Source: an uncultured Clostridia bacterium (GTDB lineage: Bacteria; Bacillota; Clostridia; Christensenellales; UBA1242). From it: a stretch of 64,000 bases of DNA. The stretch is taken from the NCBI GenBank assembly GCA_934747775.1, contig CAKVHA010000002.1:70361-134360 (forward strand), given 5' to 3'. Both the position numbers and the translations under genes were made by a program. Below the pieces are notes generated by a model, which saw nothing but the letters and a program-made list of their open reading frames with translations, did not search any database and was not told the origin of the DNA. Shown here one piece after another: positions 1 through 64,000 of this stretch; the first letter of the stretch is position 1, and each line of letters begins with the position of its first letter.

Positions 1-926
1 GAATTATCACGAGCTACTTCAAAAACATATTTATTGGATAGTTTTTTGGTTTTGCCGGTTATTATGTTAAGTGCATATGTATTTAATTTATATTTTTCGC
101 CAGAACTAACATAGTCATAGTTTTTGGCATAATTATCTACCATTACATGTTCTTGGAAAATAATGTTTCCGTTTATAGGATTCATCATTGAAGGAATACT
201 AGAGTCTAGCGTATAGGACCTTATTTCTTTTGATTTGCTTAGGTCGTATAAAACATATCTTAATTTATAACTTGTAGAAGTTGCACTAATTGGTTGTATT
301 CTGATACCATATTTAATATCTTTAACATTTTTTGTTTGTACAGCAAGAGAAGATACATCACTCTTCCAATCGTAACCGCCTTTCCCTACTTGAGTGCTCC
401 AGTATAATGTACGAGCATTTTCGCCTTTTTGTTTGTAGCAAACAGAATAGTCGTTTACAGACATAATTTCATAACAGTTTTTGCCGTCTTTTAGCGCCCA
501 AAAATTGGAAGCGTTATAATTTTCTACATCGCTAAATACTTTTACACCTGCTTCATCGTAAATATCGTATGTGGTAACCGCTGTTGTTTCATTTGTTTTT
601 TCTACTGCAAAATAGTCTTTCGCTCCTGCTTCGATAATTTTAATTTGATTTACTTTTGCATAAGGTACAACAACTGCACCAGTGCTTACTTTTGTTACGC
701 CAAAATGGACATCTGCACCAACAGGTTTCTTTGAAATAACGTAACCATTTTTAGAAACCTGATGATTTAAAAGTGTACCGTCTAATTGTATTTCTGTGAG
801 TGATTTTAAGTCATATTTTTGTGCGTCAACCGCACCAAGTGCTGCTTTTTCTGTTCCGCCGCAAGCAGCCAAGCCTAGTCCGCAAGTTAGAGCAACAGCC
901 AAACCTGCTATCATTTTTTTCTTCAT
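1..926 (-). CDS. lipoprotein, truncated by the left window edge
   Basis: Minus-strand ORF with ATG at 926-924 behind an AGGAGAG RBS. The N-terminus MKKKMIAGLAVALTCGLGLAACGG has a signal peptide plus lipobox (LAAC). Hand translation stays open toward position 1. It is absent from the ORF track because it has no in-window stop. Confidence 0.75.
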   Translation of the reverse strand, partial: MKKKMIAGLAVALTCGLGLAACGGTEKAALGAVDAQKYDLKSLTEIQLDGTLLNHQVSKNGYVISKKPVGADVHFGVTKVSTGAVVVPYAKVNQIKIIEAGAKDYFAVEKTNETTAVTTYDIYDEAGVKVFSDVENYNASNFWALKDGKNCYEIMSVNDYSVCYKQKGENARTLYWSTQVGKGGYDWKSDVSSLAVQTKNVKDIKYGIRIQPISATSTSYKLRYVLYDLSKSKEIRSYTLDSSIPSMMNPINGNIIFQEHVMVDNYAKNYDYVSSGEKYKLNTYALNIITGKTKKLSNKYVFEVARDN

Positions 927-1057
927 TTAAATATCTCTCCTTTTTTTGATACTTTTATTGTATCAAATATTTAATAATTAAACAAACTATGACATTAAAT
1001 TATTTGAAAAATTGCATTAACACAAAAAAATCTAAGCGGAAAAGCTTAGATTTTGTG

Positions 1058-1891
1058 TTATTTAATATAATCATCTTGTTTTTTTAGTGGATTAGGAGTC
1101 TCTTGCCCGCGGCTAACACAAGGGTCTTTATGCACTCCACTAAATGCATTAAACCTAATAGGACGACTATAGTCATCGTACATCGTAACACCTTCACAAT
1201 CTCTTGCGAAACGTTTTTTTGCTTTCACATATTCATAAATGTTTGTGTCAAGCGATGGTGTTATTATCATATCGCTGTAATGAACTTGCGGGTCGTTGGA
1301 TAAGGTTCTAACATAATTTGAAAACAAGTCCACATTAGAAGGCAAGTTGGCAAGGTAATTATATCTGCCGCCATTTTTATCTATAATAACTGGATGCGTG
1401 TGGCAAAAATAAATAACAGCATTTTTAGGGTCGGACGGACAACTTTGCTCTTGTGCGTAATCTTTTGCCCACTTGATAGCTCTTTCTGTATTATCAATAT
1501 GGAAAAAAGTTTTGTCGCCAGATGGTCTTACATCGTGTCCTTCTATTGCAAAAATGCTAGGCTGACCATAAATTGGCGACTCAATGCCCAACATATAAAA
1601 TAGCTGCTCCACATTGTCGCGGTTTTTTGTGTGATTGTAGTGCCCAGCTATAATTCTATTCCATTTTCGTGTAACATCATAGTTTAAAGTAGGTGAAGCG
1701 CTTGACGGATTAACCAAAAAGTTTTTTTCTAATATCACGCCTTTTCTTTCGTCGTCACAATAATACAAGCCGTTTGCCTCATATTTTTTTACCATTTGAG
1801 CAAGATAAATCTCTCTTGTTGAATCCATTGCTTGCAAATTTGTTTCTCTTGCTATTCTATTATATTCAATCATAAATTGTTCTAATGTCAT
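1058..1891 (-). CDS. JAMM/MPN-like (RadC-type HxHP...SxxD) metalloprotease-fold protein, function unknown
   Basis: 277-aa ORF. FAIEGHD ... FCHTHPVIIDKNGGRYNYLANLPSNVDL resembles the E / HxH / SxxD JAMM metal site, but with an expanded spacer. It has its own promoter: TTGAAA (1945-1950) - 17 nt - TGgTATAAT (1922-1927) on the minus strand. Confidence 0.55.
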   Translation of the reverse strand: MTLEQFMIEYNRIARETNLQAMDSTREIYLAQMVKKYEANGLYYCDDERKGVILEKNFLVNPSSASPTLNYDVTRKWNRIIAGHYNHTKNRDNVEQLFYMLGIESPIYGQPSIFAIEGHDVRPSGDKTFFHIDNTERAIKWAKDYAQEQSCPSDPKNAVIYFCHTHPVIIDKNGGRYNYLANLPSNVDLFSNYVRTLSNDPQVHYSDMIITPSLDTNIYEYVKAKKRFARDCEGVTMYDDYSRPIRFNAFSGVHKDPCVSRGQETPNPLKKQDDYIK

Positions 1892-2268
1892 ATCTCAATT
1901 TCCCCTCTCTATTTTAAACCCATTATACCACACGCATTATTTGTTTTCAAGCCCCTATTTTTTATATGCTTGTTAATTTCCAATACATTTGTGATATTAT
2001 CAACATTTTTAACAACACAATTTGACAAAATACGACAACAAGCACCAAGCCAATAAATCACATCAGTTTAAGTTGTTTAAATTATATATTTAAATTAAGC
2101 ATTATAATCACATAATAATGCTTACTATATGTTTTATCCCCAACTGCAAACAAAGTTTGCAATATCCTTCACAAAGAAAATATCACTACACAGTAATATC
2201 ACTTACTCGTTATAGTAAATATCATTAAAAAAAAGGCTTTCCTTTTTTCGAAAACCTTTAATTTTATT

Positions 2269-2343
2269 TGGTAGTCCCAAGGGGACTCGAACCCCTGATA
2301 CCACCGTGAAAGGGTGGTGTCTTAACCGCTTGACCATGGGACC
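2269..2343 (-). tRNA. tRNA-Glu (anticodon UUC)
   Basis: Cloverleaf read by hand on the minus strand: GGTCCCA/TGGGACT acceptor, anticodon loop CTTTCAC, GGTTCGAGTCC T-loop, encoded CCA. Confidence 0.9.
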
Positions 2344-2382
2344 ATATTTAATTTTTAATACCGTAGGCGCTATGTTGTAGTT

Positions 2383-2459
2383 TGGTAGCGGCGGTGGGAT
2401 TCGAACCTACGACCTTTCGGGTATGAACCGAATGCTATAACCAACTAAGCTACGCCGCC
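2383..2459 (-). tRNA. tRNA-Met (anticodon CAU; elongator Met or lysidine-modified Ile2 cannot be told apart by eye)
   Basis: Minus strand GGCGGCGTAGCTTAGTTGGTTATAGC..., anticodon loop TTCATAC, TTCGAAT T-loop, encoded CCA. Promoter TTGACA-17-TATTAT lies just upstream (about 2470-2505, minus strand). Confidence 0.85.
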
Positions 2460-2652
2460 ACATAAGTTTTGAACAATGTAATAATACATTAATTTGGTTT
2501 TTATGTCAAGAGTATTTTTGATATTTCTTTACTAATTTTAACAAAATGTGCAATTATTTTAATATAATGAATTACAATAATTTAAAAACAATAAAAAAAT
2601 GTATTGACAAAATTATAATTTTAGCATATACTAATTTATGTAAACTGAATAT

Positions 2653-2730
<78 letters not shown>

Positions 2731-2736
2731 TTTTAT

Positions 2737-2766
2737 AAGCAACATTAGGTAATGTTGCTTTTTTTG
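2737..2766 (+). terminator. intrinsic terminator after tRNA-fMet
   Basis: AAGCAACATT-aggt-AATGTTGCTT followed by TTTTT. Confidence 0.85.
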
Positions 2767-2826
2767 TTGTGAAATGTGCTGGTGTTAAAAATTAAAGCGG
2801 CTTTATTTATACTAAAACCAACTGAG

Positions 2827-2854
2827 TTGATATAATACACAAATTTGCTATACT
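2827..2854 (+). promoter_or_regulatory. orphan sigma-A-type promoter
   Basis: TTGATA (2827-2832), 16-nt spacer, TATACT (2849-2854). No ORF follows; only the GC-rich element does. Confidence 0.6.
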
Positions 2855-2858
2855 TACT

Positions 2859-2990
2859 GGACTACCCCACCACCGCAAAGCGGTCCCCCGCCCGCAAACA
2901 CTCACCCCAAGTAACCTGGTTTCTTCGGGGACCCCGAGCAAGGGGCGGACAAAACAAAACCAGCCTAAAGAAAAACTTTGGCTGTTTTTA
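2859..2990 (+). ncRNA. candidate ~130-nt C-rich structured sRNA (element copy A), unclassified
   Basis: Sits between the orphan promoter and a hairpin plus T-run (CAGCCtAAAG-aaaaa-CTTTGGCTG-TTTTT, 2961-2990). Strongly GC/C-rich in an AT-rich genome. Hairpins at 2872-2884 and 2905-2930. No ORF. Related copies lie at 10477-10527, 28511-28592 (-) and 28688-28745 (+). Confidence 0.55.
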
Positions 2991-2996
2991 TAAAAA

Positions 2997-4040
2997 TTAA
3001 AAATTAAATACTAATTTTGATTTTTTATTAGCTAATTCCTTATCGGTGTAATCGGAACTATTTAGCACATACTCTATTTTAGAGTAGCCATGCTCCCCTG
3101 CTTCTTGTAAATAGTTAGGTTTGAAACCTGCCACTGTTAAGCTGGAATTTAGCGTAGAATACGCAATCTCTATATTATCGTTAAAGCAAGTGAGTTTGGT
3201 TACACCTAAATTTTTAAACGCATATTTTGCAATAAAACCAACAACATCGCTAAACGAAATATCATAATACTCGCTATCGCAAATTATTTTTAGCGCGTAA
3301 CTATTATCTTGTTTTATAATGCCAACTAGCGACACAATTTTGTTTGTGGCTGTGTTACTTACAACCCACGACATAACCAAAGTGGACTCAACAAAATTGT
3401 TAAGCACCATTGTGCGGGCGGTTTTTGCGTGTTTGTAATTTGGATTAATAAAGAAAGGCAACTCGCCCACATAACCTTCGCCCCTAAACACGCCCTTTAA
3501 GCGTACTAAGTCTCTACCAACAAGCGGCTCTATAATATGATTTTTATCATAATAGTAACCATTTAGTTTTTGCTCGGCGTAATCAAAAAAGTCTAGGGCG
3601 TATGGTTTATTAACATCAACTTCACCAAACGAAAAAATCACAGGTTTTTGCGGGTCGTTAAACATAACCGACTGGTCTAGCGCTTTTAGTATTTTTGCAA
3701 GTCCCAAATTGTTTTTAACCGACATATTTATACCCACAACGGTGCGGTTGTTAAAATACACATTATGCTTTTCTAAATATTTTGCAAACTGGTCTATGGT
3801 GCTATAATAATGGTCGGCTCTAAACATATTTATTTGATAATTTTTAACTATAAACTTTTTGTAATCGTTAAAATACAAACTTGCTTCCTTCTTATCAAAA
3901 TAAAAGTATTGAGTATATGATTTTCCATTAAAATCGTACTCATCACGCGGAAAAATATCAAAAAAATTATGCGTTGTGTTGCAATAATTTTCTAGTTCTT
4001 TTTGTGGTTTTTCTAATGTTTTTTTAATAATTGGTTCCAT
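2997..4040 (-). CDS. hypothetical protein with GNAT-like C-terminal region
   Basis: ORF 2997..4058 begins with GTG, and the first ATG is at 4040 (MEPIIKK); the start is uncertain. The C-terminal part (VVGFIAKYAFKNLGVTKLTCFNDNIEIAYSTLNSSLTVAGFK) resembles the acetyl-CoA-binding core of GNAT acetyltransferases. The N-terminal ~200 aa is unrecognised. Confidence 0.5.
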   Translation of the reverse strand: MEPIIKKTLEKPQKELENYCNTTHNFFDIFPRDEYDFNGKSYTQYFYFDKKEASLYFNDYKKFIVKNYQINMFRADHYYSTIDQFAKYLEKHNVYFNNRTVVGINMSVKNNLGLAKILKALDQSVMFNDPQKPVIFSFGEVDVNKPYALDFFDYAEQKLNGYYYDKNHIIEPLVGRDLVRLKGVFRGEGYVGELPFFINPNYKHAKTARTMVLNNFVESTLVMSWVVSNTATNKIVSLVGIIKQDNSYALKIICDSEYYDISFSDVVGFIAKYAFKNLGVTKLTCFNDNIEIAYSTLNSSLTVAGFKPNYLQEAGEHGYSKIEYVLNSSDYTDKELANKKSKLVFNF

Positions 4041-4081
4041 ATAATAATATATTATCACAAAATCTTGCTTGTTGCAACACT

Positions 4082-4786
4082 CTACATAACTTTATCGGTT
4101 GTTATACTTTCTACACCATACTCCACCATTTTTGCCGCAGTATTATAACCCTTAACTCCCCACGCGGAAACACCAACGCCAAAATTGTTGAATTTTTTAA
4201 CCGTATCTTTTCTTATCAGTCGCCAAAGCAGCGATATATCTGTGCGATATTTTACGCAAAAGTTTAGGCAACGCTTAATGGGATTGGTCACCAGTAGTTG
4301 TAACCGCTGATTAGGAAGCAAAGCTCTAAGTTTTTTTAATATTTCCATATTAAACGAAATTAATATGCAATTTTTAAGATATCTATACCATTTTAGCATT
4401 TTTACAACCCTTAAAATTTGCTTATCACTAAAGTTGTATTTAAATTCTATAACGCACACTTTGTGATATTTTTTGCATATTTTCACATACTTTTTAAAAG
4501 GGCAAATTTCGCCCGTAATTCGTTTTTTTGCACTCATTAGTTTTAGCCGCAAAAGTTGGTCGAATTTTAGGTTGTGAATAAGCGCCTTATTGCCAAAAAG
4601 GCGTTTGCCGTTTTTATCGTGGAAACACACGCACTTGCCGTCGAATGTAAACTGAATGTCGGTTTCTATGCCCCAAACATCTGGAATTAGGCACGCTGCT
4701 TTAAACGCTTTTAGCGAGTTTTCTACCGCGTCATCGCAAAGCCCACGGTGCAAAACCAGTTTTGTAAGGTCGCTAATTCTTTCCAA
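4082..4786 (-). CDS. glycerophosphodiester phosphodiesterase (GDPD family)
   Basis: HRG...ENSLKAFKAA...IETDIQFTFDGKCVCFHD matches GDPD catalytic motifs. Confidence 0.8.
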   Translation of the reverse strand: MERISDLTKLVLHRGLCDDAVENSLKAFKAACLIPDVWGIETDIQFTFDGKCVCFHDKNGKRLFGNKALIHNLKFDQLLRLKLMSAKKRITGEICPFKKYVKICKKYHKVCVIEFKYNFSDKQILRVVKMLKWYRYLKNCILISFNMEILKKLRALLPNQRLQLLVTNPIKRCLNFCVKYRTDISLLWRLIRKDTVKKFNNFGVGVSAWGVKGYNTAAKMVEYGVESITTDKVM

Positions 4787-4909
4787 TAAATTCCTCCAAT
4801 AAAATTTAAGCTTATTATATTAATATATTGTATATATTTGACAAATTTAACCTTATAATTTATAATAACTATGAAAATGGGTGTACTTTCACTTAATTTA
4901 AGGACAAAA

Positions 4910-5776
4910 ATGACAAAATCTAGGCAAAAACACTTAATACTTGCAATTTTTATGTTGGTGATATCAATTTTTACCGCTGTGTTTTTTGCGGATGCAAGCA
5001 CAAAAGTTTATGCCGACGAAACAAGTACCACCTACTCCATAAAATTTATTATTAACGGCGAAGTTGTTAGTGAATTAAACAAAGCCGCTGGCGAAAAACT
5101 TACCGAAGCCGACTTTCCTATGAACAGCACAAAACTACCTGTTGCGGGCGAAAACGATGTGTTTGTTTGGCGTTGTAATTATATAAAAGACGGCGAACAA
5201 AACCAAAAAGTTATTAGATTTACAGCATTCACTGGTGATGTTACTCACGAGATATTTGAAGTAACTGGAAACGCAACATTCCAATTTTTTGCTTACAAAA
5301 ACAAAGAAAAAGCTCACACTGTAGTTTTTATTTTGCCAGACGGATCGGAAGTGGAACAAACCGTGTATAACGGCGAAGATTGCATTGAACCATCTATAAA
5401 ACTTGGACTATTTGAAAAGCTTAAATATAGCGAAAAAATTACAAATGTAAAAGAAAGTATGACAGTTAATGTAAGCATAGACAAAACTGGCAAATACATT
5501 TTTATGATTGTTTGTGGTGTTACTCTACTTGCGGGAATTGTAGTTATTGCAATTGTTGTTTTAAAAATGATTAACGCACCAGAAGTTGGTGACGACGAAG
5601 AAGAACTTGTAATTAACGATAGCGAAGTAAGCGACATTTTTACAGCTGAAAAAACCGCAGAACAAGACCTAGACAATATGATTAAAGAAAACACGTCTAC
5701 TCCTGCAAAAAAGGAAAATACAGGCAAGAAAAAAACTGCCACACTAAGCGGCAAAAAAATTAAAATTAAAAAATAA
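4910..5776 (+). CDS. membrane-anchored surface protein, hypothetical
   Basis: ORF 4871..5776. ATG 4910 has an AAGGA RBS. N-terminal signal/TM segment (HLILAIFMLVISIFTAVFFADA), a second TM near the C-terminus, and an acidic then Lys-rich tail. Confidence 0.6.
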   Translation: MTKSRQKHLILAIFMLVISIFTAVFFADASTKVYADETSTTYSIKFIINGEVVSELNKAAGEKLTEADFPMNSTKLPVAGENDVFVWRCNYIKDGEQNQKVIRFTAFTGDVTHEIFEVTGNATFQFFAYKNKEKAHTVVFILPDGSEVEQTVYNGEDCIEPSIKLGLFEKLKYSEKITNVKESMTVNVSIDKTGKYIFMIVCGVTLLAGIVVIAIVVLKMINAPEVGDDEEELVINDSEVSDIFTAEKTAEQDLDNMIKENTSTPAKKENTGKKKTATLSGKKIKIKK

Positions 5777-5887
5777 GGTTAAATTATTTATAACCTTATT
5801 TTTAGTAAAACCAAATTTAATGCGGATTAATTTAAACCGCTTTACACTAAAAAAGCCATTCATAATGAATGGCTTTTTGTTATGTTT

Positions 5888-6877
5888 TTACGCTGCTTTA
5901 GCTTGTTCTTTTGCTTGTTTTTTGGCATCCTTTTTTGCTTTTTTAAGTTCTATTTTAAACGCTTTCTTTTCTTGTTTTGTCATATTTTTAGTTTTTTCTT
6001 TAGCTTCTTTTTTAAGACGTTTTTTGCGTTCCTTTTTGCTTTCAATAGGCTCAATATCAAGCTCTTGCTCTAGTAAACTAGGATCCATCATATACTTTTT
6101 AAACATTCTAACTGACTTTACAAAATAAAATCCGTCGCAATAACGCTCTTCGGTGGTCATACCCATTTTTAGCACTTTTCCTGGTACAACTTTATCGTCT
6201 TCAACAACTGGCTCCATATGTTCTTTTCCGATACTATAAAACATACCTGTTGTTCCAAAATTGTAAAGGTGATGATGAATGTAATCACCGTGAAGTGACT
6301 TAAGATTTGTAAAATAAAAACTTGTGTGAAATGGTGAAACATCAATAAGTTTTTTTGGCATAATTCCAAAATGGTCTAATACACGCAAAGTATTAACAGC
6401 AAATCTAACAAAACAATTTGGAATAAATTGAAAAAACTTTGCAGTTTTTTCGGTGCTATTTTGATTAAGCGCATTTTTAATTGACTTATCCAAAAGCTCT
6501 TTAACCTGATAAATATTTTCTCTGCCAGTAAAGCGAATTTTCATTGTAGCGTCTGGGCTATCGTCGCCTAATCCCTTTTTAACAGTAAACGACACATATA
6601 GTCCATTTCGTTGATAAATTCTGCCAGCAACCGCAAATCTATTTAGTTTTTGGCGAATTGCATACAAACGCACTGCACCAGCTAGCAAAATATCCATATA
6701 AGAAAAAACAACACCCTCTTTTTCGCGTTTTTCTTTTATCCACGCGTCAAGCGGTTCACAACGCAACTCCACAACGTTTAAGTTCATTGCGTCGTTACGC
6801 GTTTTCATAATAACAGGAACAAGGGCGGTTTCGGGGTCAACCTTAACCTTTACTCCATCACTTCTAAATCCAAACAT
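5888..6877 (-). CDS. stand-alone 2-oxoacid dehydrogenase E2 / CAT-fold acyltransferase-like protein with Lys-rich tail
   Basis: The end of the fold, ...MTTEERYCDGFYFVKSVRMFKKYMMDPSLL, aligns by eye with the E2 catalytic motif (DHRxxDG...F...P..L). No lipoyl domain. The C-terminal KKE-rich tail generates the antisense shadow ORFs. Confidence 0.5.
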   Translation of the reverse strand: MFGFRSDGVKVKVDPETALVPVIMKTRNDAMNLNVVELRCEPLDAWIKEKREKEGVVFSYMDILLAGAVRLYAIRQKLNRFAVAGRIYQRNGLYVSFTVKKGLGDDSPDATMKIRFTGRENIYQVKELLDKSIKNALNQNSTEKTAKFFQFIPNCFVRFAVNTLRVLDHFGIMPKKLIDVSPFHTSFYFTNLKSLHGDYIHHHLYNFGTTGMFYSIGKEHMEPVVEDDKVVPGKVLKMGMTTEERYCDGFYFVKSVRMFKKYMMDPSLLEQELDIEPIESKKERKKRLKKEAKEKTKNMTKQEKKAFKIELKKAKKDAKKQAKEQAKAA

Positions 6878-6991
6878 AATTTTTCTCCAAGTATTTTAGT
6901 ATAGTTTTTTAATAATTTATTATAACTTTATTTAATAAATTTGAAAAGGGATTTTAGTCAGATTTACCAAATTTATAAAAAAATAGCAAAA

Positions 6992-7561
6992 TTAATTGCT
7001 ATTTTCGTTTTCTTTTTTCTTTGCGGCATCTTCTATAATTTCGTTAAGCATTCTATCAAACTGTTCTTGAGTGATAAGACCTTCTTCTTTTTGTTTTCTA
7101 ATAACTTGAACTTTAAGTGCAATTTCTTCGTTTTCAGACATAGGTTTGTGTGCTTCTTCAATAATTGTGTTTTCGCTAAGTCTTAGCCCACGTGCAGCAA
7201 ATATTGCTAGTAATCCTGGAATAATAGACACAACAAACAACAATTGGAAAATACCCACATACATAATTGTGCGGTAAGCGCCAATTAACACATCTTTAGT
7301 ACGTGCATATCTTAAATACACAACAGCAGCGTAAATATTAAAAATGGCGTCAACAAACAAATCTACAATCGTCATACTCATTTGCATATTTAAATCTGCA
7401 GCGTCCACAACGCCAATAAAGTTTATGTAATAATCGCGTAAAAAATCTTTTACTCCACCCACATTAAACACTGCGAAAAACGCACTTAGTAATGCTAGTC
7501 CGCCAAATATAAAACTTAAAACTGTGCTTGCAGTTAACAAGCCTTTTGATTTTTTATTCAT
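6992..7561 (-). CDS. multi-pass membrane protein with C-terminal SHOCT-like domain
   Basis: Four predicted TM segments, then ...EEGLITQEQFDRMLNEII (SHOCT-type motif). Paralogous architecture to the gene immediately upstream. Confidence 0.6.
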   Translation of the reverse strand: MNKKSKGLLTASTVLSFIFGGLALLSAFFAVFNVGGVKDFLRDYYINFIGVVDAADLNMQMSMTIVDLFVDAIFNIYAAVVYLRYARTKDVLIGAYRTIMYVGIFQLLFVVSIIPGLLAIFAARGLRLSENTIIEEAHKPMSENEEIALKVQVIRKQKEEGLITQEQFDRMLNEIIEDAAKKKENENSN

Positions 7562-8099
7562 CTTGCACCAAAATTTTGGTTAGCACATCCAAAAACTCTT
7601 GTTTTGAAAGTGTACCATTTTCCCTTAATTTTTTTACTTCGTCTATTTTTTGTTTTAATCTATTAGAATATTCATCTTCTGTTTTTATTGCATCTGGCTG
7701 ATTTTTATCACACAACAACGCAACAAGCGACAACACACCAGCGGCGATAGAGAAACCTAAAAAGATGTTAAACCCGCTAAGTGTGATAATTGTCTTACGT
7801 CTTGAAAGTGGGTTTGTGCCACTTTTAGATTGATCTAAGCACACGTATCCGCATGCCGCGTTAAGTATTATTGCCAACCCTATAAACACAAACATTAGCA
7901 CCAAGGATAATGTTAGTAAGTTGTCAGCGGAGTGCTGATTAAAATTATATAGTGGCGAATTATATATTTTTAGCCTTATTGAGCTATCTACTACATCTAA
8001 TGACACCGACACAACAACTAGCACAACACAAGCCAAAACACTTTTTATTAAATACATTATTCCAGAAATTAGCAAAAGCGTATTTCTATTGTTTTTCAT
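7554..8099 (-). CDS. multi-pass membrane protein with C-terminal SHOCT-like domain
   Basis: TM segments, then ...ENGTLSKQEFLDVLTKILV. Overlaps the next gene by 8 nt. Confidence 0.6.
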   Translation of the reverse strand: MKNNRNTLLLISGIMYLIKSVLACVVLVVVSVSLDVVDSSIRLKIYNSPLYNFNQHSADNLLTLSLVLMFVFIGLAIILNAACGYVCLDQSKSGTNPLSRRKTIITLSGFNIFLGFSIAAGVLSLVALLCDKNQPDAIKTEDEYSNRLKQKIDEVKKLRENGTLSKQEFLDVLTKILVQDE

Positions 8100-8185
8100 A
8101 ATTTATCCTTTTAAATTGATTTATACATTAAAAATTGTATCACATTAAGCCATAATTTCAAACAAATATTATATGTTTTTAATTG

Positions 8186-8503
8186 TTAATGCTTTTTAGC
8201 AAAGCTTTGCATAATTTTTAGTATTTCATCAAAATTGTCGTCCGTTGCACATTTATTACGACAAATTGCACCGCATTTTTGACATTTATGTACAACAACA
8301 TACCCTTTTTTGCCATCAACTTCTATATTTTGTGGCACTAAAAGCCCTTTACACGTATTTTGTCTATCACCCGGCATAACATCTACATGCAGCGAATGTA
8401 GGCAATATGGGCAATGATTACGCGAAGTATATTTAAGCGGCTCTACTACTTTGCCGCAATTTACACACACAAAGCCGCTATCGTTTTTGGTGAAGTTTTT
8501 CAT
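8186..8503 (-). CDS. RNHCP domain protein (Cys-rich, zinc-ribbon-like)
   Basis: Literal RNHCPYC motif plus CVNCG, CQKCG and further Cys pairs. The start overlaps the radC stop by 4 nt. Confidence 0.75.
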   Translation of the reverse strand: MKNFTKNDSGFVCVNCGKVVEPLKYTSRNHCPYCLHSLHVDVMPGDRQNTCKGLLVPQNIEVDGKKGYVVVHKCQKCGAICRNKCATDDNFDEILKIMQSFAKKH

Positions 8504-9276
8504 AGGTCACCTTCTTCATTTGTGTACTTTGCTGAGTTTTGGGCAAGAGAGCCAGCATCAACATTAAGCACGCGAGCTGCTTCTTTTCTAAATTCCTGCA
8601 AAAGACCCGACCCATAATAACTATACACATCATCAACACCCACAATTAGATGGTCTAATAAAGTAATGTTTAAACTTGACATTGTAAACACTAAATTTTT
8701 TGTAAATTTATTATCTTCAGCAGACGGCACACAGGGTCCATCGGGGTGATTATGTGCAATAATAAAATTGGTTATACCCAGCGAAATTAGTGTGTCTGTT
8801 ATTTCTTTTATACTAACCGAAATTTGGTTTTCTGTGCCAGATTTTAGGCGACGAGTACTAACAACTTTATTGTTTCCGTCTATACAAATTAAATATAGTT
8901 CTTCCTTTTTAACATTACTTAAAAGTGGCAATACAAAAGTTTTTGATGTTTGAAAACCGCGAATATATGTTGTTTGATTTGGACGGTTTCGCTGATAATA
9001 CAAAGCAAACTGTTTGTATTCTGCCAAAAAATGAGCAACAACGTCGCCCACACCCTTTACTTGTTTTAATGAATTAATATCGGCGTCTAGCACAGCAGAA
9101 AAACTACCAAATTTATTGATTAGGGCGTGAGCAAGATCGTTTGTATCCTTTTGCGGAATTGTAAAAGTTAGCAAATATTCCAAAACTTGATGCTCGTGCA
9201 GTGAGTCTAAGCCGTTTTCCGTAGCTTGTTTTCGCAATCTTTCTCGATGTCCATAATGAAGATGCTTTTGTTCCAC
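8500..9276 (-). CDS. radC: RadC-family JAB domain protein
   Basis: N-terminal HhH-like region (HGHRERLR...) and C-terminal IIAHNHPDGPCVPSAEDNKFT (HNHP...SxxD JAB motif). Confidence 0.85.
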   Translation of the reverse strand: MEQKHLHYGHRERLRKQATENGLDSLHEHQVLEYLLTFTIPQKDTNDLAHALINKFGSFSAVLDADINSLKQVKGVGDVVAHFLAEYKQFALYYQRNRPNQTTYIRGFQTSKTFVLPLLSNVKKEELYLICIDGNNKVVSTRRLKSGTENQISVSIKEITDTLISLGITNFIIAHNHPDGPCVPSAEDNKFTKNLVFTMSSLNITLLDHLIVGVDDVYSYYGSGLLQEFRKEAARVLNVDAGSLAQNSAKYTNEEGDL

Positions 9277-9427
9277 CCTAATTCACTTATCTCCTTAAAA
9301 TTTTTATTTAAGTTTTTATATTTTACAATAAATTTAAAGTTTTAGCAACACTTAGATTATAAAAGTTGACATGTTTTTTTGTATTTTATATAATACGATA
9401 TGTACATTACTATATAGGAGATTTTTT

Positions 9428-10300
9428 ATGGCAATTAAAATAGCATGTGACAGTTCTGCCGATCTTGGCAAAGAATTTTATGAAAAACACAATGTTAGTG
9501 TTATGCCCTACATTATTGTTTTGGGCGACAAAAATTATTTAGATGGCGAAACCATTAGCGTAGAAGATATTTACGATTATGTTGCTAAAACCAAGCAATT
9601 ACCAAAAACCGCAGCTTTAAACGAGTATATGTTTAGAGAATTTTTTGAAAAAAATTACAGCGAAGACGGGTTGATTTATTTTAATCTTAGCAGCAAAATG
9701 TCGTCTACTTTTGAAAATGCAACCGCAGCAAGCAAACATTTTGAAAAGGTACACGTTGTAGATAGTCTTTCACTTTCTACTGGCAATGGAATGCTTGTTA
9801 GATACGCGTGTCAACTTGCCGAAAGTGGACATTCTTATGAAGAGATTATAGAAAAAGTTGAAGCCCGCAAAAAATATGTTCAAGCAAGTTTTATTTTGGA
9901 TAGGTTGGACTTTTTACACAAAGGCGGAAGATGCAGTTCCCTACAGCTTCTTGGAGCAAACCTACTAAGGCTTCACCCTTCCATTCAAGTTAACAGTGAC
10001 GGAAAAATGGTTATGAACAAAAAATATCGCGGAAAGCTTTTTGACATTGTACACAAATACATTGATGACACATTACAAGAATACAACAATCCTGACCTTA
10101 GTTTTTGTTTTATTACTCACACTGCACAAACTGATCAAGTGGTTATTGATAGTGCAATTGCTACCGCTAAGGCGCACGGATTTAAGGAAGTTTTTGAAAC
10201 CACTGCTAGTGCAACTATTAGTTGTCACTGCGGCAAAAACACTATTGGTATTCTTTACTTCAACGACGGCGGTGCTGGTCGCACGACTGTATCAGACTAG
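9428..10300 (+). CDS. DegV family fatty-acid-binding protein
   Basis: MAIKIACDSSADL... and the C-terminal ...SCHCGKNTIGILYF are typical of DegV. AGGAG RBS before ATG 9428; TTGACA-17-TATAAT promoter at 9366-9394. The last ~10 codons lie inside a repeat element. Confidence 0.85.
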   Translation: MAIKIACDSSADLGKEFYEKHNVSVMPYIIVLGDKNYLDGETISVEDIYDYVAKTKQLPKTAALNEYMFREFFEKNYSEDGLIYFNLSSKMSSTFENATAASKHFEKVHVVDSLSLSTGNGMLVRYACQLAESGHSYEEIIEKVEARKKYVQASFILDRLDFLHKGGRCSSLQLLGANLLRLHPSIQVNSDGKMVMNKKYRGKLFDIVHKYIDDTLQEYNNPDLSFCFITHTAQTDQVVIDSAIATAKAHGFKEVFETTASATISCHCGKNTIGILYFNDGGAGRTTVSD

Positions 10301-10399
10301 TGCTGTTATTATACTTACTCCATCTGTTTAAAGAGTGAGCTTATATAAACCACAGATAGTTTAAGGTGCTGGTCGCATTGACCGTATCAAGCTAGTGCT
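10271..10399 (+). repeat. two ~35-nt direct repeats, 94-nt period
   Basis: GGTGCTGGTCGCACGACTGTATCAGACTAGTGCT (10271-10304) versus GGTGCTGGTCGCATTGACCGTATCAAGCTAGTGCT (10365-10399). The first copy overlaps the degV stop. Confidence 0.8.
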
Positions 10400-10476
10400 A
10401 TAGTAATACACACTCTTTCTGTTTTTGGGTCACTTGGCGTGACAGCCAGTATTTAAATAAATCCTTAAACCTTGTG

Positions 10477-10572
10477 TCACCCCAAGAAACTATGTTTCTT
10501 CGGAGACCCCGAGCTGTGCGGACAAAAAAAAGATACAATCATAAGTTCTATATATCTAACTACCCTTTGGTA
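10477..10572 (+). repeat. fragments of the GC-rich element family
   Basis: 10477-10527 TCACCCCAAGAAACTATGTTTCTTCGGAGACCCCGAGCTGTGCGGACAAAA aligns with 2902-2954 (about 42 of 53 positions by hand count). 10559-10572 ACTACCCTTTGGTA is an exact 14-nt match to copy C (reverse complement of 28566-28579). Confidence 0.7.
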
Positions 10573-10671
10573 ATTACGACAAACAAAAAAAAGATTAAAT
10601 TTTTCAATTTAATCTTTTTTTATTTTAAAATATGCAAATCGTTTACTAAAAACCATAATAAATTAAGCGGT

Positions 10672-12174
10672 TTACATATTAAAAAATCTATATATTTTGC
10701 CTTTAAATCTGTTCCAGCCAGTATCTTCTTTAAGGTCTTTTAAAGATAGTTGTTTACTGCCTTGGGCTATGGCTAAAATATCTTTATCCACATCTTTAAC
10801 AAAGTCTTTAGAATGCACTAAAATTGAGCAATCAAACTGAGCTTCTAGTTTTCTAACATCTAAATTGCTGCCACCTATTAGGGCGGTTTTTCCATCTACG
10901 CTAACAATTTTTGCACGGTTTACGCCGCTTGAATTTTCCAAAACTGCAATACCTGCACGAATAAGTGATTCATAATAGCCACGGCCATATATGTTTTGAT
11001 TGTAAGCGTCATTAAAGTTTGAAACATACAAATTTACGCTAACTCCGCTTTTAACAGCATCGGACAAAGCCTTAAACACAACACTATCTATTAACACACA
11101 AGATGTTACAATTGAAATGTGGTCTTGCGCGTTGTGGATAAGATTTAAATACATATCTCTAACTTCATTTCTATTAGCAAGAGGGCTAATTTGAAGCGGT
11201 TGAACAAACTCGTTTGGACGAGATTTTGGCAATGTTTCTGGTTTGTAATTTTCAATATTAACATCGTTTTTGCTGCGCGCAAACTGCCAAGAATTTAAAA
11301 ACAACACTGTCATATTCCACACCGCGTCGCCCACAATTTTTATACCAGACTGACGCAAATTGCCTTGTTCGGCGGTTAAATTTATATTTGAATCGGTTAT
11401 ATTAGCCCCGCCAACAAAACCCACAATGCCGTCTATTATAAACATCTTTCGATGCGACGAAAATCCATATAGTGACGAGCGGAAAGGCACAGCTTCTATT
11501 TTAAAATTTGGCAATTTTTTGTAAGCAAACTTATCTTCAAACGAGTGTTTGTTTGTTTTTGGATTGTAAAGTATTTTAATTTCTACACCTTCGCGCGCTT
11601 TTTGTTTTAATATTTCAAATAATGTATTCCACACTTCGCCTTCTTTGATTTTATAGGCGTCTATAAAAATATATTTTTTAGCGTCCTTTAATTCGGCAAA
11701 CACGCTATCGTAGTAGTTTTGTGCGCCAGAAATGTATTTTGCAGACGAATTTTGATATAATGTTGCGGTGAAATAATTGGAATAATAATAACTAATTTTG
11801 TATGCCTGTGGGTCGTGCTTTTTAAGAATATCTAGCGATGTATCGTTGTCCATAACATACTGCAAGCTGTTGTAGTTTAGATTTTGCCAAGTGCGGCGAC
11901 CATACAACCACTTGCTGCGGCTTTTTGTAAGCATATATAGCGAGTATCCAAACACTGGAAACGCAAACATAATTAGCAGCGTGCTCATTTTGTGGGTTAC
12001 AAAGTTGTTTGCCGCTATTGCTGGCACCATTGCAAGAGCAAACACAGCCCCAACCACAGGATAAACCCAAAAATAGTGAAAAAAAGATGCTGTGACAATT
12101 ATTGCCACATTTAATAAAAATGCAAATATTAACAAGTTTTTCTTAGATAAAATTTTTGTTTGCGAATTTTTCAT
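10672..12174 (-). CDS. cls: cardiolipin synthase / phospholipase D family
   Basis: N-terminal TM pair. First HKD motif HRKMFIIDG...GGANITD. Second motif reads RAKIVSVDG...GGSNLD. Confidence 0.8.
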   Translation of the reverse strand: MKNSQTKILSKKNLLIFAFLLNVAIIVTASFFHYFWVYPVVGAVFALAMVPAIAANNFVTHKMSTLLIMFAFPVFGYSLYMLTKSRSKWLYGRRTWQNLNYNSLQYVMDNDTSLDILKKHDPQAYKISYYYSNYFTATLYQNSSAKYISGAQNYYDSVFAELKDAKKYIFIDAYKIKEGEVWNTLFEILKQKAREGVEIKILYNPKTNKHSFEDKFAYKKLPNFKIEAVPFRSSLYGFSSHRKMFIIDGIVGFVGGANITDSNINLTAEQGNLRQSGIKIVGDAVWNMTVLFLNSWQFARSKNDVNIENYKPETLPKSRPNEFVQPLQISPLANRNEVRDMYLNLIHNAQDHISIVTSCVLIDSVVFKALSDAVKSGVSVNLYVSNFNDAYNQNIYGRGYYESLIRAGIAVLENSSGVNRAKIVSVDGKTALIGGSNLDVRKLEAQFDCSILVHSKDFVKDVDKDILAIAQGSKQLSLKDLKEDTGWNRFKGKIYRFFNM

Positions 12175-12231
12175 TTTATGCCTTTAACATTAATATATTA
12201 ACACAAAATTACAAAATACACAATTTTATAA

Positions 12232-13356
12232 TTAATGTTTTTGAAATTCAGTAAAATCCATTTGCTTATATAGCACTTGGTTTTGCGATTTAGAGCATTC
12301 TTGAACTTGTGCCCTACTCTCTTTAATGTTTCTATAAAAAGCATCACCATCTTGCGATTGAAAATAAACACCAATAATTTTTTTGTTGTTTGTGTTAAGT
12401 AGCGTGTAAGCAGCACGACGACGAGCACCACCTACTATGTTTTTTGCAACACCTTTTTCGTTTGCAACAAACACATTGTATGCCAATATTCTGCCAGCGT
12501 TATCCACAACAGTAATACCATCGTAGTTTAGCATTGTAACCAACAACTCTGACAAATCACGAAGTTTGCTTTCGCTATAACTTTTGCTTGTTAAAAACAT
12601 TTTTGCTAGCTGTATAGGTTCTGGCAACCACGTGCCGTCGGTCAAAAGCCCCTTAGTGTCTTTATAATCCTTATCCACAATCAAGCAAATTGTGCCGTGT
12701 GAGTTGTGGAACATTTTTGTAAATATGTTGTTGTACATATTTTTAATGTCTTCGCGTTTTTTCTTGGTGGTTTTTAGTTTTGCAAGACCGTCAGTCACAA
12801 ATTTTGTAATATTTTCTTCACTATCTTGTGGCATAATGTTTGCCATATTAAAGCAAATATTTGTTTTGTTTCCTTGAATTCCGCTAAACGACATTACACC
12901 AGCAGCAACCACCGCCATATAAATAAGCTTGGTTTTTGATGCCAGTGACGACATGTATTCATTGTCAAAAATCATTTTATCCAATGGCATTTCTTTAATG
13001 CTATTTGCGGCTTTAACAATGCCGTATTGCACGCCATTAGAGTAATTTATATAAATAGACCAGCCGTTTAAACAAAAACACATAAGCGCCTTAATGCGCT
13101 GGTTAAAATTGTTTGCATTTTCGTCGCTATAAAATCCAATTTCCACACAGTTTGGAATTGCACGCGTAACGGCGTGAATATTAGTAGTAACATAAATTGT
13201 AGGACGAATTTTTACGCCTTCTTCTTCATAGTTCATAAACTTGTAAATAGAACTAAGCAACCCTGCAGTTTCATTAAGCCCAAGAGTAGGAAATTCCAGC
13301 TCCATAAACTCCTTAACAGCTTCTTTTGCACTTGTGTAAAAAACATTAGTAACCAT
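12232..13356 (-). CDS. DAC (DisA_N)-like domain protein with a large uncharacterised N-terminal domain
   Basis: The C-terminal YDGITVVDNAGRILAYNVFV...GGARRRAAYTLL aligns by eye with the diadenylate cyclase DGA...GTRHRAA core. The ORF opens with TTG at 13362, but ATG 13356 has a GGGGA RBS 7 nt upstream. Confidence 0.55.
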   Translation of the reverse strand: MVTNVFYTSAKEAVKEFMELEFPTLGLNETAGLLSSIYKFMNYEEEGVKIRPTIYVTTNIHAVTRAIPNCVEIGFYSDENANNFNQRIKALMCFCLNGWSIYINYSNGVQYGIVKAANSIKEMPLDKMIFDNEYMSSLASKTKLIYMAVVAAGVMSFSGIQGNKTNICFNMANIMPQDSEENITKFVTDGLAKLKTTKKKREDIKNMYNNIFTKMFHNSHGTICLIVDKDYKDTKGLLTDGTWLPEPIQLAKMFLTSKSYSESKLRDLSELLVTMLNYDGITVVDNAGRILAYNVFVANEKGVAKNIVGGARRRAAYTLLNTNNKKIIGVYFQSQDGDAFYRNIKESRAQVQECSKSQNQVLYKQMDFTEFQKH

Positions 13357-13511
13357 ATGCAAATCCCCATTTTTTTTGTATTATAACACCAAACCAAACA
13401 AAAGCAATTAAATTTAATTAAAAATTTTAAAAAATTTAGTTTTTGTCAAAAACATACACTAAGTTGTCGTGTCCTAATATAGATTATGTATAAAAAGTAC
13501 GAATAATGTAG

Positions 13512-13542
13512 AAAAAAGCGAATTGATATAATTCGCTTTTTT
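13512..13542. terminator. bidirectional intrinsic terminator
   Basis: AAAAAA-GCGAATT-gatat-AATTCGC-TTTTTT. Confidence 0.8.
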
Positions 13543-13694
13543 GTATATTTTTACTTTTAAGTTTGTTTTTTAATTCATAAACAATTAATATCATTTATTA
13601 AAAATTATCAATGGTTTGTTTATTGTTGTTATTAACACTTTATTTAATAAAACTAATGCGTCGTTTGCTAGTATTAGCAGCTATGTTTAAAGGG

Positions 13695-15668
13695 TTATCT
13701 TCCACCCATTCCGCCGCCGCCGCTAAAGCTTCCGCCGCCGCCAAAGCCACCAAAACCGCCCGAGCCTTTAAAACCGCCACTGCTAAGCTTTCCAGCAGCC
13801 GTTGCGATTGTGCCCATTCGAATAAATGTGGTGTTGAGTGAGTGGCATAGCATATTTACAGCTAGTGGTGAAACATAATAATCTGCACCAGTAGGAATAT
13901 AAACGCTTTCAAAGTTTTTAACAAAGTCATCTAGAACATTTAATGCATACGCATATGGTAAAATGTCGTAAAAGTAGCTTGGGTCTTCTTTACACAATCT
14001 TTCAATACGGGATTTATCCATAATTGTAATGCTGTGTTTAAATCCCCACAATTTGCCGTAATTTTCTTTAAGTTCGCTATTTAGCGCAAACATATTTTTA
14101 CCCATAACTGCAAACACAGCTACTGGGATAAGTGTAAGAAGTCTTGCCGCCATTAAGTCATAACCGCTTGGCACTGAAATTAACGCAAACACAGCAGCAA
14201 CAACCAACAACATTATTGCAAACACGCGCGGCATATTCATTTTACCGTCGCTATCTTCTACAAAATATGTTTTGTTGTATAACGCAATTGCAAAGCTTGC
14301 AGCCACAACTGTTAATATTGAAAATAAAGTGATTGTGCCTGACATAAAGTGCGTACGCGAAAATGCTAAAATTTCATACAACACAAATGGAACAAATGCA
14401 AATAGCGCCATAAAGAAGTGTGAAATTTTGCTGCCACTTTCGTAGCGGTTTCCAATTAAGTTAACCACGTGGCTAGCACACTCCGACATCGTTTTGCACA
14501 CCCTTTCATCTGCCGCGCCATCCAACATAAACTCATCGCCATTTTTAAAGAACGCGTTAAATAGTTCGATTTCATAAAATTTTGCAGAAGTATTTTTATC
14601 TAAATTTTTAAGTTTTGTTATTGATTTTGGTTTTTGTTTTTCGTCGTTGTTAATCTTTACATAACCCTTACTTGCCCAATAAAGAATTAAACTAACAAGT
14701 CTTTGTGGAGCAAACGAGCCATTAATTACATAGTCACAATCGCAAGGTGTGTAGCCTTCGGGCGGATAAAACTCAACTGTTTTTACAGGTTTGTTTTTGC
14801 TGCCTCTTTGAATAGTCAACATTATAATTATCACAGCAACCACAACCGCTCCTATCACACAACCAATTTCTGCCCAAATGCTAAAGTTTTTTACAGAACT
14901 AAAGTAACCTTGCGGCAACTCCATTCTTACAGTTAATCCTTCGTACGCGTCAAATTCTAGCGGTGAAGAATTGGAAATTGTAAGACGGCCTTTATCTATA
15001 TAAGCGCTTAAATCTACTTGTTCTACATTTTCAACATTTCCCATATGGAAAACTGGAGTTGTTGTAAAGTTTTTAGGCATTTTAATTTCAAACTTAAAAT
15101 ACTCCACTTTTACAGGAATTTGAACAGGCATAAGCCATAAATTAATAAGGTCATAATCTTTTGTAAAATCGTTTCCAAAGGTGTAGGTGTAGCTTACCCT
15201 ATATGTAATAAGACGGTCGGTTTCACTTGTGCCGCTTTCATTTACATAATTGTCGCCACCAAGCTCAATAATTTTGTAACTATCGTCGGAATATGTAGAA
15301 TAAAGTTGGTCTACATTGCCGCTACCATCTATTCCATTGTCGGCTTTTATATTTGTTACACCCAAATAAAATTTTTGATTTTTGCTTTTTCCGTTTTTTG
15401 TAATTTTAATTGTTTCCACTTCGGGAACAGCTAAATATATGCCCTTATGTAGTCCATTACTGGCTTTCCCAAACTGCACTTTAATAGTGTCCACAATATC
15501 ATAGGAATTGTTGTCATTAACGGTAATTTGTTTGTTCCAATAAGCAACAGTATAGTTGTTGTGCCCCACACTACTATCGGCATATGCAATAGAAAAACTA
15601 GGTCTTAAGTTAAGGCCTAGTAAAAGTGCAAATATTACGCTAAAAAGTATTAATATTTTCTTTTTCAT
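13695..15668 (-). CDS. DUF2207-family membrane protein
   Basis: Signal peptide, large extracytoplasmic domain, several TM segments, Gly-rich tail (GGFGGFGGGGSFSGGGGMGG). Sits next to lemA, as is typical for this family. Confidence 0.75.
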   Translation of the reverse strand: MKKKILILFSVIFALLLGLNLRPSFSIAYADSSVGHNNYTVAYWNKQITVNDNNSYDIVDTIKVQFGKASNGLHKGIYLAVPEVETIKITKNGKSKNQKFYLGVTNIKADNGIDGSGNVDQLYSTYSDDSYKIIELGGDNYVNESGTSETDRLITYRVSYTYTFGNDFTKDYDLINLWLMPVQIPVKVEYFKFEIKMPKNFTTTPVFHMGNVENVEQVDLSAYIDKGRLTISNSSPLEFDAYEGLTVRMELPQGYFSSVKNFSIWAEIGCVIGAVVVAVIIIMLTIQRGSKNKPVKTVEFYPPEGYTPCDCDYVINGSFAPQRLVSLILYWASKGYVKINNDEKQKPKSITKLKNLDKNTSAKFYEIELFNAFFKNGDEFMLDGAADERVCKTMSECASHVVNLIGNRYESGSKISHFFMALFAFVPFVLYEILAFSRTHFMSGTITLFSILTVVAASFAIALYNKTYFVEDSDGKMNMPRVFAIMLLVVAAVFALISVPSGYDLMAARLLTLIPVAVFAVMGKNMFALNSELKENYGKLWGFKHSITIMDKSRIERLCKEDPSYFYDILPYAYALNVLDDFVKNFESVYIPTGADYYVSPLAVNMLCHSLNTTFIRMGTIATAAGKLSSGGFKGSGGFGGFGGGGSFSGGGGMGGR

Positions 15669-15688
15669 TAAATTGTAATCCGTATTTA

Positions 15689-16288
15689 TTAAAATTCTAC
15701 TTTTGGATTTTTGCGTTGTTCTTTTTCTTCAATTTCAAACATTGCTTTTTTCTCAAAGCGGAACAATCTTGCAAGCAAGTTTGTAGGGAACATTTGAATT
15801 TTGTTGTTGTATTCCTTAACAACTGCGTTGTAATAACGACGGCTGCTTGCGATGTCTTGCTCAATAACTTTTAATTGACTTTGCAAATCCATAAAGTTTG
15901 TATTTGCTTGAAGTGTTGGATAATTTTCGGTTAAAGCAAAAAGTGATTTTAATGTGCCATTAAGAACGTTTTCGGCGTCTGCTTGTTCTGCACTACCTGG
16001 TTTTGCTTGCATAGCCATATTACGAGCTTGAATAACTTTTTCCAAAGTTTCGCTTTCGTGTTTTGCAAAACCTTTAACTGTTGCAACTAAATTTGGGATA
16101 AGGTCATAACGTTTTTGAAGATAAACGTCCATAGTTGCAAAACCTTCTTCACATTCGTTTTTCTTTCTAACTAATCCATTGTAACCAGCCCAGAAAAACA
16201 TAATAATGCCAATTATTAAAATGAAAGCAACACTGCCAATTACTATGCCAACAATTGCCCCGGCGCTAAGACCTAAAAATGATAACAT
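15689..16288 (-). CDS. lemA: LemA family protein
   Basis: Single N-terminal TM, then YNGLVRKKNECEEGFATMDVYLQKRYDLIPNLV... characteristic of LemA. Confidence 0.85.
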   Translation of the reverse strand: MLSFLGLSAGAIVGIVIGSVAFILIIGIIMFFWAGYNGLVRKKNECEEGFATMDVYLQKRYDLIPNLVATVKGFAKHESETLEKVIQARNMAMQAKPGSAEQADAENVLNGTLKSLFALTENYPTLQANTNFMDLQSQLKVIEQDIASSRRYYNAVVKEYNNKIQMFPTNLLARLFRFEKKAMFEIEEKEQRKNPKVEF

Positions 16289-16370
16289 ATTTTTTCTCCT
16301 TGTTATTTACTTATATTATTTATACAAATATTATACTAATAATCTAATTTATTTACAACAAAATAAAACA

Positions 16371-17654
16371 TTATTTTTTATAAATTTTGTCTTTGCCACC
16401 CATATAAGGACGTAATACTTCTGGCACTGTAATGCTGCCATCTTCGTTGTAATTATTTTCCAAAAGTGCAATAAGTGCTCTTGGGCTAGCAAGCACAGTA
16501 TTATTAAGTGTATGCAAATAATATGTGCCGTTTTCGCCTTTTGCTCTAATACCCAAGCGGCGTGCTTGTGCATCGCCCAAAGTAGAACAGCTGCACACTT
16601 CAAAGAATTTTTGTTGGCGTGGACTCCAAGCTTCAATATCGCAAGATTTAACTTTAAGATCTGCCAAATCACCACTGCAACAATCAAGCTGTCTAACAGG
16701 AATGTTAAAATTGTTGAAAATTTCAACCGAATATTTCCACATTTTATTGTACCAATCCATACTGTCTTCTGGTTTGCAAAGCACAATCATTTCTTGTTTT
16801 TCAAACTGATGAACTCTGTAAATGCCGCGTTCTTCAATGCCGTGAGCACCCACTTCTTTTCTAAAACAAGGGCTATACGATGTCATAGTAATAGGAAGAT
16901 CGGTATCCTTAATAATTTGGTCTTTAAATTTTCCAATCATAGAATGCTCACTTGTGCCAATTAGAAACAAGTCTTCGCCTTCAATTTTGTACATCATTGC
17001 GTCCATTTCGGCAAAACTCATAACCCCATTAACAACATCGCCATGAATCATAAAAGGTGGAATGCAATAAGTAAATCCTTTATTAATCATATAATCTCTG
17101 CCATAAGCAATCATTGCTTCGTGAAGACGTGCGGCGTCACCCATAAGATAGTAAAAGCCATTTCCGCTAGTGCGGCCAGCGCTATCTTTATCAAGACCGC
17201 CAATGCTTGCCAAAATATCGGCGTGATATGGAATTTCGTAGTTTGGCACAGTAGCTTCGCCAAAGCGTTGAACTTCAACATTTTCGGTGTCGTCTTTTCC
17301 AATAGGAACAGATGGGTCGATAATATTTGGAATGCTCATCATAAGCTTTTTAATTTCGGCTTCAAGACCTACTTGTTCTTGTTCGATTTCTGCAATACGG
17401 CCATTATTGTTAACAACTTGTTGTTTTATTTCTTCCGCTTCTGCCACTCGTTTTTCACGCATCAACTTGCCAATTTCGCCCGACAACTTGTTGCGCATAG
17501 CTCTAAGGTCGTCGCCTTCTTTTTTAAGGTCGCGATTTTTTGCATCAAGTTCTAGCACAGTATCAACATAAGCAAGTTTGTGCATTTGAAATTTCTTTTT
17601 AATATTTTCCTTAACTGCGTCAGGATTGTTTCTTAAAAAATTAATATCAATCAT
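16371..17654 (-). CDS. serS: serine--tRNA ligase
   Basis: MIDINFLRNNPD..., N-terminal coiled-coil arm and class II motifs (FRKEVGAHG..., GDLA...). TTGACA-17-TAACAT promoter upstream; no T-box. Confidence 0.95.
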   Translation of the reverse strand: MIDINFLRNNPDAVKENIKKKFQMHKLAYVDTVLELDAKNRDLKKEGDDLRAMRNKLSGEIGKLMREKRVAEAEEIKQQVVNNNGRIAEIEQEQVGLEAEIKKLMMSIPNIIDPSVPIGKDDTENVEVQRFGEATVPNYEIPYHADILASIGGLDKDSAGRTSGNGFYYLMGDAARLHEAMIAYGRDYMINKGFTYCIPPFMIHGDVVNGVMSFAEMDAMMYKIEGEDLFLIGTSEHSMIGKFKDQIIKDTDLPITMTSYSPCFRKEVGAHGIEERGIYRVHQFEKQEMIVLCKPEDSMDWYNKMWKYSVEIFNNFNIPVRQLDCCSGDLADLKVKSCDIEAWSPRQQKFFEVCSCSTLGDAQARRLGIRAKGENGTYYLHTLNNTVLASPRALIALLENNYNEDGSITVPEVLRPYMGGKDKIYKK

Positions 17655-17806
17655 AGTTTTATCTCCATAAAAATTACAATTATGTTAACATTATGCGTAT
17701 GTTTTGTCAATTTAAATATATATTATTAGCCAAAAATTAGTGCAAAATAGGTATTAAATGCGGTACTGGTGTTAAAAATTAAACAAAAAAAAGGAGATAA
17801 CTATAT

Positions 17807-18403
17807 ATGACAAAAATAGAATTTGACAAAAGCGAAACAAAAATAAACCTAGCAAGGGCGTTTGCGGGAGAATGTCAAGACGGCGCAAGATATCAGTTTA
17901 TATCAAAACAAGCCGAGCAAGAAGGATACGCATACATTAAAACCCTACTTAAAACACTGGCAAAAAACGAAATGGCTCACGCAAAAGTTTACTACGACCT
18001 TATCACTCAAAACTGCACTAAAAAACAAGAAAATATTCAAATTGAAGGCGGATATCCTTTTGAATTTGGAAATCTTCAACAAAACCTTATGGACAGCATA
18101 AAAACCGAAATTAGCCAAAGTAATAACGTGTACCCGTCGTTTGCAAAAGTTGCGCGCGACGAAGGATATGAAGACATTGCTCACGCGTTTGACCTAGTGG
18201 CAACTGTAGAAAACTGCCACCATATGCTTTTACAACAGATTTATGATAAATTAAAAGGCAAAAAGCTATATAAATCTACCGAGCCGCGCAAATGGAAATG
18301 TAGCGAATGCGGATTTGAACACACAGCAAAACAAGCGTGGAACGAATGCCCATCGTGTCATATGCCGCAAGGATATGTAGAAATTCCTATTGATGTGGAG
18401 TAA
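17807..18403 (+). CDS. rbr: rubrerythrin
   Basis: Ferritin-like diiron region (NLARAFAGECQDGARY...EMAHAK...) plus a C-terminal rubredoxin-type CxxC...CxxC (CSECG...CPSC). Confidence 0.9.
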   Translation: MTKIEFDKSETKINLARAFAGECQDGARYQFISKQAEQEGYAYIKTLLKTLAKNEMAHAKVYYDLITQNCTKKQENIQIEGGYPFEFGNLQQNLMDSIKTEISQSNNVYPSFAKVARDEGYEDIAHAFDLVATVENCHHMLLQQIYDKLKGKKLYKSTEPRKWKCSECGFEHTAKQAWNECPSCHMPQGYVEIPIDVE

Positions 18404-18594
18404 AATTTTTTAACAATGATAAAAACAATAATGTAAACAATTTTACAAGCACAATTAAAAGTAGAAAACAACAATAAACAGCCAAGCAGCTAAACTTGTA
18501 AAATACAACAAAAACAAATCACTATTTATGCTAACTATTAAAAAAGAACATACTGAGTTAAAGTCAATATGTTCTTTTTTTAAAACCTTAATTT

Positions 18595-20523
18595 TTAGAT
18601 ATTAGCAGCAAAGATTATGCTTTTTCCAGCAAAGCTTAAAATTGATTGTGTATTTTCGGTTTTCACACCAATTTGAGTGCCGCCTTGGTTACTGAAATCG
18701 TATGTTGCACCAATTTCGCCAGTGATTTTTTTGCAACCAACTTTTACTAAGTATGATTGAATTGGAAGTTTTGCTTCAATTTTGCCGTTTTTAGTAGATA
18801 CATAATAAGGAACTAATTCTTCAAAAATTGTTTTTGGAAGATATCCGTTTTCGGTTTCTGATGGATAATTTACAGTGTCTAGCACTTTATTCACATTAAC
18901 CTTAACATTTGCGTCACCAGTACAAACAATGCGGAAAGGATTTATTTCGGTGGACAATGTGATTTTGCCGTCTTTAGAATTAATTTGCGTGTAATAATAT
19001 CTTGAATTTGTTGCGTCTTCGGTGTCTTCTTTAACAGAGCTTTCGCCTTTTTTAGAATTTACAACAATTGCTCCTTTTTGGCTGGAGAACACGCCGTCTT
19101 GATAGTACTCGCCCACATTTATATCGCCAAATTTTGTATAAACAATAATTGATGATGTTTTTGTAAACTCTTTTACAAGCACGTCGTTTTCGGTGATGTT
19201 TGTAGGCCAATAGCCCGATGTTGTAATTTTAACATCGCCGTTTTCGCTAGTCATACTAGCTTGGTGTGCAAGGTGACCTATTATAACATTGCCATATTTA
19301 TTATAAAGACCTAATTTGCCAACTACTTCGCCAAGTTCTACTGCGGCACTTTCGGTGAATATGGTGTTTTCGTAAATTTTATCGTTACCATTAGAAGTGT
19401 ATTTGTATAGGCTTTTTGTGTCGTCTATTTTAGTAACAGAGCGGCTACGATTAGATGAATTTAGCACATTTATATGCAAAGCACCTGTATCGGATTTAAA
19501 TAAAAATCCGCCTTCGCCACTATGCACTTCTTCGGCGTCAAACTTAACATTACTGCCCACAACTTCCATACCCTTTACAGCAACAAGTTTGTTGAATTTG
19601 TATTTTGCATTTTTAGAAGTTAAAAACAATTTTTTGTTGCTAACAGTAACTTTTTTGAATTTAGAAAAATCAAATGTTCCGCCATTTGTGGAAATATTTA
19701 GTTCGTTAACGTTCCAGTTGTCGGCATAGTTTCCAATTTCCGAGCCAATGCCGCTAATTACTGCATTGCCCTTGTTTGTGGTTAGGTTTAGGCTAACAAT
19801 ATTTAAAGGAACACCCTTATCTTTATATTTAATTAATCCCGCTTTAAGTTTTTCCGACCAAGCTGTGTGCTTTTCGTCATCTTCGGCTGGTTCTGGATTT
19901 TCAACTTCGGTTTCTTTATCGCCGTTTTTAACAATTTCTACTGCGCGGGTTACAACGTCGTTGTTAAATGTAATATCTTTGTCGCCACCAGTAATGTCTA
20001 GGCTGTAATTTATAAAACTAGAACCATTTGAATATGGCAAATTAATTTCTATTGTATTTGATTTTTGAAACACAAGTTTGCCTTCGGGTTCTACCATTGA
20101 AATTTCAATAATACGTGTTTTTTTGTCTTCGCTAAGTTTATCGGAATTTATAATTGCTTTAGGAAGTGTACGTGCTGTTTTTTCGCCTGTTTCGGCATCA
20201 ACATCTGCTTTTAAAAAACCAAAATACTCGCTTGTGCTAATAATTGAAATTTTGTTTTCAGCGCCTTTTTTGCCTTCGGTTGAAAACGAATTAATTCTAA
20301 CACCATACTTATTTGAATTTATTTTTAGTGTAATATTTTCTTCACTACTAATAGCTGCACTGGTGTAATGATTTTCGGAATCTAGCGAAACGTGCCTAAA
20401 ATAATATCCAAAAAGTGTTGATTTTGGTGACAAATACAAAAAACCAACACCTAAAGCACATATCATTAGCGCTGCTAATATTACCAAACAGCTATAAATA
20501 AAAATTCCCTTTAAGGCTTTCAT
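18595..20523 (-). CDS. membrane-anchored beta-rich hypothetical protein
   Basis: 642-aa ORF with an N-terminal TM anchor (IFIYSCLVILAALMICALGVGFLYL). The rest is Asn/Gly/Thr/Ser-rich, as in adhesin-like beta-strand repeat proteins. No motif recognised. Confidence 0.5.
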   Translation of the reverse strand: MKALKGIFIYSCLVILAALMICALGVGFLYLSPKSTLFGYYFRHVSLDSENHYTSAAISSEENITLKINSNKYGVRINSFSTEGKKGAENKISIISTSEYFGFLKADVDAETGEKTARTLPKAIINSDKLSEDKKTRIIEISMVEPEGKLVFQKSNTIEINLPYSNGSSFINYSLDITGGDKDITFNNDVVTRAVEIVKNGDKETEVENPEPAEDDEKHTAWSEKLKAGLIKYKDKGVPLNIVSLNLTTNKGNAVISGIGSEIGNYADNWNVNELNISTNGGTFDFSKFKKVTVSNKKLFLTSKNAKYKFNKLVAVKGMEVVGSNVKFDAEEVHSGEGGFLFKSDTGALHINVLNSSNRSRSVTKIDDTKSLYKYTSNGNDKIYENTIFTESAAVELGEVVGKLGLYNKYGNVIIGHLAHQASMTSENGDVKITTSGYWPTNITENDVLVKEFTKTSSIIVYTKFGDINVGEYYQDGVFSSQKGAIVVNSKKGESSVKEDTEDATNSRYYYTQINSKDGKITLSTEINPFRIVCTGDANVKVNVNKVLDTVNYPSETENGYLPKTIFEELVPYYVSTKNGKIEAKLPIQSYLVKVGCKKITGEIGATYDFSNQGGTQIGVKTENTQSILSFAGKSIIFAANI

Positions 20524-20775
20524 ACGCTACCGCCCATACACATTTATTTATTATATTATATATTATCATAATCTAAAAATCAAATAAATTAACCACAATA
20601 TTTGCATACTTATTTTAATTTGCCTTTTACTAGCACTTAGTATTTTTTTAGGCGTAATTTAGATGGTTTTAAAATAATCCGCATAAAATTAAATAGTTTT
20701 TGAACATAAAAAATTAAAAAATTATTATAAAAATTTGATAAATCTTAACAATGATGTTAAACTAAAAAAAAGGAA

Positions 20776-21468
20776 GTGAAAAAATTGAAAACAACAAAAA
20801 AGATTTTAATGTATTCGTCGCTAGCAACACTTAGCGTGTGTATAATAATGCTAATAAGTGCATTGTTTGGGGCAAAAGTTTTTGAGGGAGTGTTATTAAA
20901 ACTGCTAATTACTTGTGCTGTGATTGCAATTGCAGGTTTTTTTAGCATAAACGCCATAACCATTACAAATAAAAATAAAACTGTGGGATATGTATGCTTG
21001 GGATTACTAGCAACACTTAGTTTGTGTTTACTAATAATCACTTGGGCAAGCGTAAAATGGGGCACATTTAATAAGCTTGTGTTTATTTTGTTAATTACAA
21101 CAATTTTTGTAAACATTATCGTAACTTTATTGCTGAAATTAGACAAAAGCTTTTTTGTATTACAACTAATTACCTACGCATTAATTGTGGCACTTGATAT
21201 TGTAATTGCATTGCTAATTTGGGGCAAACCAGTGTTAAACAACCCTACTGTTTTAAAACTATTTGTCGCTGGGTGCATTGCTGTGTTTGGGCTACTTTGT
21301 GCGCTTGTAATTTTGAGCAAAAAAGTGGAAAAAGACGGATTTAGCAAACATAGCGAAGACCTATCTTTACTAGAAGAAAAAGTAAAACAACTAGAATTAG
21401 AAAACGCAACACTTAAAGCGGAAAATGAAAGACTAAAAAGTGAAAACGAAAGTTTAAAGAATAAATAA
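20776..21468 (+). CDS. multi-pass membrane protein with C-terminal coiled coil
   Basis: Five to six TM segments, then EEKVKQLELENATLKAENERLKSENESLKNK. The start is uncertain (GTG 20776, TTG 20785 or ATG 20809). Confidence 0.6.
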   Translation: MKKLKTTKKILMYSSLATLSVCIIMLISALFGAKVFEGVLLKLLITCAVIAIAGFFSINAITITNKNKTVGYVCLGLLATLSLCLLIITWASVKWGTFNKLVFILLITTIFVNIIVTLLLKLDKSFFVLQLITYALIVALDIVIALLIWGKPVLNNPTVLKLFVAGCIAVFGLLCALVILSKKVEKDGFSKHSEDLSLLEEKVKQLELENATLKAENERLKSENESLKNK

Positions 21469-21500
21469 AAAAATGACCTAACCTTAGGTCATTTTTTTTG
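21467..21500. terminator. bidirectional intrinsic terminator
   Basis: AAAAAA-ATGACCTA-acct-TAGGTCAT-TTTTTTTT, between convergent genes. Confidence 0.85.
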
Positions 21501-21607
21501 AAAACAATTATAACTTTTTTTGATTTAAAATTATTTAGTTCAACATTTTAACATCAAGTAATTTAATTTTATCAACGTTAACAATATTTAACAAAATATT
21601 TAAAGCT

Positions 21608-23431
21608 TTATTCTAACACGGCTTTAATACGTCTAACACCAGCAGAAGAACTTTCTTCTTTTTTAATTACAAATTTTCCCAATTCGCCAGTATTTTTCAC
21701 GTGTGGTCCACCGCAAATTTGGAAGTCTACATCGCCAATTTTGTAAATAGAAACAATTTCATTTGGTTCGGCTTTATGAACACCATATGCGCCTTGTTTT
21801 AAAGCTTCTTCAAACGGCATTTCAACACGTGTTACATCAATTTTTTGAGCAATAACATTGTTTACAAAATCTTCTAGTTGTTTTAGTTCGGACTGCTCCA
21901 TTTTGCGGTCAAAATTAAAGTCAAAACGCAATCTTTCACTTGTAATATTGCTACCCTTTTGCTCCACGCCAGTGCCAAACATTTTTCTTAAGCCCGCAAG
22001 CATAATGTGGCAAGCGGTGTGAAGTTTTACAGTAGCATCGCTATCGTCGGCAAGACCGCCTTTAAACTGCCCAGCGCTTGCAGTACGTGCAAGTTCTTGA
22101 TGCTCCTTAAATGCTTCGTCAAAACCAGCTTTATCCACTTTTAGCCCGCGTTCGTTTGCCATTTCTATTGTTAGTTCTATTGGAAATCCAAAAGTATCAA
22201 AAAGCCTAAACGCAGCTTTTCCGCCAATTGTTGTTTCGGGAACATAGTTTGGGTCTTTAGCAGACATAAACTCATTTTTGCGAACAATTCCATTTACAAC
22301 CTTATCAAACTCTTTAACACCAGCATTAAGTGTGTTTAAAAACCTTTCTTCTTCCTTATTTAGTTCGGAAATTATTTTATCTTCGTTTGTTTTAAACTCT
22401 GGATAAGTGTCTTTAAAAAACTCCACATAATGAGCGGCAAGTTTTGCCAAATCGCCTTTTTGAATGCCAAGTTTCATAGCTTCGCGCACTGCACGGCGGA
22501 TTAAACGACGCAAAATATAGCCTGCACCAACATTGCTAGGAGTAAGACCTTTTTCGTCACCCAAAATAACGGTTGATGTACGAATATGGTCACAAACAAT
22601 TCTAAACGAGCGAGTATATTCGTCGCCATCGTCATTGTATTTTTTATTAGAAAGCTGTTCTAGTAGTTTTATTGCGTCTTCAAAAACATCAGTTACATAA
22701 ATAGATTTTGCGCCGTTTAGCACAATAATGCAACGCTCTAATCCGTATCCGCAGTCCACATTTTTTTGAGTGGCTGGCAAATACTCGGTGTCGCTAATTT
22801 TGTTGTACTGCATATAAACGTCGTTGCCAAATTCCATATATTTGCCACAATCGCAACTTGGATTGCAGTCTTCTGAGCATTTAGGTTTTCCAGTATCCAA
22901 AAATACTTCGTTGTCTGGTCCACAAGGTCCGCGGTTTATTTCCCACCAGTTGTCTGGAATAAAGAAAATGCGGCTTTTATCTACGCCAAGCGCTTCCCAA
23001 TAACCTGCAGTTTCGGTGTCTTTAGGGGCGTGCTTATTGCCACTAAAACAAGTAACCGCAAACTGCTCTGGTTTTAATCCCAAATATTTTGGGCTGGTTA
23101 TAAACTCGTAGCTCCACGCGGTTTTTTCTTTTTTAAAATAGTCGCCAATACTCCACGAACCTAGCATTTCAAAAAATGTAAGGTGGCAAGCGTCGCCCAC
23201 TTCGTCTATATCGCCAGTACGGATACATTTTTGAACATCGCAAATACGTTTTCCCATTGGGTGCGGTTGACCCATTAGGTACGGAACAAGTGGGTGCATT
23301 CCTGCTGTTGTGAATAGCACGCTTGGGTCGTTTTCGGGGATAACCGACGCACTTTTAATTTCAATATGACCTTTGCTTTTGTAAAATTCTAGCCACATAT
23401 TTAATAATTCTGATCTTGTAAGTTTTTTCAT
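21608..23431 (-). CDS. alaS: alanine--tRNA ligase, short form (no C-Ala domain)
   Basis: N-terminal AlaRS catalytic core (FTTAGMHPLVPYL..., KCIRTGDIDEVGD..HLTFFEMLG) and editing-domain motifs HTACHIM and CGGPHV. ATG 23431 follows an AAGGTG RBS. The protein ends shortly after the editing domain. Confidence 0.9.
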   Translation of the reverse strand: MKKLTRSELLNMWLEFYKSKGHIEIKSASVIPENDPSVLFTTAGMHPLVPYLMGQPHPMGKRICDVQKCIRTGDIDEVGDACHLTFFEMLGSWSIGDYFKKEKTAWSYEFITSPKYLGLKPEQFAVTCFSGNKHAPKDTETAGYWEALGVDKSRIFFIPDNWWEINRGPCGPDNEVFLDTGKPKCSEDCNPSCDCGKYMEFGNDVYMQYNKISDTEYLPATQKNVDCGYGLERCIIVLNGAKSIYVTDVFEDAIKLLEQLSNKKYNDDGDEYTRSFRIVCDHIRTSTVILGDEKGLTPSNVGAGYILRRLIRRAVREAMKLGIQKGDLAKLAAHYVEFFKDTYPEFKTNEDKIISELNKEEERFLNTLNAGVKEFDKVVNGIVRKNEFMSAKDPNYVPETTIGGKAAFRLFDTFGFPIELTIEMANERGLKVDKAGFDEAFKEHQELARTASAGQFKGGLADDSDATVKLHTACHIMLAGLRKMFGTGVEQKGSNITSERLRFDFNFDRKMEQSELKQLEDFVNNVIAQKIDVTRVEMPFEEALKQGAYGVHKAEPNEIVSIYKIGDVDFQICGGPHVKNTGELGKFVIKKEESSSAGVRRIKAVLE

Positions 23432-23617
23432 AATATTCACCTTCGTATGTGGTATTTTAGCATTTTAGTGTATAAATTGCAAGTTTAATACAATATTAAT
23501 AACAAAAATTTTAACCACATTTTAACACACAAACACTTAAGCGGTTTGTTTTAAATATTTTTAGTACACTCGTAGATTTATTTTAATTTTACGCATACTA
23601 AGGTATGGAGATTTTAT

Positions 23618-24994
23618 ATGGTTGATAGCAATGACAAAAAGAGCAACAAATTAATATACGGGCTTGGAAATTTGGGATACAGTGTGATAAGCCAAACGAT
23701 GACAAATTTTTTTATGTTTTTTGGAACTTCGGTTATTAAACTAAGCGGTGTTTTGGTGGGCATTGCCATTGCAATAAGCACATTTTGGGACGGCTTTACT
23801 GACCCAATTGTGGGGTATTTAAGCGACACTCACGACTTTTTAAAAATGGGCAACCGCAAGGGATATATGTTTGCTGCAACATTTGGAATGATATTATTTA
23901 ACCTATTTATTTGGTTTGTTCCGCTAAATGCAAGTATGTGGGTGAAATTTGTGTGGGTGCTAGTGGGATTAGTGCTGCTAGAAACTTTTAACACACTCTA
24001 CTCCACACCATATATGGCGCTTGGCACCGACATTAGCGTAAACTATCACGACCGCACGCTAATTCAAATTAGCAAAACTTGTTTTTTCTTGTTGGGTATG
24101 ATAATTCCTAGCGTGCTTTTGTACATTTTTTTGCCAAACACAGCGGAATATCCTGTGGGACAACTAAACCCTTACGGATACAGATATATGGCAATTTTTA
24201 CAAGCGCAATATGCTTAATTAGCGGTTTAGTTTGCGTGTTTTTTACTCGTGGTGGGTCGCAAGTGGGAAACACAAAAGTTCCATTTAAGATGTCGCAAAT
24301 TTTTGCGGATTTTAAAAACACATTAAAATGCAAGGAGCTGGGGCTATTAATTTTGGGCTACTCGGTGTGTATGGTTAGCGGCACAATTTTAACGGGTGTG
24401 GGGCTGCATTTTTTTACATATTGTTTTAGGCTAAACACTGGGCACATAACGCTGCTACTGGTGGCGCTGCTTTGCGGTACACTTTTTAGCCAACCGCTGT
24501 GGTTTAAATTGAGCGTAAAAAAAGACAAAAAGCAATCGCTACTTAGTGCAATTTTTGTGTCGGTAGTTGGGGCATTTTTAATAATAACCATATTTTTGTT
24601 GCGGTTTCAATTTGTTAAAGCGTTTGCACTGCTTATGGTTGCCATTTTTGTGTGCGGCGTGGGCAGTGGTGCGCTGTACTCTATTCCCACCAGTATGTAT
24701 TCCGACGCCATTATGCATCAAAACCGCATTACTGGAAAAAATCGCACAGCTATGTACAGCGGTGTGTTAACCTTTTCCAGCAACATTGCAAACTGTATTG
24801 CTTTGTTGATTGTTGGCGTTTTGCTTGATGTTATTAAGTTTAATCCGACCACGCAAGACCAAACACTTGGTGTACAAACTGGGCTGGCGCTTATACTTTT
24901 TGTAGGTATTCAAATTGCCCTTATTGGCGGATATTTTATTTTTAGTAAGTGCGAAACCACAAAACCCACAAAGTCGCACAAAGTGAGTTTGTGA
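23618..24994 (+). CDS. GPH/MFS-family (MelB-like) sugar:cation symporter
   Basis: About 12 TM segments. The N-terminal YGLGNLGYSVISQTMTNFFMFF...WDGFTDPIVGYLSD is typical of glycoside-pentoside-hexuronide transporters. Confidence 0.75.
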   Translation: MVDSNDKKSNKLIYGLGNLGYSVISQTMTNFFMFFGTSVIKLSGVLVGIAIAISTFWDGFTDPIVGYLSDTHDFLKMGNRKGYMFAATFGMILFNLFIWFVPLNASMWVKFVWVLVGLVLLETFNTLYSTPYMALGTDISVNYHDRTLIQISKTCFFLLGMIIPSVLLYIFLPNTAEYPVGQLNPYGYRYMAIFTSAICLISGLVCVFFTRGGSQVGNTKVPFKMSQIFADFKNTLKCKELGLLILGYSVCMVSGTILTGVGLHFFTYCFRLNTGHITLLLVALLCGTLFSQPLWFKLSVKKDKKQSLLSAIFVSVVGAFLIITIFLLRFQFVKAFALLMVAIFVCGVGSGALYSIPTSMYSDAIMHQNRITGKNRTAMYSGVLTFSSNIANCIALLIVGVLLDVIKFNPTTQDQTLGVQTGLALILFVGIQIALIGGYFIFSKCETTKPTKSHKVSL

Positions 24995-25118
24995 GTATAA
25001 CGACAAAACATACTGTATCCACTACTCAGAGATAAAAAATAACACCTTATGGACTAAGGTGCTATTTTTGTTAATGATAAGAATCATTAAGACTTAAGTT
25101 AAGCTAAATCAACTCAAA

Positions 25119-27947
25119 TTACACTCCAATTGGAATGTTTGAAACTGCTTTGTTGTAAAGGATTCTGCCAGTGTCGATTTGTTTTTGAGTGTTTTCTGCA
25201 AGTTCGGCGGTGCGGCGGTTGTATTCCTTTATATCTATTAGCGTGATTTGTGTTTTTGCATCGGTGTAGCCTTTGTCTTTTTGAATATTACCCGTCCCGT
25301 CTAGAAAATACTGCATATCGTGGTTAGCAACATCTTTATTTTCGCGCTTATAATTTTTAAATTGTTTTACAAGGTCGTTATACCCCACACCAGTTGTTAC
25401 TTTTTCTACGGTTTTGCCGCTTTTATTCATTTTATCCATAATAGCAAATGCAGACCTATCCACAGCATCTAAAATGTCTTTATATCGTAATCCTTTTGCA
25501 CTTTTCTCGTTTCTATCAAGTTCTACTAACAACTTTGTAGGGATTTCAATATTATCAAGGCAAACAGTTGATTTTCCATCATACCAAATATATGCTTGTC
25601 CTAAAATTTTTGTTTTGTATTTAGGCTTGCCTTCGGAATCTAACACAGCGTTGCCGTTTTCGTCTAGTTCTGGAATTAGGTTTCCTTTTGTGTTTTTCAT
25701 ATACTCTTCAAACACTAAAAATCCAGCATTTGGGTTTAGGTATCCGTCCATAACGCAAGATTCTGCTGCCCCGCCAAGGTGTTGGCAACAATTAGTTACT
25801 TCGCCTATTACAAAGCCTAGCGGGTCATCTTTTTCAAGAAATCTGTACATTACTGGGTTGTCGCTATTATCATTATTGGCTTTAATTACATAGTTCTCTT
25901 TATGTTCTTTCGAATAATTGTAAATTCTTTGTATTTCGTTAAAAGCTTCTTGAGGGTATCCATATTTTCCCACAAGTTTTGCTAGTTTTTCGTTGCCTTT
26001 GTCCACATTTGTGTAAATATAGCTTTGACAGCAATTAATCATAAATTCTGGAGTGAATAGTGAATTATGTTCGTTTCCTGTAATACCCCTATGCGGATAT
26101 GCTTCTTGTATTTGGCTAAATGAATTATGCACTTTCGCCAAATAATTAACCCCATCTTCGCTTAGGAAATATGGATTATTATTAAAGTACTTCATAACAA
26201 AACCAGCAAACATTGGATTAAAATCAGAAAGGGAATTTATACCACCATACAATCTATGAGCCACTTTAGCAATGCTTTCATCCATATCAAGTTTTTCTTT
26301 TTCTAAAGCTGGAAACATTTCAGTGGTTATAAATTCATACGCCTTGTTGCTAACAGCTTCGTCAGCGGAAAATCCACCAAGAGATTTGTATAGGTTTAGC
26401 AAATCCAACCCATCATAATCTGTATTTTTTGCATAAGAAATCTCGCCAATACCGCTTGCCTTTACTACTTTGCCCCAACGGATATTGTTTCCATTAACAA
26501 AATAATTGTCAATTTCGCCCTTTTTAAAGTTTTTAAATATCATCATAGGCGGCATAAACTTAATTTCTTTGTTTAAAAATTTATCAAAGTATTTATGAAT
26601 ACTTTCGGCAACTATTGTACCACTTAAAGCGGTATCGTATAATGAACCAGTATAGTGATTTATTGGAAAACTCTCCTGCTTTATCATCCAATTAAGGAAC
26701 TTTTGTTTTTGTTGCACATTGTACTTGTTTACAAAGTTCATATCAGTACAATCAGGAAATTTAAAATTAGTGCTTTCGTTAATTTTAAAATTTACTGAGC
26801 CAAGAGATTTTGTGAAATATGACAAAACAGGTTGGTCAAACACTAGCGTATCTACTGGAATTTCGCTTTTTAAATTTGGGCAACAACTAAATGAAGAAAT
26901 ATTAATTTTTTTAAGGTCTTTAGGAAGTATAATTTTTCTCACATCACAATCACGAAAAGCGTAGGTTGCAATTTCTTTAACACAGTCGTCTATGGTTACC
27001 GATTCGATACCCCTAGCGACTTGAAAATCATTTCTTTGCACTTCACTAATATTTCCAGAAATAACGATATTTCTTCTTTTAGCTTGTTTTGAATTATCGT
27101 TTTTTAACTTATCGTCATTGAAACCCATTGTAAAATAGAACTCTTGTGCATCGAAATGCTTATTTCTAAACACACTGGTATAACCCATTCTAAGTTGTTC
27201 TGAATTGGTGAATTTTATATATTCTAGGTTGTCGTTGTCGGCAAAAGCATCTGGTCTTAATGTTTCAAGCGTTTCTGGCAAGTCCAATTTTTTAATTCCG
27301 CATCTAAGAAATGCGCCATTGCTTATTTCACCCAAACCATAATTAAGGTTAACTTTTTTTAGGTTTGTGCAATCTTTAAACGCCCAATGATAAATTACAT
27401 CTAAATAGCTTGGAAAATTCAATTCTTCCAATGAACTGTTTTTTTCAAAAGCAGAATCACCTATTGATTTTAAATATTTGCCAAACTCAATTTTTTTTAG
27501 GTTGGTACAATTGTAAAAAGCTTCAGATTCTATAATATGCAAAGAATCTGGGAATTTTACGCTTTCAATCGCAGCGTCCCTAAAAGCATCTTTACCAATA
27601 ACTTCTAAATTTTTACCAAACTCAACTTCTTTTAATAGCTTTGCAGGAATATATCTTTTGGAAAAAGTATCTTCTTCAATGTTTATTAAAGAATCGGGAA
27701 GAACGACCTTTCCAAAAGCGCAGTCAATAAAAGCAGTTTGATCTATGTATTTAACACCTTCGGGCACGGTAATAACGCCGTCTTTTATCGCGTCGTGCGA
27801 AACCTTAAGAAGTCTGTCGTCAACAATAAGAAAGCCATCTTTGTAGTCATCTTCGGTGTATTCGTTGTAGTCGTATTCTACACCCAAATATTTGGTGTTT
27901 CTTCTTTTGTCGTTATACTCATTTATCTCTTTTAAATCAAATTTCAT
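25119..27947 (-). CDS. large cytoplasmic protein: N-terminal BspA-type leucine-rich repeats plus an uncharacterised C-terminal domain
   Basis: 942 aa with no signal peptide. The N-terminal ~370 aa has repeated ...IxxxAFxxCxxLxxIxxP... units (LRR_5/BspA type). The C-terminal ~550 aa is unrecognised and contains GEVTNCCQHLGGAAESCVMDG. Confidence 0.6.
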   Translation of the reverse strand: MKFDLKEINEYNDKRRNTKYLGVEYDYNEYTEDDYKDGFLIVDDRLLKVSHDAIKDGVITVPEGVKYIDQTAFIDCAFGKVVLPDSLINIEEDTFSKRYIPAKLLKEVEFGKNLEVIGKDAFRDAAIESVKFPDSLHIIESEAFYNCTNLKKIEFGKYLKSIGDSAFEKNSSLEELNFPSYLDVIYHWAFKDCTNLKKVNLNYGLGEISNGAFLRCGIKKLDLPETLETLRPDAFADNDNLEYIKFTNSEQLRMGYTSVFRNKHFDAQEFYFTMGFNDDKLKNDNSKQAKRRNIVISGNISEVQRNDFQVARGIESVTIDDCVKEIATYAFRDCDVRKIILPKDLKKINISSFSCCPNLKSEIPVDTLVFDQPVLSYFTKSLGSVNFKINESTNFKFPDCTDMNFVNKYNVQQKQKFLNWMIKQESFPINHYTGSLYDTALSGTIVAESIHKYFDKFLNKEIKFMPPMMIFKNFKKGEIDNYFVNGNNIRWGKVVKASGIGEISYAKNTDYDGLDLLNLYKSLGGFSADEAVSNKAYEFITTEMFPALEKEKLDMDESIAKVAHRLYGGINSLSDFNPMFAGFVMKYFNNNPYFLSEDGVNYLAKVHNSFSQIQEAYPHRGITGNEHNSLFTPEFMINCCQSYIYTNVDKGNEKLAKLVGKYGYPQEAFNEIQRIYNYSKEHKENYVIKANNDNSDNPVMYRFLEKDDPLGFVIGEVTNCCQHLGGAAESCVMDGYLNPNAGFLVFEEYMKNTKGNLIPELDENGNAVLDSEGKPKYKTKILGQAYIWYDGKSTVCLDNIEIPTKLLVELDRNEKSAKGLRYKDILDAVDRSAFAIMDKMNKSGKTVEKVTTGVGYNDLVKQFKNYKRENKDVANHDMQYFLDGTGNIQKDKGYTDAKTQITLIDIKEYNRRTAELAENTQKQIDTGRILYNKAVSNIPIGV

Positions 27948-28015
27948 CTCTCAATTTTCCTTTGGTTTTTAGTCTTAAAATTGAACCAATGTTGCCTTTG
28001 TATATCACTAATAAC

Positions 28016-28044
28016 AGTATACCACAAAAGTGGGCAAAAGTCAA
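28016..28044 (-). promoter_or_regulatory. promoter of the LRR gene
   Basis: Minus strand: TTGACT (28039-28044) - 17 nt (TTTGCCCACTTTTGTGG) - TATACT (28016-28021). Confidence 0.7.
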
Positions 28045-28065
28045 ATCTCGCCCTATTTTGCGGCA

Positions 28066-28308
28066 TTATTGCTGATTGTCCACTAGCACTTTTAGTTGCG
28101 CAACAATAAGTTTTGTTTGCTTGTTTAGTGCTAAAAAATCGTTTTCGTTTTTCTTAATTTCCTTAATTAGTTCGGATTGATCTAATCCCACCGACATTTC
28201 ATAGCGTTTTAAAAGCTCTTTCTTTTTTGCTTGCAATTTTTCTAGCTCAACACTTGCATTCTCTAACGCTTTTCTTAATTCATCAAGTTTTTGTCTGTTA
28301 ATCTCCAT
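28066..28308 (-). CDS. small coiled-coil protein (80 aa)
   Basis: Within ORF 28066..28410. ATG 28308 follows a GGGAGTG RBS and lies downstream of the promoter at 28370-28398. MEINRQKLDELRKALENASVELEKLQAKKKELLKRYE... shows heptad character. Confidence 0.6.
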   Translation of the reverse strand: MEINRQKLDELRKALENASVELEKLQAKKKELLKRYEMSVGLDQSELIKEIKKNENDFLALNKQTKLIVAQLKVLVDNQQ

Positions 28309-28369
28309 ATTTTCACTCCCTATTTTTATTTGTCTTTTTGTTTTTATTGTCACATTACCATATATAAAT

Positions 28370-28398
28370 ATTTTACCAAAAAATGGGCTAAATGTCAA
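28370..28398 (-). promoter_or_regulatory. promoter of the coiled-coil gene
   Basis: Minus strand: TTGACA (28393-28398) - 17 nt (TTTAGCCCATTTTTTGG) - TAAAAT (28370-28375). Confidence 0.7.
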
Positions 28399-28510
28399 AT
28401 TTGATAACATATTGGTTTAGCACTCTTTCCCCCACAAACTCTCACCGATAAAATAAGCAAATACCTTTATGGTGGAAGTTTTTTAAATGTGATACGCTTC
28501 TAACATATTA

Positions 28511-28592
28511 GACTAATCCCACAAGCCTTGTGTCCACTTGTAAGGGGAAGGTGGTAGCCAACGGCTACCAAAGGGTAGTCCAGTAAGTATAC
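28511..28592 (-). repeat. GC-rich element copy C (minus orientation)
   Basis: The minus strand reads AAATTTCGTATACTTACTGGACTACCC, against copy A AAATTTGCTATACTTACTGGACTACCC (2841-2867). This is followed by hairpin GGTAGCC-gtt-GGCTACC (28553-28569) and CCACCTTCCCCTTACAAGTGGAC. Confidence 0.75.
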
Positions 28593-28687
28593 GAAATTTG
28601 TTTATTATGTTGTGTTTGTTGTCTTAGCGCAAATTAAACCGCAGAAGTACTGCAATGAATATAACCAACAAAACTGGTAAATAAGCC

Positions 28688-28745
28688 GGACTACCCCACC
28701 ACCAGTCGTTCGACTGGTCCCCCGCCCGCTTACAAGGGACGGATA
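28688..28745 (+). repeat. GC-rich element copy B (plus orientation)
   Basis: GGACTACCCCACCACC (28688-28703, identical to 2859-2874), hairpin ACCAGTCG-tt-CGACTGGT (28701-28718), GGTCCCCCGCCCGC (28716-28729, identical to 2882-2895), then TTACAAGGGACGG. Confidence 0.8.
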
Positions 28746-28801
28746 AATTTCAAATAACAGTTTTATTTCTTTCAAGGTGACACAGGCAGTATAAGGATAA
28801 T

Positions 28802-28836
28802 AAAAAAACACCTTGGATTATTTTCAAGGTGTTTTA
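28802..28836. terminator. intrinsic terminator downstream of dnaB (bidirectional shape)
   Basis: AAAAAAA-CACCTTG-gattatttt-CAAGGTG-TTTTA; on the minus strand the stem is followed by T7. Confidence 0.85.
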
Positions 28837-28848
28837 ATAAAATCCATA

Positions 28849-30312
28849 TTAAAAAATATCGTCTACAATGTCACTTTCTTCTAGCGGAACAATATCTGGT
28901 AAGTTTTCGTCTGGTGGAGTAACTTTATTAAACTCTGGTGGTTCGGTACCTTCTAGGCTTTGAGAGTTTGCATCTTTTTCCAAATTAACAAAAGTTGTAG
29001 TTTCGCCAATCCACTTAACCTTAACTGTGCCTTGTGGACCATTACGGTGTTTTGCTACGATAATTTCGGCGATATTTTGACCAGCAATTTCTTTAGGACA
29101 ATCTTTGTACATATCTGGACGATACACAAAAATAACAATATCGGCATCTTGCTCTATTGCGCCCGACTCTCTAAGGTCGCTAAGCATTGGGCGGTGGTCG
29201 GTACGCGACTCTACGCCACGACTTAACTGCGATAGCAAAATAATAGGCACATCAAGTTCTTTTGCAGCAATTTTTAGGTTACGCGACATACTACTAACTT
29301 CTTGTTGACGGCTTTCTGGAGTTTTGCTGTTGCCACTCATAAGTTGAAGATAGTCAATCATAACAAGGTCTAGCCCGTGTTCACGTTTTAGCTTGCGGCA
29401 CTTACTTAAAATCTGCATTGGAGTTGTAAGTGAGTTATCGTCGGCATAGATGCTGGCGTTGGCAAGTTTTTCTTTAGCGCTCCAAAGCGCTTTCCAATCT
29501 TTAACCGAAAGTTCGCCTTTTAGTGCGCGCTCCATACTAACATACGCAACACTGCAAAGGCTACGTTGTGCTAGCTGGCTTTTAGGCATTTCTAGCGAGA
29601 AAATTGCGCATTTTTTACGACCGTTTACTGCTGCGTAGTTTACAATATTCATAGCAAGTGATGTTTTACCACTACCTGGACGTCCTGCCACCAAAATAAG
29701 GTCACTATTTTGCAAGCCGTTTGTAATTTTATCTAGCCCATAAATACCTGTGGATATTCCGCGAAGGCTGGTTTTGTCTTTTTGAATTGTTTCAAATTTA
29801 TCCATAACGCCGTCTAGCGAGTCGTTTAACGGAGTAAGTTCGCCGTGGTCGTCTTCACGCCCAATATCGAAAATGTTTTTTTCCGCCATTGCAATTGCAT
29901 CGGCTTTTTCGTGACCTTCGTATGCGTAATTAATTATGTCGTTAGAGCGGTTTATAAGCTTTCTTAGCACGCTATCGCGTTTTACAATATCTATGTAGTG
30001 TTTGTAGTTGCTAGCACTTGGAACAATGTTGGTTAGGGTTGTTATGTATTCTAGCCCGCCAACAGATTCTAATAAATCCGATTTTTCTAGTTCGTCGGTT
30101 AGTGTAACTAGGTCTACTGGGCTGTTACGCTTATACACTTCGTACATTGCGTTAAAAATAATCTTATGCGCTTCCACATAAAAGTCGTCGCCATTTAGTG
30201 CGCTTATTATATTAAAGCCAGCATCTTGGTCTATTAACACACAACCTAACACGCTTTGCTCGCCTTCTATACTGTTGGGCATTCTACGCCCTTCTACCTT
30301 AGTGCTTTTCAT
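28849..30312 (-). CDS. dnaB: replicative DNA helicase
   Basis: N-terminal PNSIEGEQSVLGCVL, Walker A GRPGSGKTS, IDYLQLM and the RecA-fold motifs of DnaB. Confidence 0.95.
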   Translation of the reverse strand: MKSTKVEGRRMPNSIEGEQSVLGCVLIDQDAGFNIISALNGDDFYVEAHKIIFNAMYEVYKRNSPVDLVTLTDELEKSDLLESVGGLEYITTLTNIVPSASNYKHYIDIVKRDSVLRKLINRSNDIINYAYEGHEKADAIAMAEKNIFDIGREDDHGELTPLNDSLDGVMDKFETIQKDKTSLRGISTGIYGLDKITNGLQNSDLILVAGRPGSGKTSLAMNIVNYAAVNGRKKCAIFSLEMPKSQLAQRSLCSVAYVSMERALKGELSVKDWKALWSAKEKLANASIYADDNSLTTPMQILSKCRKLKREHGLDLVMIDYLQLMSGNSKTPESRQQEVSSMSRNLKIAAKELDVPIILLSQLSRGVESRTDHRPMLSDLRESGAIEQDADIVIFVYRPDMYKDCPKEIAGQNIAEIIVAKHRNGPQGTVKVKWIGETTTFVNLEKDANSQSLEGTEPPEFNKVTPPDENLPDIVPLEESDIVDDIF

Positions 30313-30315
30313 ATG

Positions 30316-30570
30316 TTACTCCTTATCGTTATAATTAGTGTTTTGTTTTTTCGCTTTAATGTGGGCAATTAGTTTTAAAAGCAATTCCGCTAGCCCCCAC
30401 ACACCACACAATATTGCTAAATCTATTAAAACAAAACGTTGGGTTGGGTTTGATTTTTGAATTGCAAAATTTGTAAGGATTATAATTGGCAATGCCACCA
30501 ATATAATTAGCCCATATTTTACAAAAAAATGTTTCATATCACGTTTGTCAAAAAAATACCTGTTTTTCAT
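30316..30570 (-). CDS. small membrane protein, hypothetical
   Basis: 84-aa ORF with two predicted TM helices, 3 nt downstream of dnaB. Confidence 0.5.
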   Translation of the reverse strand: MKNRYFFDKRDMKHFFVKYGLIILVALPIIILTNFAIQKSNPTQRFVLIDLAILCGVWGLAELLLKLIAHIKAKKQNTNYNDKE

Positions 30571-30588
30571 TTTTTATCCCCTTATGTT

Positions 30589-31464
30589 TTATTTTGTTAG
30601 CGTATCGTCGGTTAGGTTTATTTTTGTTTTGTAATGTTTTGCTTTAATCACCTTAATTATCCAAACCGTAATTAACACTAGCGCTAGTGCGATGCTTAAA
30701 GCAAGGGCAACTATATACCAGCCAGTGCCAACCGCTGTGGTGTAATAATAACTAAGCTGGCAAGTTTTGTAGCCTTCGTTTTGAGTGTCAATATCCCACA
30801 AGTGATAGTTTATGCCGTCAATTTTTTCTATATAATCCGCATTAGATTTTAGTCGCGTGTCGGTTGTACCGTACACTTGAGTTAGGCTAACATCTTGCAC
30901 GCCAAACTCGCTATATTTGGTTGAATAATAATCGTAATAGCTAGGCTCGCCACCAATACTTTCTAGATTTGTAAACGTATTGTTGGCTTTAATAATATAT
31001 TTGCTTACAAACCAATTGCTTACAATTTCTGCGTCGTCATCGGTTTCGCTGCTATCGTCTTCTAGCGGAATGCCGTTAATAAGTTTGTAAAAATCTATAT
31101 TTGCATAACTAATTACGGCAACTATGCGGTCGGTTTTTAAATCAGCTTCCATCCACTCACCTTGTTCGGCAAGCACATTGTTAATAAAATCAATTTTGCC
31201 TTCATAGCGACGTTGAAGTTCTAGTTTTGATGCGGTTATCGCCTCAACATAGGTTTTAAGGTCTTCTCTTATGTCGTTTTTAAGATTGATATATTTTTCT
31301 TCGCCAATCTTTTCAATAATTTTGCTGCGGTCTAATTCAATTACAATTTTGTCCATAATAAGCCCTGTGTCGTCGGTTATGCGCTGATACTCTATGTGTG
31401 CACAGCTTGCCACGAAAAAGCAACACATTATTAACACTATTACACTTAAAAATCTTTTCTTCAA
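30589..31464 (-). CDS. lipoprotein with C-terminal TM anchor, hypothetical
   Basis: MKKRFLSVIVLIMCCFFVASCAH (signal peptide plus lipobox VASC). A C-terminal hydrophobic helix (WYIVALALSIALALVLITVWII). Confidence 0.6.
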   Translation of the reverse strand: MKKRFLSVIVLIMCCFFVASCAHIEYQRITDDTGLIMDKIVIELDRSKIIEKIGEEKYINLKNDIREDLKTYVEAITASKLELQRRYEGKIDFINNVLAEQGEWMEADLKTDRIVAVISYANIDFYKLINGIPLEDDSSETDDDAEIVSNWFVSKYIIKANNTFTNLESIGGEPSYYDYYSTKYSEFGVQDVSLTQVYGTTDTRLKSNADYIEKIDGINYHLWDIDTQNEGYKTCQLSYYYTTAVGTGWYIVALALSIALALVLITVWIIKVIKAKHYKTKINLTDDTLTK

Positions 31465-31602
31465 ATTTTAGACCTCATTTTTCACATTTAATTATATATT
31501 AAAAAAAGAATATTTTCAATAAGATTTTATAACAATATGTTCAATTTATTGTTAAAAATTACAAATTTTGCATAAAAAATTTTTACACACTTTAATAATT
31601 TA

Positions 31603-32328
31603 TTGCCAAAGGGTACAAAAAAGAATATAATATTAGGTATGGAAAACACAAGAAAGTGCAATTACATTTCTAATAAGTTTGGCATAGACAACATAAAAAG
31701 AGATAAAGCCACTATTTTAGCAGCTGGCGGTGCGCTTGCTGGTTTTGGATTGTTGGAAAGCCGAAAGGAATTGGTGTTTAAAGAATATTATGATACACCA
31801 AACTTTTTCTTTTCCGAAAACGGCATTACAATAAACAAAAATGTTTTTAAGGGCTCAAATGTTGCTACACTTGTAGTGAGATATCAAACCGAAAAACAAC
31901 GCATAGAATTTTTAAGTGATATGCCAGATGTTTTTGAACTTAAAATAAATAAAAAAGACAGCATTTTTAAATATGTAGATTACATAACCGAATGTATTGG
32001 CGAGCTTGCTCCATACGGACTAAATGTTGATGTTAAAAAAACATTATTTGGAATTGTAAATGTGTTTACATCCAAAAAACAACGCGAAACATACAAATAT
32101 ATTAGTTTTAGCGGATTAAAAATCACGCTTGCCTTTTGTAAAAACAAATATTATACAAATTTAAACCGCAACTGCGAAAATATGTTAATGCTAGAAATTG
32201 ACAGCGAAAATGTGGACAAAAAACCAGAGTACGACGCGTTTATTAAGAAACTAAAGTTCAACTACCCTAATTTAATAGAATTAGAAAGTTCCGATTATCT
32301 ACTTGGAAAATCACTACTATTTAAATAA
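31603..32328 (+). CDS. hypothetical protein
   Basis: ORF opens with TTG at 31603; the first ATG is at 31639 (MENTRK), so the start is uncertain. No recognisable motif. Confidence 0.5.
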   Translation: MPKGTKKNIILGMENTRKCNYISNKFGIDNIKRDKATILAAGGALAGFGLLESRKELVFKEYYDTPNFFFSENGITINKNVFKGSNVATLVVRYQTEKQRIEFLSDMPDVFELKINKKDSIFKYVDYITECIGELAPYGLNVDVKKTLFGIVNVFTSKKQRETYKYISFSGLKITLAFCKNKYYTNLNRNCENMLMLEIDSENVDKKPEYDAFIKKLKFNYPNLIELESSDYLLGKSLLFK

Positions 32329-32531
32329 AAGCAAAAGCGACATAACATTGTCGCTTTCTTTTACCTATTGTTTTAAGTTTTACAAAACCAACACTTTAAG
32401 TTTTCAAATGAAGAATTTTATATTGTTATGGTAAATAGATTTTTTAAACATTACAATAATATTTTTACACAATAAAATTAAACACCAAAACAACAGTGGT
32501 TTTTACACTCAGCCCGCATTAACATACAAAT

Positions 32532-33158
32532 TTAAAACACGCTTTTATATTGTTGAAGTTTTAAAATTAATGATGTAAGTTGTTTGTTTAAGTAATCAAT
32601 TTTAATCATATCGTTAAGTTTAATTAAGTCATTAATAAGTTCGTCGAAGATGTTTTTAATATGGTCTACTAGGTCGTTTGCATTTTTAGGATAATTATAA
32701 TCATCGTCTTCAAACTGTGGAATTTCGTCTAACATAGAAAGATGCTTGTAAATATTTAGCACAACATCGCTTACCACCCTAACATCTAATTTTACCTTGT
32801 TTATTTCGTTTTTGTTTTCTACGCTTTGTTCCAACACAGACAATGCTTGAATTAAATTAATTGTCAAAAAGTAACTATTTTTTGACAATAACACAAGTTT
32901 TTCTCGCAACTCCGTAGTATATTCTGACTTAAAATCATAGTTTTCATTAAATTCCAAAACAGTAACACCAACTACACTATTTTGTTCGGGCTCGGTTAAA
33001 CACAACACATAGCCGCGTGTTAGTTTTTCGTAGCACGCAATAAATTTATCACACGGAATAATGTCTTGTTTTTTAGTATAGGCATATTTTTTTACGTACT
33101 CAATTCTTTCATCACTCAGTTGTTTTTTGGGTTTTTGTTTAAAAAAATTAAATGGCAT
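32532..33158 (-). CDS. hypothetical protein
   Basis: 208-aa ORF at the head of the minus-strand block, upstream of no obvious partner. No motif recognised. Confidence 0.5.
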   Translation of the reverse strand: MPFNFFKQKPKKQLSDERIEYVKKYAYTKKQDIIPCDKFIACYEKLTRGYVLCLTEPEQNSVVGVTVLEFNENYDFKSEYTTELREKLVLLSKNSYFLTINLIQALSVLEQSVENKNEINKVKLDVRVVSDVVLNIYKHLSMLDEIPQFEDDDYNYPKNANDLVDHIKNIFDELINDLIKLNDMIKIDYLNKQLTSLILKLQQYKSVF

Positions 33159-33206
33159 ATTGTATTACTCCTATTGTTAATACATATGCCACTCAACTTA
33201 AATTTA

Positions 33207-34889
33207 TTACTTTTTGTTTTTTCTATGCAAAAGCTCTTTTGATTTGTTTAATGACGAACCAAATATGTTTTTATAAATATTTTTTATGTTTTCACTTTCC
33301 ACGCTAATTTTGTTGTTTATTTCTTTATCTTTTTTATATAGTGCTGCTGCGCGTTTTAGCTTTACATCTTCAATATCAATTTTGTTATAGTCCTCATAAT
33401 TCTGTCCGCCGCCATTTACACAACCACCTGGACACGCCATAACTTCCACATAATCATAATGTTTTTTGTTGGATACAATATCATCCATAACATCTTTAGC
33501 ATTTCTTAGTCCATTAACAACGCAAATACTTAAACTTGTTTTTCCACATTTTACAACAATGTCTTTTCTACCCCTACTATTTCTAACATCAACAAAGTCA
33601 ACTAAAGTTTCATTAGGGTTAAGTTTGCGACAAACAGAGCGAAGTATTGCTTCGGTCACGCCGCCAGTTGCACCAAATATTAACCCCGCACCACTATACT
33701 TAGAAAACGGGTCATCAAACTTATTAGGTTCTAGGTTGTTATAATCTAAACCAGCATCGTCTATCATTTTAGCTAGTTCTCGCGTGGTTAACACAAAATC
33801 CACATCATCGCCACGCAACTTTTCGCCTTTTTTTGCCGTGCACGGCATTATTCCCACCACTTTTATATTGTTTTTACTTGTGTTTTCGGTACTTGAAAAG
33901 TAGTTTTTAATAACAGCACCAAGCATTTCTGTTGGGCTTTTACAATTAGACAAGTGTGCAGTGTGATTAGGATAGAATGTGTGCACATACTTAAACCACG
34001 CTGGACAACAAGAACTAAAAAGTGGAAGGTTTTTGTGATTTTTAATTCGCTCCAACAACTCTTCGCTTTCTTCCACCGCAGTAAGATCTGCCCCAACATT
34101 AATATCGAACACTCGGTCAAAGCCAAGCTGTTTTAATGCAGAAACCATTCTGCCTTCGTCAAATGTGCCAACAGGATTATTAAAATATTCGGCAAGCGAA
34201 ACCCTAACAGATGGCGCAACTTGAGCAAACACCAATGTGTTTTCATCTTTCAAAACAGTTTTTACAGCCTCTATTTCACTGTTTTCAACCAAAGCTCCAG
34301 TTGGGCAAACAAGCACACACTGCCCACATCCCACACACGGACTTTTTTCTAGTGGCAAACCAAATTGACAACCAACTACAGTGTTTCCACCACGTCCAAT
34401 TTTTGTAAGAGCATTAACAGCTTGCGTTTTTTTACATACCGCAACACATCTGCCGCACAATATGCATTTATTAGGGTTTCTGACAATACAAGGTGAAGAA
34501 TTGTCAGTAACCCACCTGTTATTATTGTTTAAATAATCAACACCATACTCTTTACACAAACTTTGTAATGAGCAAGCACCAGACTTAGCACACTCAATAC
34601 AATTTTTATGATGATTTGAAACTAATAATTTTAGAGTATTAACCCTACTCTTTATAACTTTTTCGCTGTGCGTTAAAACACTAAGTTCGTCTTTACACAA
34701 TGTGTTGCAAGCGCATATTAGTTTGCCAGTGTTTTCATCTTCAACCAGACACATTCTGCAATTCCCGTCGTTTACAAGATTTTTAAGATAGCAAAGTGTG
34801 GGAATGTGTATTTCATTTTTTCTTGCAACTTGTAAAATTGTTTCGTTTTCTAAGTAAGTGCAAGTTATTCCGTTTATTGTTATTTTCAT
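33207..34889 (-). CDS. hydA: [FeFe] hydrogenase catalytic subunit (HydA, group A3-like)
   Basis: N-terminal 2Fe-2S and 4Fe-4S Cys clusters. H-cluster motifs FSSCCPAW, MPCTAKKGE and EVMACPGGCVNGGG. Confidence 0.92.
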   Translation of the reverse strand: MKITINGITCTYLENETILQVARKNEIHIPTLCYLKNLVNDGNCRMCLVEDENTGKLICACNTLCKDELSVLTHSEKVIKSRVNTLKLLVSNHHKNCIECAKSGACSLQSLCKEYGVDYLNNNNRWVTDNSSPCIVRNPNKCILCGRCVAVCKKTQAVNALTKIGRGGNTVVGCQFGLPLEKSPCVGCGQCVLVCPTGALVENSEIEAVKTVLKDENTLVFAQVAPSVRVSLAEYFNNPVGTFDEGRMVSALKQLGFDRVFDINVGADLTAVEESEELLERIKNHKNLPLFSSCCPAWFKYVHTFYPNHTAHLSNCKSPTEMLGAVIKNYFSSTENTSKNNIKVVGIMPCTAKKGEKLRGDDVDFVLTTRELAKMIDDAGLDYNNLEPNKFDDPFSKYSGAGLIFGATGGVTEAILRSVCRKLNPNETLVDFVDVRNSRGRKDIVVKCGKTSLSICVVNGLRNAKDVMDDIVSNKKHYDYVEVMACPGGCVNGGGQNYEDYNKIDIEDVKLKRAAALYKKDKEINNKISVESENIKNIYKNIFGSSLNKSKELLHRKNKK

Positions 34890-36718
34890 TTTTCACCTCG
34901 CTTAATTGCGCCAAATCTGCAAGTTTCAAAGCATTTTCCACACTTTACACATTTTGATTGGTCAATTTTAAAAGGTTTTCTTATTTCGCCACTTATGGCT
35001 TTAACAGGACAAACTCGCGAGCAAGCTGAGCAACCCACGCAAACATTTGGCATAATTTCATAATGTTTTAGTTTTACGCAAACATTTGCTCTACATTTGC
35101 CTTTTATATGTTCAAGATACTCGTCTTTAAAATATTTTAGAGTACTTAACACTGGGTTTGGGGCGAATTTGCCCAAGCCACAAAGCGAACTATTTTTTAA
35201 ATATTCGCAAGTTTCTTCTAATTCTTGTATATCCGATAGTTGCCCTTTGCCATCGCAAATTTTTGTAAGGATTTCATATAGTTTTACTGTGCCAAGTCTA
35301 CAAGCCGTACACTTTCCACACGATTCTTCCATAGAAAACTTTACAAAAAAACGAGCCAAGTCCACCATACAAGTATCTTCATCTAATACAATAATTCCGC
35401 TACCACCAACAAGTGCGCCTGCGTTTTCAATGTCGCTGTAATTTAGCGGAATATTTAGCATATCGGCAGGGATACAACCACCCACCGAACCACCAATCAT
35501 AACAGCTTTTAGCCTTTTATCACCAATCAATCCGCCGCCAATATTATACACAACTTCTTTTAGCGGAGTACCCATTTTTACTTCAATTAGCCCTGCGTGT
35601 TTTACTTTACCAGAAAGCGCAAACACTTTTGTACCGCTTCCCACAATGCCTAATTTTTTAAACCACTCGGAACCATTCAAAACAATACTAGGCACGCACG
35701 CTAGCGTTTCCACATTGTTTACAAGTGTTGGTTTTTCTAAATATCCGCACTCGCTAGGATATGGCGGTTTTATATCTGGTTCGCCACGTTTGCCTTCTAG
35801 AGTTTTTATTAGCGCGGTTTCTTCGCCGCACACAAAAAGTCCAGCACCAAGCCTAACTTCAATATCAAAACAAAAATCAGTTTCAAATATGTTTTTACCA
35901 AGCAGCCCAAGTTTTTTGGCATCAAGTATGGCTTTTTTGACACAATCTGCCGCCATTTCATATTCCGCACGAATATATATTATACCTTTTGTTGCCCTAA
36001 CCGCATAGCCAGCAATTGCAACTGCTTCTACAATAAGATGCGGGTCGGCGTCTATTATGGATCTATCCATATCGCCGCAATTACATATAATATATTTCTC
36101 GTCACTTATGGCATTTTTAACTTGTTGCCATTTTTTATAGGCTGGGTAGCCCGCCCCACCGCGGCCAAGCAGTCCGCTAGTTTTTATAAGGGCAATAACA
36201 TCGTTTTCGGTGTAAGTTTTTAGCACTTTATATAGTGCCAAATATCCATCAAACGCAATGTAATCCATAATATTAAGCGGGTCTATTAATCCAATGTTTT
36301 TACGAGCAACAAAAGTTTGTTTTTTGTAAAAATCAATTTTATCCATTTCGTCTTGGCTTAGGTTTTTATCAAACAACAATTCTTCTACAACCTTGCCACC
36401 AATGATGTGTTGGGTTATTATTTTAGACGCCAATTCTTTGGTAACCTTACAATAAAATGTTTTTTCGGGATACACAATTACAATTGGCCCTTTTGCGCAT
36501 AGTCCCATACAACCCACTTGGTTTACTTTTACTTGAGTGCCTAGTTTGTGTTTTTTAATTTCTTCCCTAAATGTATTTAGCACCGATTGTCCGCCATTGC
36601 TGTGACACGCGGTATTTGTACAAACCACAATCTCTTTTTTAAGCGAGTGTGTGTTTAATTTTGCGGTCATATTTAGCATTGCTGACTGCTTTAATTCGTT
36701 TAATTTTTCAAAATTCAT
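34886..36718 (-). CDS. hydB: NuoF-like flavoprotein subunit of bifurcating hydrogenase (HydB)
   Basis: N-terminal thioredoxin-like 2Fe-2S, NuoF core (GRGGAGYPAYKKW, ESCGKCTACR) and C-terminal 2x[4Fe-4S] ferredoxin motifs (CVGCSACSRVCP, CVKCGKCFETC). 4-nt overlap with hydA. Confidence 0.9.
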   Translation of the reverse strand: MNFEKLNELKQSAMLNMTAKLNTHSLKKEIVVCTNTACHSNGGQSVLNTFREEIKKHKLGTQVKVNQVGCMGLCAKGPIVIVYPEKTFYCKVTKELASKIITQHIIGGKVVEELLFDKNLSQDEMDKIDFYKKQTFVARKNIGLIDPLNIMDYIAFDGYLALYKVLKTYTENDVIALIKTSGLLGRGGAGYPAYKKWQQVKNAISDEKYIICNCGDMDRSIIDADPHLIVEAVAIAGYAVRATKGIIYIRAEYEMAADCVKKAILDAKKLGLLGKNIFETDFCFDIEVRLGAGLFVCGEETALIKTLEGKRGEPDIKPPYPSECGYLEKPTLVNNVETLACVPSIVLNGSEWFKKLGIVGSGTKVFALSGKVKHAGLIEVKMGTPLKEVVYNIGGGLIGDKRLKAVMIGGSVGGCIPADMLNIPLNYSDIENAGALVGGSGIIVLDEDTCMVDLARFFVKFSMEESCGKCTACRLGTVKLYEILTKICDGKGQLSDIQELEETCEYLKNSSLCGLGKFAPNPVLSTLKYFKDEYLEHIKGKCRANVCVKLKHYEIMPNVCVGCSACSRVCPVKAISGEIRKPFKIDQSKCVKCGKCFETCRFGAIKRGEK

Positions 36719-36725
36719 AGTTCAC

Positions 36726-37163
36726 CTAAATTAACCCATTTATAATTTCGCCTAGTTTTTGCTCGGTTAGCTTTCCATATATTTTGCCGTTTATCCTAAC
36801 CGCCGGTGCTTCGCCACAACAGCCCAAACACCTAATTACATTAACCGAAAAAAGATTGTCGGCGGTGTTTCCAAGTTGTTGTAATTTTAATTTTTCCATA
36901 AGGTGATTAAGCAAAGTTTCGCCACCCAAAACAAAGCAAGCACTTCCCACACACACTTCTATTTGATATTTTGCGGTTGGCGAAAACCTAAAAGCGCTAA
37001 AAAAGGTTGCAACCCCATAAATTTCGCTTATAGGCTTGTTTGCTAATTTTGCTATTTGTTCCATTGCAGACTGGCTTATATAACCATTTTTTTTCATTTC
37101 TTGCTGCAATAATTCTACAACACTAAGTTTTTTTATGTTTTTATTTTCCATTTTTTGTCCCAT
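36726..37163 (-). CDS. hydC: NuoE-like 2Fe-2S subunit (HydC)
   Basis: CVGSAC...CLGCCGEAP thioredoxin-like [2Fe-2S] pattern. The start may be the second ATG (37151). Confidence 0.85.
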   Translation of the reverse strand: MGQKMENKNIKKLSVVELLQQEMKKNGYISQSAMEQIAKLANKPISEIYGVATFFSAFRFSPTAKYQIEVCVGSACFVLGGETLLNHLMEKLKLQQLGNTADNLFSVNVIRCLGCCGEAPAVRINGKIYGKLTEQKLGEIINGLI

Positions 37164-37235
37164 TACAAACTCATTATATCAAAAAATTATAAAATTAAAA
37201 AATCTATATGTGTTAATTTAATAAAAATTTTAACT

Positions 37236-37280
37236 AAAAAAACAATCAATATCTTTTATGAATATTGATTGCTTTTGTTT
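37236..37280 (-). terminator. intrinsic terminator after gene 37301..37939
   Basis: Minus strand: CAATCAATAT-tcataaaag-ATATTGATTG followed by T7. Confidence 0.8.
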
Positions 37281-37300
37281 TTTATTTAATTAATTAGCAA

Positions 37301-37939
37301 TTACATAGCCGAAACATCGTCTGATTTTTTAGATGCTTTAGCAGTTGTTTCATCTTTTGGTGGAAACATCTGATCTGTTGTTGGAATGTGATTTAGTACC
37401 TTTTTGCTAATTTCGTTGTAAGCAGCGGCAACATTACGCAAAGTGTTTTGCCACGAAGGTGTGTAATTATATACACCAACTGCTGCATCCATATATTTTT
37501 CTTTACGTTTAGCTAAGTATTCGCCCTTTTTAAACCCTAATTCCCAGCGAGATTTTAACAAACCCAACCACGCTGCGTGAACTGGCTCGTTTTCGGTCAA
37601 ATCATCTATGTCTTTTCTCATCAATTCGTCAGCATCAAGACCATTACCTTCTCTAATATCTTTTGCTGCTTTGTTTTTAATAACATCAACTTGTGGTGCA
37701 TCGTCTACAGCATACACAAAGCCATATCTATCGAATAAGGTGTACTTTTTTGTAATCTTAATTCCACCAAGATCTCTGGTCGCCATAATTTCAATGCGGC
37801 GTTTTTTAGTTTTGTCGTCACTAATTAGCTCAATTTTTTCTATTTTATTTCCAACAAAATCTTTATTAACAAGCATTTGTAGGTTTTTATTGTCTATTCC
37901 AATTTTTGTTTCACATTCTTTGTAATTCATATTTTTCAC
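37301..37939 (-). CDS. hypothetical protein
   Basis: 212-aa ORF with TTGACA-17-TATAAT promoter upstream (about 37965-37993, minus strand). No motif recognised. Confidence 0.55.
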   Translation of the reverse strand: MKNMNYKECETKIGIDNKNLQMLVNKDFVGNKIEKIELISDDKTKKRRIEIMATRDLGGIKITKKYTLFDRYGFVYAVDDAPQVDVIKNKAAKDIREGNGLDADELMRKDIDDLTENEPVHAAWLGLLKSRWELGFKKGEYLAKRKEKYMDAAVGVYNYTPSWQNTLRNVAAAYNEISKKVLNHIPTTDQMFPPKDETTAKASKKSDDVSAM

Positions 37940-38007
37940 CCTCTTTTTATCCTGCGGAAATTATACATCAACCAAGGCTTTTTGTCAATACTGTTTTTAT
38001 CGCCATT

Positions 38008-39114
38008 TTATTTAATATTAATCGCAGCAAAGTCGCATATAAAACTTACAAAGCGGTCGCTATATTTTTCAAACTCATCCACAATAGCAAACTCATTTGG
38101 CTTGTGCGCAAGTTTTAGGTCGCCCACGCCACACACAATTGCATCGCCGCCAAGCGCTTGATAATAACCAGCTTCACAGCCGCCTTGAAACAACTTTTCA
38201 TTTACACCATATTTAGTGCAAAGTGATTTTATTAACTCTGGGTTGTTTTTTTCTAGCGGCGGAATTGAAAGTGCATTTTCAACTTTAATATCGCAACCAT
38301 TGTACTTTTGTTTTAGCGCCAAAATGCTGTCGTTAAGGTCATTTAAAATAGCATCTTTGTATTTTATTTTTAGTGTGCGAACGTCAAAGCTTAATCTTGC
38401 AGAATTGGAAATTATATTAACTTTTTCGCCACCGCTAACAATGTTGCACGTGGTGGTTGTGTCGGGATATTTAGTGCAAAGTTCTTCTATTTTTAGCATA
38501 ATGCGAGCTGCAATATAGTTTGCGTTTACGCCGCCGCTTGGATTGCTGCTATGGCAACTTTTGCCCGTTATTTGCACCCTAAACTCGTAGCAACTTTTAC
38601 TTTGGCTGCAAATATCGCTGTCGGTTGGCTCTCCCACAATTGTGCATTTTGGGGTGATATTTAGTTGTTTTAGCGTGTCTACAACTCGCACCACGCCATT
38701 TAGATTTGTTTCTTCGTCGCCAGTAATTGCAACTACAACTGGAACTGGCAATTGTTTTAGTTTAGCGGCATTATTTAAAACCACCGCAAAAAAGCTTTTC
38801 ATATCAATGCTGCCCAACCCATATAGTTTGCCATCTTTTAGCACCGCTTTATACGGGCAAGTGTTGTACAATTTTTCATCGGCCGTAACCGTGTCAATGT
38901 GTCCTGCCAAAACTACGGCATCTGAAAGGTTTTTAAGGTTGCAGTTTAGCCCAACCAGCAAGTTTTCACGCGCGTCTAATGCATTTTTAATGCGCAATGT
39001 TTCTACCGCAATTTTATTAAACTCACATTGTAAGTAGTCTATAATTTCTGTGTTTTGGGTGGTGTCAAAACTTTTTATTTCCACCAATTTTTTTAAATAA
39101 TTTAATTTATCCAT
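38008..39114 (-). CDS. M20-family metallopeptidase (ArgE/DapE-type deacylase)
   Basis: GHIDTV, GLGSIDMKS and TGDEE metal and catalytic motifs. ATG 39114 (MDKLNYLKK) has an AAGGA RBS. The longer ORF start at 39153 would lie inside a terminator hairpin. Confidence 0.8.
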   Translation of the reverse strand: MDKLNYLKKLVEIKSFDTTQNTEIIDYLQCEFNKIAVETLRIKNALDARENLLVGLNCNLKNLSDAVVLAGHIDTVTADEKLYNTCPYKAVLKDGKLYGLGSIDMKSFFAVVLNNAAKLKQLPVPVVVAITGDEETNLNGVVRVVDTLKQLNITPKCTIVGEPTDSDICSQSKSCYEFRVQITGKSCHSSNPSGGVNANYIAARIMLKIEELCTKYPDTTTTCNIVSGGEKVNIISNSARLSFDVRTLKIKYKDAILNDLNDSILALKQKYNGCDIKVENALSIPPLEKNNPELIKSLCTKYGVNEKLFQGGCEAGYYQALGGDAIVCGVGDLKLAHKPNEFAIVDEFEKYSDRFVSFICDFAAINIK

Positions 39115-39129
39115 AATTTTATCCTTATT

Positions 39130-39369
39130 AAAAAAGCTCACTAATGCAAACACGCATTAATGAGCTAATTGTTTTTTTGTTTATTTTATTCATTATGCGT
39201 TTTTATGAAAACTTGTACTAAAAAGGCTTTCACAAAAACACTTACAATTTTTTTTGCGAATCCTTTAATTAATATGATGCTCCCAATTTACTGAATAAAA
39301 CATAATTTTTTCCTTTTAAGGTATTTCACCTTACATAATTATATTACGCTAGGTAAATTTAAATGTCAA
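39130..39369 (-). promoter_or_regulatory. promoter plus ~200-nt leader with mutually exclusive antiterminator/terminator, class unknown
   Basis: Minus strand: TTGACA (39364-39369, overlapping the valS stop) - 17 nt - TAATAT (39341-39346). Terminator AGCTCATTAATGC-gtgttt-GCATTAGTGAGCT-TTTTTT (39166-39130) ends about 15 nt before the M20 start. Upstream ACGCATAATGA (39200-39190) can pair with TCATTAATGCGT (39163-39152). Confidence 0.55.
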
Positions 39370-41990
39370 CACTTTTTTAATTTTTCTAAAAGTGTAGTTT
39401 TGCTTTCTAGCAAGAAATTGTATCTCGATTGTTCTTTTTCAACAAGTTGTTTTGGTGCTCTTTCCACAAAATTAGGGTTGTTTAACCTAGTTCCTAAAAG
39501 TGTAAGTTCGGCGTCAATTTTTTCTATATCCTTATTAATACGCTCTTTTTCTTTATCGGAATCCACAACTTCGTTTTTGTAGAAATGCAAGTTTCCAAGC
39601 TCGCTAACAAAGTCAATTGTCTCAGTGCTAAACTCGTTTTCAATTTTAATATTTTCCACATTTACCATTTTAGACAAAACTAATTTTGCTAAGTTTAGCG
39701 CTTCTAGGTTTTCTTTATTTAGTTCGCCATTCAACACAATTAGCGAAACCTTTTTGGACGGCAAAACATTAAGGTCTAATCTTACTTCTCTTATTTTTTG
39801 AATTAAGCTAATAATTTTTTCTGCCACCGCAGATTCTTTTTCAAAACAGCCAACGCTTTTTGCGTAGCTAGAATTAATTAGCATTCCGCTTTCGAAGTTT
39901 GAGTAAATGTATTCGGTTATAAACGGAATAATTGGGTGTAATAGTTTTAAAATGTTTATATAAACATCTTTTAAAACGGCAACCGCATTTGCTCTAACGG
40001 TTTTATCTTCACTATACACATAAGGTTTTGACAACTCAATGTAGTAGTCGCAGAAATCATCCCAAACAAAGTCGTACATTCTGTTTACCGCTTGGCAAAC
40101 ATCTAAGTTGTCTAAAAGTCTATTAACATCTTTTATGGTGTTATCTAATTTTGTATAAATCCATTTATCAAAAACATTAAGTTTTGTAGGGTCAAGCGGT
40201 GTATCGGTTGTTTGACTTAGGCATAGTTCTAGGAATTTTCCGCTGTTAAACACTTTGTTTATAAACTTGCGGTCTTCCAAAATTTTTGCTTCGCTAAACC
40301 TAAAGTCGTTTCCAGTGCCATTGCCCACAATCAACGAAAATCTTAGTGCGTCGGCACCATATTTTTCTATAATTTCAATAGGGTCTACGCCATTGTTGGA
40401 CGATTTACTCATCTTTTTGCCTTCATCGTCGCGCACAATGCCGTTAATTAAAACCTTGTTAAACGGAACCTTGCCCATAATTTTTTCGCTAAGCATAACC
40501 ATACGCGCAACCCAGAAGAAAATAATATCTTGAGCGGTTACAAGTGTAGATGTTGGGAAAAACTTGTTTAAATCCGCTGTTTTTTCTGGATAACCAAGTG
40601 TGGAAAATGGCCACAAAGCAGAACTAAACCAAGTATCCAAAACATCGTTGTCTTGGTGGATATGAGTAGAGCCGCACTTGCTGCATTTTGCTGGTGCTGC
40701 GGTTTCTACCATAACAGCGCCACAATCGTCGCAGTAGTATGCTGGAATGCGATGTCCCCACCATAACTGACGAGAAATACACCAATCTCTAATGTTTTCT
40801 AGCCAATTGCGATATATTTTTTCCACTCTATTTGGCACAATTTCTAGCTCTTTGTTGTTTACAACTTCTAGCGCCTTTTTCGCCATTTCGTCCATTTTCA
40901 TAAACCATTGACTAGAAATCATTGGTTCTACGGCGTTGTGGCAGCGATAGCAAGTTGCCTTTGGCAATTTGTATGGCTCAATTTTTTCTATTAAGTCCGC
41001 TGCTTTTAGGGCATCAACAAGCTGTTTGCGGCACTCGTAGCGGTCTAGACCTGCATATTTTCCGCAAAGGTCATTCATTGTTCCGTCTTCATTCATAACA
41101 ACAACTGGTGTAAAGTTGTGGCGTTTGCCAACTTCGTAGTCGTTTGCGTCGTGGGCAGGTGTAATTTTTACTACACCTGTTCCAAAATCTTTTTCAACAT
41201 AATCATCGGCAATAAGCGGAATTTCTTTGTTGGTTGCTGGCAATTTTAACATTTTGCCAATTTTGCCTGCGTATCTAGGGTCGTTTGGATTAACTGCAAC
41301 ACACACATCGCCAAATAGCGTTTCTGGACGAGTTGTTGCAACAACCAAGTAGCCGCTTCCGTCTACATATGGGTAGCGAATATACCAAAAACTTGAATCA
41401 ACTTCTTCGTGTTCTACTTCAGCATCGGACAATGCGGTTTTACAACAAGGGCACCAGTTTATTAGCTTTTTGCCTTTGTAAATTAAGCCTTCGTCATAAA
41501 GCTGCTTAAACACTTCTAGCACGGCTTTTTGTCTTTTTTCGTCCATAGTAAAGGCGCATCTATTCCAATCACAACTACAACCTAACGTTCTAAGTTGCAA
41601 CTTTATTCTGCCACCAAACTTGTCGTTCCAAGCCCACGCGCGTTTTAAAAACTCGTCGCGGCCTAGCTCTTCTTTTGACAAGCCTTCTTTTCTAAGCGCG
41701 TCAATAATTTTTACTTCGGTTGCAATTGATGCGTGGTCTGTCCCAGGAACCCAAAGTGTGTTGTATCCCATCATACGCTTGTATCTAACTAAAAAGTCTT
41801 GCGTTGTGTTGTTAAGTGCGTGGCCAATGTGAAGTTGACCGGTGATGTTTGGTGGTGGCATAATAACCGTAAAACATTCGCCTTTAAAGTTTGGGTTTTT
41901 GTCGCTTTCGGGTTTAAAACAACCGCTCTCTTCCCAATTTTTATAAATCTCTTTTTCTTTTAATTGTGGTTCGTAAGTTTTGTCTAACAT
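39366..41990 (-). CDS. valS: valine--tRNA ligase
   Basis: Class I motifs PPPNITGQLHIGH and KMSKS, CP1 editing domain, C-terminal coiled coil. 874 aa. Confidence 0.95.
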   Translation of the reverse strand: MLDKTYEPQLKEKEIYKNWEESGCFKPESDKNPNFKGECFTVIMPPPNITGQLHIGHALNNTTQDFLVRYKRMMGYNTLWVPGTDHASIATEVKIIDALRKEGLSKEELGRDEFLKRAWAWNDKFGGRIKLQLRTLGCSCDWNRCAFTMDEKRQKAVLEVFKQLYDEGLIYKGKKLINWCPCCKTALSDAEVEHEEVDSSFWYIRYPYVDGSGYLVVATTRPETLFGDVCVAVNPNDPRYAGKIGKMLKLPATNKEIPLIADDYVEKDFGTGVVKITPAHDANDYEVGKRHNFTPVVVMNEDGTMNDLCGKYAGLDRYECRKQLVDALKAADLIEKIEPYKLPKATCYRCHNAVEPMISSQWFMKMDEMAKKALEVVNNKELEIVPNRVEKIYRNWLENIRDWCISRQLWWGHRIPAYYCDDCGAVMVETAAPAKCSKCGSTHIHQDNDVLDTWFSSALWPFSTLGYPEKTADLNKFFPTSTLVTAQDIIFFWVARMVMLSEKIMGKVPFNKVLINGIVRDDEGKKMSKSSNNGVDPIEIIEKYGADALRFSLIVGNGTGNDFRFSEAKILEDRKFINKVFNSGKFLELCLSQTTDTPLDPTKLNVFDKWIYTKLDNTIKDVNRLLDNLDVCQAVNRMYDFVWDDFCDYYIELSKPYVYSEDKTVRANAVAVLKDVYINILKLLHPIIPFITEYIYSNFESGMLINSSYAKSVGCFEKESAVAEKIISLIQKIREVRLDLNVLPSKKVSLIVLNGELNKENLEALNLAKLVLSKMVNVENIKIENEFSTETIDFVSELGNLHFYKNEVVDSDKEKERINKDIEKIDAELTLLGTRLNNPNFVERAPKQLVEKEQSRYNFLLESKTTLLEKLKKC

Positions 41991-42004
41991 AATTCCTCCT
42001 AAAG

Positions 42005-42297
42005 CATAAGGCTTAAAAACAAAAAAGCCTTATGGAAAAAATATCCATAAGGGCGAATAGTCGCGGTACCACCTTATCTTTATATCTTAATTAACACCTT
42101 ACGCGTGTTTTAACTTCGCGGACGGTCTACTACACTTCTTCGTCCGAACTCGTTTGCTACCTTCGGTTTTGCTATTTTTAGGTTGCTTTCAGCCCACTGA
42201 CAACCACTCTCTAAAAAAACGCCTAAAACTTACTCCTCAAACTTATATATCGTTTCTCTAATGTCACTATTTTAAATCAAATCAAACATAAAGTCAA
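42005..42297 (-). promoter_or_regulatory. T-box leader of valS, with its promoter
   Basis: Minus strand: TTGACT (42292-42297) - 17 nt - TAAAAT; AGAGAG...GGGCTGAAAG stem I elements; conserved T-box AAGGTGGTACCGCG (42061-42075 region); terminator CCTTATGGA-tatttttt-TCCATAAGG-CTTTTTT (42052-42021). Confidence 0.85.
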
Positions 42298-42479
42298 TAG
42301 ATTTTGCACCGAAATAAAATAGCAAACCATTTTAGTTGTTGTGGGGTTGTTTTAGTGAAGTGCGGATGTTTTCGGTGTTGTTTTTATATTATCTTATTGT
42401 TTTCATAATTTAATTGTTTTTTTAAGTTTCTTTAATTTTAAAAAAAGAGCAATTACACTTGGTGTAACGCTCTTAAAAG

Positions 42480-44900
42480 TTATACTATAAAGTTTATAAT
42501 TTTACCCTTAACAAAAATTGTTTTGCGGATATTATTAAAGTCTATTGTAAGTTTGTTTAAAGCTTTTACAGCTTCCACAACTTCGTCTTGATTTGCTTCA
42601 CGGGAAATTAACACAGTGGCACGCAATTTACCATTAACCTGAACTGGAATTTCAATTTCGTTTTTAACTGTTTTTGCTTCGTCATATTTTGGCCAGCTTT
42701 CGTTTAGAATATCACCACCAAAAACACGCTCAAACATTTCACTTGTAATGTGTGGAGCAAGTGGATTTAACACAACCAAAAATTGTTTTAATTCGTCGGA
42801 AGTTATAAAGCCATCTTCTTTAACCTTTTTAATAAATATCATACAAGCCGAAATTGCGGTGTTAAGTTTTAGGTTTTCGTAGTCGGCGCCCACCTTTTTA
42901 ATAAGCGCGTGAAGTTCTACTTCGTGTTCTTTACTCACTCCGTTGCCTTTAACGATGTCGCCAAGTTTCCAAACCTTATCCAAAAAGTTTACAATGCCAT
43001 CTATTCCATTAAATGTCCACTGGCAATTATCTTCGTATCCAGCCAAAAAGTGAACGTGCATTCTTGCAACATCGGCGCCATATTTATCTAGCACTTCTTG
43101 TGGTGAAACACCGTTTTTAGACGACTTGCTCATTTTTTTGCCTTCGTCATCCAAAATTAAGCCGCTGCCCATTTTGCGAATGAATGGGTCGCGAGTAGGA
43201 ACAGCACCAATTTCGTACAAAAAGTTTTGCCAGAAAAACGCGTAAAGCACGTGGCGGGTAATGTGTTCGGTGCCGCCAGTGTAAACATCTACACTACCCC
43301 AGTATTTAAGTTTTTCGTAATCAGCAAGTGCTTTGTCGTTGTGCGGGTCGCAATAGCGTAGCCAGTACCAGCTAGAACCCGCCCAGTTTGGCATAGTATC
43401 TGTTTCGCGTTTTGCCTTGCCGCCGCATTTAGGACAAGTGCAATTTACAAAACTTTCTATTTTAGATAATGGCGAGTCACCACTTGCTTTTGGCATAAAG
43501 TCCTTAGTTTCTGGCAACAACAATGGCAATTCACTGTCGTTTAGTCCAACCACACCGCACTTAGGACAGAACACCACAGGAAATGGTTCGCCCCAATAAC
43601 GCTGACGATTAAAAGGCCAATCTTTAAGTGCATAGTTAACAACCTTTTTACCCCAGCCGTTTTCAACAATCATATCGGCAATAAGTTTTTTAGCGTCCTT
43701 AACTTTCATTCCGCTAAACTTATCGGAATTAATCATTTTGTAATTGCCGCCAATGTATTCCAATTTTTCAACCGCGTGCTCGCTAACATCGCCCTCTATA
43801 ATCTGCTTAAAAGGAAGATTAAACACTTTTGCAAACTCGTAGTCGCGTTGGTCGTGGCAAGGAACAGCCATAACCGCGCCTGTGCCGTAGCCATTTAGAA
43901 CATAGTCTGCCAAATACAAACTTACTTGCTCGCCGTTTACAAGATTAAGCGCCTTAACGCCTTTTAGCAAGCAGCCTGTTTTTTCTTTAACTTGGCTTTT
44001 TCTATCAAACTCACTACGCAATGCGGTTTTCTTTTGATACTCGCGCACTTCGTTTAGGTTTTTAATATATGGCACAAGTTTTTCTACAAGGTCGTTTTCT
44101 GGCGCAATGCTAACATATGTTACACCGTAAATAGTTTCTATGCAAGTTGTAAAAACTTCTAGCTCGTTTACTTTTTTTCCGCCATCGTCCACAATATCAA
44201 ACCTAAGCTGAACGCCTTCACTTTTACCTATCCAATTGCGTTGGGCTTCTTTTAAGTAGTCCGCCATTTGAATGCGGTCTACATTGCCTAGCAATTTTTC
44301 GGCATACTCTTTCATTTTTAAAAACCACACGTCGCGATTTACTTGAACAACATCGTTTCCGCAGCGGTCGCATTTTCCGCCTTGGCTATCTTCGTTGGAA
44401 AGTACTGTTTGGCAGTGTTCGCAAAAATTTACTACACCTTTTTCCTTATATGCTTTGCCGTGTTTTAGTAGCTGGCTAAAAATCCACTGAGTCCACTTGT
44501 AATATTCTGGGTCGGAAGTGCAAAAAGCACGACTATAATCAAACGACAAGCCTAACGCCTTAAATTGGTCTAATATAATTTTAAAACCTTTTTCAACAAA
44601 CTCTTTTGGGTTTGTGCCATACTTTATTGCTGCGTTTTCGGCAGGAAGCCCAAATGCGTCGCCACCAATTGGAAACAACACATTGTAACCGCAAAAACGC
44701 TTGTATCTAGCAAGAGCATCGGCAGGAACAGTGCCTTTTAGGTGACCCATATGAAGGCTTTTTCCGCTAACATTAGGAAACTCATAAAGAGCGTAATATT
44801 TAGGGCGAGTTGTATCAAAATCAACCGCTTTAAAACGTGGCTCATTTTCCCACTTTTTTTGCCATTTTTGTTCTACTTGTTTAAAATTATATGCGTCCAT
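42480..44900 (-). CDS. leuS: leucine--tRNA ligase
   Basis: FPNVSGKSLHMGH (HIGH-type) and KMSKS motifs, plus Cys clusters. ATG 44900 (MDAYNFKQVEQKWQ) follows a GGAG RBS. Terminator at about 42440-42478. Confidence 0.95.
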   Translation of the reverse strand: MDAYNFKQVEQKWQKKWENEPRFKAVDFDTTRPKYYALYEFPNVSGKSLHMGHLKGTVPADALARYKRFCGYNVLFPIGGDAFGLPAENAAIKYGTNPKEFVEKGFKIILDQFKALGLSFDYSRAFCTSDPEYYKWTQWIFSQLLKHGKAYKEKGVVNFCEHCQTVLSNEDSQGGKCDRCGNDVVQVNRDVWFLKMKEYAEKLLGNVDRIQMADYLKEAQRNWIGKSEGVQLRFDIVDDGGKKVNELEVFTTCIETIYGVTYVSIAPENDLVEKLVPYIKNLNEVREYQKKTALRSEFDRKSQVKEKTGCLLKGVKALNLVNGEQVSLYLADYVLNGYGTGAVMAVPCHDQRDYEFAKVFNLPFKQIIEGDVSEHAVEKLEYIGGNYKMINSDKFSGMKVKDAKKLIADMIVENGWGKKVVNYALKDWPFNRQRYWGEPFPVVFCPKCGVVGLNDSELPLLLPETKDFMPKASGDSPLSKIESFVNCTCPKCGGKAKRETDTMPNWAGSSWYWLRYCDPHNDKALADYEKLKYWGSVDVYTGGTEHITRHVLYAFFWQNFLYEIGAVPTRDPFIRKMGSGLILDDEGKKMSKSSKNGVSPQEVLDKYGADVARMHVHFLAGYEDNCQWTFNGIDGIVNFLDKVWKLGDIVKGNGVSKEHEVELHALIKKVGADYENLKLNTAISACMIFIKKVKEDGFITSDELKQFLVVLNPLAPHITSEMFERVFGGDILNESWPKYDEAKTVKNEIEIPVQVNGKLRATVLISREANQDEVVEAVKALNKLTIDFNNIRKTIFVKGKIINFIV

Positions 44901-45088
44901 AACATCTCCAAGAAATATAAATTTACATAATATTAGCACAATTTGGACACATTGTCAAAACAAGAATAAACATAACTCACCACATTTGTTAGTTTTTTAA
45001 TTGAGTTGTGTTTGACTTTAGCGCCTAAATAATGGTATAAAGTAAATATAGAATACAACACTAAAAACTTGTTTAGGATAAAATTTTA

Positions 45089-45838
45089 ATGAAAAATACA
45101 AACGACAAAATTAAAAAAAATGACACCACAAAAACCGCTAAAACAAAACGCAATATTTTTGTTGTAATTTGGACTTATATTAAAAACAACAAATCCGCAA
45201 TCATATTGTTTTTAATCTTGTTGTTTTTTCAACAACTTTCTTGGTCGGGAAATATGATTTTAGGAAAAGACGGTGTTACACTATTTCTTCCTATTGACCA
45301 CGAAATTCCTTTAATAAGCGAATTTATTTATGTGTATTACTTAACTTTTCCACTTGTGATATTTGCATATTTTTGGATTGCTGCAAAAGACAAAAAACAT
45401 TGTTACAATATTTGGCTTACTGCTATAATATCTTTTGTAATTTCGGGCTTATTTTATTTGTTTTTCCAAACACAAATGGTAAAACCAGAACTAACACCCA
45501 CCACTTTTTCGGACAAGCTACTCATTGGCACGTGGAACGCTTGCAAACCAATAAATTGTTTTCCTAGTCAACACGCTGTAATGGCATTATTAATAATTTT
45601 GGCATACTACAATCAAAAAGGAACAACAAAAGTGTGGTTTAGAATTTTTAACTATATATGTGCAGTTTTAATACTACTTGCAACCATATTTTTAAAACAA
45701 CACTTTATTGTGGATATGCTTGCCAGCATTGCAATTGTAATTCCTGTTTACATAATTGTAAAGGCGTGGAATTTTGGCGGGTATATAGATAAAAAGATGA
45801 CATACTGGTCAACTAAAAAACAACAAAAAACGCATTAG
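45089..45838 (+). CDS. PAP2-superfamily membrane phosphatase/transferase-like protein
   Basis: Multi-pass membrane protein with FPSQHAV and HFIVDMLAS (SxH ... HxxxD, PAP2 C2/C3-like motifs). Confidence 0.6.
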   Translation: MKNTNDKIKKNDTTKTAKTKRNIFVVIWTYIKNNKSAIILFLILLFFQQLSWSGNMILGKDGVTLFLPIDHEIPLISEFIYVYYLTFPLVIFAYFWIAAKDKKHCYNIWLTAIISFVISGLFYLFFQTQMVKPELTPTTFSDKLLIGTWNACKPINCFPSQHAVMALLIILAYYNQKGTTKVWFRIFNYICAVLILLATIFLKQHFIVDMLASIAIVIPVYIIVKAWNFGGYIDKKMTYWSTKKQQKTH

Positions 45839-45863
45839 AAAAAACTAATGCGTTTTATTTTTT
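45832..45863 (+). terminator. intrinsic terminator
   Basis: GCATTAG-aaaaaa-CTAATGC-GTTTTATTTTTT, overlapping the stop codon. Confidence 0.8.
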
Positions 45864-46074
45864 AAATATCCCCTTTCGCCACCCTCACAAAACAAACCGA
45901 TATATGGTGATTATAATAATTTATAACAGTGCGCTTGTAACCGTAACGACTTAAAAAGTACATTTTTGTGCGTAGTCACTAGCACCCAAACCTAAATTGG
46001 ACGCCAGAATTTACCCTTTCTGGCAAGGGACTATATCCGCCTTTGTTTTGCTAACAACTTTAATTACTGCTATA

Positions 46075-46530
46075 TTACATTAATTCTGTTAGCCAATTTG
46101 TTTCTTGAAGTTTTGCGTCGGTTAGTCTAATTTGTTTTGAAACTTCATCTATTTGTTTTTGAAGATCCGCAACATTAAATGCTGTTTTTATTCTAATTTC
46201 GGTGTGTGTAAGGCGGTTTATTAAAACCGTACCAGTGTCAAACAAACTGCCTAGTAGCGACAACTTTTTAGTTAGCATATCCTTTTTTGCAATAAGCTCC
46301 GAAATCGTTTCGCCACTACTTAGTTTTGTAAGTTCATTGGTTTTGTTTATATGAACCACAAGATATTCTAACCTATTAAGTTTTTCATTTAATTCCTTAA
46401 TTAGGTCGCTAGGGTTTTCGTTGGGTTCGGTTCCTTCATGAACTCTAGCGTTGTTTACAAGCCTATCTTTTAACATATTTAGTTTTGTTTGGATATCGGC
46501 TCTTTCAATTAATGCTTCTGCTAATTTCAT
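46075..46530 (-). CDS. DIP1984 (septicolysin-like) family protein
   Basis: MKLAEALIERADIQTKLNMLKDRL...EGTEPNENPSDLIKEL...HINKTN matches the conserved pattern of this family as I recall it. Confidence 0.65.
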   Translation of the reverse strand: MKLAEALIERADIQTKLNMLKDRLVNNARVHEGTEPNENPSDLIKELNEKLNRLEYLVVHINKTNELTKLSSGETISELIAKKDMLTKKLSLLGSLFDTGTVLINRLTHTEIRIKTAFNVADLQKQIDEVSKQIRLTDAKLQETNWLTELM

Positions 46531-46544
46531 AACATCTCCTAATA

Positions 46545-48596
46545 TTACAATTTACAAGCAACATCCCACGCACGCCAAATAACTGTACGCAAGTTTCCCA
46601 CACGTAGTGCGTCGCCCACAATGTGAACGTGTTTGCCTGCTTCGGCAATTGGATTTGGATTGTAGCCAATGCAAGTAATAATGCTATCGGCTTTAACCTT
46701 TTTAAGACTGTTATCTTTTAGAGCAATTGTTGCTTCTTTTGGCTCTATTGAAAGCAAGCGGCTTTCTAGGAACACTGGGGTTTTTGTATAATTAAAGTAG
46801 TCGCGCAAAAACGACGAGTTTGCAAGACACAATCCGCTTACAGCCATAAGGTCGTTTTTAGCTTCTACAATAACTGGCTTTTTACCTTTTAAAATAAGGT
46901 CGTAAGCAATTTCGCAACCAGTTAGACCGCCACCAACAATTAACACGTTTTCACCAACTTTTGCCCCGTTTAGATAGTCTATTGCGTCTATACAACGGTC
47001 GGCGCCGTCCATTCTAAGTTTGCGAGTGCGGCTGCCTGTTGCAACAACAACTTCATCGGCGTTAAGGGTGCTAACGTCCTTAATTTCGGTGTTGAATTTA
47101 ATGGTTATGCCCATATCTTTCATTTGTTTTGCGTACCATTTTAGTAGCAACTTATCTTTTTCTTTAAACGAAGGTGCGCTTGCTGGAACAAACACGCCGC
47201 CAATATGGTCGGATTTTTCGTAAATAGTAACCTTATGACCGCGCATTGTAGCAACACGTGCAACTTCCATACCGCCAATACCAGCACCAACAACTGCAAT
47301 GTTTTTGCTAACTTTTGCTGGTTTGAAGTCATACTTTCCGCCGTCCATTGTTTGTGGATTTAGCGCGCAACGAGCCATATGTTTGCTATCGTCCATAGTG
47401 CTAGCGCAAGCAACACCTTTGTAGTGTGCCATTGGAAAACAGCCGTTGTGGCAGCAAATACAAGGCATAATATCTTCTAATTTATCCGCTTTTAGTTTTG
47501 TAACCCATTGTGGGTCGGTCAAAAACTGACGCGCAACACCCATAGCGTCTATTTCGTGGTTGGCAATAGATAAAGCTGCATCAGCTGGCTCCATACGTCC
47601 CGCACAAACCACTGGGATATCCACAAATTTGCGGATATGTGCAACATCTTCTAGGTTGCAGTTTTTAGGCATATATCCAGGTGGATGAGCCCAATACCAC
47701 GCATCGTATGTTCCGTTGTCGCAGTTTAGCATATCGTAGCCAGCGTTTTGCAAGTATTTAGCTGCTTTTTCACTTTCTGCCATATCGCGACCAATTTCTT
47801 TAAACTTTTCACCCGGAACAGCGCCCACACAAAAATCTTTGGTTTTGCTTTCTACCGAATAGCGTAGCGAAACTGGGTAATCGCTGCCACATTCTTTTTT
47901 AATTGCTTTTACAATTTCGGTTGCAAAGCGGTAGCGATTTTCAAAGCTACCACCATAGTTGTCGGTGCGATGATTTGTGTATTTTAATGTAAACTGGTCT
48001 AGCAAGTAACCTTCGTGAACGGCGTGTATTTCTACACCATCTACGCCAGCTTCTTTGCACATTTTTGCGGTTTTTGCAAAAGCTTCAATCATATCTTCTA
48101 TTTCTTGCGCTTTAAGCGGACGACAAGTGTAACCTTCTAACCAACGCGAAGGAAGCTCGCTTGGAGATGCGCACAAGCGGCTAATATCTATAATAGGTTT
48201 TAACATTCCGCTAAGAAACTTACTTTTAGCAACGCCTGCTAGCGAGTTTGGAATAGAAAACGAGCGGCCAAACCCAGCAGTAAGTTGAACAAACAACTTT
48301 GCCCCCGTTTTGTGAAGTTCGGCCATATATGGTTTTAGTTTTCTAAAAGCGCCTTTTGCTTTGTATAGCCAGCCGCCACCAATAAGGTTTCTAATTGGGG
48401 CAATACCTGGAATAATTAAACCAGTGTCGTGTTTTGCAATGTCCATAAAAAACGCTGCAGCGTCTTTGTCAAAATGATGTGGTTCCATCCAGCCAAAAAG
48501 CGATGTTCCGCCCATTGGACAAACAACTATGCGGTTTTTTATTTCGCAATTGCCAATTTGCCACGGTGTGAACAATGGCTCATATTTTTTGTTCAT
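46545..48596 (-). CDS. NADH:flavin oxidoreductase (OYE-like TIM barrel fused to an FAD/NAD(P)-binding domain; enoate / 2,4-dienoyl-CoA reductase type)
   Basis: N-terminal OYE motifs (NRIVVCPMG, GVEIHAVHEGYLLDQF), a 4Fe-4S Cys cluster (CICCHNGC...C), and dinucleotide folds VVGAGIGG and IVGGGLTG. Confidence 0.85.
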   Translation of the reverse strand: MNKKYEPLFTPWQIGNCEIKNRIVVCPMGGTSLFGWMEPHHFDKDAAAFFMDIAKHDTGLIIPGIAPIRNLIGGGWLYKAKGAFRKLKPYMAELHKTGAKLFVQLTAGFGRSFSIPNSLAGVAKSKFLSGMLKPIIDISRLCASPSELPSRWLEGYTCRPLKAQEIEDMIEAFAKTAKMCKEAGVDGVEIHAVHEGYLLDQFTLKYTNHRTDNYGGSFENRYRFATEIVKAIKKECGSDYPVSLRYSVESKTKDFCVGAVPGEKFKEIGRDMAESEKAAKYLQNAGYDMLNCDNGTYDAWYWAHPPGYMPKNCNLEDVAHIRKFVDIPVVCAGRMEPADAALSIANHEIDAMGVARQFLTDPQWVTKLKADKLEDIMPCICCHNGCFPMAHYKGVACASTMDDSKHMARCALNPQTMDGGKYDFKPAKVSKNIAVVGAGIGGMEVARVATMRGHKVTIYEKSDHIGGVFVPASAPSFKEKDKLLLKWYAKQMKDMGITIKFNTEIKDVSTLNADEVVVATGSRTRKLRMDGADRCIDAIDYLNGAKVGENVLIVGGGLTGCEIAYDLILKGKKPVIVEAKNDLMAVSGLCLANSSFLRDYFNYTKTPVFLESRLLSIEPKEATIALKDNSLKKVKADSIITCIGYNPNPIAEAGKHVHIVGDALRVGNLRTVIWRAWDVACKL

Positions 48597-48829
48597 TTTT
48601 CGTTCTCCTTAAAAATAATATTAATATAATTAAAACTAATTTTTTGTTAAATGTCAAACAACCAACACAATGTTGTTAAATAAAACGCAAATTTGTGTGC
48701 TATTTGTGCCATTTATTAAAACCACAATTTGGCACGTAAAACAAATTGCGACAATATGCGTGTTTTTTCGCATTTGACAAGTGCAAATGGTAGTGATATA
48801 ATAGATTTCACGAATACTTAGGAGAAATT

Positions 48830-49507
48830 ATGAATTTTACAAAAGCAATTGTTTCCACCACTAACGAAGGTGTGGAAAAATACAGCGATTTTACGCTAAC
48901 ATTTGAAAGCGACAACAAAGAGCTTTTAAACGACCTTTGTCAGCTTAAAAACTTATATCTAGTTGCAACATCTAGTGCAAAGTGTGACTTGGTAAACTTA
49001 ATTAAAAATTATGTGGACAGTGCAATAACATCTACAAATTGCGAGATTAAAAACATAAAACACAAGCACCCACTATATATGTTTTGCGGTAATATTAGGC
49101 AAAAAATAAGCCACCTAAAACTAAGCCGCTTGGAATATGAAGCCGACCGAATGAAACTAGACAATCTAGACGACTACGGCATTAATATGGACTGGGAACG
49201 CGAAATGGGCGAACAACTTATAAACGACCTTAATTTTACGGAATTAGAAAAAACAAAAAAGGGCTACAGAACCCGAACAACCTACACCACTCTTCAAAGT
49301 GTGGACAAATTAAAAATGAGAATTGACCAGCTTAAAAAAGAAAGTTTTGATAACTATCAAGCCGATTTTAACGGATTTATAGAGCGCAACGCAGTTGTTA
49401 AAAAATATCTTACTGTTCCACCTATTGCACATCATATTGAAAAACACAACGCCACATTTTTAGCTCGAAAAGCAGTCTATGGCGTTTACGATAAAAATAT
49501 AAAATAG
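48830..49507 (+). CDS. hypothetical protein
   Basis: 225-aa ORF with an AGGAG RBS and a TTGACA (48774-48779) - 17 nt - TATAAT (48797-48802) promoter. No motif recognised. Confidence 0.6.
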   Translation: MNFTKAIVSTTNEGVEKYSDFTLTFESDNKELLNDLCQLKNLYLVATSSAKCDLVNLIKNYVDSAITSTNCEIKNIKHKHPLYMFCGNIRQKISHLKLSRLEYEADRMKLDNLDDYGINMDWEREMGEQLINDLNFTELEKTKKGYRTRTTYTTLQSVDKLKMRIDQLKKESFDNYQADFNGFIERNAVVKKYLTVPPIAHHIEKHNATFLARKAVYGVYDKNIK

Positions 49508-49617
49508 CTATGGTTTATAAAAAATTATTTACATTAAAAACTAAATTTATACCAATAAAAAACCTTATGCAAAATATGTTTTTAGAAATAATTTATAAAA
49601 AATTAATATAATCCGTA

Positions 49618-49656
49618 TAAAAAAACATTAAGCACACTCGCTTAATGTTTTTTTTA
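49618..49656. terminator. bidirectional intrinsic terminator
   Basis: AAAAA-CATTAAGC-acactc-GCTTAATG-TTTTTTTT, between convergent genes. Confidence 0.8.
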
Positions 49657-49657
49657 C

Positions 49658-49897
49658 TTATTTATCTTTCTTTTCGTCTGATGTGTTTAGTTGAGATTTG
49701 TCTAAAGCTTTTGCTGCTGTAACGGCATTTGTAATAATTGAAACAATGCTAACAACAACAATTGTACCCACAATTAAAATCCAACCTGGGTGCCACCACT
49801 TAATTGTTAGTCCTAAAATTATGTAAATTAAAATGCTTAACATAATTAGGCTACCTGCAATTGCATCGGTAACAATTTTCGATTTGTTTTGTTTCAT
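49658..49897 (-). CDS. small two-TM membrane protein
   Basis: 79-aa ORF with two hydrophobic helices and a GGAG-type RBS. Confidence 0.5.
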   Translation of the reverse strand: MKQNKSKIVTDAIAGSLIMLSILIYIILGLTIKWWHPGWILIVGTIVVVSIVSIITNAVTAAKALDKSQLNTSDEKKDK

Positions 49898-50108
49898 AAA
49901 CCTAAATCTCCTTAATATAAAATATTATAACATACTTTAAAATATCAATGCAAACATAATAAATTAAAAAGTTAAATTTTTGTTGCGAAACTTTTGACCT
50001 GCAAATATTTTTGCCAATTTTAAGCAAAAACTCTTGATTTTAAAGCAAATTTATAGTAAACTATGCTCGTTAAAGATAATTTAATGCATTATTCAATTAT
50101 TTAATATG

Positions 50109-50146
50109 CACATTATAATATGCAGATACACATTATAATATGCAGA
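50109..50146 (+). repeat. tandem duplication of an 18-nt promoter-like unit
   Basis: CACATTATAATATGCAGA at 50109-50126 and 50129-50146 (20-nt period). TAATATGCA also occurs at 50102-50110 and 50257-50265. Confidence 0.85.
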
Positions 50147-50262
50147 GTTGGCTTAAGTGTTGGTAATGCCCTGTGGGCATTAGCCAATGACTGTACCACC
50201 TTTAGATGGGCTCGGACGAAACTTGCTTTCGACCGCGAATTCCCTAAAATTTAATTTAATAT
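50143..50262 (+). other. structured leader / orphan RNA segment upstream of tRNA-Ser
   Basis: Starts with GCAGAGTTGGCT, identical to tRNA-Ser nt 1-12. Hairpins TTGGCT...[AATGCCC-tgt-GGGCATT]...AGCCAA (50149-50188) and CGGaCGAAA-cttgc-TTTCGaCCG (50213-50235). GCTTTCGACCGC (50225-50236) is perfectly complementary to tRNA-Ser 50277-50288. Confidence 0.5.
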
Positions 50263-50350
50263 GCAGAGTTGGCTGAGCGGTCGAAAGCGGCGGTCTTGAA
50301 AACCGTTGAAGTGAGAGCTTCCTGGGGTTCGAATCCCTAACTCTGCGCCA
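50263..50350 (+). tRNA. tRNA-Ser (anticodon UGA), type II with long variable arm
   Basis: GCAGAGT/ACTCTGC acceptor, anticodon loop CTTGAAA, long variable arm, GGTTCGAATCC T-loop, GCCA end, and a hairpin plus T-run terminator right after. Confidence 0.9.
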
Positions 50351-50469
50351 AATAAAAAACACGCAAACTTGATTAGACACAAGCTTGCGTGTTTTTGTTA
50401 AAATCGGTTTGAATCTTTCACTAGACACGATATAATATAGAAAAACAGATTTGCATTGGAGCGGAAAGT

Positions 50470-50547
50470 ATGAAATATATAGTACTGCTTAGGGGAATAA
50501 GAACCGCAAACACTGTAAAAAAAATTCTAGCGATGTGCAAAAAGTGA
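50470..50547 (+). pseudogene. possible remnant of a DUF1697-family gene (25 codons)
   Basis: MKYIVLLRGIRTANTVKKILAMCKK* resembles the conserved N-terminus (M.YI.LLRGINVGG.N.V.M..L) of DUF1697 proteins, then stops. Confidence 0.3.
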
Positions 50548-50571
50548 TAATAATTTAAAAAGGAGTATTAT

Positions 50572-50910
50572 ATGGATGCAAAAAGTTACATTGGAAAAAT
50601 AGTTGAAGTGAAAATGGACAGACCAATGGGGTCAATACACCCAAAACACGGCCTTGTTTACCCCGTTAACTATGGTTATATTCCAAACACGGTTTCTGGC
50701 GACGGCGAAGAATTGGACGCATATGTTTTAGGGGAACACAAACCACTTGAGCAATTCACGGGAAGAGTAATCGCTGTTATTCACAGGCTTAACGACGATG
50801 ACGATAAGTTGGTTGTTATGGCGGACGGAAGAAATTATACAGATGACCAAATTAGAGCCTTAGTTGAGTTTCAGGAAAAGTGGTTTGAAAGTGAAATTAT
50901 AAGAAATTGA
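50572..50910 (+). CDS. short inorganic-pyrophosphatase-like protein
   Basis: YPVNYGYIPNTVSGDGEELDAYVLG resembles the family I PPase motif (NYGFIP.T...DGDPLD.LV). Only 112 aa. Confidence 0.6.
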   Translation: MDAKSYIGKIVEVKMDRPMGSIHPKHGLVYPVNYGYIPNTVSGDGEELDAYVLGEHKPLEQFTGRVIAVIHRLNDDDDKLVVMADGRNYTDDQIRALVEFQEKWFESEIIRN

Positions 50911-50995
50911 TGTATGTAAAAATTGGTTTTTAAAATATATCAACACAACAAAAAAATGATGTAAACTTTTAAAAACCAAATAAGGAGAAATAAAT

Positions 50996-51496
50996 ATGGA
51001 AATATCGTTAATAAAATATAATGAATATGGCAAAACTGCAGAAATGATTGAAAGGTCAGTAAGATACTCTCAATTTTCTAAATTTTATCCGCAGTGCGAA
51101 ATAGACAATGTTGTAAACTCACTAAACGAAGAAGGCGTGAAAAAGCGCGCATCTTGGACGCACTTTTATGTGATAAGAGAAGTCGACCGCATTGTTGGGT
51201 GCGGCGCTATTGGCGAATACTGGGGCAGTAAAACCGAAAGCTCGCTATTCACAATTTTTGTAGACCCAGATTTTCAAGGCAAAGGCTACGGACGAAAAAT
51301 TATTGAAACTCTAGAAAAAGACGAGTTTTTTACAAGAGCAAAACGAATTGAAATTCCCGCAAGTATGTCGGCTATCCCTTTTTACAGAAAAATGGGGTAC
51401 GAACACAAAAACGGACAACTTATTTTTAGCGAAGGTCACTTTGCTCTTGAAAAATTTAACAACCAAAATAGTTGGGTGGAAAACACGCAGCATTGA
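50996..51496 (+). CDS. GNAT family N-acetyltransferase
   Basis: FVDPDFQGKGYGRKIIETLE (Q/RxxGxG/A acetyl-CoA loop) and YRKMGY. Confidence 0.8.
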   Translation: MEISLIKYNEYGKTAEMIERSVRYSQFSKFYPQCEIDNVVNSLNEEGVKKRASWTHFYVIREVDRIVGCGAIGEYWGSKTESSLFTIFVDPDFQGKGYGRKIIETLEKDEFFTRAKRIEIPASMSAIPFYRKMGYEHKNGQLIFSEGHFALEKFNNQNSWVENTQH

Positions 51497-51571
51497 AACA
51501 ATGGAAAAACATCTTGAAAAAATGTGTTTTAAGTGATATACTTTGCTTAAATTATAAAAAGGTGTAAAAAT

Positions 51572-52147
51572 ATGGGAATTCTTAATTATTTTAAATTAAA
51601 ACAAGCAAGAGCAATCGCTATGGAAAACAAGAAAAACAACGATATGATTAGGCTTGTTTATGTTAGCGTAACTCCGTATAAAGATGTTTACAACGACGAA
51701 AAGAAATATGGTGCGCTATACATTACTTCTAGTGCTTTCAAACTTCCTGAAAATATGACTATGGAGCAAGCGTGCAAAGTTGTTTCGTATATTTCGGAAA
51801 AGGTTGAAAAAGAAAACAACATAGAACCAGCGTCAAAAGAAAGTGTTGGAATGACATCTTTCGAGTTGGAAAACTATGGTTTTATTAAAAACAAAAAGAT
51901 TACTCCAAAATACGCTCATATGATTGGCACTGCTCCATTTGCAAAAAATCCAGACATCGATCTAAAAGCCGTGGACGGAGTTGTTGACTTAATTACATAC
52001 GGCGGAAAATCTGGTTGTTTTGAAAAATCAGACCTTTATCCACGTTATTTTGAGTGGTTTACGCCAAATGTAACCAAAAAAGAAGTTGACGGCATTTACA
52101 ATTCTTTAAACATAAAATTAAAACCACAAAAAAACAATATTAAGTAA
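51572..52147 (+). CDS. hypothetical protein
   Basis: 191-aa ORF; no motif recognised. Confidence 0.5.
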   Translation: MGILNYFKLKQARAIAMENKKNNDMIRLVYVSVTPYKDVYNDEKKYGALYITSSAFKLPENMTMEQACKVVSYISEKVEKENNIEPASKESVGMTSFELENYGFIKNKKITPKYAHMIGTAPFAKNPDIDLKAVDGVVDLITYGGKSGCFEKSDLYPRYFEWFTPNVTKKEVDGIYNSLNIKLKPQKNNIK

Positions 52148-52324
52148 ATAATTTTAAAAAAGCAAATCAACAAGATTTGCTTTTTTGTTAGTAAAAATAA
52201 AACAAAATTCACAAATACAAGTGCAGATTAATATTGCTTAATATGATAATTATGCTTTAAAGTTGTACGCCAAATTTATTTTGTGATATAATAAAGTCAG
52301 TCAAAACAATTAGGTGGAAAAAAT

Positions 52325-52624
52325 ATGGAAAAGAAAAAACCGAAAATTAAAAACGCAAGGTTGCGCGGACTTATTACAGCAATTGGTTCGGCAGTGTTGG
52401 CTGGAATTTTTTTAATTGTTTCCGCCATTATATACAACAAAGGCAAAAACAACTACAGATCTGGCGAAGCGCTAGGATTGCTGTTTTTCTGCTTTGTTGC
52501 AGCAATTTTAGGAGTAATTAACGGCGTACTACTTATGATATTTGGCGGAAAAAAGCCAAACACCACCAACAAAGAAAACTTAACCACAGAACCAACAAAA
52601 ACTGAAAACAATTTAGAAACCTAA
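52325..52624 (+). CDS. small two-TM membrane protein
   Basis: 99-aa ORF with two hydrophobic helices and a GGTGGA RBS. Confidence 0.5.
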   Translation: MEKKKPKIKNARLRGLITAIGSAVLAGIFLIVSAIIYNKGKNNYRSGEALGLLFFCFVAAILGVINGVLLMIFGGKKPNTTNKENLTTEPTKTENNLET

Positions 52625-52737
52625 AAAATCAACAAAGACAAAAGCACAGAAAAAACCGAAAACAATAAAGATAGTTAAAATTAAAACAAAAAAGCGGAAG
52701 TGTAATAACTTTCGCTTTTTTTTAACATTAAGTTAAA

Positions 52738-53994
52738 CTATGATTTTTTTCGTGCAATGTTTACGTTGTCCACTTTGCGGTCTTGAAGTTCGGGAACGGG
52801 GTTTTTCTTGGTTTCAAAACGATAGTCTTGCCCAAACTCTTTAATGTGATTTTTAATAACCAAATGGCTAGGCAAAGTGTCTGGTTTTTTAATGTTCATT
52901 TTTTGATATTTAAAATAAATTGCCTTATCGGGCACATCTTTTAGCGCGCAATAATCTTCACCGCAACGCGTGTAGTGAATTGTTTCGGCAAGCACTCCCC
53001 TAATATAATCTATATTGCCTTCAAAATGCAACAATTCTGGAAAATCGCCGCCGCAAGTGTACAATGCCTGCCAAGGTTTGCCTTCGTACTTTTCTAGCAG
53101 TTTTGCAACATACTGCAAGTGTCCGCATTCTTCTAAATACCTTGTGTAAAAAATTTGTTTTATATACTCGTCGGTTTCGTCGGCATAGCAGCTATAGTAC
53201 AAATAACACTCGGTGTACTCGTGAACAAGCCAGCTTTCTAGCCACGTGCAAGTGGTGTCCATAAGGCTGCCGTACTCGGTTACGTGCTGCTCTTCTATCA
53301 TTGCAATTTCGGAGTACAATTTTTTGCCAAGCTCGCTACTATGAAAACCTGCGATGTTCATATAGTAGTTCATTGTTTGTTGTTCGGCGGCAGTTATGAT
53401 GCTAACCACAAGTTTTGTGAACGGGTCGGCAAGTTCTTTTGCAATGTGGCGATTTATTTCGTCAAATGGGTGGCGCGGTTCTGCTACGGTTGGTCTGCCT
53501 GGAGTGATTTCGATGTAGCCGCCAGTAAGCTTGTTGGCGTCTATCCCCTGCTCGCTTTCTAGCAAATTAGCAAAACGATACAAGTGGTCAAAATCTTCTA
53601 GCAATGCAAAATTTAACGCGTTTTTAACATAGTCGTCTTTAACGTGTTTTGCGAGTATTGCCGTTAGATCCACCGCCAACTGCTCGTAGCCAATTGTGGT
53701 TTCTAAGTCGGTTTCGTCAATCGGTTTTAATGCAGAAATTATTTTTTGCTGTTGTTGTTCGTGGCGTCTAATCAATGCGATGTCGCGTCTTAGGTCGTTG
53801 TTGTTGCAAGCCCTATTAAACTGGTGCAAAAACCACGCTTGTTCAAACTCTGCGCCGTTAAGCAAAATGACCCTTGTTTTTGTGTATGGCGAAATCATGT
53901 CCTTATTGTACGCGTGCGGACTGTACTCATCCACACTCACAAATTTACCTACTTCTATGGCATTGCTTTCTAAAAATGGATTTACTTTATTCAT
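52738..53994 (-). CDS. ferritin-like (diiron-carboxylate) superfamily protein, function unknown
   Basis: 418 aa with spaced E / ExxH-type motifs (GAEFEQ, LLEDFDHL, AAEQQ, IEEQHV, LEECGHL), suggesting a four-helix-bundle diiron site. Assignment by eye only. Confidence 0.45.
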   Translation of the reverse strand: MNKVNPFLESNAIEVGKFVSVDEYSPHAYNKDMISPYTKTRVILLNGAEFEQAWFLHQFNRACNNNDLRRDIALIRRHEQQQQKIISALKPIDETDLETTIGYEQLAVDLTAILAKHVKDDYVKNALNFALLEDFDHLYRFANLLESEQGIDANKLTGGYIEITPGRPTVAEPRHPFDEINRHIAKELADPFTKLVVSIITAAEQQTMNYYMNIAGFHSSELGKKLYSEIAMIEEQHVTEYGSLMDTTCTWLESWLVHEYTECYLYYSCYADETDEYIKQIFYTRYLEECGHLQYVAKLLEKYEGKPWQALYTCGGDFPELLHFEGNIDYIRGVLAETIHYTRCGEDYCALKDVPDKAIYFKYQKMNIKKPDTLPSHLVIKNHIKEFGQDYRFETKKNPVPELQDRKVDNVNIARKKS

Positions 53995-54117
53995 ATATGC
54001 TCCTTAAAAATTTAAATATAAAAAAGTATTTCCAAATTTTAAAAACATATTACGTTGTTGACAAAAAATTATATTTTACTGTCAACATTATTAATATTTG
54101 AAACACATTATATGTAT

Positions 54118-55200
54118 TTAATCCTTAATTTTCTCCCAAGGGAAAGCGGAGTTTCCAAAGTGACCATAGCAAGCTGTTTGTTTGTAAATTGGTTTTAATA
54201 AGTTTAATTCTTTTATTATATTACTTGGCGAAAAATCAAAGTTTTTGTCAACAAATGCATATATTTTGTCAATACCTATCTTTTCAGTGCCAAATGTTTC
54301 TATATTTATGGACAATGGTTTATTTAAGCCTATACCATATGAAACTTGAATTTCACACTTATCGGCAAGATTGTGGGCAACAATGTTTTTTGCAACATAG
54401 CGAGCATAATATGCGCCAGAGCGGTCAACCTTAGTAGCATTTTTACTAGAAAAACAACCACCGCCAACTCTGCCAATTCCACCATATGTATCCACCACAA
54501 TCTTACGACCAACGCAGCCACTATCGCCAAACGAGCCCCATATTGTAAACTTGCCGCTTGGGTTTATTATATATTCTGTGTTTTTAGCAATGTCACTATA
54601 TTCACTTATAACCACATTTAAAACATTTGTGGTTATAAGTTTTTTTATTTCGTCTAGGCTTAGGTTTTTACTATGCGAAACAGAAATCAACACCGTGGTA
54701 ATCTCAGTTGGAGTGTTGCCGTCATACTCCACAGTTACTTGACTTTTAGCGTCGGCAAAAAAGTCGGAACGCGACTTTCTAAATATTTCGTACTGGCGCA
54801 TAATTTTATGGGCAAGTAAAATTGGAAGTGGCATATACTCTTTGGTTTCGTTGGTTGCATATCCGTATATTATTCCTTGGTCGTTGGCACACAATTCCTT
54901 TTTTACAACCGCTTGATTTATGTCGGGACTTTGTTCGCTAATTTCTTTAATAATATCAAAATGACAAGTATAGCCAATGTCTTTTAAAATAGACCTTGCT
55001 ATACCGTCGTAGTCAATTTTGGCTTTTGTGGTTGCTTCGCCATAGATAAAGAGCTTGTTGTTTTTAATGGCACACTCCACTGCCATTTGTGAGTTTGGGT
55101 CGGACGCCAATGCGGCATCCAAAAATGCGTCGGCAATTACATCGCAAGTTTTGTCGGGGTGACCAATGTTTACGCTTTCGCTTGTTAAATATTTTTTCAT
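54118..55200 (-). CDS. metK: S-adenosylmethionine synthetase
   Basis: LTSESVNIGHPDKTCDVIADAFLDA, GDQGI-type and GGGAFSGKD-like (GGGCFSSKN) motifs. ATG 55200 has an AAGGA RBS. The ORF-track start at 55230 abuts the riboswitch terminator. Confidence 0.92.
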   Translation of the reverse strand: MKKYLTSESVNIGHPDKTCDVIADAFLDAALASDPNSQMAVECAIKNNKLFIYGEATTKAKIDYDGIARSILKDIGYTCHFDIIKEISEQSPDINQAVVKKELCANDQGIIYGYATNETKEYMPLPILLAHKIMRQYEIFRKSRSDFFADAKSQVTVEYDGNTPTEITTVLISVSHSKNLSLDEIKKLITTNVLNVVISEYSDIAKNTEYIINPSGKFTIWGSFGDSGCVGRKIVVDTYGGIGRVGGGCFSSKNATKVDRSGAYYARYVAKNIVAHNLADKCEIQVSYGIGLNKPLSINIETFGTEKIGIDKIYAFVDKNFDFSPSNIIKELNLLKPIYKQTACYGHFGNSAFPWEKIKD

Positions 55201-55240
55201 TTTTTTATCCTTTATTTTTTGTATTTCCATAAAGGGGGTT

Positions 55241-55407
55241 AAAAAAATCCCATCGTTCCCGATAGGATAAATATTTTAATTCTGTTCCCATCGGTCAGCC
55301 TTTAGCACCTTGGCAATGTCGCTAGGTTGCTGTGTGGTCAACGGGGCTGTCCCTCGCACACTCTTTATGGATAATTAAATATTAACTTAAAAAATTTGGT
55401 TTGTCAA
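55241..55407 (-). promoter_or_regulatory. SAM-I (S-box) riboswitch with promoter and terminator
   Basis: Minus strand: TTGACA (55402-55407) - 17 nt - TAATAT. Aptamer core ...AAAGAGtgtgcGAGGGAcaGCCCCgttGAccacaCAGCAACC...AAGGTGCTAAaggCTG...AGAA. Terminator ATCCtATCG-ggaa-CGATgGGAT-TTTTTTT (55268-55241). Confidence 0.85.
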
Positions 55408-55422
55408 TAATTTTATGAAAAA

Positions 55423-55992
55423 TTATATTCCTTTAATTTTTTCCGCATAATCCCACGATATTTTTGTAGGTGGTTTTTCTTTAACACTATCGTAGGCGGT
55501 TTTCATAAACTTGGCTATAATTTCGGCATCAACCGCACCCGCACCACCGCCAAACGCTGGAACAACAATGTTTTTAACATTATTTTTGTGGGCAGTTCGC
55601 AAGGTTTCACGTGTGGCATAGTAAACAACAAGCGGGTCTTTAATCATACTAGGTTTTCGCATAGTGGGTGTGTGAATTAGCGTTTTGTTTGTATCTGGAA
55701 TATTCACAATAAACGAAGTTCCCACTGGTTGTTCGCCGTCAAAATTTTTAATTATGTAGTCTTGCACTTTTGCTTGAAGCGCGTCGCCAAAATGATTTGT
55801 TATGGCAAGGTCGTAGCCGCCGTCCATTAACCCAAAAGAGTTTGCGGGTGACACAATACAATCTACCGCATCGTGAGTACTTACAAAATTTTCAAAATCG
55901 TCTTTTACAATTTCCACATTTTTAACGCCTGCAAAATACTTGTTCCAATAATATATCATTTTTTCGTTGTTGTCCAACAAATATATTTTCAT
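55423..55992 (-). CDS. macro domain protein (ADP-ribose binding/hydrolase fold)
   Basis: VSPANSFGLMDGGYDLAI and PAFGGGAGAV motifs are typical of a macrodomain subfamily. Confidence 0.7.
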   Translation of the reverse strand: MKIYLLDNNEKMIYYWNKYFAGVKNVEIVKDDFENFVSTHDAVDCIVSPANSFGLMDGGYDLAITNHFGDALQAKVQDYIIKNFDGEQPVGTSFIVNIPDTNKTLIHTPTMRKPSMIKDPLVVYYATRETLRTAHKNNVKNIVVPAFGGGAGAVDAEIIAKFMKTAYDSVKEKPPTKISWDYAEKIKGI

Positions 55993-56065
55993 AATACCAC
56001 CTGTTTTTTACATTGTATCACAACCTAAAAGTAAAACAAATACTAATTGTTAAATTTAGTTGCGG

Positions 56066-57097
56066 TTACCATTTGTTTACAACTTTTTCGGCAAAAGCCA
56101 AAAAGTCGTGAAGAATTATTTTTTTGCCATTGTCTAGCACCATAAATCCGTTAAAGTATCCAAAAACTTGGTGCTGGTTACTAGAAATTACAACCGCGCT
56201 CGTGTTGGCGTGTCTATCCAAAATTGGCGTGAAGTTCATTTCAAATCGGCCGTCGCTAGATGTAAATATCCACGGCGACATAAAATCGTCTTTACCCTTG
56301 GAGTTTTTAGGAATATTAAACTTAACATTTTCTAATTTTTGTGCAACACCGTCATAAAACAACATATTTTCGGTTGCATTTGAAGTGTCACCAAAACCAT
56401 AGCCAATATTAAAGCCAATTTCGTGGCCATCTACCACGCCGCAGCCTGCACCCCAGTACCACGTGTTTTTGTATGTCCATACACCGCGTCCCCAATCTAA
56501 AAGTGCGCGAGTGTCGCCACTAGCAAATTTGTACACGTCGGTGCCAATTATTACTTCACCTTCCGCTTTAAAACCCACTATTTTTTGATTGTAGTAAAAC
56601 GCAGTTTTCTTTTCTTTAAATGGTGTAGCAATAACCATACTGTCTTGCGGTTCGGCTGTAAGAGTAAAACTAACTCTTATGTCGTCGTCTTTTTTAAAGT
56701 TTTTAAGCCAAACGGAAATTTCGCGTTTTGTGCCGTCGTTTTTAAATGAAAAGCTGTAGTTTTTAGCTGTCACTTCCACGTCGCCAAATTCGCTGGTTGA
56801 CGGCAAGTTGGTTTTGCCCTTTGTCATAAAGCGCATTGGCGATTTTGTGATTTCGGTTTTGTTTTTAAAATCCAAAAACGATATGGAATTTAATCCCATA
56901 TACGAATTGTCGTCCACCGTAACTGCAACGCCATAACTATCGTTGTAGATTAAATAATAATCCCACTCCTTAATTTTTAAACTGCCTGCTTTTATTGCAC
57001 TGCGGTCATATTTTTTTACTAATTTTGTGGCGTAACCTGCTTCTACTAAACATCCGTTTTTATCTAGCAAGTTGCCTTTTTTTAATAGTTTTTGCAT
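56066..57097 (-). CDS. DUF2804-like protein
   Basis: 343 aa, beta-rich, with GW/WYWG motifs (TWYWGAGCG). Family assignment is from memory of the overall pattern only. Confidence 0.45.
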   Translation of the reverse strand: MQKLLKKGNLLDKNGCLVEAGYATKLVKKYDRSAIKAGSLKIKEWDYYLIYNDSYGVAVTVDDNSYMGLNSISFLDFKNKTEITKSPMRFMTKGKTNLPSTSEFGDVEVTAKNYSFSFKNDGTKREISVWLKNFKKDDDIRVSFTLTAEPQDSMVIATPFKEKKTAFYYNQKIVGFKAEGEVIIGTDVYKFASGDTRALLDWGRGVWTYKNTWYWGAGCGVVDGHEIGFNIGYGFGDTSNATENMLFYDGVAQKLENVKFNIPKNSKGKDDFMSPWIFTSSDGRFEMNFTPILDRHANTSAVVISSNQHQVFGYFNGFMVLDNGKKIILHDFLAFAEKVVNKW

Positions 57098-57235
57098 TTT
57101 TTACCCCTTTATTTTAATACTACAATATCACAATTTTAATGTTTTTCAAAATACTTTTTGTGATGTGATTGGCTGTGTGTGGAGATTTTACAGACCAAAT
57201 TAATATTTAAAATTAAACATTCACACAACAGCAAA

Positions 57236-57268
57236 TAAAAAAAGCAATCATAATTTGATTGCTTTTTT
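57236..57268. terminator. bidirectional intrinsic terminator
   Basis: AAAAAAA-GCAATCA-taattt-TGATTGC-TTTTTT. Confidence 0.8.
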
Positions 57269-57287
57269 ATAAAACATTATTATTTTA

Positions 57288-60068
57288 TTATCTATTATTA
57301 ATAGCGTCGATTGGGCGTTTTTTAGAGATTTTGTAAGTTGGAAGGAAGCTTGCAATAAATGCAGAAACAAAACTTACGGCAAACAACAATATAAATTGTC
57401 TTAAACCAATTGTAAGCAAGCTTATTGGCATACCCAATTCTTTAACAATAACTCTATTTACGATGAAACAAACAGTAAATGTTGCAATAGACGACAAGAC
57501 AAAGTTGATAAACGCAATAATGCAACTTTCGTTGAAGAATATTCCAAACACGTCACTACCGCGCGCACCAAGAGCTCTTAGCACACCAATTTCACGTTTT
57601 TTGTGAGCGATTGATGTGGAAATAAAGTTCATAAGCAAAAGCGATGCAAACACAGCAAATGCAATACCAATATACAAGAATACTTGTGCAATATTTAAAA
57701 TAATGCTTTCAAAATTATCCAAAACAGATGTTGCTTCATTTTGAATTGTATATCGTTCGTCACCCCTATAAGTTTCACAGTACTTAACCAGCGACTCATC
57801 TTCACTAGTGCCATTTAATATTGTCATTAATTTAGAATACTGCGAAGCGTTTAGTATCTGATTTAAACTATTGTTTTCACCACCTATTATACCAAATGGG
57901 TCTGAATTTACTAGACCAACAACTGTAACTTCTTTTATAACATCTTTACGATCAATGTCATTTGTTATTTTAGCTTTTAATTGTCCGTTGTCTATTTTTT
58001 GTTTGATATAATCAGGAATTTCACCTGTCATATTGTTACGGAATATATATTCTGACAAAACTACTTCGTCAACTCCTAAATATATTGGAGACGAATTATT
58101 TAAATCTTTAACATAGTCAGGTACTGTTGCATTATTTTTTTCTTCATATGAAAGATTATTATAATAATCATTATACCCTTTAAAATAACATAGATATCCT
58201 CTTGATTCATCATTTGATACGAAATCTTTAAATAATGTGTATTTTTTTGAAATACCGCCACCATAAACACTCCCAACACGGTCATCGCTATCAGCATATA
58301 TAACACCCCTGCCACTTTTTTCGGACATTGATGTAACCGCATTTTTAGATAGATAAATAAAAGTACTTGGGCTATTTGAAAGTTTTTCCATATCCATATA
58401 AAAACTCAAACTCATTTCGTTGTTTTGATTTGTGTTGTTGTTTTGCATTTCATATTTAGTCATATCTATATTGTCTTCAACAACTCCAACAACTTTATAT
58501 TTTGTTGCGCTACTATTTGTATCTAGTTGAATTTCTATACCATTAAAATCGGTAGGCCTTGTTTCTGTTGTGGCATTATGTTTTAAACACCACCACAAAT
58601 GTTTTGATATTGCAATTTCATCGTCAGCAACTGGCAACCTGCCATCCACTGTCCAACCAAGTTTTTGCAAATCATCATTCACCATATTAACAGCGCAGCC
58701 ATACCCAAATATTTTACCTACATCCATAGAATTGCTGTTTTGTTCTATTCCAACCGCATTCAAATAACCAAAGTTTCCATAAGTTGTATAAGTTGGTTTT
58801 GCTACAACCCTAAAATTATAGTTAGGATACTTTTGTTTTAAAGATGTAATATCATCATCAGTTAAATAGTCTGATGTCGTACCATAATCATCTTTTAACT
58901 CTTTTTCTATCATTAGCACTTTTTGACCGCTTTGCTTAATGCCGTCGTAAACGCTGGCAGCACGGTTCCACGACGAGAATGCGTCTACCACGCCAAACAC
59001 CGTGAATGCTATAAACGACAACAATATGGTAAAAATAAGTTTTCCAACTTTGGTTTTTAGTGAGCTTGCGCCCATTTTAAAACTATCGGAAAATTTAAGG
59101 TGCGACCTAATAAGTTTTAAGCTGCCACCATTATACTGTTGTTGTTTTATATCTTCTGGGGTTGTGTTTACAAAACTTTCTTTATTGCCGTCGTCGTTAA
59201 TCCTTGCGCCTTCTTTAAGTTTTTTGTTACCTTCGGAATCAAACGATATAAATAAGTCCGACTTTTCAACATTGCCTTTTATAAACTTGGTTAGGCTGTA
59301 CACTTCGGCATCGGTAATTTGTTGACCCTTTTTTATGTACAACATATCGTTTCCAATAAGTTTTATGCCCGATGCGGTTTGACGGCTTTCTATCTCCTTT
59401 TTAGTTAAATCCGCAATAATTTTGCCGTCTTTAAGTTCTATAATTCGGTCACCATAAATTTCGGCAAACTCGCGGTCGTGCGAAACAATAATAACGAGTT
59501 TTGTTTTTGAAAGTTGTTTTAGAGTATCCATAACCTGCTTGCCGGTGTTGCTATCTAGCGCGCCAGTAGGTTCGTCCGCCATAATTATTTCTGGGTTTTT
59601 AATAAGTGCACGAGCGATTGCAACCCTTTGTTTTTGACCACCAGAAAGTTGGTTTGGTTTTCGGTTTGCATAAGAAAGCATATCCACTTGTTCTAGTAAG
59701 TGATTAACTTCTTCTTTAGTGGCTTTTTTGCCCTGTAACTCTAGCGCTAGCGCCAAGTTTTTGGAAACCGTAAAGTTTTCTAGAATATTGTACTCTTGAA
59801 ATATAAAACCAATAAAGGTGTTGCGGTAGCTATCGAAATCGCTTTGGGTAAAGTCTTTGCTAGATTTGCCTTTAATGATAATTTCGCCAGAGTCAAATTT
59901 ATCTAGTCCGCCAATAGCATTAAGAAGAGTACTTTTACCGCTACCAGATTTACCTAGCAAAAAAACAAGACCTGTTTCGGGAAAGTCGATGCTAACATTG
60001 TTTAGGGCATAAACAGTGTCGGCTTTTTTGCTTTTGTAGGTTTTTACAATATTTACTACTTTTAACAT
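57288..60068 (-). CDS. fused ABC transporter ATPase-permease (MacB/FtsX type)
   Basis: N-terminal Walker A GKSGSGKST, signature LSGGQKQR, Walker B IIMADEPT. Large extracytoplasmic region and a C-terminal FtsX-like 4-TM domain. Confidence 0.85.
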   Translation of the reverse strand: MLKVVNIVKTYKSKKADTVYALNNVSIDFPETGLVFLLGKSGSGKSTLLNAIGGLDKFDSGEIIIKGKSSKDFTQSDFDSYRNTFIGFIFQEYNILENFTVSKNLALALELQGKKATKEEVNHLLEQVDMLSYANRKPNQLSGGQKQRVAIARALIKNPEIIMADEPTGALDSNTGKQVMDTLKQLSKTKLVIIVSHDREFAEIYGDRIIELKDGKIIADLTKKEIESRQTASGIKLIGNDMLYIKKGQQITDAEVYSLTKFIKGNVEKSDLFISFDSEGNKKLKEGARINDDGNKESFVNTTPEDIKQQQYNGGSLKLIRSHLKFSDSFKMGASSLKTKVGKLIFTILLSFIAFTVFGVVDAFSSWNRAASVYDGIKQSGQKVLMIEKELKDDYGTTSDYLTDDDITSLKQKYPNYNFRVVAKPTYTTYGNFGYLNAVGIEQNSNSMDVGKIFGYGCAVNMVNDDLQKLGWTVDGRLPVADDEIAISKHLWWCLKHNATTETRPTDFNGIEIQLDTNSSATKYKVVGVVEDNIDMTKYEMQNNNTNQNNEMSLSFYMDMEKLSNSPSTFIYLSKNAVTSMSEKSGRGVIYADSDDRVGSVYGGGISKKYTLFKDFVSNDESRGYLCYFKGYNDYYNNLSYEEKNNATVPDYVKDLNNSSPIYLGVDEVVLSEYIFRNNMTGEIPDYIKQKIDNGQLKAKITNDIDRKDVIKEVTVVGLVNSDPFGIIGGENNSLNQILNASQYSKLMTILNGTSEDESLVKYCETYRGDERYTIQNEATSVLDNFESIILNIAQVFLYIGIAFAVFASLLLMNFISTSIAHKKREIGVLRALGARGSDVFGIFFNESCIIAFINFVLSSIATFTVCFIVNRVIVKELGMPISLLTIGLRQFILLFAVSFVSAFIASFLPTYKISKKRPIDAINNR

Positions 60069-60227
60069 TTTTGCTCCTTGCTGTAATATGAGAATAATAT
60101 TACTATTAATGATATTAGTATATTGTTTTTTACCACATTAATCAAGTTTATTTGTAAAATTTTGCAATTAATCTTGAAACCAACAAAATGTTGTGATATA
60201 CTTTTAAAAAAAAGGACATTTTTTACT

Positions 60228-60767
60228 ATGGGAATTATGGACTACTTAAATGGCAAAAAAACACAAAGAATTTTTGCTAAATATTTTAATAATGGCGGCA
60301 AGGGGTTAACCAAAGACGAAATTAAAATGGTTAATGACGCAATTTTGAAAAGCGGAATGGTTGTTTCTGGCGAAATAGAACACAACAGTATAACAAACCT
60401 TGCTGCATACGCGCACTTATCTGCGGACTTAAAATCTAGGCTTATTTTAGAGCCACGCAAAGAAACTCGCGAAAAACTAGAAAATGGCGAAGTTGTTAAC
60501 AAAAACTTGGCATTTCTTGCCACAAACAAGTTGGTTTTTACACAAGATATGACTTTAAACACCATTAATGCAGACACAACTGTTAATGGCACACCTTACA
60601 AGGTTTATGAAATTACTGTTAGCGATGACCCTAAAGACCTTGAAGTTAAATCGGTTAAATTTGAACAAATGAACCACAAAGAACAACTAAACACTATTAA
60701 CACAATTAAAAACTTTGCTAAAGTTAAACCTGCAACTCCTACTAGCCACAGCTTAAGGGAATTGTAA
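60228..60767 (+). CDS. hypothetical protein
   Basis: First ATG after the TTGAAA-17-TATACT promoter (-10 at 60197-60202). The longer ORF from 60123 would start upstream of that promoter. No motif recognised. Confidence 0.5.
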   Translation: MGIMDYLNGKKTQRIFAKYFNNGGKGLTKDEIKMVNDAILKSGMVVSGEIEHNSITNLAAYAHLSADLKSRLILEPRKETREKLENGEVVNKNLAFLATNKLVFTQDMTLNTINADTTVNGTPYKVYEITVSDDPKDLEVKSVKFEQMNHKEQLNTINTIKNFAKVKPATPTSHSLREL

Positions 60768-60863
60768 AAATAAGGATTGTAATTATATTATTAGTTTAAA
60801 ATAATTTAATCTTTAATATAATTAATTTGATACACCGTTATTAAACACATAATTAGAATACAT

Positions 60864-60897
60864 AAAAAAATCGTTAGAAAACTCTAACGATTTTTTT
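60864..60897. terminator. bidirectional intrinsic terminator
   Basis: AAAAAAA-TCGTTAGA-aaac-TCTAACGA-TTTTTTT. Confidence 0.85.
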
Positions 60898-60898
60898 G

Positions 60899-62695
60899 TT
60901 AATTTTCAAATTGGCTGTTGTATAGTTCGGCATAAGCACCATTTAGCGCAATAAGCTCATCGTGTTTACCCTTTTCAACAATATCGCCGTCTTTTAGTAC
61001 CAATATTAAATCCGCATTTTTAATTGTAGAAAGGCGGTGTGCAATTACAAAAGTTGTGCGACCTTTCATAAGTTTATCCATTGCGTTTTGAATAAGCACT
61101 TCGGTACGCGTATCAACACTACTTGTCGCTTCGTCCAAAATTAGCATTGGGTTATCCTGAACCATAGCGCGCGCAATTGTTAGCAATTGTTTTTGACCAG
61201 CGGAAATTGATGTTGTGTCATCCAGCACAGTATTATAGCCTTGTGGCAATGTTTTTATAAAGTGATGCAAGCCACATTCGCGGCAAGCGTTTATAATTGT
61301 TTCGTCGTCCACATCGGTTTTTGAATACATAATGTTTTGTTTTACGGTGCCTTCAAACATCCAAGTATCTTGAAGCACCATTCCAAACAAGTTGTGCACA
61401 TTATCGCGCGAAAGGTCTTTAGTATTTACGCCGTCTATTAAAATTTCGCCACTATCTATGTCGTAAAAACGCATAAGCAAATTTACAAGCGTGGTTTTTC
61501 CAGCACCAGTGTGACCAACAATTGCCACCTTTTGCCCTGCTTTTATTTTTGCGCTAAAGTCATTAATAATTGTTTTTTCTGGGGTGTAGCCAAATTTAAC
61601 GTGTTTAAATTCAACATTACCCTTAACATCTTTAAGCTCTTTAGTTGGTGTTTCGTGTGACATTTCTTGTTCGTCTAAAAAATCAAACACACGCTCGCCA
61701 GCAGCTGCAAGTTGTTGAACCGATGTTAGGCTTTGAGCAATTTGTGCAAGTGGCTGAGTGAACAGGCGGACATACACCATAAAGGCAATTATTACGCCAA
61801 ACGAGATTTTGCCATGGATGGCAAGTGCCGAACCAACCACACAAACAACAGCATAGCCAAAGTTGCCAATAAAATTCATTAGTGGCCCCATAAGACCGCT
61901 TAAAAACTGCGATTTCCACGCGCTGGAATACAACTTTTTGTTGCTATCATCAAATTTTTCGGTTACTTCGCGCTCGGCATTGTAAGCTTTTATAATGGTT
62001 TGACCAGAATAAACTTCTTCTATTTGACCATTAATTACACCCAACACTTGTTGTTGTTCGCGGAAATATTTTTGCGATTTTGCCATAACAATACCCATAA
62101 CGCCCACGCCTATTAGCGATGCGGCAATTGCGGATAGTGCCATTATCCAGTTGGTTACAAACATCATAACAACCGATCCCACAAAAAGTGTAACAGAGCT
62201 AACCAAAGTTGTAATTGAGTTGTTAAGCGATTGCGAAACGGTGTCTACGTCGTTGGTTACACGACTTAGCACGTCACCATATGGAGTGCGGTCTAAATAG
62301 CTAAGCGGCAAGCGGTTTATTTTTGTGGATATGTCGCCACGCATTTTTTTGCTGACTTTTTGGGTTACGCCACTCATAATATAACCTTGAGTGTATCCAA
62401 ATACAGCACTTAAGCCGTATGCAACAACTAGGAATATTGCAATTTTTAGCACCGCATTAATGTCAATTGGCGTCCACTGCCCCGTAACAATTAGCGACGC
62501 AAACGGAGCGGAAATAATGTTTGTAATTTCTTTAAGTTTGTTGGGTCCAATAAGCGTTAGCACTGTGGAAAACGCGGAAAGCACTAGCGCAATAATTACT
62601 GCCGGCAAGTACTTTTTAGAGTAACCAAACATTCTTTTAATGCTCTTTTTAAAATCCTTAGCTTTGTAGGAAACAATTGTATTTGGTCTTGGCAT
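60899..62695 (-). CDS. ABC exporter, fused TMD-NBD (type I exporter half-transporter)
   Basis: Six TM segments, then Walker A GHTGAGKTT, signature ISAGQKQL, Walker B LILDEATS. Confidence 0.9.
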   Translation of the reverse strand: MPRPNTIVSYKAKDFKKSIKRMFGYSKKYLPAVIIALVLSAFSTVLTLIGPNKLKEITNIISAPFASLIVTGQWTPIDINAVLKIAIFLVVAYGLSAVFGYTQGYIMSGVTQKVSKKMRGDISTKINRLPLSYLDRTPYGDVLSRVTNDVDTVSQSLNNSITTLVSSVTLFVGSVVMMFVTNWIMALSAIAASLIGVGVMGIVMAKSQKYFREQQQVLGVINGQIEEVYSGQTIIKAYNAEREVTEKFDDSNKKLYSSAWKSQFLSGLMGPLMNFIGNFGYAVVCVVGSALAIHGKISFGVIIAFMVYVRLFTQPLAQIAQSLTSVQQLAAAGERVFDFLDEQEMSHETPTKELKDVKGNVEFKHVKFGYTPEKTIINDFSAKIKAGQKVAIVGHTGAGKTTLVNLLMRFYDIDSGEILIDGVNTKDLSRDNVHNLFGMVLQDTWMFEGTVKQNIMYSKTDVDDETIINACRECGLHHFIKTLPQGYNTVLDDTTSISAGQKQLLTIARAMVQDNPMLILDEATSSVDTRTEVLIQNAMDKLMKGRTTFVIAHRLSTIKNADLILVLKDGDIVEKGKHDELIALNGAYAELYNSQFEN

Positions 62696-62696
62696 A

Positions 62697-64000
62697 TTAT
62701 AATTCCTCCTTGCTAAGTTGTGATAGGGCTATTTCTTTGTAAACTTTGCAGTTTTCTAGCAAGTCTTTATGTTTTCCAACACCCACAATTTCGCCATTTT
62801 CTAGCACTACAATTTTGTTTGCATTTTTAATTGTGCCTATACGTTGGGCAACAATTAAACAGGTGCTATCTTTTAGTTTTGCGCTAATAGCCTTTCTAAG
62901 TTTTTTATCAGTTTCGTAATCTAGCGCCGAAAATGTGTCGTCAAAAATTATTATTTCGGGCTGTCTAAGTAATGCACGTGCAATACTCAAACGCTGTTTT
63001 TGACCACCGCTTACATTTGTGCCGCCTTGAGTGATTGGTTTGTTTAGGTCGTCTTGGGTTTTCACAAAGTCGCCGGCTTGGGCAAGTGCTATTGCTTCCA
63101 TTTCGTCGTCTTTAGTAGGTTCTTTTATGTAATCGCCAAGGGTGATGTTGCTTTCAACCGTACCCGAAAACATTACAGCCTTTTGAGAGATGTAGCCAAT
63201 TTTGTTGTGCAAGTCACTAAGTTTGTAGTTTTTAACATTTTCGCCGTCTACTAAAAGCGAGCCTTCGGTTACGTCGTAAAAGCGCGGAACAAGGTTTACA
63301 AGCGTGCTTTTGCCGCAACCAGTTGAGCCAATTATTGCCACGGTTTCTCCCTTTTTAACGGATAGGTTTATATCCTTTAAGACATACTCGTCGGCATTAG
63401 GATATTTAAAGCAAACGTTTCTAAACTCAATTTCGCCTTGGGCTGTTGGGTTTATTTCTCCGTTGCCGTCTTGAATGCTAGAATTTGTGGACAAAACTTC
63501 GTTTAATCTTTTTGCCGACACAATTGCACGCGGTGTCATAATGAATATCATAATAAGCATTATAAACGCCATAATTACTTGAACGGCATACGATGAAAAC
63601 ACAACCATATCGCCCATTAAAGCGCTTTTTTGTGTAAGTTCGGCAGCATTAATTATATGCGCGCCAAGCCAATAAATTGCAAGACTAAGTCCGCTCATTA
63701 ATATTGTCATAAGTGGGCTTAGCACCGACATCGTGTGCTGAACAAACAAGTTGTTTTTAGTAATATCGGTGTTTACTTTTGCAAATTTTTCTTCTTCATA
63801 ACTCTCGGCATTGTAAGCTCTAACAACGCGTGCGCCTGTTAGGTTTTCTCTGGTTACACGGTTTAAATTGTCGGTGTATGTTTGAATTTTTTTAAAGCGT
63901 GGCAAAGCCAAAAGCATAACAATGGTAACAGTTAGAAGCAACACACCCACTGTAACTGCGGTGGCAAGTGTCCACTGCCAATTTTTGCTGCTGATTTTGC
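62697..64000 (-). CDS. ABC exporter half-transporter, N-terminus beyond the right window edge
   Basis: Walker A GSTGCGKST, signature VSGGQKQR, Walker B IIFDDTFS. The frame stays open to position 64000. It sits 1 nt upstream of its partner gene, so a heterodimeric exporter is likely. Confidence 0.85.
   Translation of the reverse strand, partial: KISSKNWQWTLATAVTVGVLLLTVTIVMLLALPRFKKIQTYTDNLNRVTRENLTGARVVRAYNAESYEEEKFAKVNTDITKNNLFVQHTMSVLSPLMTILMSGLSLAIYWLGAHIINAAELTQKSALMGDMVVFSSYAVQVIMAFIMLIMIFIMTPRAIVSAKRLNEVLSTNSSIQDGNGEINPTAQGEIEFRNVCFKYPNADEYVLKDINLSVKKGETVAIIGSTGCGKSTLVNLVPRFYDVTEGSLLVDGENVKNYKLSDLHNKIGYISQKAVMFSGTVESNITLGDYIKEPTKDDEMEAIALAQAGDFVKTQDDLNKPITQGGTNVSGGQKQRLSIARALLRQPEIIIFDDTFSALDYETDKKLRKAISAKLKDSTCLIVAQRIGTIKNANKIVVLENGEIVGVGKHKDLLENCKVYKEIALSQLSKEEL

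Follow-up and report, generated by a model that had tools for sequence, protein, structure and literature searches.

A GC-rich orphan unit in a 64-kb window carries a member of a widespread interspersed repeat family with a candidate intrastrand-triplex fold

A GC-rich unit beside a convergent gene

Within the window (the whole 64-kb stretch of DNA that was analysed), the GC content of positions 2850-2949 is 0.62, compared with 0.355 across the window. This segment, referred to as copy A, has a promoter-like site on one side and a terminator-like hairpin on the other (Table 1). Reading of the sequence bore out the layout recorded in the first-pass annotation: TTGATA and TATACT separated by 16 nt, four C-runs (ACCCCACCACC at 2864-2874, GGTCCCCCGCCCGC at 2882-2895, CTCACCCC at 2901-2908 and GACCCCGAG at 2930-2938), two hairpins, and a further hairpin followed by a T-run. 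There is also no credible ORF, as had been proposed; the only overlapping frames are mechanical ones of 51 aa (+ strand, with a TTG start upstream of the likely transcription start site) and 44 aa (- strand).

In the promoter scan, the promoter-like site of copy A scored 10/12 matches and contained an extended -10 TG, and the predicted start (~2860-2861) falls 4-5 nt 5′ of the conserved block that we call block 1. Promoter-like hexamers are frequent in the AT-rich surroundings, with 8 found by the scan compared with 2.7 expected. At the other end, the hairpin at 2961-2984 consists of a CAGCC/GGCUG stem plus AAAG/CUUU with an AAAAA loop, is followed by TTTTT at 2985-2989, and sits 12 nt past the stop codon of the convergent ORF 2997-4058(-). 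Because the hairpin is bidirectional and lies so close to this stop codon, the terminator need not belong to the RNA unit. Thus, of the promoter-to-terminator unit originally proposed, the good sigma-70-type promoter and the downstream T-run hairpin both stand, but the terminator may be that of the neighboring ORF.

Table 1. Features of copy A and positions of its relatives in the window
Feature	Coordinates	Strand	Remarks
Promoter-like site, sigma-70-type	2827..2854	+	TTGATA 2827-2832, 16-nt spacer ending TG-c, TATACT 2849-2854
Leader GGACU(A) before repeat core	2860..2864	+	(G)GACUA / ACUA prefix also in Firmicute-type MAG copies
Block 1, CCCCACC	2865..2871	+	Unpaired in 2D; mirror image of hp2 5′ strand
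Hairpin hp1, ACC-GC-AAA-GC-GGU	2872..2884	+	Closing ACC/GGU pairs family-invariant; distal part varies
CCC linker	2885..2887	+	Invariant; joins hp1 to hp2
hp2 5′ strand, CCGCCC	2888..2893	+	Pairs with 2943-2948
49-nt insertion in hp2 loop	2894..2942	+	Lineage-specific; contains hairpin 2905-2930
hp2 3′ (purine) strand, GGGCGG	2943..2948	+	Followed by family-typical AC
Terminator-like hairpin, intrinsic, bidirectional	2961..2989	both	UUUUU on +, GUUUUGUUUUG on -
Copy C, intact short form	28688..28747	+	GGACUA-CCCCACC-ACC[AGUCGUUCGACU]GGU-CCC-CCGCCC..GGG(A)CGG-AU
Copy D, partial relative	28520..28613	-	36 nt (92%) common with copy A over -10 box and GGACUACCC
Copy B, partial relative	10399..10531	+	ATA(G)TAATACACA segment, inner domain and GCGGACAAAA common with copy A

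The window contains two intact and two partial copies of the element in its 64 kb. Copies A and C are each located just past the bidirectional terminator of a convergent gene, which in the case of copy C is dnaB (28849-30312, -). Copy D is identical to copy A in the -10 and start region, the only part of the copy A promoter that the two have in common; past the common segment it continues with a different hairpin and then UUACAAG as in copy C, and it lacks the hp2 3′ strand. Copy B has neither block 1 nor hp1 nor the hp2 5′ strand, and it alone was found to share the 49-nt insertion of copy A (at 10476-10531 in copy B). Within this insertion, the hairpin at 2905-2930 reads CCCCAAG..CTTCGGGG. 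The 49-nt inner domain was absent from the 498 homologous loci searched, and three viral matches to it were rejected as chance matches in coding DNA. Copies B and D look decayed or mosaic, copy A alone among the window copies passed the promoter scan, and copy C was weak.

A repeat family spanning several phyla and phages

The core of copy A (2865-2950) and copy C belong to a widespread, previously unannotated interspersed repeat family, the consensus of which is CCCCNCC-ACC[hairpin]GGU-CCC-CCN'CCCC[loop]GGGGN''GG-A, with 5-30 nt of variable sequence inside the ACC...GGU of hp1. A covariance model (R1) was constructed from 46 foreign sequences, none of them from the window. In a 128-kb search space, R1 matched copy C (28688-28747, 43.2 bits, E = 2.2e-7) and copy A (2865-2953, 32.8 bits, E = 2.9e-5, with the 49-nt insert placed in the hp2 loop), and in the window search it matched neither copy B nor copy D. 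Because this model was made without any sequence from the window, the copy A region is more than a chance assembly of hairpins, and its description as a discrete, structured GC-rich element is upheld.

The repeat was found at no fewer than 120 genome loci, those listed including Acidaminococcus, Phascolarctobacterium, Selenomonas, Caulobacter, Brevundimonas and Eubacteriales MAGs, and at a minimum of 120 metagenome loci, soil metagenomes included; phage contigs carry hundreds of copies, at up to 7 per 10 kb. The family thus ranges over the Negativicutes, Clostridia-like MAGs, Caulobacter among the alphaproteobacteria, soil metagenomes and many phage contigs, with soil alphaproteobacteria and their phages at one end and gut Firmicutes at the other, and it is present in proteobacteria and phages of 60-73% GC. 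About 35 core nucleotides are the same from alphaproteobacteria to Firmicutes and their phages, although the extreme conservation of the boxes is in part a selection effect, because exact boxes served as seeds in the database scans. A viral scan for the Firmicute-type, ACUA-prefixed form returned nothing, and scans that placed G or C at position 5 of block 1 returned nearly all background, with 5 and 2 real copies, respectively.

Consistent with the earlier impression that the element matches no RNA class that can be named, no Rfam family was matched by the whole window at gathering scores or by positions 2740-3020 at E≤10; at the latter threshold the best match was unrelated, and terminator-type partial matches fell on the minus strand of the 2961-2989 hairpin. 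Rfam searches of 26 homologous loci gave no family, and a canonical inverted pair searched at E≤1 gave only sub-threshold matches to GC-rich plant miRNA precursors, which reflect its long hairpin. A full-text search of the literature with the literal box sequences yielded primers and unrelated matches only, and a BLAST search of annotated phage genomes with a canonical copy found none, probably an effect of low-complexity filtering. HDV-like and twister ribozyme folds, which were fitted by hand because of the phage and intercistronic context, were rejected since the P1/P1.1 or T1/T2 pairings are missing and the Rfam ribozyme models were silent. A generic intrinsic terminator was likewise rejected, as a T-run is present on either strand in only ~6% of copies.

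The family is often multi-copy, often in inverted pairs, and neighboring copies were inverted in 57/61 cases. The orientation of copies relative to genes showed no bias (48 vs 33), and few copies lie in divergent promoter regions (5/100). These properties agree poorly with the claim of a stand-alone gene, because the relatives occur in both orientations and have no conserved promoter and few T-runs. The pattern that the first-pass annotation had associated with a MITE or REP-like element, that is, homologues dispersed in either orientation without conserved promoter or terminator, is at the family level largely what we observed, most copies standing in inverted pairs. One group differs in its arrangement: in HK97/GTA-like phage structural modules, the C-rich strand is the mRNA sense in 8/9 single copies, which are located between consecutive structural genes, with a median distance of ~22 nt to the start of the called ORF that follows, a pattern that resembles what would be expected of a role at the RNA level. 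A CUAC (GTAG on the other strand) adjoins block 1 in the Firmicute-type copies only, most copies being without it.

Covariation of two helices and of a mirror block

Both hp1 and hp2 covary. Paired combinations account for 96.9% of cells, and 127 double-change cells were counted compared with 41 in shuffles (0/500 shuffles). The covariation extends to block 1, which is unpaired in the two-dimensional fold. In an unbiased, N-containing scan of the metagenome collection, block-1 position 5 co-varied with an hp2 pair (Fisher p = 1e-5); among the matches listed, the combinations of block-1 base and hp2 pair were (U, U-A) in 137, (A, G-C) in 4, (A, U-A) in 3 and (U, G-C) in 1. Copies A and C, in which CCCCACC accompanies CCGCCC/GGGCGG, belong to the (A; G-C) class, which is also found in Negativicutes, Caulobacter and Eubacteriales copies.

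Variants in which all three segments have changed still have a block 1 that mirrors the hp2 5′ strand (permutation test, 0/10000). Written as block 1, hp2 5′ strand and hp2 3′ strand, these include CCCUUCC, CCUUCCC, GGGAAGG; CCCCCUC, CUCCCCC, GGGGGAG; UCCCUCC, CCUCCCU, AGGGAGG; CCUCUCC, CCUCUCC, GGAGAGG; and CCCUCCC, CCCUCCC, GGGAGGG. Antiparallel Watson-Crick pairing between block 1 and the hp2 3′ strand was tried as an explanation; it accounts neither for the A/G-C class nor for CCCUUCC, CCCCCUC and UCCCUCC. As judged from these alignments, block 1 and the hp2 5′ strand change jointly, which is a signature characteristic of intrastrand triple helices. On the C-rich strand, block 1 is the candidate third (Hoogsteen) strand; on the G-rich strand, its complement is the candidate reverse-Hoogsteen strand. 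We infer from this signature that the triplex itself forms.

The same comparisons bear on the C-runs of copy A, which had been interpreted as the hallmark of a small RNA of the RsaE/RoxS type acting against Shine-Dalgarno (SD) sequences. Two of the runs are conserved helix strands or linkers, and one is the block that covaries as the mirror of a helix strand; they do not look like loop-exposed seeds. Since the runs are invariant blocks of a repeat family that extends to proteobacteria and phages of high GC content, the anti-SD interpretation is unsupported, and copy A is not a recognizable regulatory small RNA.

The folding strand and the competing explanations

The closest known kind of element is the BoxC/TMECO group of "potential intrastrand triplex" repeats (BoxC, PIT and TMECO; Hoyne, Maher et al. 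2000; Holder et al. 2015, PMC4666352), of which the family described here is a new variant that carries a hairpin in its connector. In both, pyrimidine, purine and mirror-related third G/C-rich blocks follow one another on one strand, the G-rich strand has a class II arrangement and its complement a coupled pyrimidine-motif class, and copies are intergenic, numerous and often inverted, without consistent gene association. They differ in sequence (CCNCCCC/GGGGNGG/GGNGGGG in the new family vs CCCTCNCCC/GGGNGAGGG/GGGNGAGGG in TMECO), in block length (7 vs 9 nt), in the connector that joins the purine block to the third block (GGG plus the ACC...GGU hairpin, 13-40 nt, vs a 3-nt loop), and in distribution (alphaproteobacteria, Negativicutes, Clostridia-like MAGs and phages vs enterobacteria). 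Because the ITxF search limited loops to 1-6 nt, and the connector of CCC/GGG plus hp1 is longer than that definition, this search could not have found the new family. The TMECO hairpin core, CCCTCNCCC-N3-6-GGGNGAGGG, was not found in the window, so that the full pattern CCCTCNCCC-N3-6-GGGNGAGGG-N3-GGGNGAGGG is excluded there as well, and TMECO-type hairpins co-occurred in 38/501 homologous loci. The TMECO DNA triplex was demonstrated by CD and NMR, although it was not detected by in vivo DMS footprinting (PMC4666352). Such physical demonstration is limited to TMECO, and the triplex of the new family is proposed from sequence comparison.

Two asymmetries across the family indicate that the G-rich strand is the one that folds. 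At hp1 pair 4, the C strand has G-C in 135 copies, A-U in 125, A·C in 107 and G·U in none, and read on the other strand the mismatches become G·U in 107 and A·C in 0. Similarly, the hp1 triloops are TNC in 100/128 cases on the C strand, corresponding to GNA on the G strand, and GNA was found on the C strand in 0. A point against the favored fold is A opposite G-C, the majority class in the lineage of the window: no textbook triple corresponds to it on the C strand, and its G-strand counterpart would be U·C-G, a triple of only moderate favorability. Read on the G strand, the three main classes give A·A-U, U·A-U and G·G-C, all of them canonical triples of the purine motif (see also PMC4666352). 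RNA is reported to form pyrimidine-motif intrastrand triplexes but no purine-motif ones (PMC4666352). It is from these patterns that we infer both the functional strand and the functional nucleic acid.

On balance, we favor the explanation that the element is a widespread interspersed repeat with an intrastrand-triplex fold that acts mainly at the DNA level in the manner of a REP, and that copy A is probably transcribed. One strand of the repeat would fold into two adjacent GC-rich hairpins, and the 7-nt flanking block could then occupy the major groove of the second hairpin to give an intrastrand triple helix. Selection for folding would act on the G-rich strand, for which a purine-motif (class II) triplex is feasible in single-stranded DNA, so that the structure would be transient and present when the DNA is single-stranded. 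The repeat would tend to lie 3′ of genes and would probably be self-propagating and structural. In this genome it sits within a mosaic unit whose modules are common to four related loci, and in copy A the unit has a good promoter directed into the C-rich strand and ends at the bidirectional terminator of the neighboring gene. Given this promoter and terminator, a C-rich RNA of ~130 nt is plausibly, indeed probably, made, and this RNA could take up the same structure in its pyrimidine-motif (class IV) form. The strong extended -10 promoter of copy A facing the C-rich strand, with its -10 and start region kept in copy D, counts against the DNA-level explanation. Any biological role assigned to the repeat is putative.

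REP, BIME and REPIN elements are likewise short, GC-rich extragenic palindromes that occur in many copies, as singles and as short-spaced inverted pairs, with a preference for the 3′ side of genes and mosaic neighboring modules. Unlike REPs, which are species- or RAYT-specific, the new family has a core conserved across phyla, and it consists of two hairpins and a mirror block with no general GTAG or CGTC tag. A decaying, selfish MITE- or REP-like repeat without host function, in which the structure is needed by the mobilizing machinery and the promoter is fortuitous, would fit the partial and mosaic state of the four window loci, the high copy number and inverted pairs seen elsewhere, and the local abundance of promoter-like hexamers. 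However, a lineage-specific transposase hardly explains the retention of the same core from alphaproteobacteria to Firmicutes and phages, and we consider this origin distinctly unlikely. Very unlikely, in our judgment, is a stand-alone trans-acting sRNA whose C-rich stretches pair with G-rich SD regions. Like C-rich sRNAs such as RsaE/RoxS, 6C and CcsR, copy A would give a short, GC-rich transcript with several C-runs, and it has a promoter-like site and T-run hairpin of its own, a predicted fold with an MFE of -38.2 kcal/mol (z = -1.9), and a block 1 that is single-stranded in two dimensions. Yet no Rfam covariance model, that of RsaE included, matched it; helix strands, a linker or a partnered block make up its C-runs, which do not resemble loop-exposed UCCC; and they covary with an intramolecular partner while remaining invariant across unrelated phyla with different ribosome-binding contexts. 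The homologues, moreover, are interspersed repeats rather than a syntenic single-copy gene, mostly without promoter or terminator, the terminator here is more simply assigned to ORF 2997-4058(-), and two of the four window copies appear decayed or mosaic.

A different possibility, which we regard as rather unlikely, is that the C-rich strand is a functional structured RNA in which CCCCNCC and hp2 form a pyrimidine-motif (C+·G-C / U·A-U) triplex beside hp1. Such a compact knot would keep exonucleases away from RNA ends or be pH-responsive, since the C+ triples and an A+·C wobble at hp1 pair 4 need protonation; it would cap the 5′ ends of small transcripts in the window and punctuate polycistronic phage mRNAs. 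The position of the predicted copy A start 4-5 nt upstream of block 1, the 8:1 bias toward C-strand sense in the HK97/GTA-like phage group, and the seven canonical parallel triples given by the dominant class (CCCCUCC / GGGGAGG) are consistent with this proposal, as is the frequent A·C at one fixed position, which could be a protonated wobble. On the other hand, six adjacent C+ triples are unfavorable at neutral pH, G·U is wholly avoided where A·C is tolerated (0 vs 107), the C-strand loops are TNC and not UNCG or GNRA, a block-1 A facing G-C or U-A does not give a canonical triple of the parallel motif, and orientation relative to genes is unbiased overall. That pyrimidine-type intrastrand triplexes form in RNA, and purine-type ones reportedly do not (PMC4666352), speaks for the proposal. 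If folded in this way, the RNA would resemble ENE/MALAT1, SAM-II, preQ1-II and SAM-V triplexes in placing a terminal strand in the major groove of an adjacent helix, and ENE-type elements in that it could shield an RNA end. Those RNAs use U·A-U-rich triples with A-rich tails or ligand-binding pseudoknots, whereas the predicted C-rich RNA would have mostly C+·G-C triples and neither a Watson-Crick pseudoknot nor a ligand pocket. It is unlikely, too, that the family as a whole represents an all-RNA pyrimidine-motif triplex module of several phyla and their phages, built of up to seven triples between a 5′ tail and a hairpin with a second hairpin as buttress, that serves as a protonation-sensitive, exonuclease-blocking cap or punctuation and lies here at the 5′ end of an RNA family of ~60-130 nt.

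Bacterial intrastrand-triplex repeats are known mainly from one enterobacterial family, BoxC/TMECO, on biophysical evidence. The repeat family described here supplies the comparative evidence that has been missing, namely covariation indicating that the three-strand relationship is itself under selection, over hundreds of independent copies in alphaproteobacteria, Negativicutes, Clostridia-like bacteria and phages, and in an architecture, with a hairpin in the connector, that existing triplex finders exclude. For annotation, the family accounts for conspicuous GC-rich islands resembling orphan sRNAs in AT-rich genomes and for many spurious small ORFs and hairpins in GC-rich genomes. It also offers a tractable system in which to ask whether the triplex forms in cells, which strand and which nucleic acid would carry it, and whether its roles include the blocking of polymerases or nucleases, genome plasticity or the protection of RNA ends.

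Copy A and its relatives in the window

The first-pass annotation had proposed that copy A (core 2865-2950) encodes a stand-alone sRNA with C-rich regions like those of anti-Shine-Dalgarno sRNAs, and every feature it named was found in place when the sequence was read, among them two hairpins (2872-2884 and 2905-2930) and all four C-runs. The GC content is 62% over the 100 nt at 2850-2949 versus 35.5% across the window, the only ORFs over the region are mechanical ones, and the predicted RNA (2860-2991) folds at -38.2 kcal/mol (z=-1.9). The promoter scored 10/12 with an extended -10 element, a value to be read against the 8 promoter-like hexamers observed in the local AT-rich DNA, where 2.7 were expected. 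The T-run hairpin is at least common to the neighbouring gene, because it is bidirectional (GUUUUGUUUUG directly follows its minus-strand side) and lies 12 nt past the stop codon of ORF 2997-4058(-). Given the local promoter, a ~130-nt C-rich RNA from copy A is plausible, with the balance even. Copy A begins ~100 nt past the tRNA-Met terminator.

Positions of features in the window
Feature	Position	Strand	Remarks
Copy A promoter	2827-2832, 2849-2854	+	TTGATA, 16-nt spacer ending TG-c, TATACT; promoter scan
T-run hairpin	2961-2984	bidirectional	9-10 bp, then TTTTT; sequence
Copy B	about 10399-10531	+	inner domain CACCCCAAG..CUUCGGnGACCCCGAG..GCGGACAAAA in common with copy A
Copy C	28688-28747	+	core GGACUA-CCCCACCACC-[hairpin]-GGUCCCCCGCCCGC...GGGACGGA, as in copy A
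Copy D	about 28613 to 28520	-	36 nt at 92% identity to copy A
tRNAs	2269-2730 and 50263-50350		tRNA-Glu(UUC) and tRNA-Met(CAU) on -; tRNA-Met(CAU) on +; tRNA-Ser(UGA)
Promoter of plus-strand tRNA-Met(CAU)	2604-2632	+	TTGACA-17-TATACT; tRNA divergent
Terminator of plus-strand tRNA-Met(CAU)	2737-2760	+	
SAM-I riboswitch	55247-55373	-	RF00162, 54.7 bits; directly upstream of ORF 54118-55230(-); ordinary annotation

BLASTN and nhmmer identified three loci related to copy A in the window. Copy C lacks the 49-nt insertion of copy A, copy B lacks the 5′ half, and the 36 nt common to copies D and A consist of the -10 box and GGACUACCC, with divergence beyond; the four loci are thus mosaics of common modules. 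A covariance model (R1) built from 46 foreign sequences, window sequences excluded, had just two matches in the window, copy C (43.2 bits, E=2.2e-7) and copy A (32.8 bits, E=2.9e-5). We place copies A and C in a repeat family with high confidence, and B and D beside them as relatives of partial or mosaic make-up. Copy A alone among the four passed the promoter scan; copy D has a -10 element with a poor -35, and the copy C promoter is weak. Two convergent genes, ORF 2997-4058 and dnaB (28849-30312), end in bidirectional terminators, and copies A and C, respectively, are found just past these. ORF 28066-28410(-), 114 aa, has an internal Met as its probable start (MEINRQKLDEL...), which would give a coiled-coil-like protein of ~80 aa; since it carries its own 11/12 promoter with an extended -10 at 28398-28370, inside its 5′ part, the promoter-like module of copy D is unnecessary for that gene.

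The suggested likeness to RsaE/RoxS was not borne out as a family relationship: Rfam 15 found four tRNAs and one SAM riboswitch in the whole window and nothing else, with no meaningful match over 2740-3020 at E<=10. Across 26 homologous loci of other organisms, no Rfam family overlapped the repeat. A base-pairing anti-Shine-Dalgarno role for the window locus is quite unlikely. A tail-to-tail inverted pair of copies (L386:653-852) scored 52-64 bits, on both strands and below gathering, against the plant miRNA precursors MIR1437 and MIR1858, presumably because both are long GC-rich hairpins.

A dispersed repeat family

When viral contigs were scanned for exact matches to the two boxes common to copies A and C (CCCCACCACC-N4-30-GGTCCCCC), about 35 elements of clear homology turned up beside chance matches, with several on a single contig in HK97/GTA-like structural modules. 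Scanning one genome per species gave at least 120 loci, those listed including Acidaminococcus, Phascolarctobacterium, Selenomonas, Caulobacter, Brevundimonas, Sphingomicrobium, Ca. Enterousia and Eubacteriales MAGs, many with multiple copies per genome; the (G)GACUA prefix of the window copies recurs on Eubacteriales copies. A scan with T at box-1 position 5 was richer still (at least 120 phage loci), and R1 matched 128 times in genome loci and 165 times in metagenome loci. These collection scans were seeded with exact boxes, so that box conservation is partly by construction, and their counts are lower bounds. When both variable positions were set to N (unbiased scan), the dominant natural form was CCCCUCC-ACC[hp1]GGU-CCC-CCUCCCC[loop]GGGGAGG-A, in DNA of 60-73% GC. 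No published description of the family was found in the open-access literature; an earlier one is possible outside it.

Several loci showed further arrangements. In eight viral contigs (L007, L015, L020, L033, L001, L026, L046, L055), a second group, ..CACGGGGAUCGGACC-CCCCACCACC-[hairpin]-GGGUCCCCCCGCCGCCCCAUAC.., has a G-rich block upstream and lacks the downstream 3′ strand of the second hairpin (hp2); it may represent the same blocks in permuted order, or else an element of different origin that has the boxes in common. In the Acidaminococcaceae MAG JAZLLX01 (L089:2640-2960 and other contigs), the motif lies within a ~160-nt composite repeat with a TATAATCACAGGAACATTTTACCA module and heptamer-like runs (TAACTTC/TAACTTA; ACCTNAN); past hp2, GCGGAC..GUUCGC is a possible alternative hairpin overlapping the hp2 3′ strand, and composite units fill 860 nt of intergenic DNA upstream of hrcA-grpE-dnaK. 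Five copies in both orientations occupy 1.1 kb of Acidaminococcus fermentans (L142:6100-7300), flanking a small ORF, 6574-6963(-), with a putative, by-eye resemblance to DUF559/Vsr-like endonuclease domains. In a Selenomonas MAG, 270 nt separate a copy from a RAGATH-18 RNA upstream of it (L112:1363-1433(+), 65.4 bits), and repeat-containing loci also include a glmS ribozyme, a T-box, SRP RNA and tRNA clusters.

Coordinated variation and a putative triple helix

Two adjacent hairpins were predicted in every copy folded. Across 150 distinct metagenomic copies, 96.9% of helix cells were paired and both sides had changed in 127 cells, versus 41 in shuffles (0/500), and slid controls collapsed. Block 1 (unpaired, 7 nt) and the CCC linker were near-invariant. 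Block 1 also reads as the hp2 5′ strand in mirror image, and the two vary together: in the unbiased set, block-1 position 5 and the hp2 pair were (U,U-A) in 137 copies, (A,G-C) in 4, (A,U-A) in 3, and (U,G-C) and (C,C-G) in 1 each (Fisher p=1e-5). Rarer coordinated variants (block 1/hp2 5′ strand/hp2 3′ strand) were CCCUUCC/CCUUCCC/GGGAAGG, CCCCCUC/CUCCCCC/GGGGGAG, UCCCUCC/CCUCCCU/AGGGAGG, CCUCUCC/CCUCUCC/GGAGAGG and CCCUCCC/CCCUCCC/GGGAGGG. Antiparallel Watson-Crick pairing of block 1 fails to account for the asymmetric variants, and none of 10000 shuffles of block 1 among copies reached the observed parallel compatibility. The defining mark of an intrastrand triple helix is that one helix strand recurs in mirror order on the strand that carries the helix, and the topology is compatible with such a fold, the first hairpin (hp1) being adjoined by the 3′ end of block 1 and by the base of hp2. 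From sequence comparison, we conclude with moderate confidence that the family has been selected for an intrastrand triplex-capable fold.

The folding strand and the nearest described repeats

The triplex signature is symmetric and can be read on either strand. On the C strand it would give a pyrimidine-motif triplex (class IV) with the third strand 5′ and parallel to the purine strand (C+·G-C and U·A-U triples), and on the G strand a purine-motif triplex (class II) with the third strand, GGNGGGG, at the 3′ end and antiparallel (G·G-C, A·A-U and U·A-U). Two asymmetries in hp1 favour the G strand as the strand selected to fold. Pair 4, read on the C strand, is G-C (135), A-U (125) or A·C (107) and never G·U, and thus on the G strand G·U in 107 and A·C in 0; of 128 hp1 triloops, 100 are TNC when read on the C strand, and so GNA on the G strand, and 0 are the reverse, with TNNC (GNNA) tetraloops likewise common. 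The U-A pair of hp2 occurs with both A and U in block 1, which on the G strand are the canonical triples U·A-U and A·A-U. Because pyrimidine-motif triplexes are reported to form in RNA and purine-motif triplexes not to (Holder et al., PMC4666352), a fold of the G strand suggests action as single-stranded DNA, while any RNA role would need the C strand. The ~130-nt RNA of copy A could adopt the pyrimidine-motif version.

The genomic context of the family is REP-like. Among single copies with callable neighbours (genes at GC-rich loci were called with a simple GC3 filter), the C strand was sense in 48 and the G strand in 33, and 14 lay between convergent and 5 between divergent genes. Stop codons of genes ending beside hp2 were typically 8-18 nt away; neighbouring copies made up 44 tail-to-tail, 13 head-to-head and 4 tandem arrangements, and a T-run followed the structure on either strand in ~6% of copies. 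A possible RNA-level exception is the A/U-A class in HK97/GTA-like phage modules, which is 8:1 C-strand-sense; its copies separate successive structural genes and sit ~22 nt (median) upstream of called downstream ORFs. The family-wide sequence evidence favours G-rich single-stranded DNA as the functional nucleic acid.

The nearest described elements are the BoxC/PIT/TMECO repeats (5′-CCCTCNCCC-N3-6-GGGNGAGGG-N3-GGGNGAGGG), which have neither promoter nor terminator activity and are linked with genomic variability; TMECO forms a class II purine-motif intrastrand triplex as DNA by CD and NMR, undetected by in vivo DMS footprinting (PMC4666352). The new family, whose triplex is predicted from sequence comparison, shares their principle and lifestyle. 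It differs in sequence, block length and a conserved hairpin in the connector, which puts it beyond the reach of the ITxF search, with its loop limits of 1-6 nt. A pattern search found no TMECO-type hairpin (CCCTCNCCC-N3-6-GGGNGAGGG) in the window. Such hairpins accompany the new repeat in 38 of the fetched loci, phage and bacterial (for example L037, L049, L196, L270 and L089:2440-2480), which suggests that several intrastrand-triplex repeat families accumulate in some genomes.

Follow-up and report, generated by a model that had tools for sequence, protein, structure and literature searches.

Why would a repeated element keep a hairpin while letting the sequence of that hairpin go? The question is raised by three copies of an intergenic element in a 64,000-nucleotide stretch of DNA from an uncultured Clostridia bacterium, the whole of which is called here the window. 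A sequence-only reading had described these copies as constant flanks around unlike stems. Copy A (2859-2895, plus strand) reads as it was quoted, GGACTACCCCACC-ACCGC-AAA-GCGGT-CCCCCGCCCGC, and copy B (28688-28729, plus strand) carries the flanks of A around a different stem, ACCAGTCG-TT-CGACTGGT. For copy C, on the minus strand, the quoted sequence GGACTACCCTTT-GGTAGCC-GTT-GGCTACC-ACCTTCCCC was right but the coordinates were not: it starts at 28581 instead of 28582 and ends at 28544, the quoted end of 28540 adding TTAC. The parts recognised in and around these copies are collected in Table 1. For copy A, a promoter scan predicts TTGATA-16-TGnTATACT ending at 2854, and the AGGGGCGGAC that follows its inserted module pairs back to CCGCCC.

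Table 1. Features of the repeat copies and their surroundings in the window.
Feature	Position	Strand	Basis
Copy A upstream region, promoter-like (GCGGCTTTATTTATACT ... TGATATAAT ... ACAAATTT ... TACT)	2797..2858	+	copy alignment, predicted
Copy A 5' block GGACTACCCCACC, type 1	2859..2871	+	sequence
Copy A variable hairpin ACCGC-AAA-GCGGT	2872..2884	+	fold -6.0 kcal/mol, z -3.1
Copy A 3' block CCCCCGCCCGC	2885..2895	+	sequence
Copy A ~50-nt module in place of the TTACAAG loop: AAACACTCACCCC, own variable hairpin, GGGGACCCCGAGCA; then AGGGGCGGAC	2896..2950	+	
Predicted intrinsic terminator CAGCC-N14-GGCTG plus T run, common to the convergent 353-aa gene	2961..2990	.	
Fragment mosaic: second-family hairpin units (minus strand), inverted 3' module, copy-A-like insert, truncated F1 TAACTACCCTTTGGTAATTACGAC at 10557	10270..10580	.	
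Copy C, type 2: GGACTACCC TTT / GGTAGCC-GTT-GGCTACC (28569-28553) / ACCTTCCCC / TTACAAG / TGGACAC	28530..28581	-	hairpin -12.5 kcal/mol, z -4.8
Spacer (106 nt) of head-to-head pair C/B, holding both upstream regions	28582..28687	.	
Copy B, type 1: GGACTACCCCACC / ACCAGTCG-TT-CGACTGGT (28701-28718) / CCCCCGCCCGC / TTACAAG / GGGACGGA	28688..28744	+	hairpin -10.3 kcal/mol, z -3.5
Predicted intrinsic terminator 3' of copy B, common to the convergent dnaB gene	28809..28836	.	

The three copies are members of a repeat family, F1, with about 24 copies in the host genome (G000; 1.10 Mb in 16 contigs, 34% G+C, 95.5% complete) and nhmmer profile E-values down to 4e-40 across all contigs, so their similarity is not a matter of chance. 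Each unit consists of two fixed C-rich blocks, GGACTACCCTTT and ACCACCTTCCCC, around a stem-loop whose pairing is kept and whose sequence is not, and the conserved unit as a whole exceeds 110 nt. Two types can be told apart: type 1 (copies A and B) runs GGACTACCC-CACC, hairpin ACC...GGT, CCCCCGCCCGC, TTACAAG, GGGGCGGA, and type 2 (copy C, for example) runs GGACTACCC-TTT, hairpin GGT...ACC, ACCTTCCCC, TTACAAG, GGGGACAC. Pairwise identity between copies reaches 94-96% in the blocks adjoining the hairpin, as against 40-63% in the upstream region and 53% in the tail, which indicates that the copies are old and the blocks constrained; the family is thus held to its sequence in the blocks and to pairing only in the hairpin. 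The single-stranded blocks contain 39% C and 9% G (a C/G ratio of 4.2) and include CCACCUU, which resembles an anti-Shine-Dalgarno sequence, and on the G-rich strand (GGGTAGTCC) an invariant GTAG lies 5 nt from the stem. The units are modular and their modules have been recombined: in five copies, A included, a ~50-nt module with its own variable hairpin replaces TTACAAG, and the four besides A carry different main hairpins; one hairpin occurs with different 3' modules, and the 50-nt insert with four different hairpins. Four or five pairs of copies, B/C among them, stand head to head at a spacing of about 106 nt.

At least nine hairpin variants, differing in sequence and length, occupy the same slot. 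Besides those of copies A and B (ACCGC-AAA-GCGGT and ACCAGTCG-TT-CGACTGGT), they include GGTAGCC-KTT-GGCTACC, GGTGTGCG-N9-CGCACACC, GGTAATTGC-AAC-GCAATTACC and GGTAC-TAG-CAGACC-NNN-GGTCTG-ACTGC-GTACC, the last frame also being found with CAACAC/GTGTTG. The earlier statement that the stems differ and are still fully paired holds for most of them, which fold with z-scores of -4.5 to -5 and are matched by none of 200 shuffles, but it needs qualifying: two type-1 hairpins contain a C.A or C.U mismatch, and in the commonest type-2 variant (z about -1.6 to -2.1) no pairing is left beyond the basal 6 bp. Covariation was measured on 14 type-2 copies in a MAFFT alignment made blind to structure, a set in which the independent hairpin variants number only about nine and independent covariation events are correspondingly few. 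The basal helix is paired in all 14 copies, and two of its pairs covary (AU in 10 and GC in 4; CG in 7, UA in 3, GC in 2, UG in 1). The covariation score is 0.224, compared with 0.141 for shuffles, none of 500 of which reach it, and with 0.03-0.10 for slid controls, and RNAalifold recovers the same basal helix independently. Recent changes within hairpin subtypes point the same way, with 9 in 33 unpaired positions as against 5 in 88 paired ones (Fisher p=0.002). These data support the conclusion that the stem-loop is conserved as a structure and not as a sequence.

Whether the structure is itself what selection acts on, as had been proposed, is a further step. Pairing is indeed kept and sequence is free, but repair templated by the hairpin would yield the same pattern. 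About three hairpin mismatches are of the G.U type and three to four of the C.A type; since they carry no strand bias, an RNA form and a DNA form, and the strand that folds, look alike in these data. For the same reason, G.U and C.A being about equal, we dropped strand-specific wobble as evidence for RNA. A coding role was likewise rejected, as the hairpins differ in length by non-multiples of three and start codons are absent. A search for the hairpin sequences elsewhere in the genome found none.

Could the units be genes for small RNAs? The upstream alignment shows, for 11 of 22 copies, a -35 resembling TTTACA and a -10 that resembles TATAAT and ends at -23; a sigma-A promoter is predicted in about half of the copies, its -10 ending 23 nt before GGACT. 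An intrinsic terminator, usually bidirectional and belonging to the convergent gene, is predicted 100-210 nt downstream in about half. We considered that F1 units might encode small C-rich structured RNAs with a promoter of their own and, in many cases, a terminator, in which the two single-stranded C-rich blocks would act in trans, their target being for instance a protein or ribosome-binding sites rich in G, the hairpin would serve as a structural spacer, and any link to a neighbouring enzyme gene would be secondary. The fixed distance of the -35/-10-like pair, the downstream terminators and the C-rich, G-poor blocks with their anti-Shine-Dalgarno-like motif all fit, and because 13 of 22 copies point toward the 3' end of a convergent gene, any transcript must originate in the unit itself. 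Yet no Rfam family matches F1, either at the gathering threshold across the whole window or at E<=10 on 28380-28860, where tRNAs, one SAM riboswitch and noise were all that appeared; complementarity of the conserved blocks to possible trans targets stays at chance level for 10-mers; many copies have poor promoters; and the terminators belong to the neighbouring convergent genes. The family is also missing from all 40 sister species, unusual for a regulator, and units of this build, where they occur in other genomes, hug a nuclease ORF as inverted pairs, the layout of a DNA element. Compared with multicopy trans-acting sRNA families of the LhrC or RsaE kind, F1 has promoter- and terminator-like sites in about half of its copies and seed-target complementarity not above chance. 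On balance we regard this reading as quite improbable. Several more specific RNA features were tried and set aside. The resemblance of UUACAAGGGGA to a CsrA site suggested a CsrA decoy, but csrA is absent, the only match being one of 17 bits inside a 697-aa ORF; a helix that would close the unit by joining the 5' leader (AUUUCGUGU) to a 3' ACACRRRRU is 72.7% paired with weak covariation and was not adopted; and pairing of GGACU with a downstream AGUCU is inconsistent among copies.

The base composition also invites comparison with Rho utilisation sites. F1 copies would then be portable Rho-loading (rut-like) sites, two C-rich, G-poor tracts joined by a hairpin clamp, that block read-through between convergent genes. 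The block C/G ratio of 4.2, the presence of a rho gene in the genome and the frequent location between convergent genes would suit this, as would the parallel with rutA-boxB-rutB of the phage lambda tR1 terminator, a layout mentioned in PMC4344519. However, in at least eight copies the upstream gene is divergent, so that no transcript enters the unit in the C-rich sense, and the idea leaves unexplained both a nuclease gene bracketed by F1 copies, described below, and the absence of F1 from sister species that also need termination. We consider it very improbable. One further point in its favour is that, in lambda tR1, the sequence of boxB is dispensable provided that folding is retained.

A third possibility is the one that the sequence-only reading had singled out for checking, namely that F1 is a classical REP or REPIN family mobilised by a RAYT, a Y1 HUH transposase. 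REP families join a constant unpaired tag (GTAG or CGTC) to stems that differ between families but stay complementary; their units also form inverted dimers and stand on either side of a nuclease gene (PMC3733652). F1 shows the invariant GTAG 5 nt from the stem on its G-rich strand, inverted dimers about 100 nt apart and sub-families with alternative complementary stems, each of them a REP trait (PMC3733652). The enzyme is missing. PF01797 has no match in the 95.5%-complete G000 genome, while 6 of 14 control genomes are positive; the conserved unit is longer than 110 nt instead of 20-40 bp; and the gene that does lie between inverted F1 copies encodes a DUF559 protein. Membership in the RAYT system is refuted, unless a RAYT gene sits in the unassembled 4-5% of the genome, and we give this reading next to no credence.

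The gene between the inverted copies is the only PF04480 (DUF559) gene of the genome (C4:92626-92973). Its 115-aa product comprises a full-length domain (103 bits) with a D...ExD...H motif; DUF559 is a Vsr-like family of PD-(D/E)xK nucleases, and the nearest solved structure is the 'endonuclease-like protein' 3HRL. The gene lies inside a head-to-head F1 pair (C4:92568 on the minus strand, 92994 on the plus strand) whose members are 426 nt apart, not about 106 nt, with 58 nt between the gene and the core of the minus-strand type-1 copy and 21 nt between the gene and the plus-strand type-2 copy. The spacer between copies C and B in the window is the equivalent of the place that the gene takes in this pair. 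Across the 41 genomes of the genus, PF04480 is found in one, the same and only genome with F1. F1 is linked to DUF559, then, both physically and phyletically. The expectation that F1 is a repeated element for which an associated nuclease gene was worth seeking has proved sound, although the nuclease is DUF559 and not RAYT.

Is this arrangement peculiar to one genome? In all seven contexts of DUF559 homologues that were inspected, with 75-53% protein identity, units of F1 build lie no more than about 300 nt from the gene, and in three of the seven they flank it on both sides in inverted orientation. The homologues of 75% identity, on three contigs that each end just past the gene, are preceded by an inverted type-1-like unit and followed by a type-2-like one, with new hairpins. 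A homologue of 65% identity in a different organism is flanked on both sides by CCCTTTGGT-hairpin-ACCACCTTCCCC-TAAA-GGGTGACAC, with two different hairpins, and those of 60-53% identity, in higher-GC organisms, adjoin GACCTC(W)TCC-hairpin-(A/C)(C/G)CTTCCCC-loop-GGGGAAG(G/C): at L102 an inverted pair of units encloses the gene, at L098 a direct pair does so, and L104 and L105 have units to one side only. A covariance model (R2) built from 19 DUF559-adjacent units of seven organisms matches 24 of the 29 DUF559 loci drawn from elsewhere in the order, while no match arises at any of 31 control loci; having been trained on units beside DUF559 genes, it may miss unrelated solo families. At six of the R2 loci the bracket is complete: the left unit lies on the minus strand, the right one on the plus strand, and the 5' blocks of both face the ORF from 10-110 nt away. 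An outward-facing unit within about 100 nt on each side of a PF04480 ORF was seen in G000, L093, L095, L102, L112, L114, L119, L120, L125 and L126. The package of gene and repeat thus recurs in other genomes, many of them from gut Clostridia. DUF559 itself is patchy across the order, being present in 46 of 301 genomes and 28 of 147 genera at one to six copies, often less than 1 kb from a contig end. The titles and abstract openings of papers in which a full-text search found DUF559 draw no link to repeats.

In two other gene-bearing genomes, G154 and G176, the units barely leave the gene. The complete genome G154 has three units in 400 kb, two of which lie 17 and 20 nt from the gene with identical flanks and different hairpins; in G176, every one of the 11 R2 matches lies in a 20-kb window that contains the gene, and a further 340 kb yield none; and G040, which lacks DUF559, has no R2 match in 400 kb. 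Proliferation on the scale of F1, with about 22 gene-less copies in G000, is therefore the exception.

Taken as a whole, F1 is most likely a REPIN-like repeat tied to the DUF559 nuclease, the tie being observed and its mechanism one that we infer. We incline, if not strongly, to the view that a widespread class of folded, intergenic DNA repeats goes together with a small DUF559 nuclease gene and that F1 is one lineage-specific branch of this class, and the bracket of gene and repeats points to an undescribed partnership of enzyme and repeat resembling that of REP and RAYT. As in REP/REPIN-RAYT systems (PMC3733652, PMC3337134), a single-copy nuclease gene is bracketed by inverted folded repeats that are also scattered without the gene as singletons and dimers; the F1 sub-families likewise have alternative complementary stems beside an invariant unpaired tag, and their sites lie between convergent or tandem genes. 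Unlike REPs, F1 is linked to an enzyme with a PD-(D/E)xK Vsr-like fold instead of an HUH Y1 transposase, has two fixed blocks in place of a 4-nt tag and is low in copy number. The complete form of the element would be a DUF559 gene between two outward-facing units with their 5' blocks next to the gene, and gene-less head-to-head pairs such as B/C and singles such as A would derive from it, standing to DUF559 as REPINs and REPs stand to RAYT. The two fixed blocks are most likely the sequence-specific parts read by a protein, for which the DUF559 nuclease is the obvious candidate, and the hairpin would be a compact connector that holds the blocks side by side in a folded single strand or an extruded form. 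A connector role would explain why the pairing of the hairpin is kept and its sequence and length are free. The DUF559 protein might bind or cut the folded unit and so spread or maintain it.

The gene's position can be read the other way round. Given how little the units have spread in G154 and G176, DUF559 could be a passenger that inserts beside such repeats, and the promoter and terminator predicted for about half of the F1 copies would also fit an RNA product; both points count against the DUF559 partnership. In the fuller version of the first, host processes, for example recombination, replication slippage or gene conversion, spread the repeats and keep them, DUF559 is cargo that lands or is preferentially kept beside them, and pairing would be maintained by intrastrand template switching that corrects imperfect palindromes, not by use. 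This combination of passenger gene and template-switch repair is the main rival, and the mosaic, nested and recombined modules and the unbiased mismatches fit it. So does the near absence of target-site duplications, the single exception being a 35-nt direct repeat that flanks one locus, and it has a parallel in the BoxC/TMECO loci, which are reported to be variable regions of the genome without a known mobile partner (PMC4666352). What it does not account for is the bracket, which is precise and oriented in many unrelated genomes, with the 5' blocks 10-110 nt from the ORF; the joint occurrence of gene and repeat in only one of the 41 genomes of the genus is a second difficulty. That G154 and G176 have almost no units except beside the gene is hard to explain by landing near pre-existing repeats, and template switching leaves unexplained why blocks remain 94-96% identical beside neighbours that have drifted to 40-63%. 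We hold the passenger reading to be unlikely.

The way in which F1 is distributed also bears on the DUF559 partnership. Its exact pattern is absent from 60 relatives, the F1 covariance model (R1) finds nothing in the 40 sister species of the genus, and in the four closest species R1 returns only noise at E<=10. Phage and plasmid collections did not yield F1, and exact-pattern scans of genome, metagenome and viral collections gave only chance matches in coding DNA; because the pattern demanded ACTACCC, these scans missed the DUF559-linked relatives. Within the species, the B/C pair is kept in other strains, where it differs only by SNPs. Between species, the insertion sites vary, a point in favour of the partnership: the junction of dnaB and ORF80 measures about 20 nt in sister species G021 as against about 540 nt with B and C in G000, and the region upstream of the conserved gyrB promoter holds F1 and second-family units in G000, second-family units in G008 and neither in G021, G030 and G033. 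On the other side, the copies have diverged, and no recent transposition is visible, which counts against the partnership, as does the restriction of strain differences at B/C to SNPs; a transposase search among multicopy protein genes found no paralogues of at least 80% identity in the genome, hence no obvious insertion sequence. An invertible promoter between head-to-head copies was considered and discarded, since inversion would alter nothing.

Among the nearest described repeats are the BoxC/PIT/TMECO elements of E. coli and other bacteria, which are intergenic, number 23 copies in K-12, occupy variable loci and have no known partner; these intrastrand-triplex repeats are tied to no mobile element or protein in published work (PMC4666352), and their TMECO consensus is CCCTCNCCC N3-6 GGGNGAGGG N3 GGGNGAGGG (PMC4666352; Holder et al. 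2015). F1 resembles them in being intergenic and GC-rich, in having a few dozen copies per genome at variable loci, and in having loops less conserved than its blocks; the Clostridial unit also follows the same order of pyrimidine, pyrimidine and purine blocks on the C-rich strand (Y-loop-R-loop-R on the other). It differs in that, throughout F1 and its Clostridial relatives, a hairpin 13-33 nt long and free in sequence takes the place of one 3-nt loop, and its blocks GGACTACCCTTT and ACCACCTTCCCC do not match the TMECO consensus. In the relatives (GACCTCTTCC ... ACCTTCCCC-GAA-GGGGAAGG), seven of eight triplets are possible, as judged by eye. In G000, a triplex is doubtful because the third, purine block is degenerate (GTGGACAC, GGGTGACA), which leaves a 4-5-bp CCCC/GGGG helix. 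In E. coli, the stop codon of the DUF559 gene ycjD lies inside a partial BoxC unit, and a full TMECO follows about 180 nt downstream. We offer as a tentative extension, possible rather than probable, that DUF559 is the cognate enzyme of a large class of folded repeats, made up of BoxC/PIT-type units and their hairpin-bearing Clostridial variants, and one that reads the two fixed blocks, which any compact hairpin would keep together, and nicks or copies the unit.

BoxC/PIT repeats have been known for more than 30 years and still, to our knowledge, have neither an assigned function nor a partner protein, and DUF559 is, as far as we know, a very large protein family of unknown function; the package of gene and repeat, which is seen at E. 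coli ycjD as well as in G000 and dozens of Clostridia besides, provides both with a role that can be tested. If the partnership is real, DUF559 and its repeat would be a second, independent alliance of nuclease and repeat in bacteria beside RAYT and REPIN. On that view every round of processing would remake or correct the hairpin of the unit, and this would account for the replacement of whole hairpin cassettes between identical flanks. G000, as the sole species of its genus with the gene and with 24 copies of the repeat, would have been caught just after acquisition and expansion, and it offers a natural experiment, in that among 41 species the repeat family occurs only where the nuclease gene does. 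The structural rule that F1 suggests, two fixed blocks plus any hairpin, is itself testable. What the present analysis adds is the co-occurrence of DUF559 and repeat within a genus and the variable-hairpin form of the unit.

Other mobile elements share some of these features. MITE-like modular repeats, such as the Correia elements of Neisseria, BOX and RUP of pneumococcus and ERIC, are like F1 in their modularity, optional inserts at a fixed site, outward promoter-like sequences, inverted ends and species-restricted expansion; F1 differs in having no recognisable DDE transposase partner or regular target-site duplication and in carrying a variable hairpin between invariant blocks. Vsr-like 'EDxHD' homing endonucleases, for example I-Bth0305I, reside in introns and inteins or free in phage genomes and cut the empty allele. 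They too are small nucleases of the Vsr fold that behave as selfish mobile genes but, unlike the DUF559 package, lack flanking hairpin repeats of a kind that is also found gene-less. Some F1 copies in G000, finally, adjoin tandem units of 62 nt (GAYAYAGTC-GTGC-GACCA-GCAC-CC..GAAC) that make up a second family, related to F1. A CRISPR-like reading of these arrays was rejected, the supposed spacers being homologous between loci. In the second family, as well, stems are swapped, here around a constant loop.

The genome that carries F1, the repeat of about 24 copies in which two fixed C-rich blocks surround a variable hairpin, also holds a second repeat family, built of tandem units of ~62 nt with the pattern GAYAYAGTC-GTGC-GACCA-GCAC-CC..GAAC. 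The loop of these units is constant and the stems are exchanged around it (GTGC/GCAC, AGCAC/GTGCT, GTCAC/GTGAC), and a leader, ACTGCAGTAAATATAAC, is common to second-family arrays and some F1 copies. Pieces of both families meet in the window in a mixed-orientation patchwork (10270-10580), and the 3' end of a 309-aa ORF (9371-10300) enters a second-family unit.

Arrays related to the second family are present in the three closest species, lying 3' of dnaB and 5' of gyrB in G008, forming the 5' UTR of dnaE in G021, and occurring also in G030. In G008, a sister species without F1, a stretch of 17 nt agrees exactly with the F1 core plus leader (CACTGGACTACCCTTTG); this match, apparently intragenic, is without the hairpin and the 3' block, and could be chance or a remnant.

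Among F1 loci, only the head-to-head pair on contig C6 has a long flanking direct repeat, a terminator duplicated directly over ~55 nt (35 nt exact) on either side of the pair. Three small membrane proteins, paralogous to one another (C6:79532-80747 and C4:59571-60119), are situated between F1 copies on C6, and one of the three matches PF18895, a family of type IV secretion pilins; paralogue pairs are very few in this genome, and these proteins are among them. F1 copies also adjoin several giant, presumed surface-protein genes (0.9-4.9 thousand aa) on C1, C6, C10, C13 and C14, and the rho gene (C6:63347-64474) is the immediate neighbour of a 4835-aa gene, on its 3' side.

What of DUF559 genes, which encode a Vsr-like nuclease, in other genomes? 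The start of ycjD, a DUF559 gene of E. coli K-12, sits within a perfect hairpin of 16-18 bp whose arm, CACCTCATTC, is nearly identical to the 5' block (ACACCTCATC, GACCTCATCC) of the F1-like Clostridial units that bracket DUF559 genes. In one lineage (locus L105/L106, protein P0073) the DUF559 ORF overlaps the mutS start by 8 nt, which hints at a link to mismatch repair; despite this overlap, three hairpin units still lie upstream of the ORF.

Repeat-related and ordinary RNA features, by window or genome position
Feature	Location	Remark
Truncated F1 copy	window 10557	inside mosaic
Second-family repeats	window 10270-10400	minus strand
Second-family repeats	C1:62290-62450	upstream of gyrB
Second-family repeats	C4:93080-93290	
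Second-family repeats	C1:2306, C1:58297, C1:172004	
Direct terminator duplication	C6:80853-80905 and C6:81339-81391	
F1-core match	G008:C4:102891-102966	locus L061
ycjD-start hairpin	E. coli K-12 NC_000913.3:1351760-1351830	locus L157
SAM-I riboswitch and four tRNA genes (Glu, Met, Met, Ser)	window 55247-55373 (-), 2269-2730, 50263-50350	ordinary
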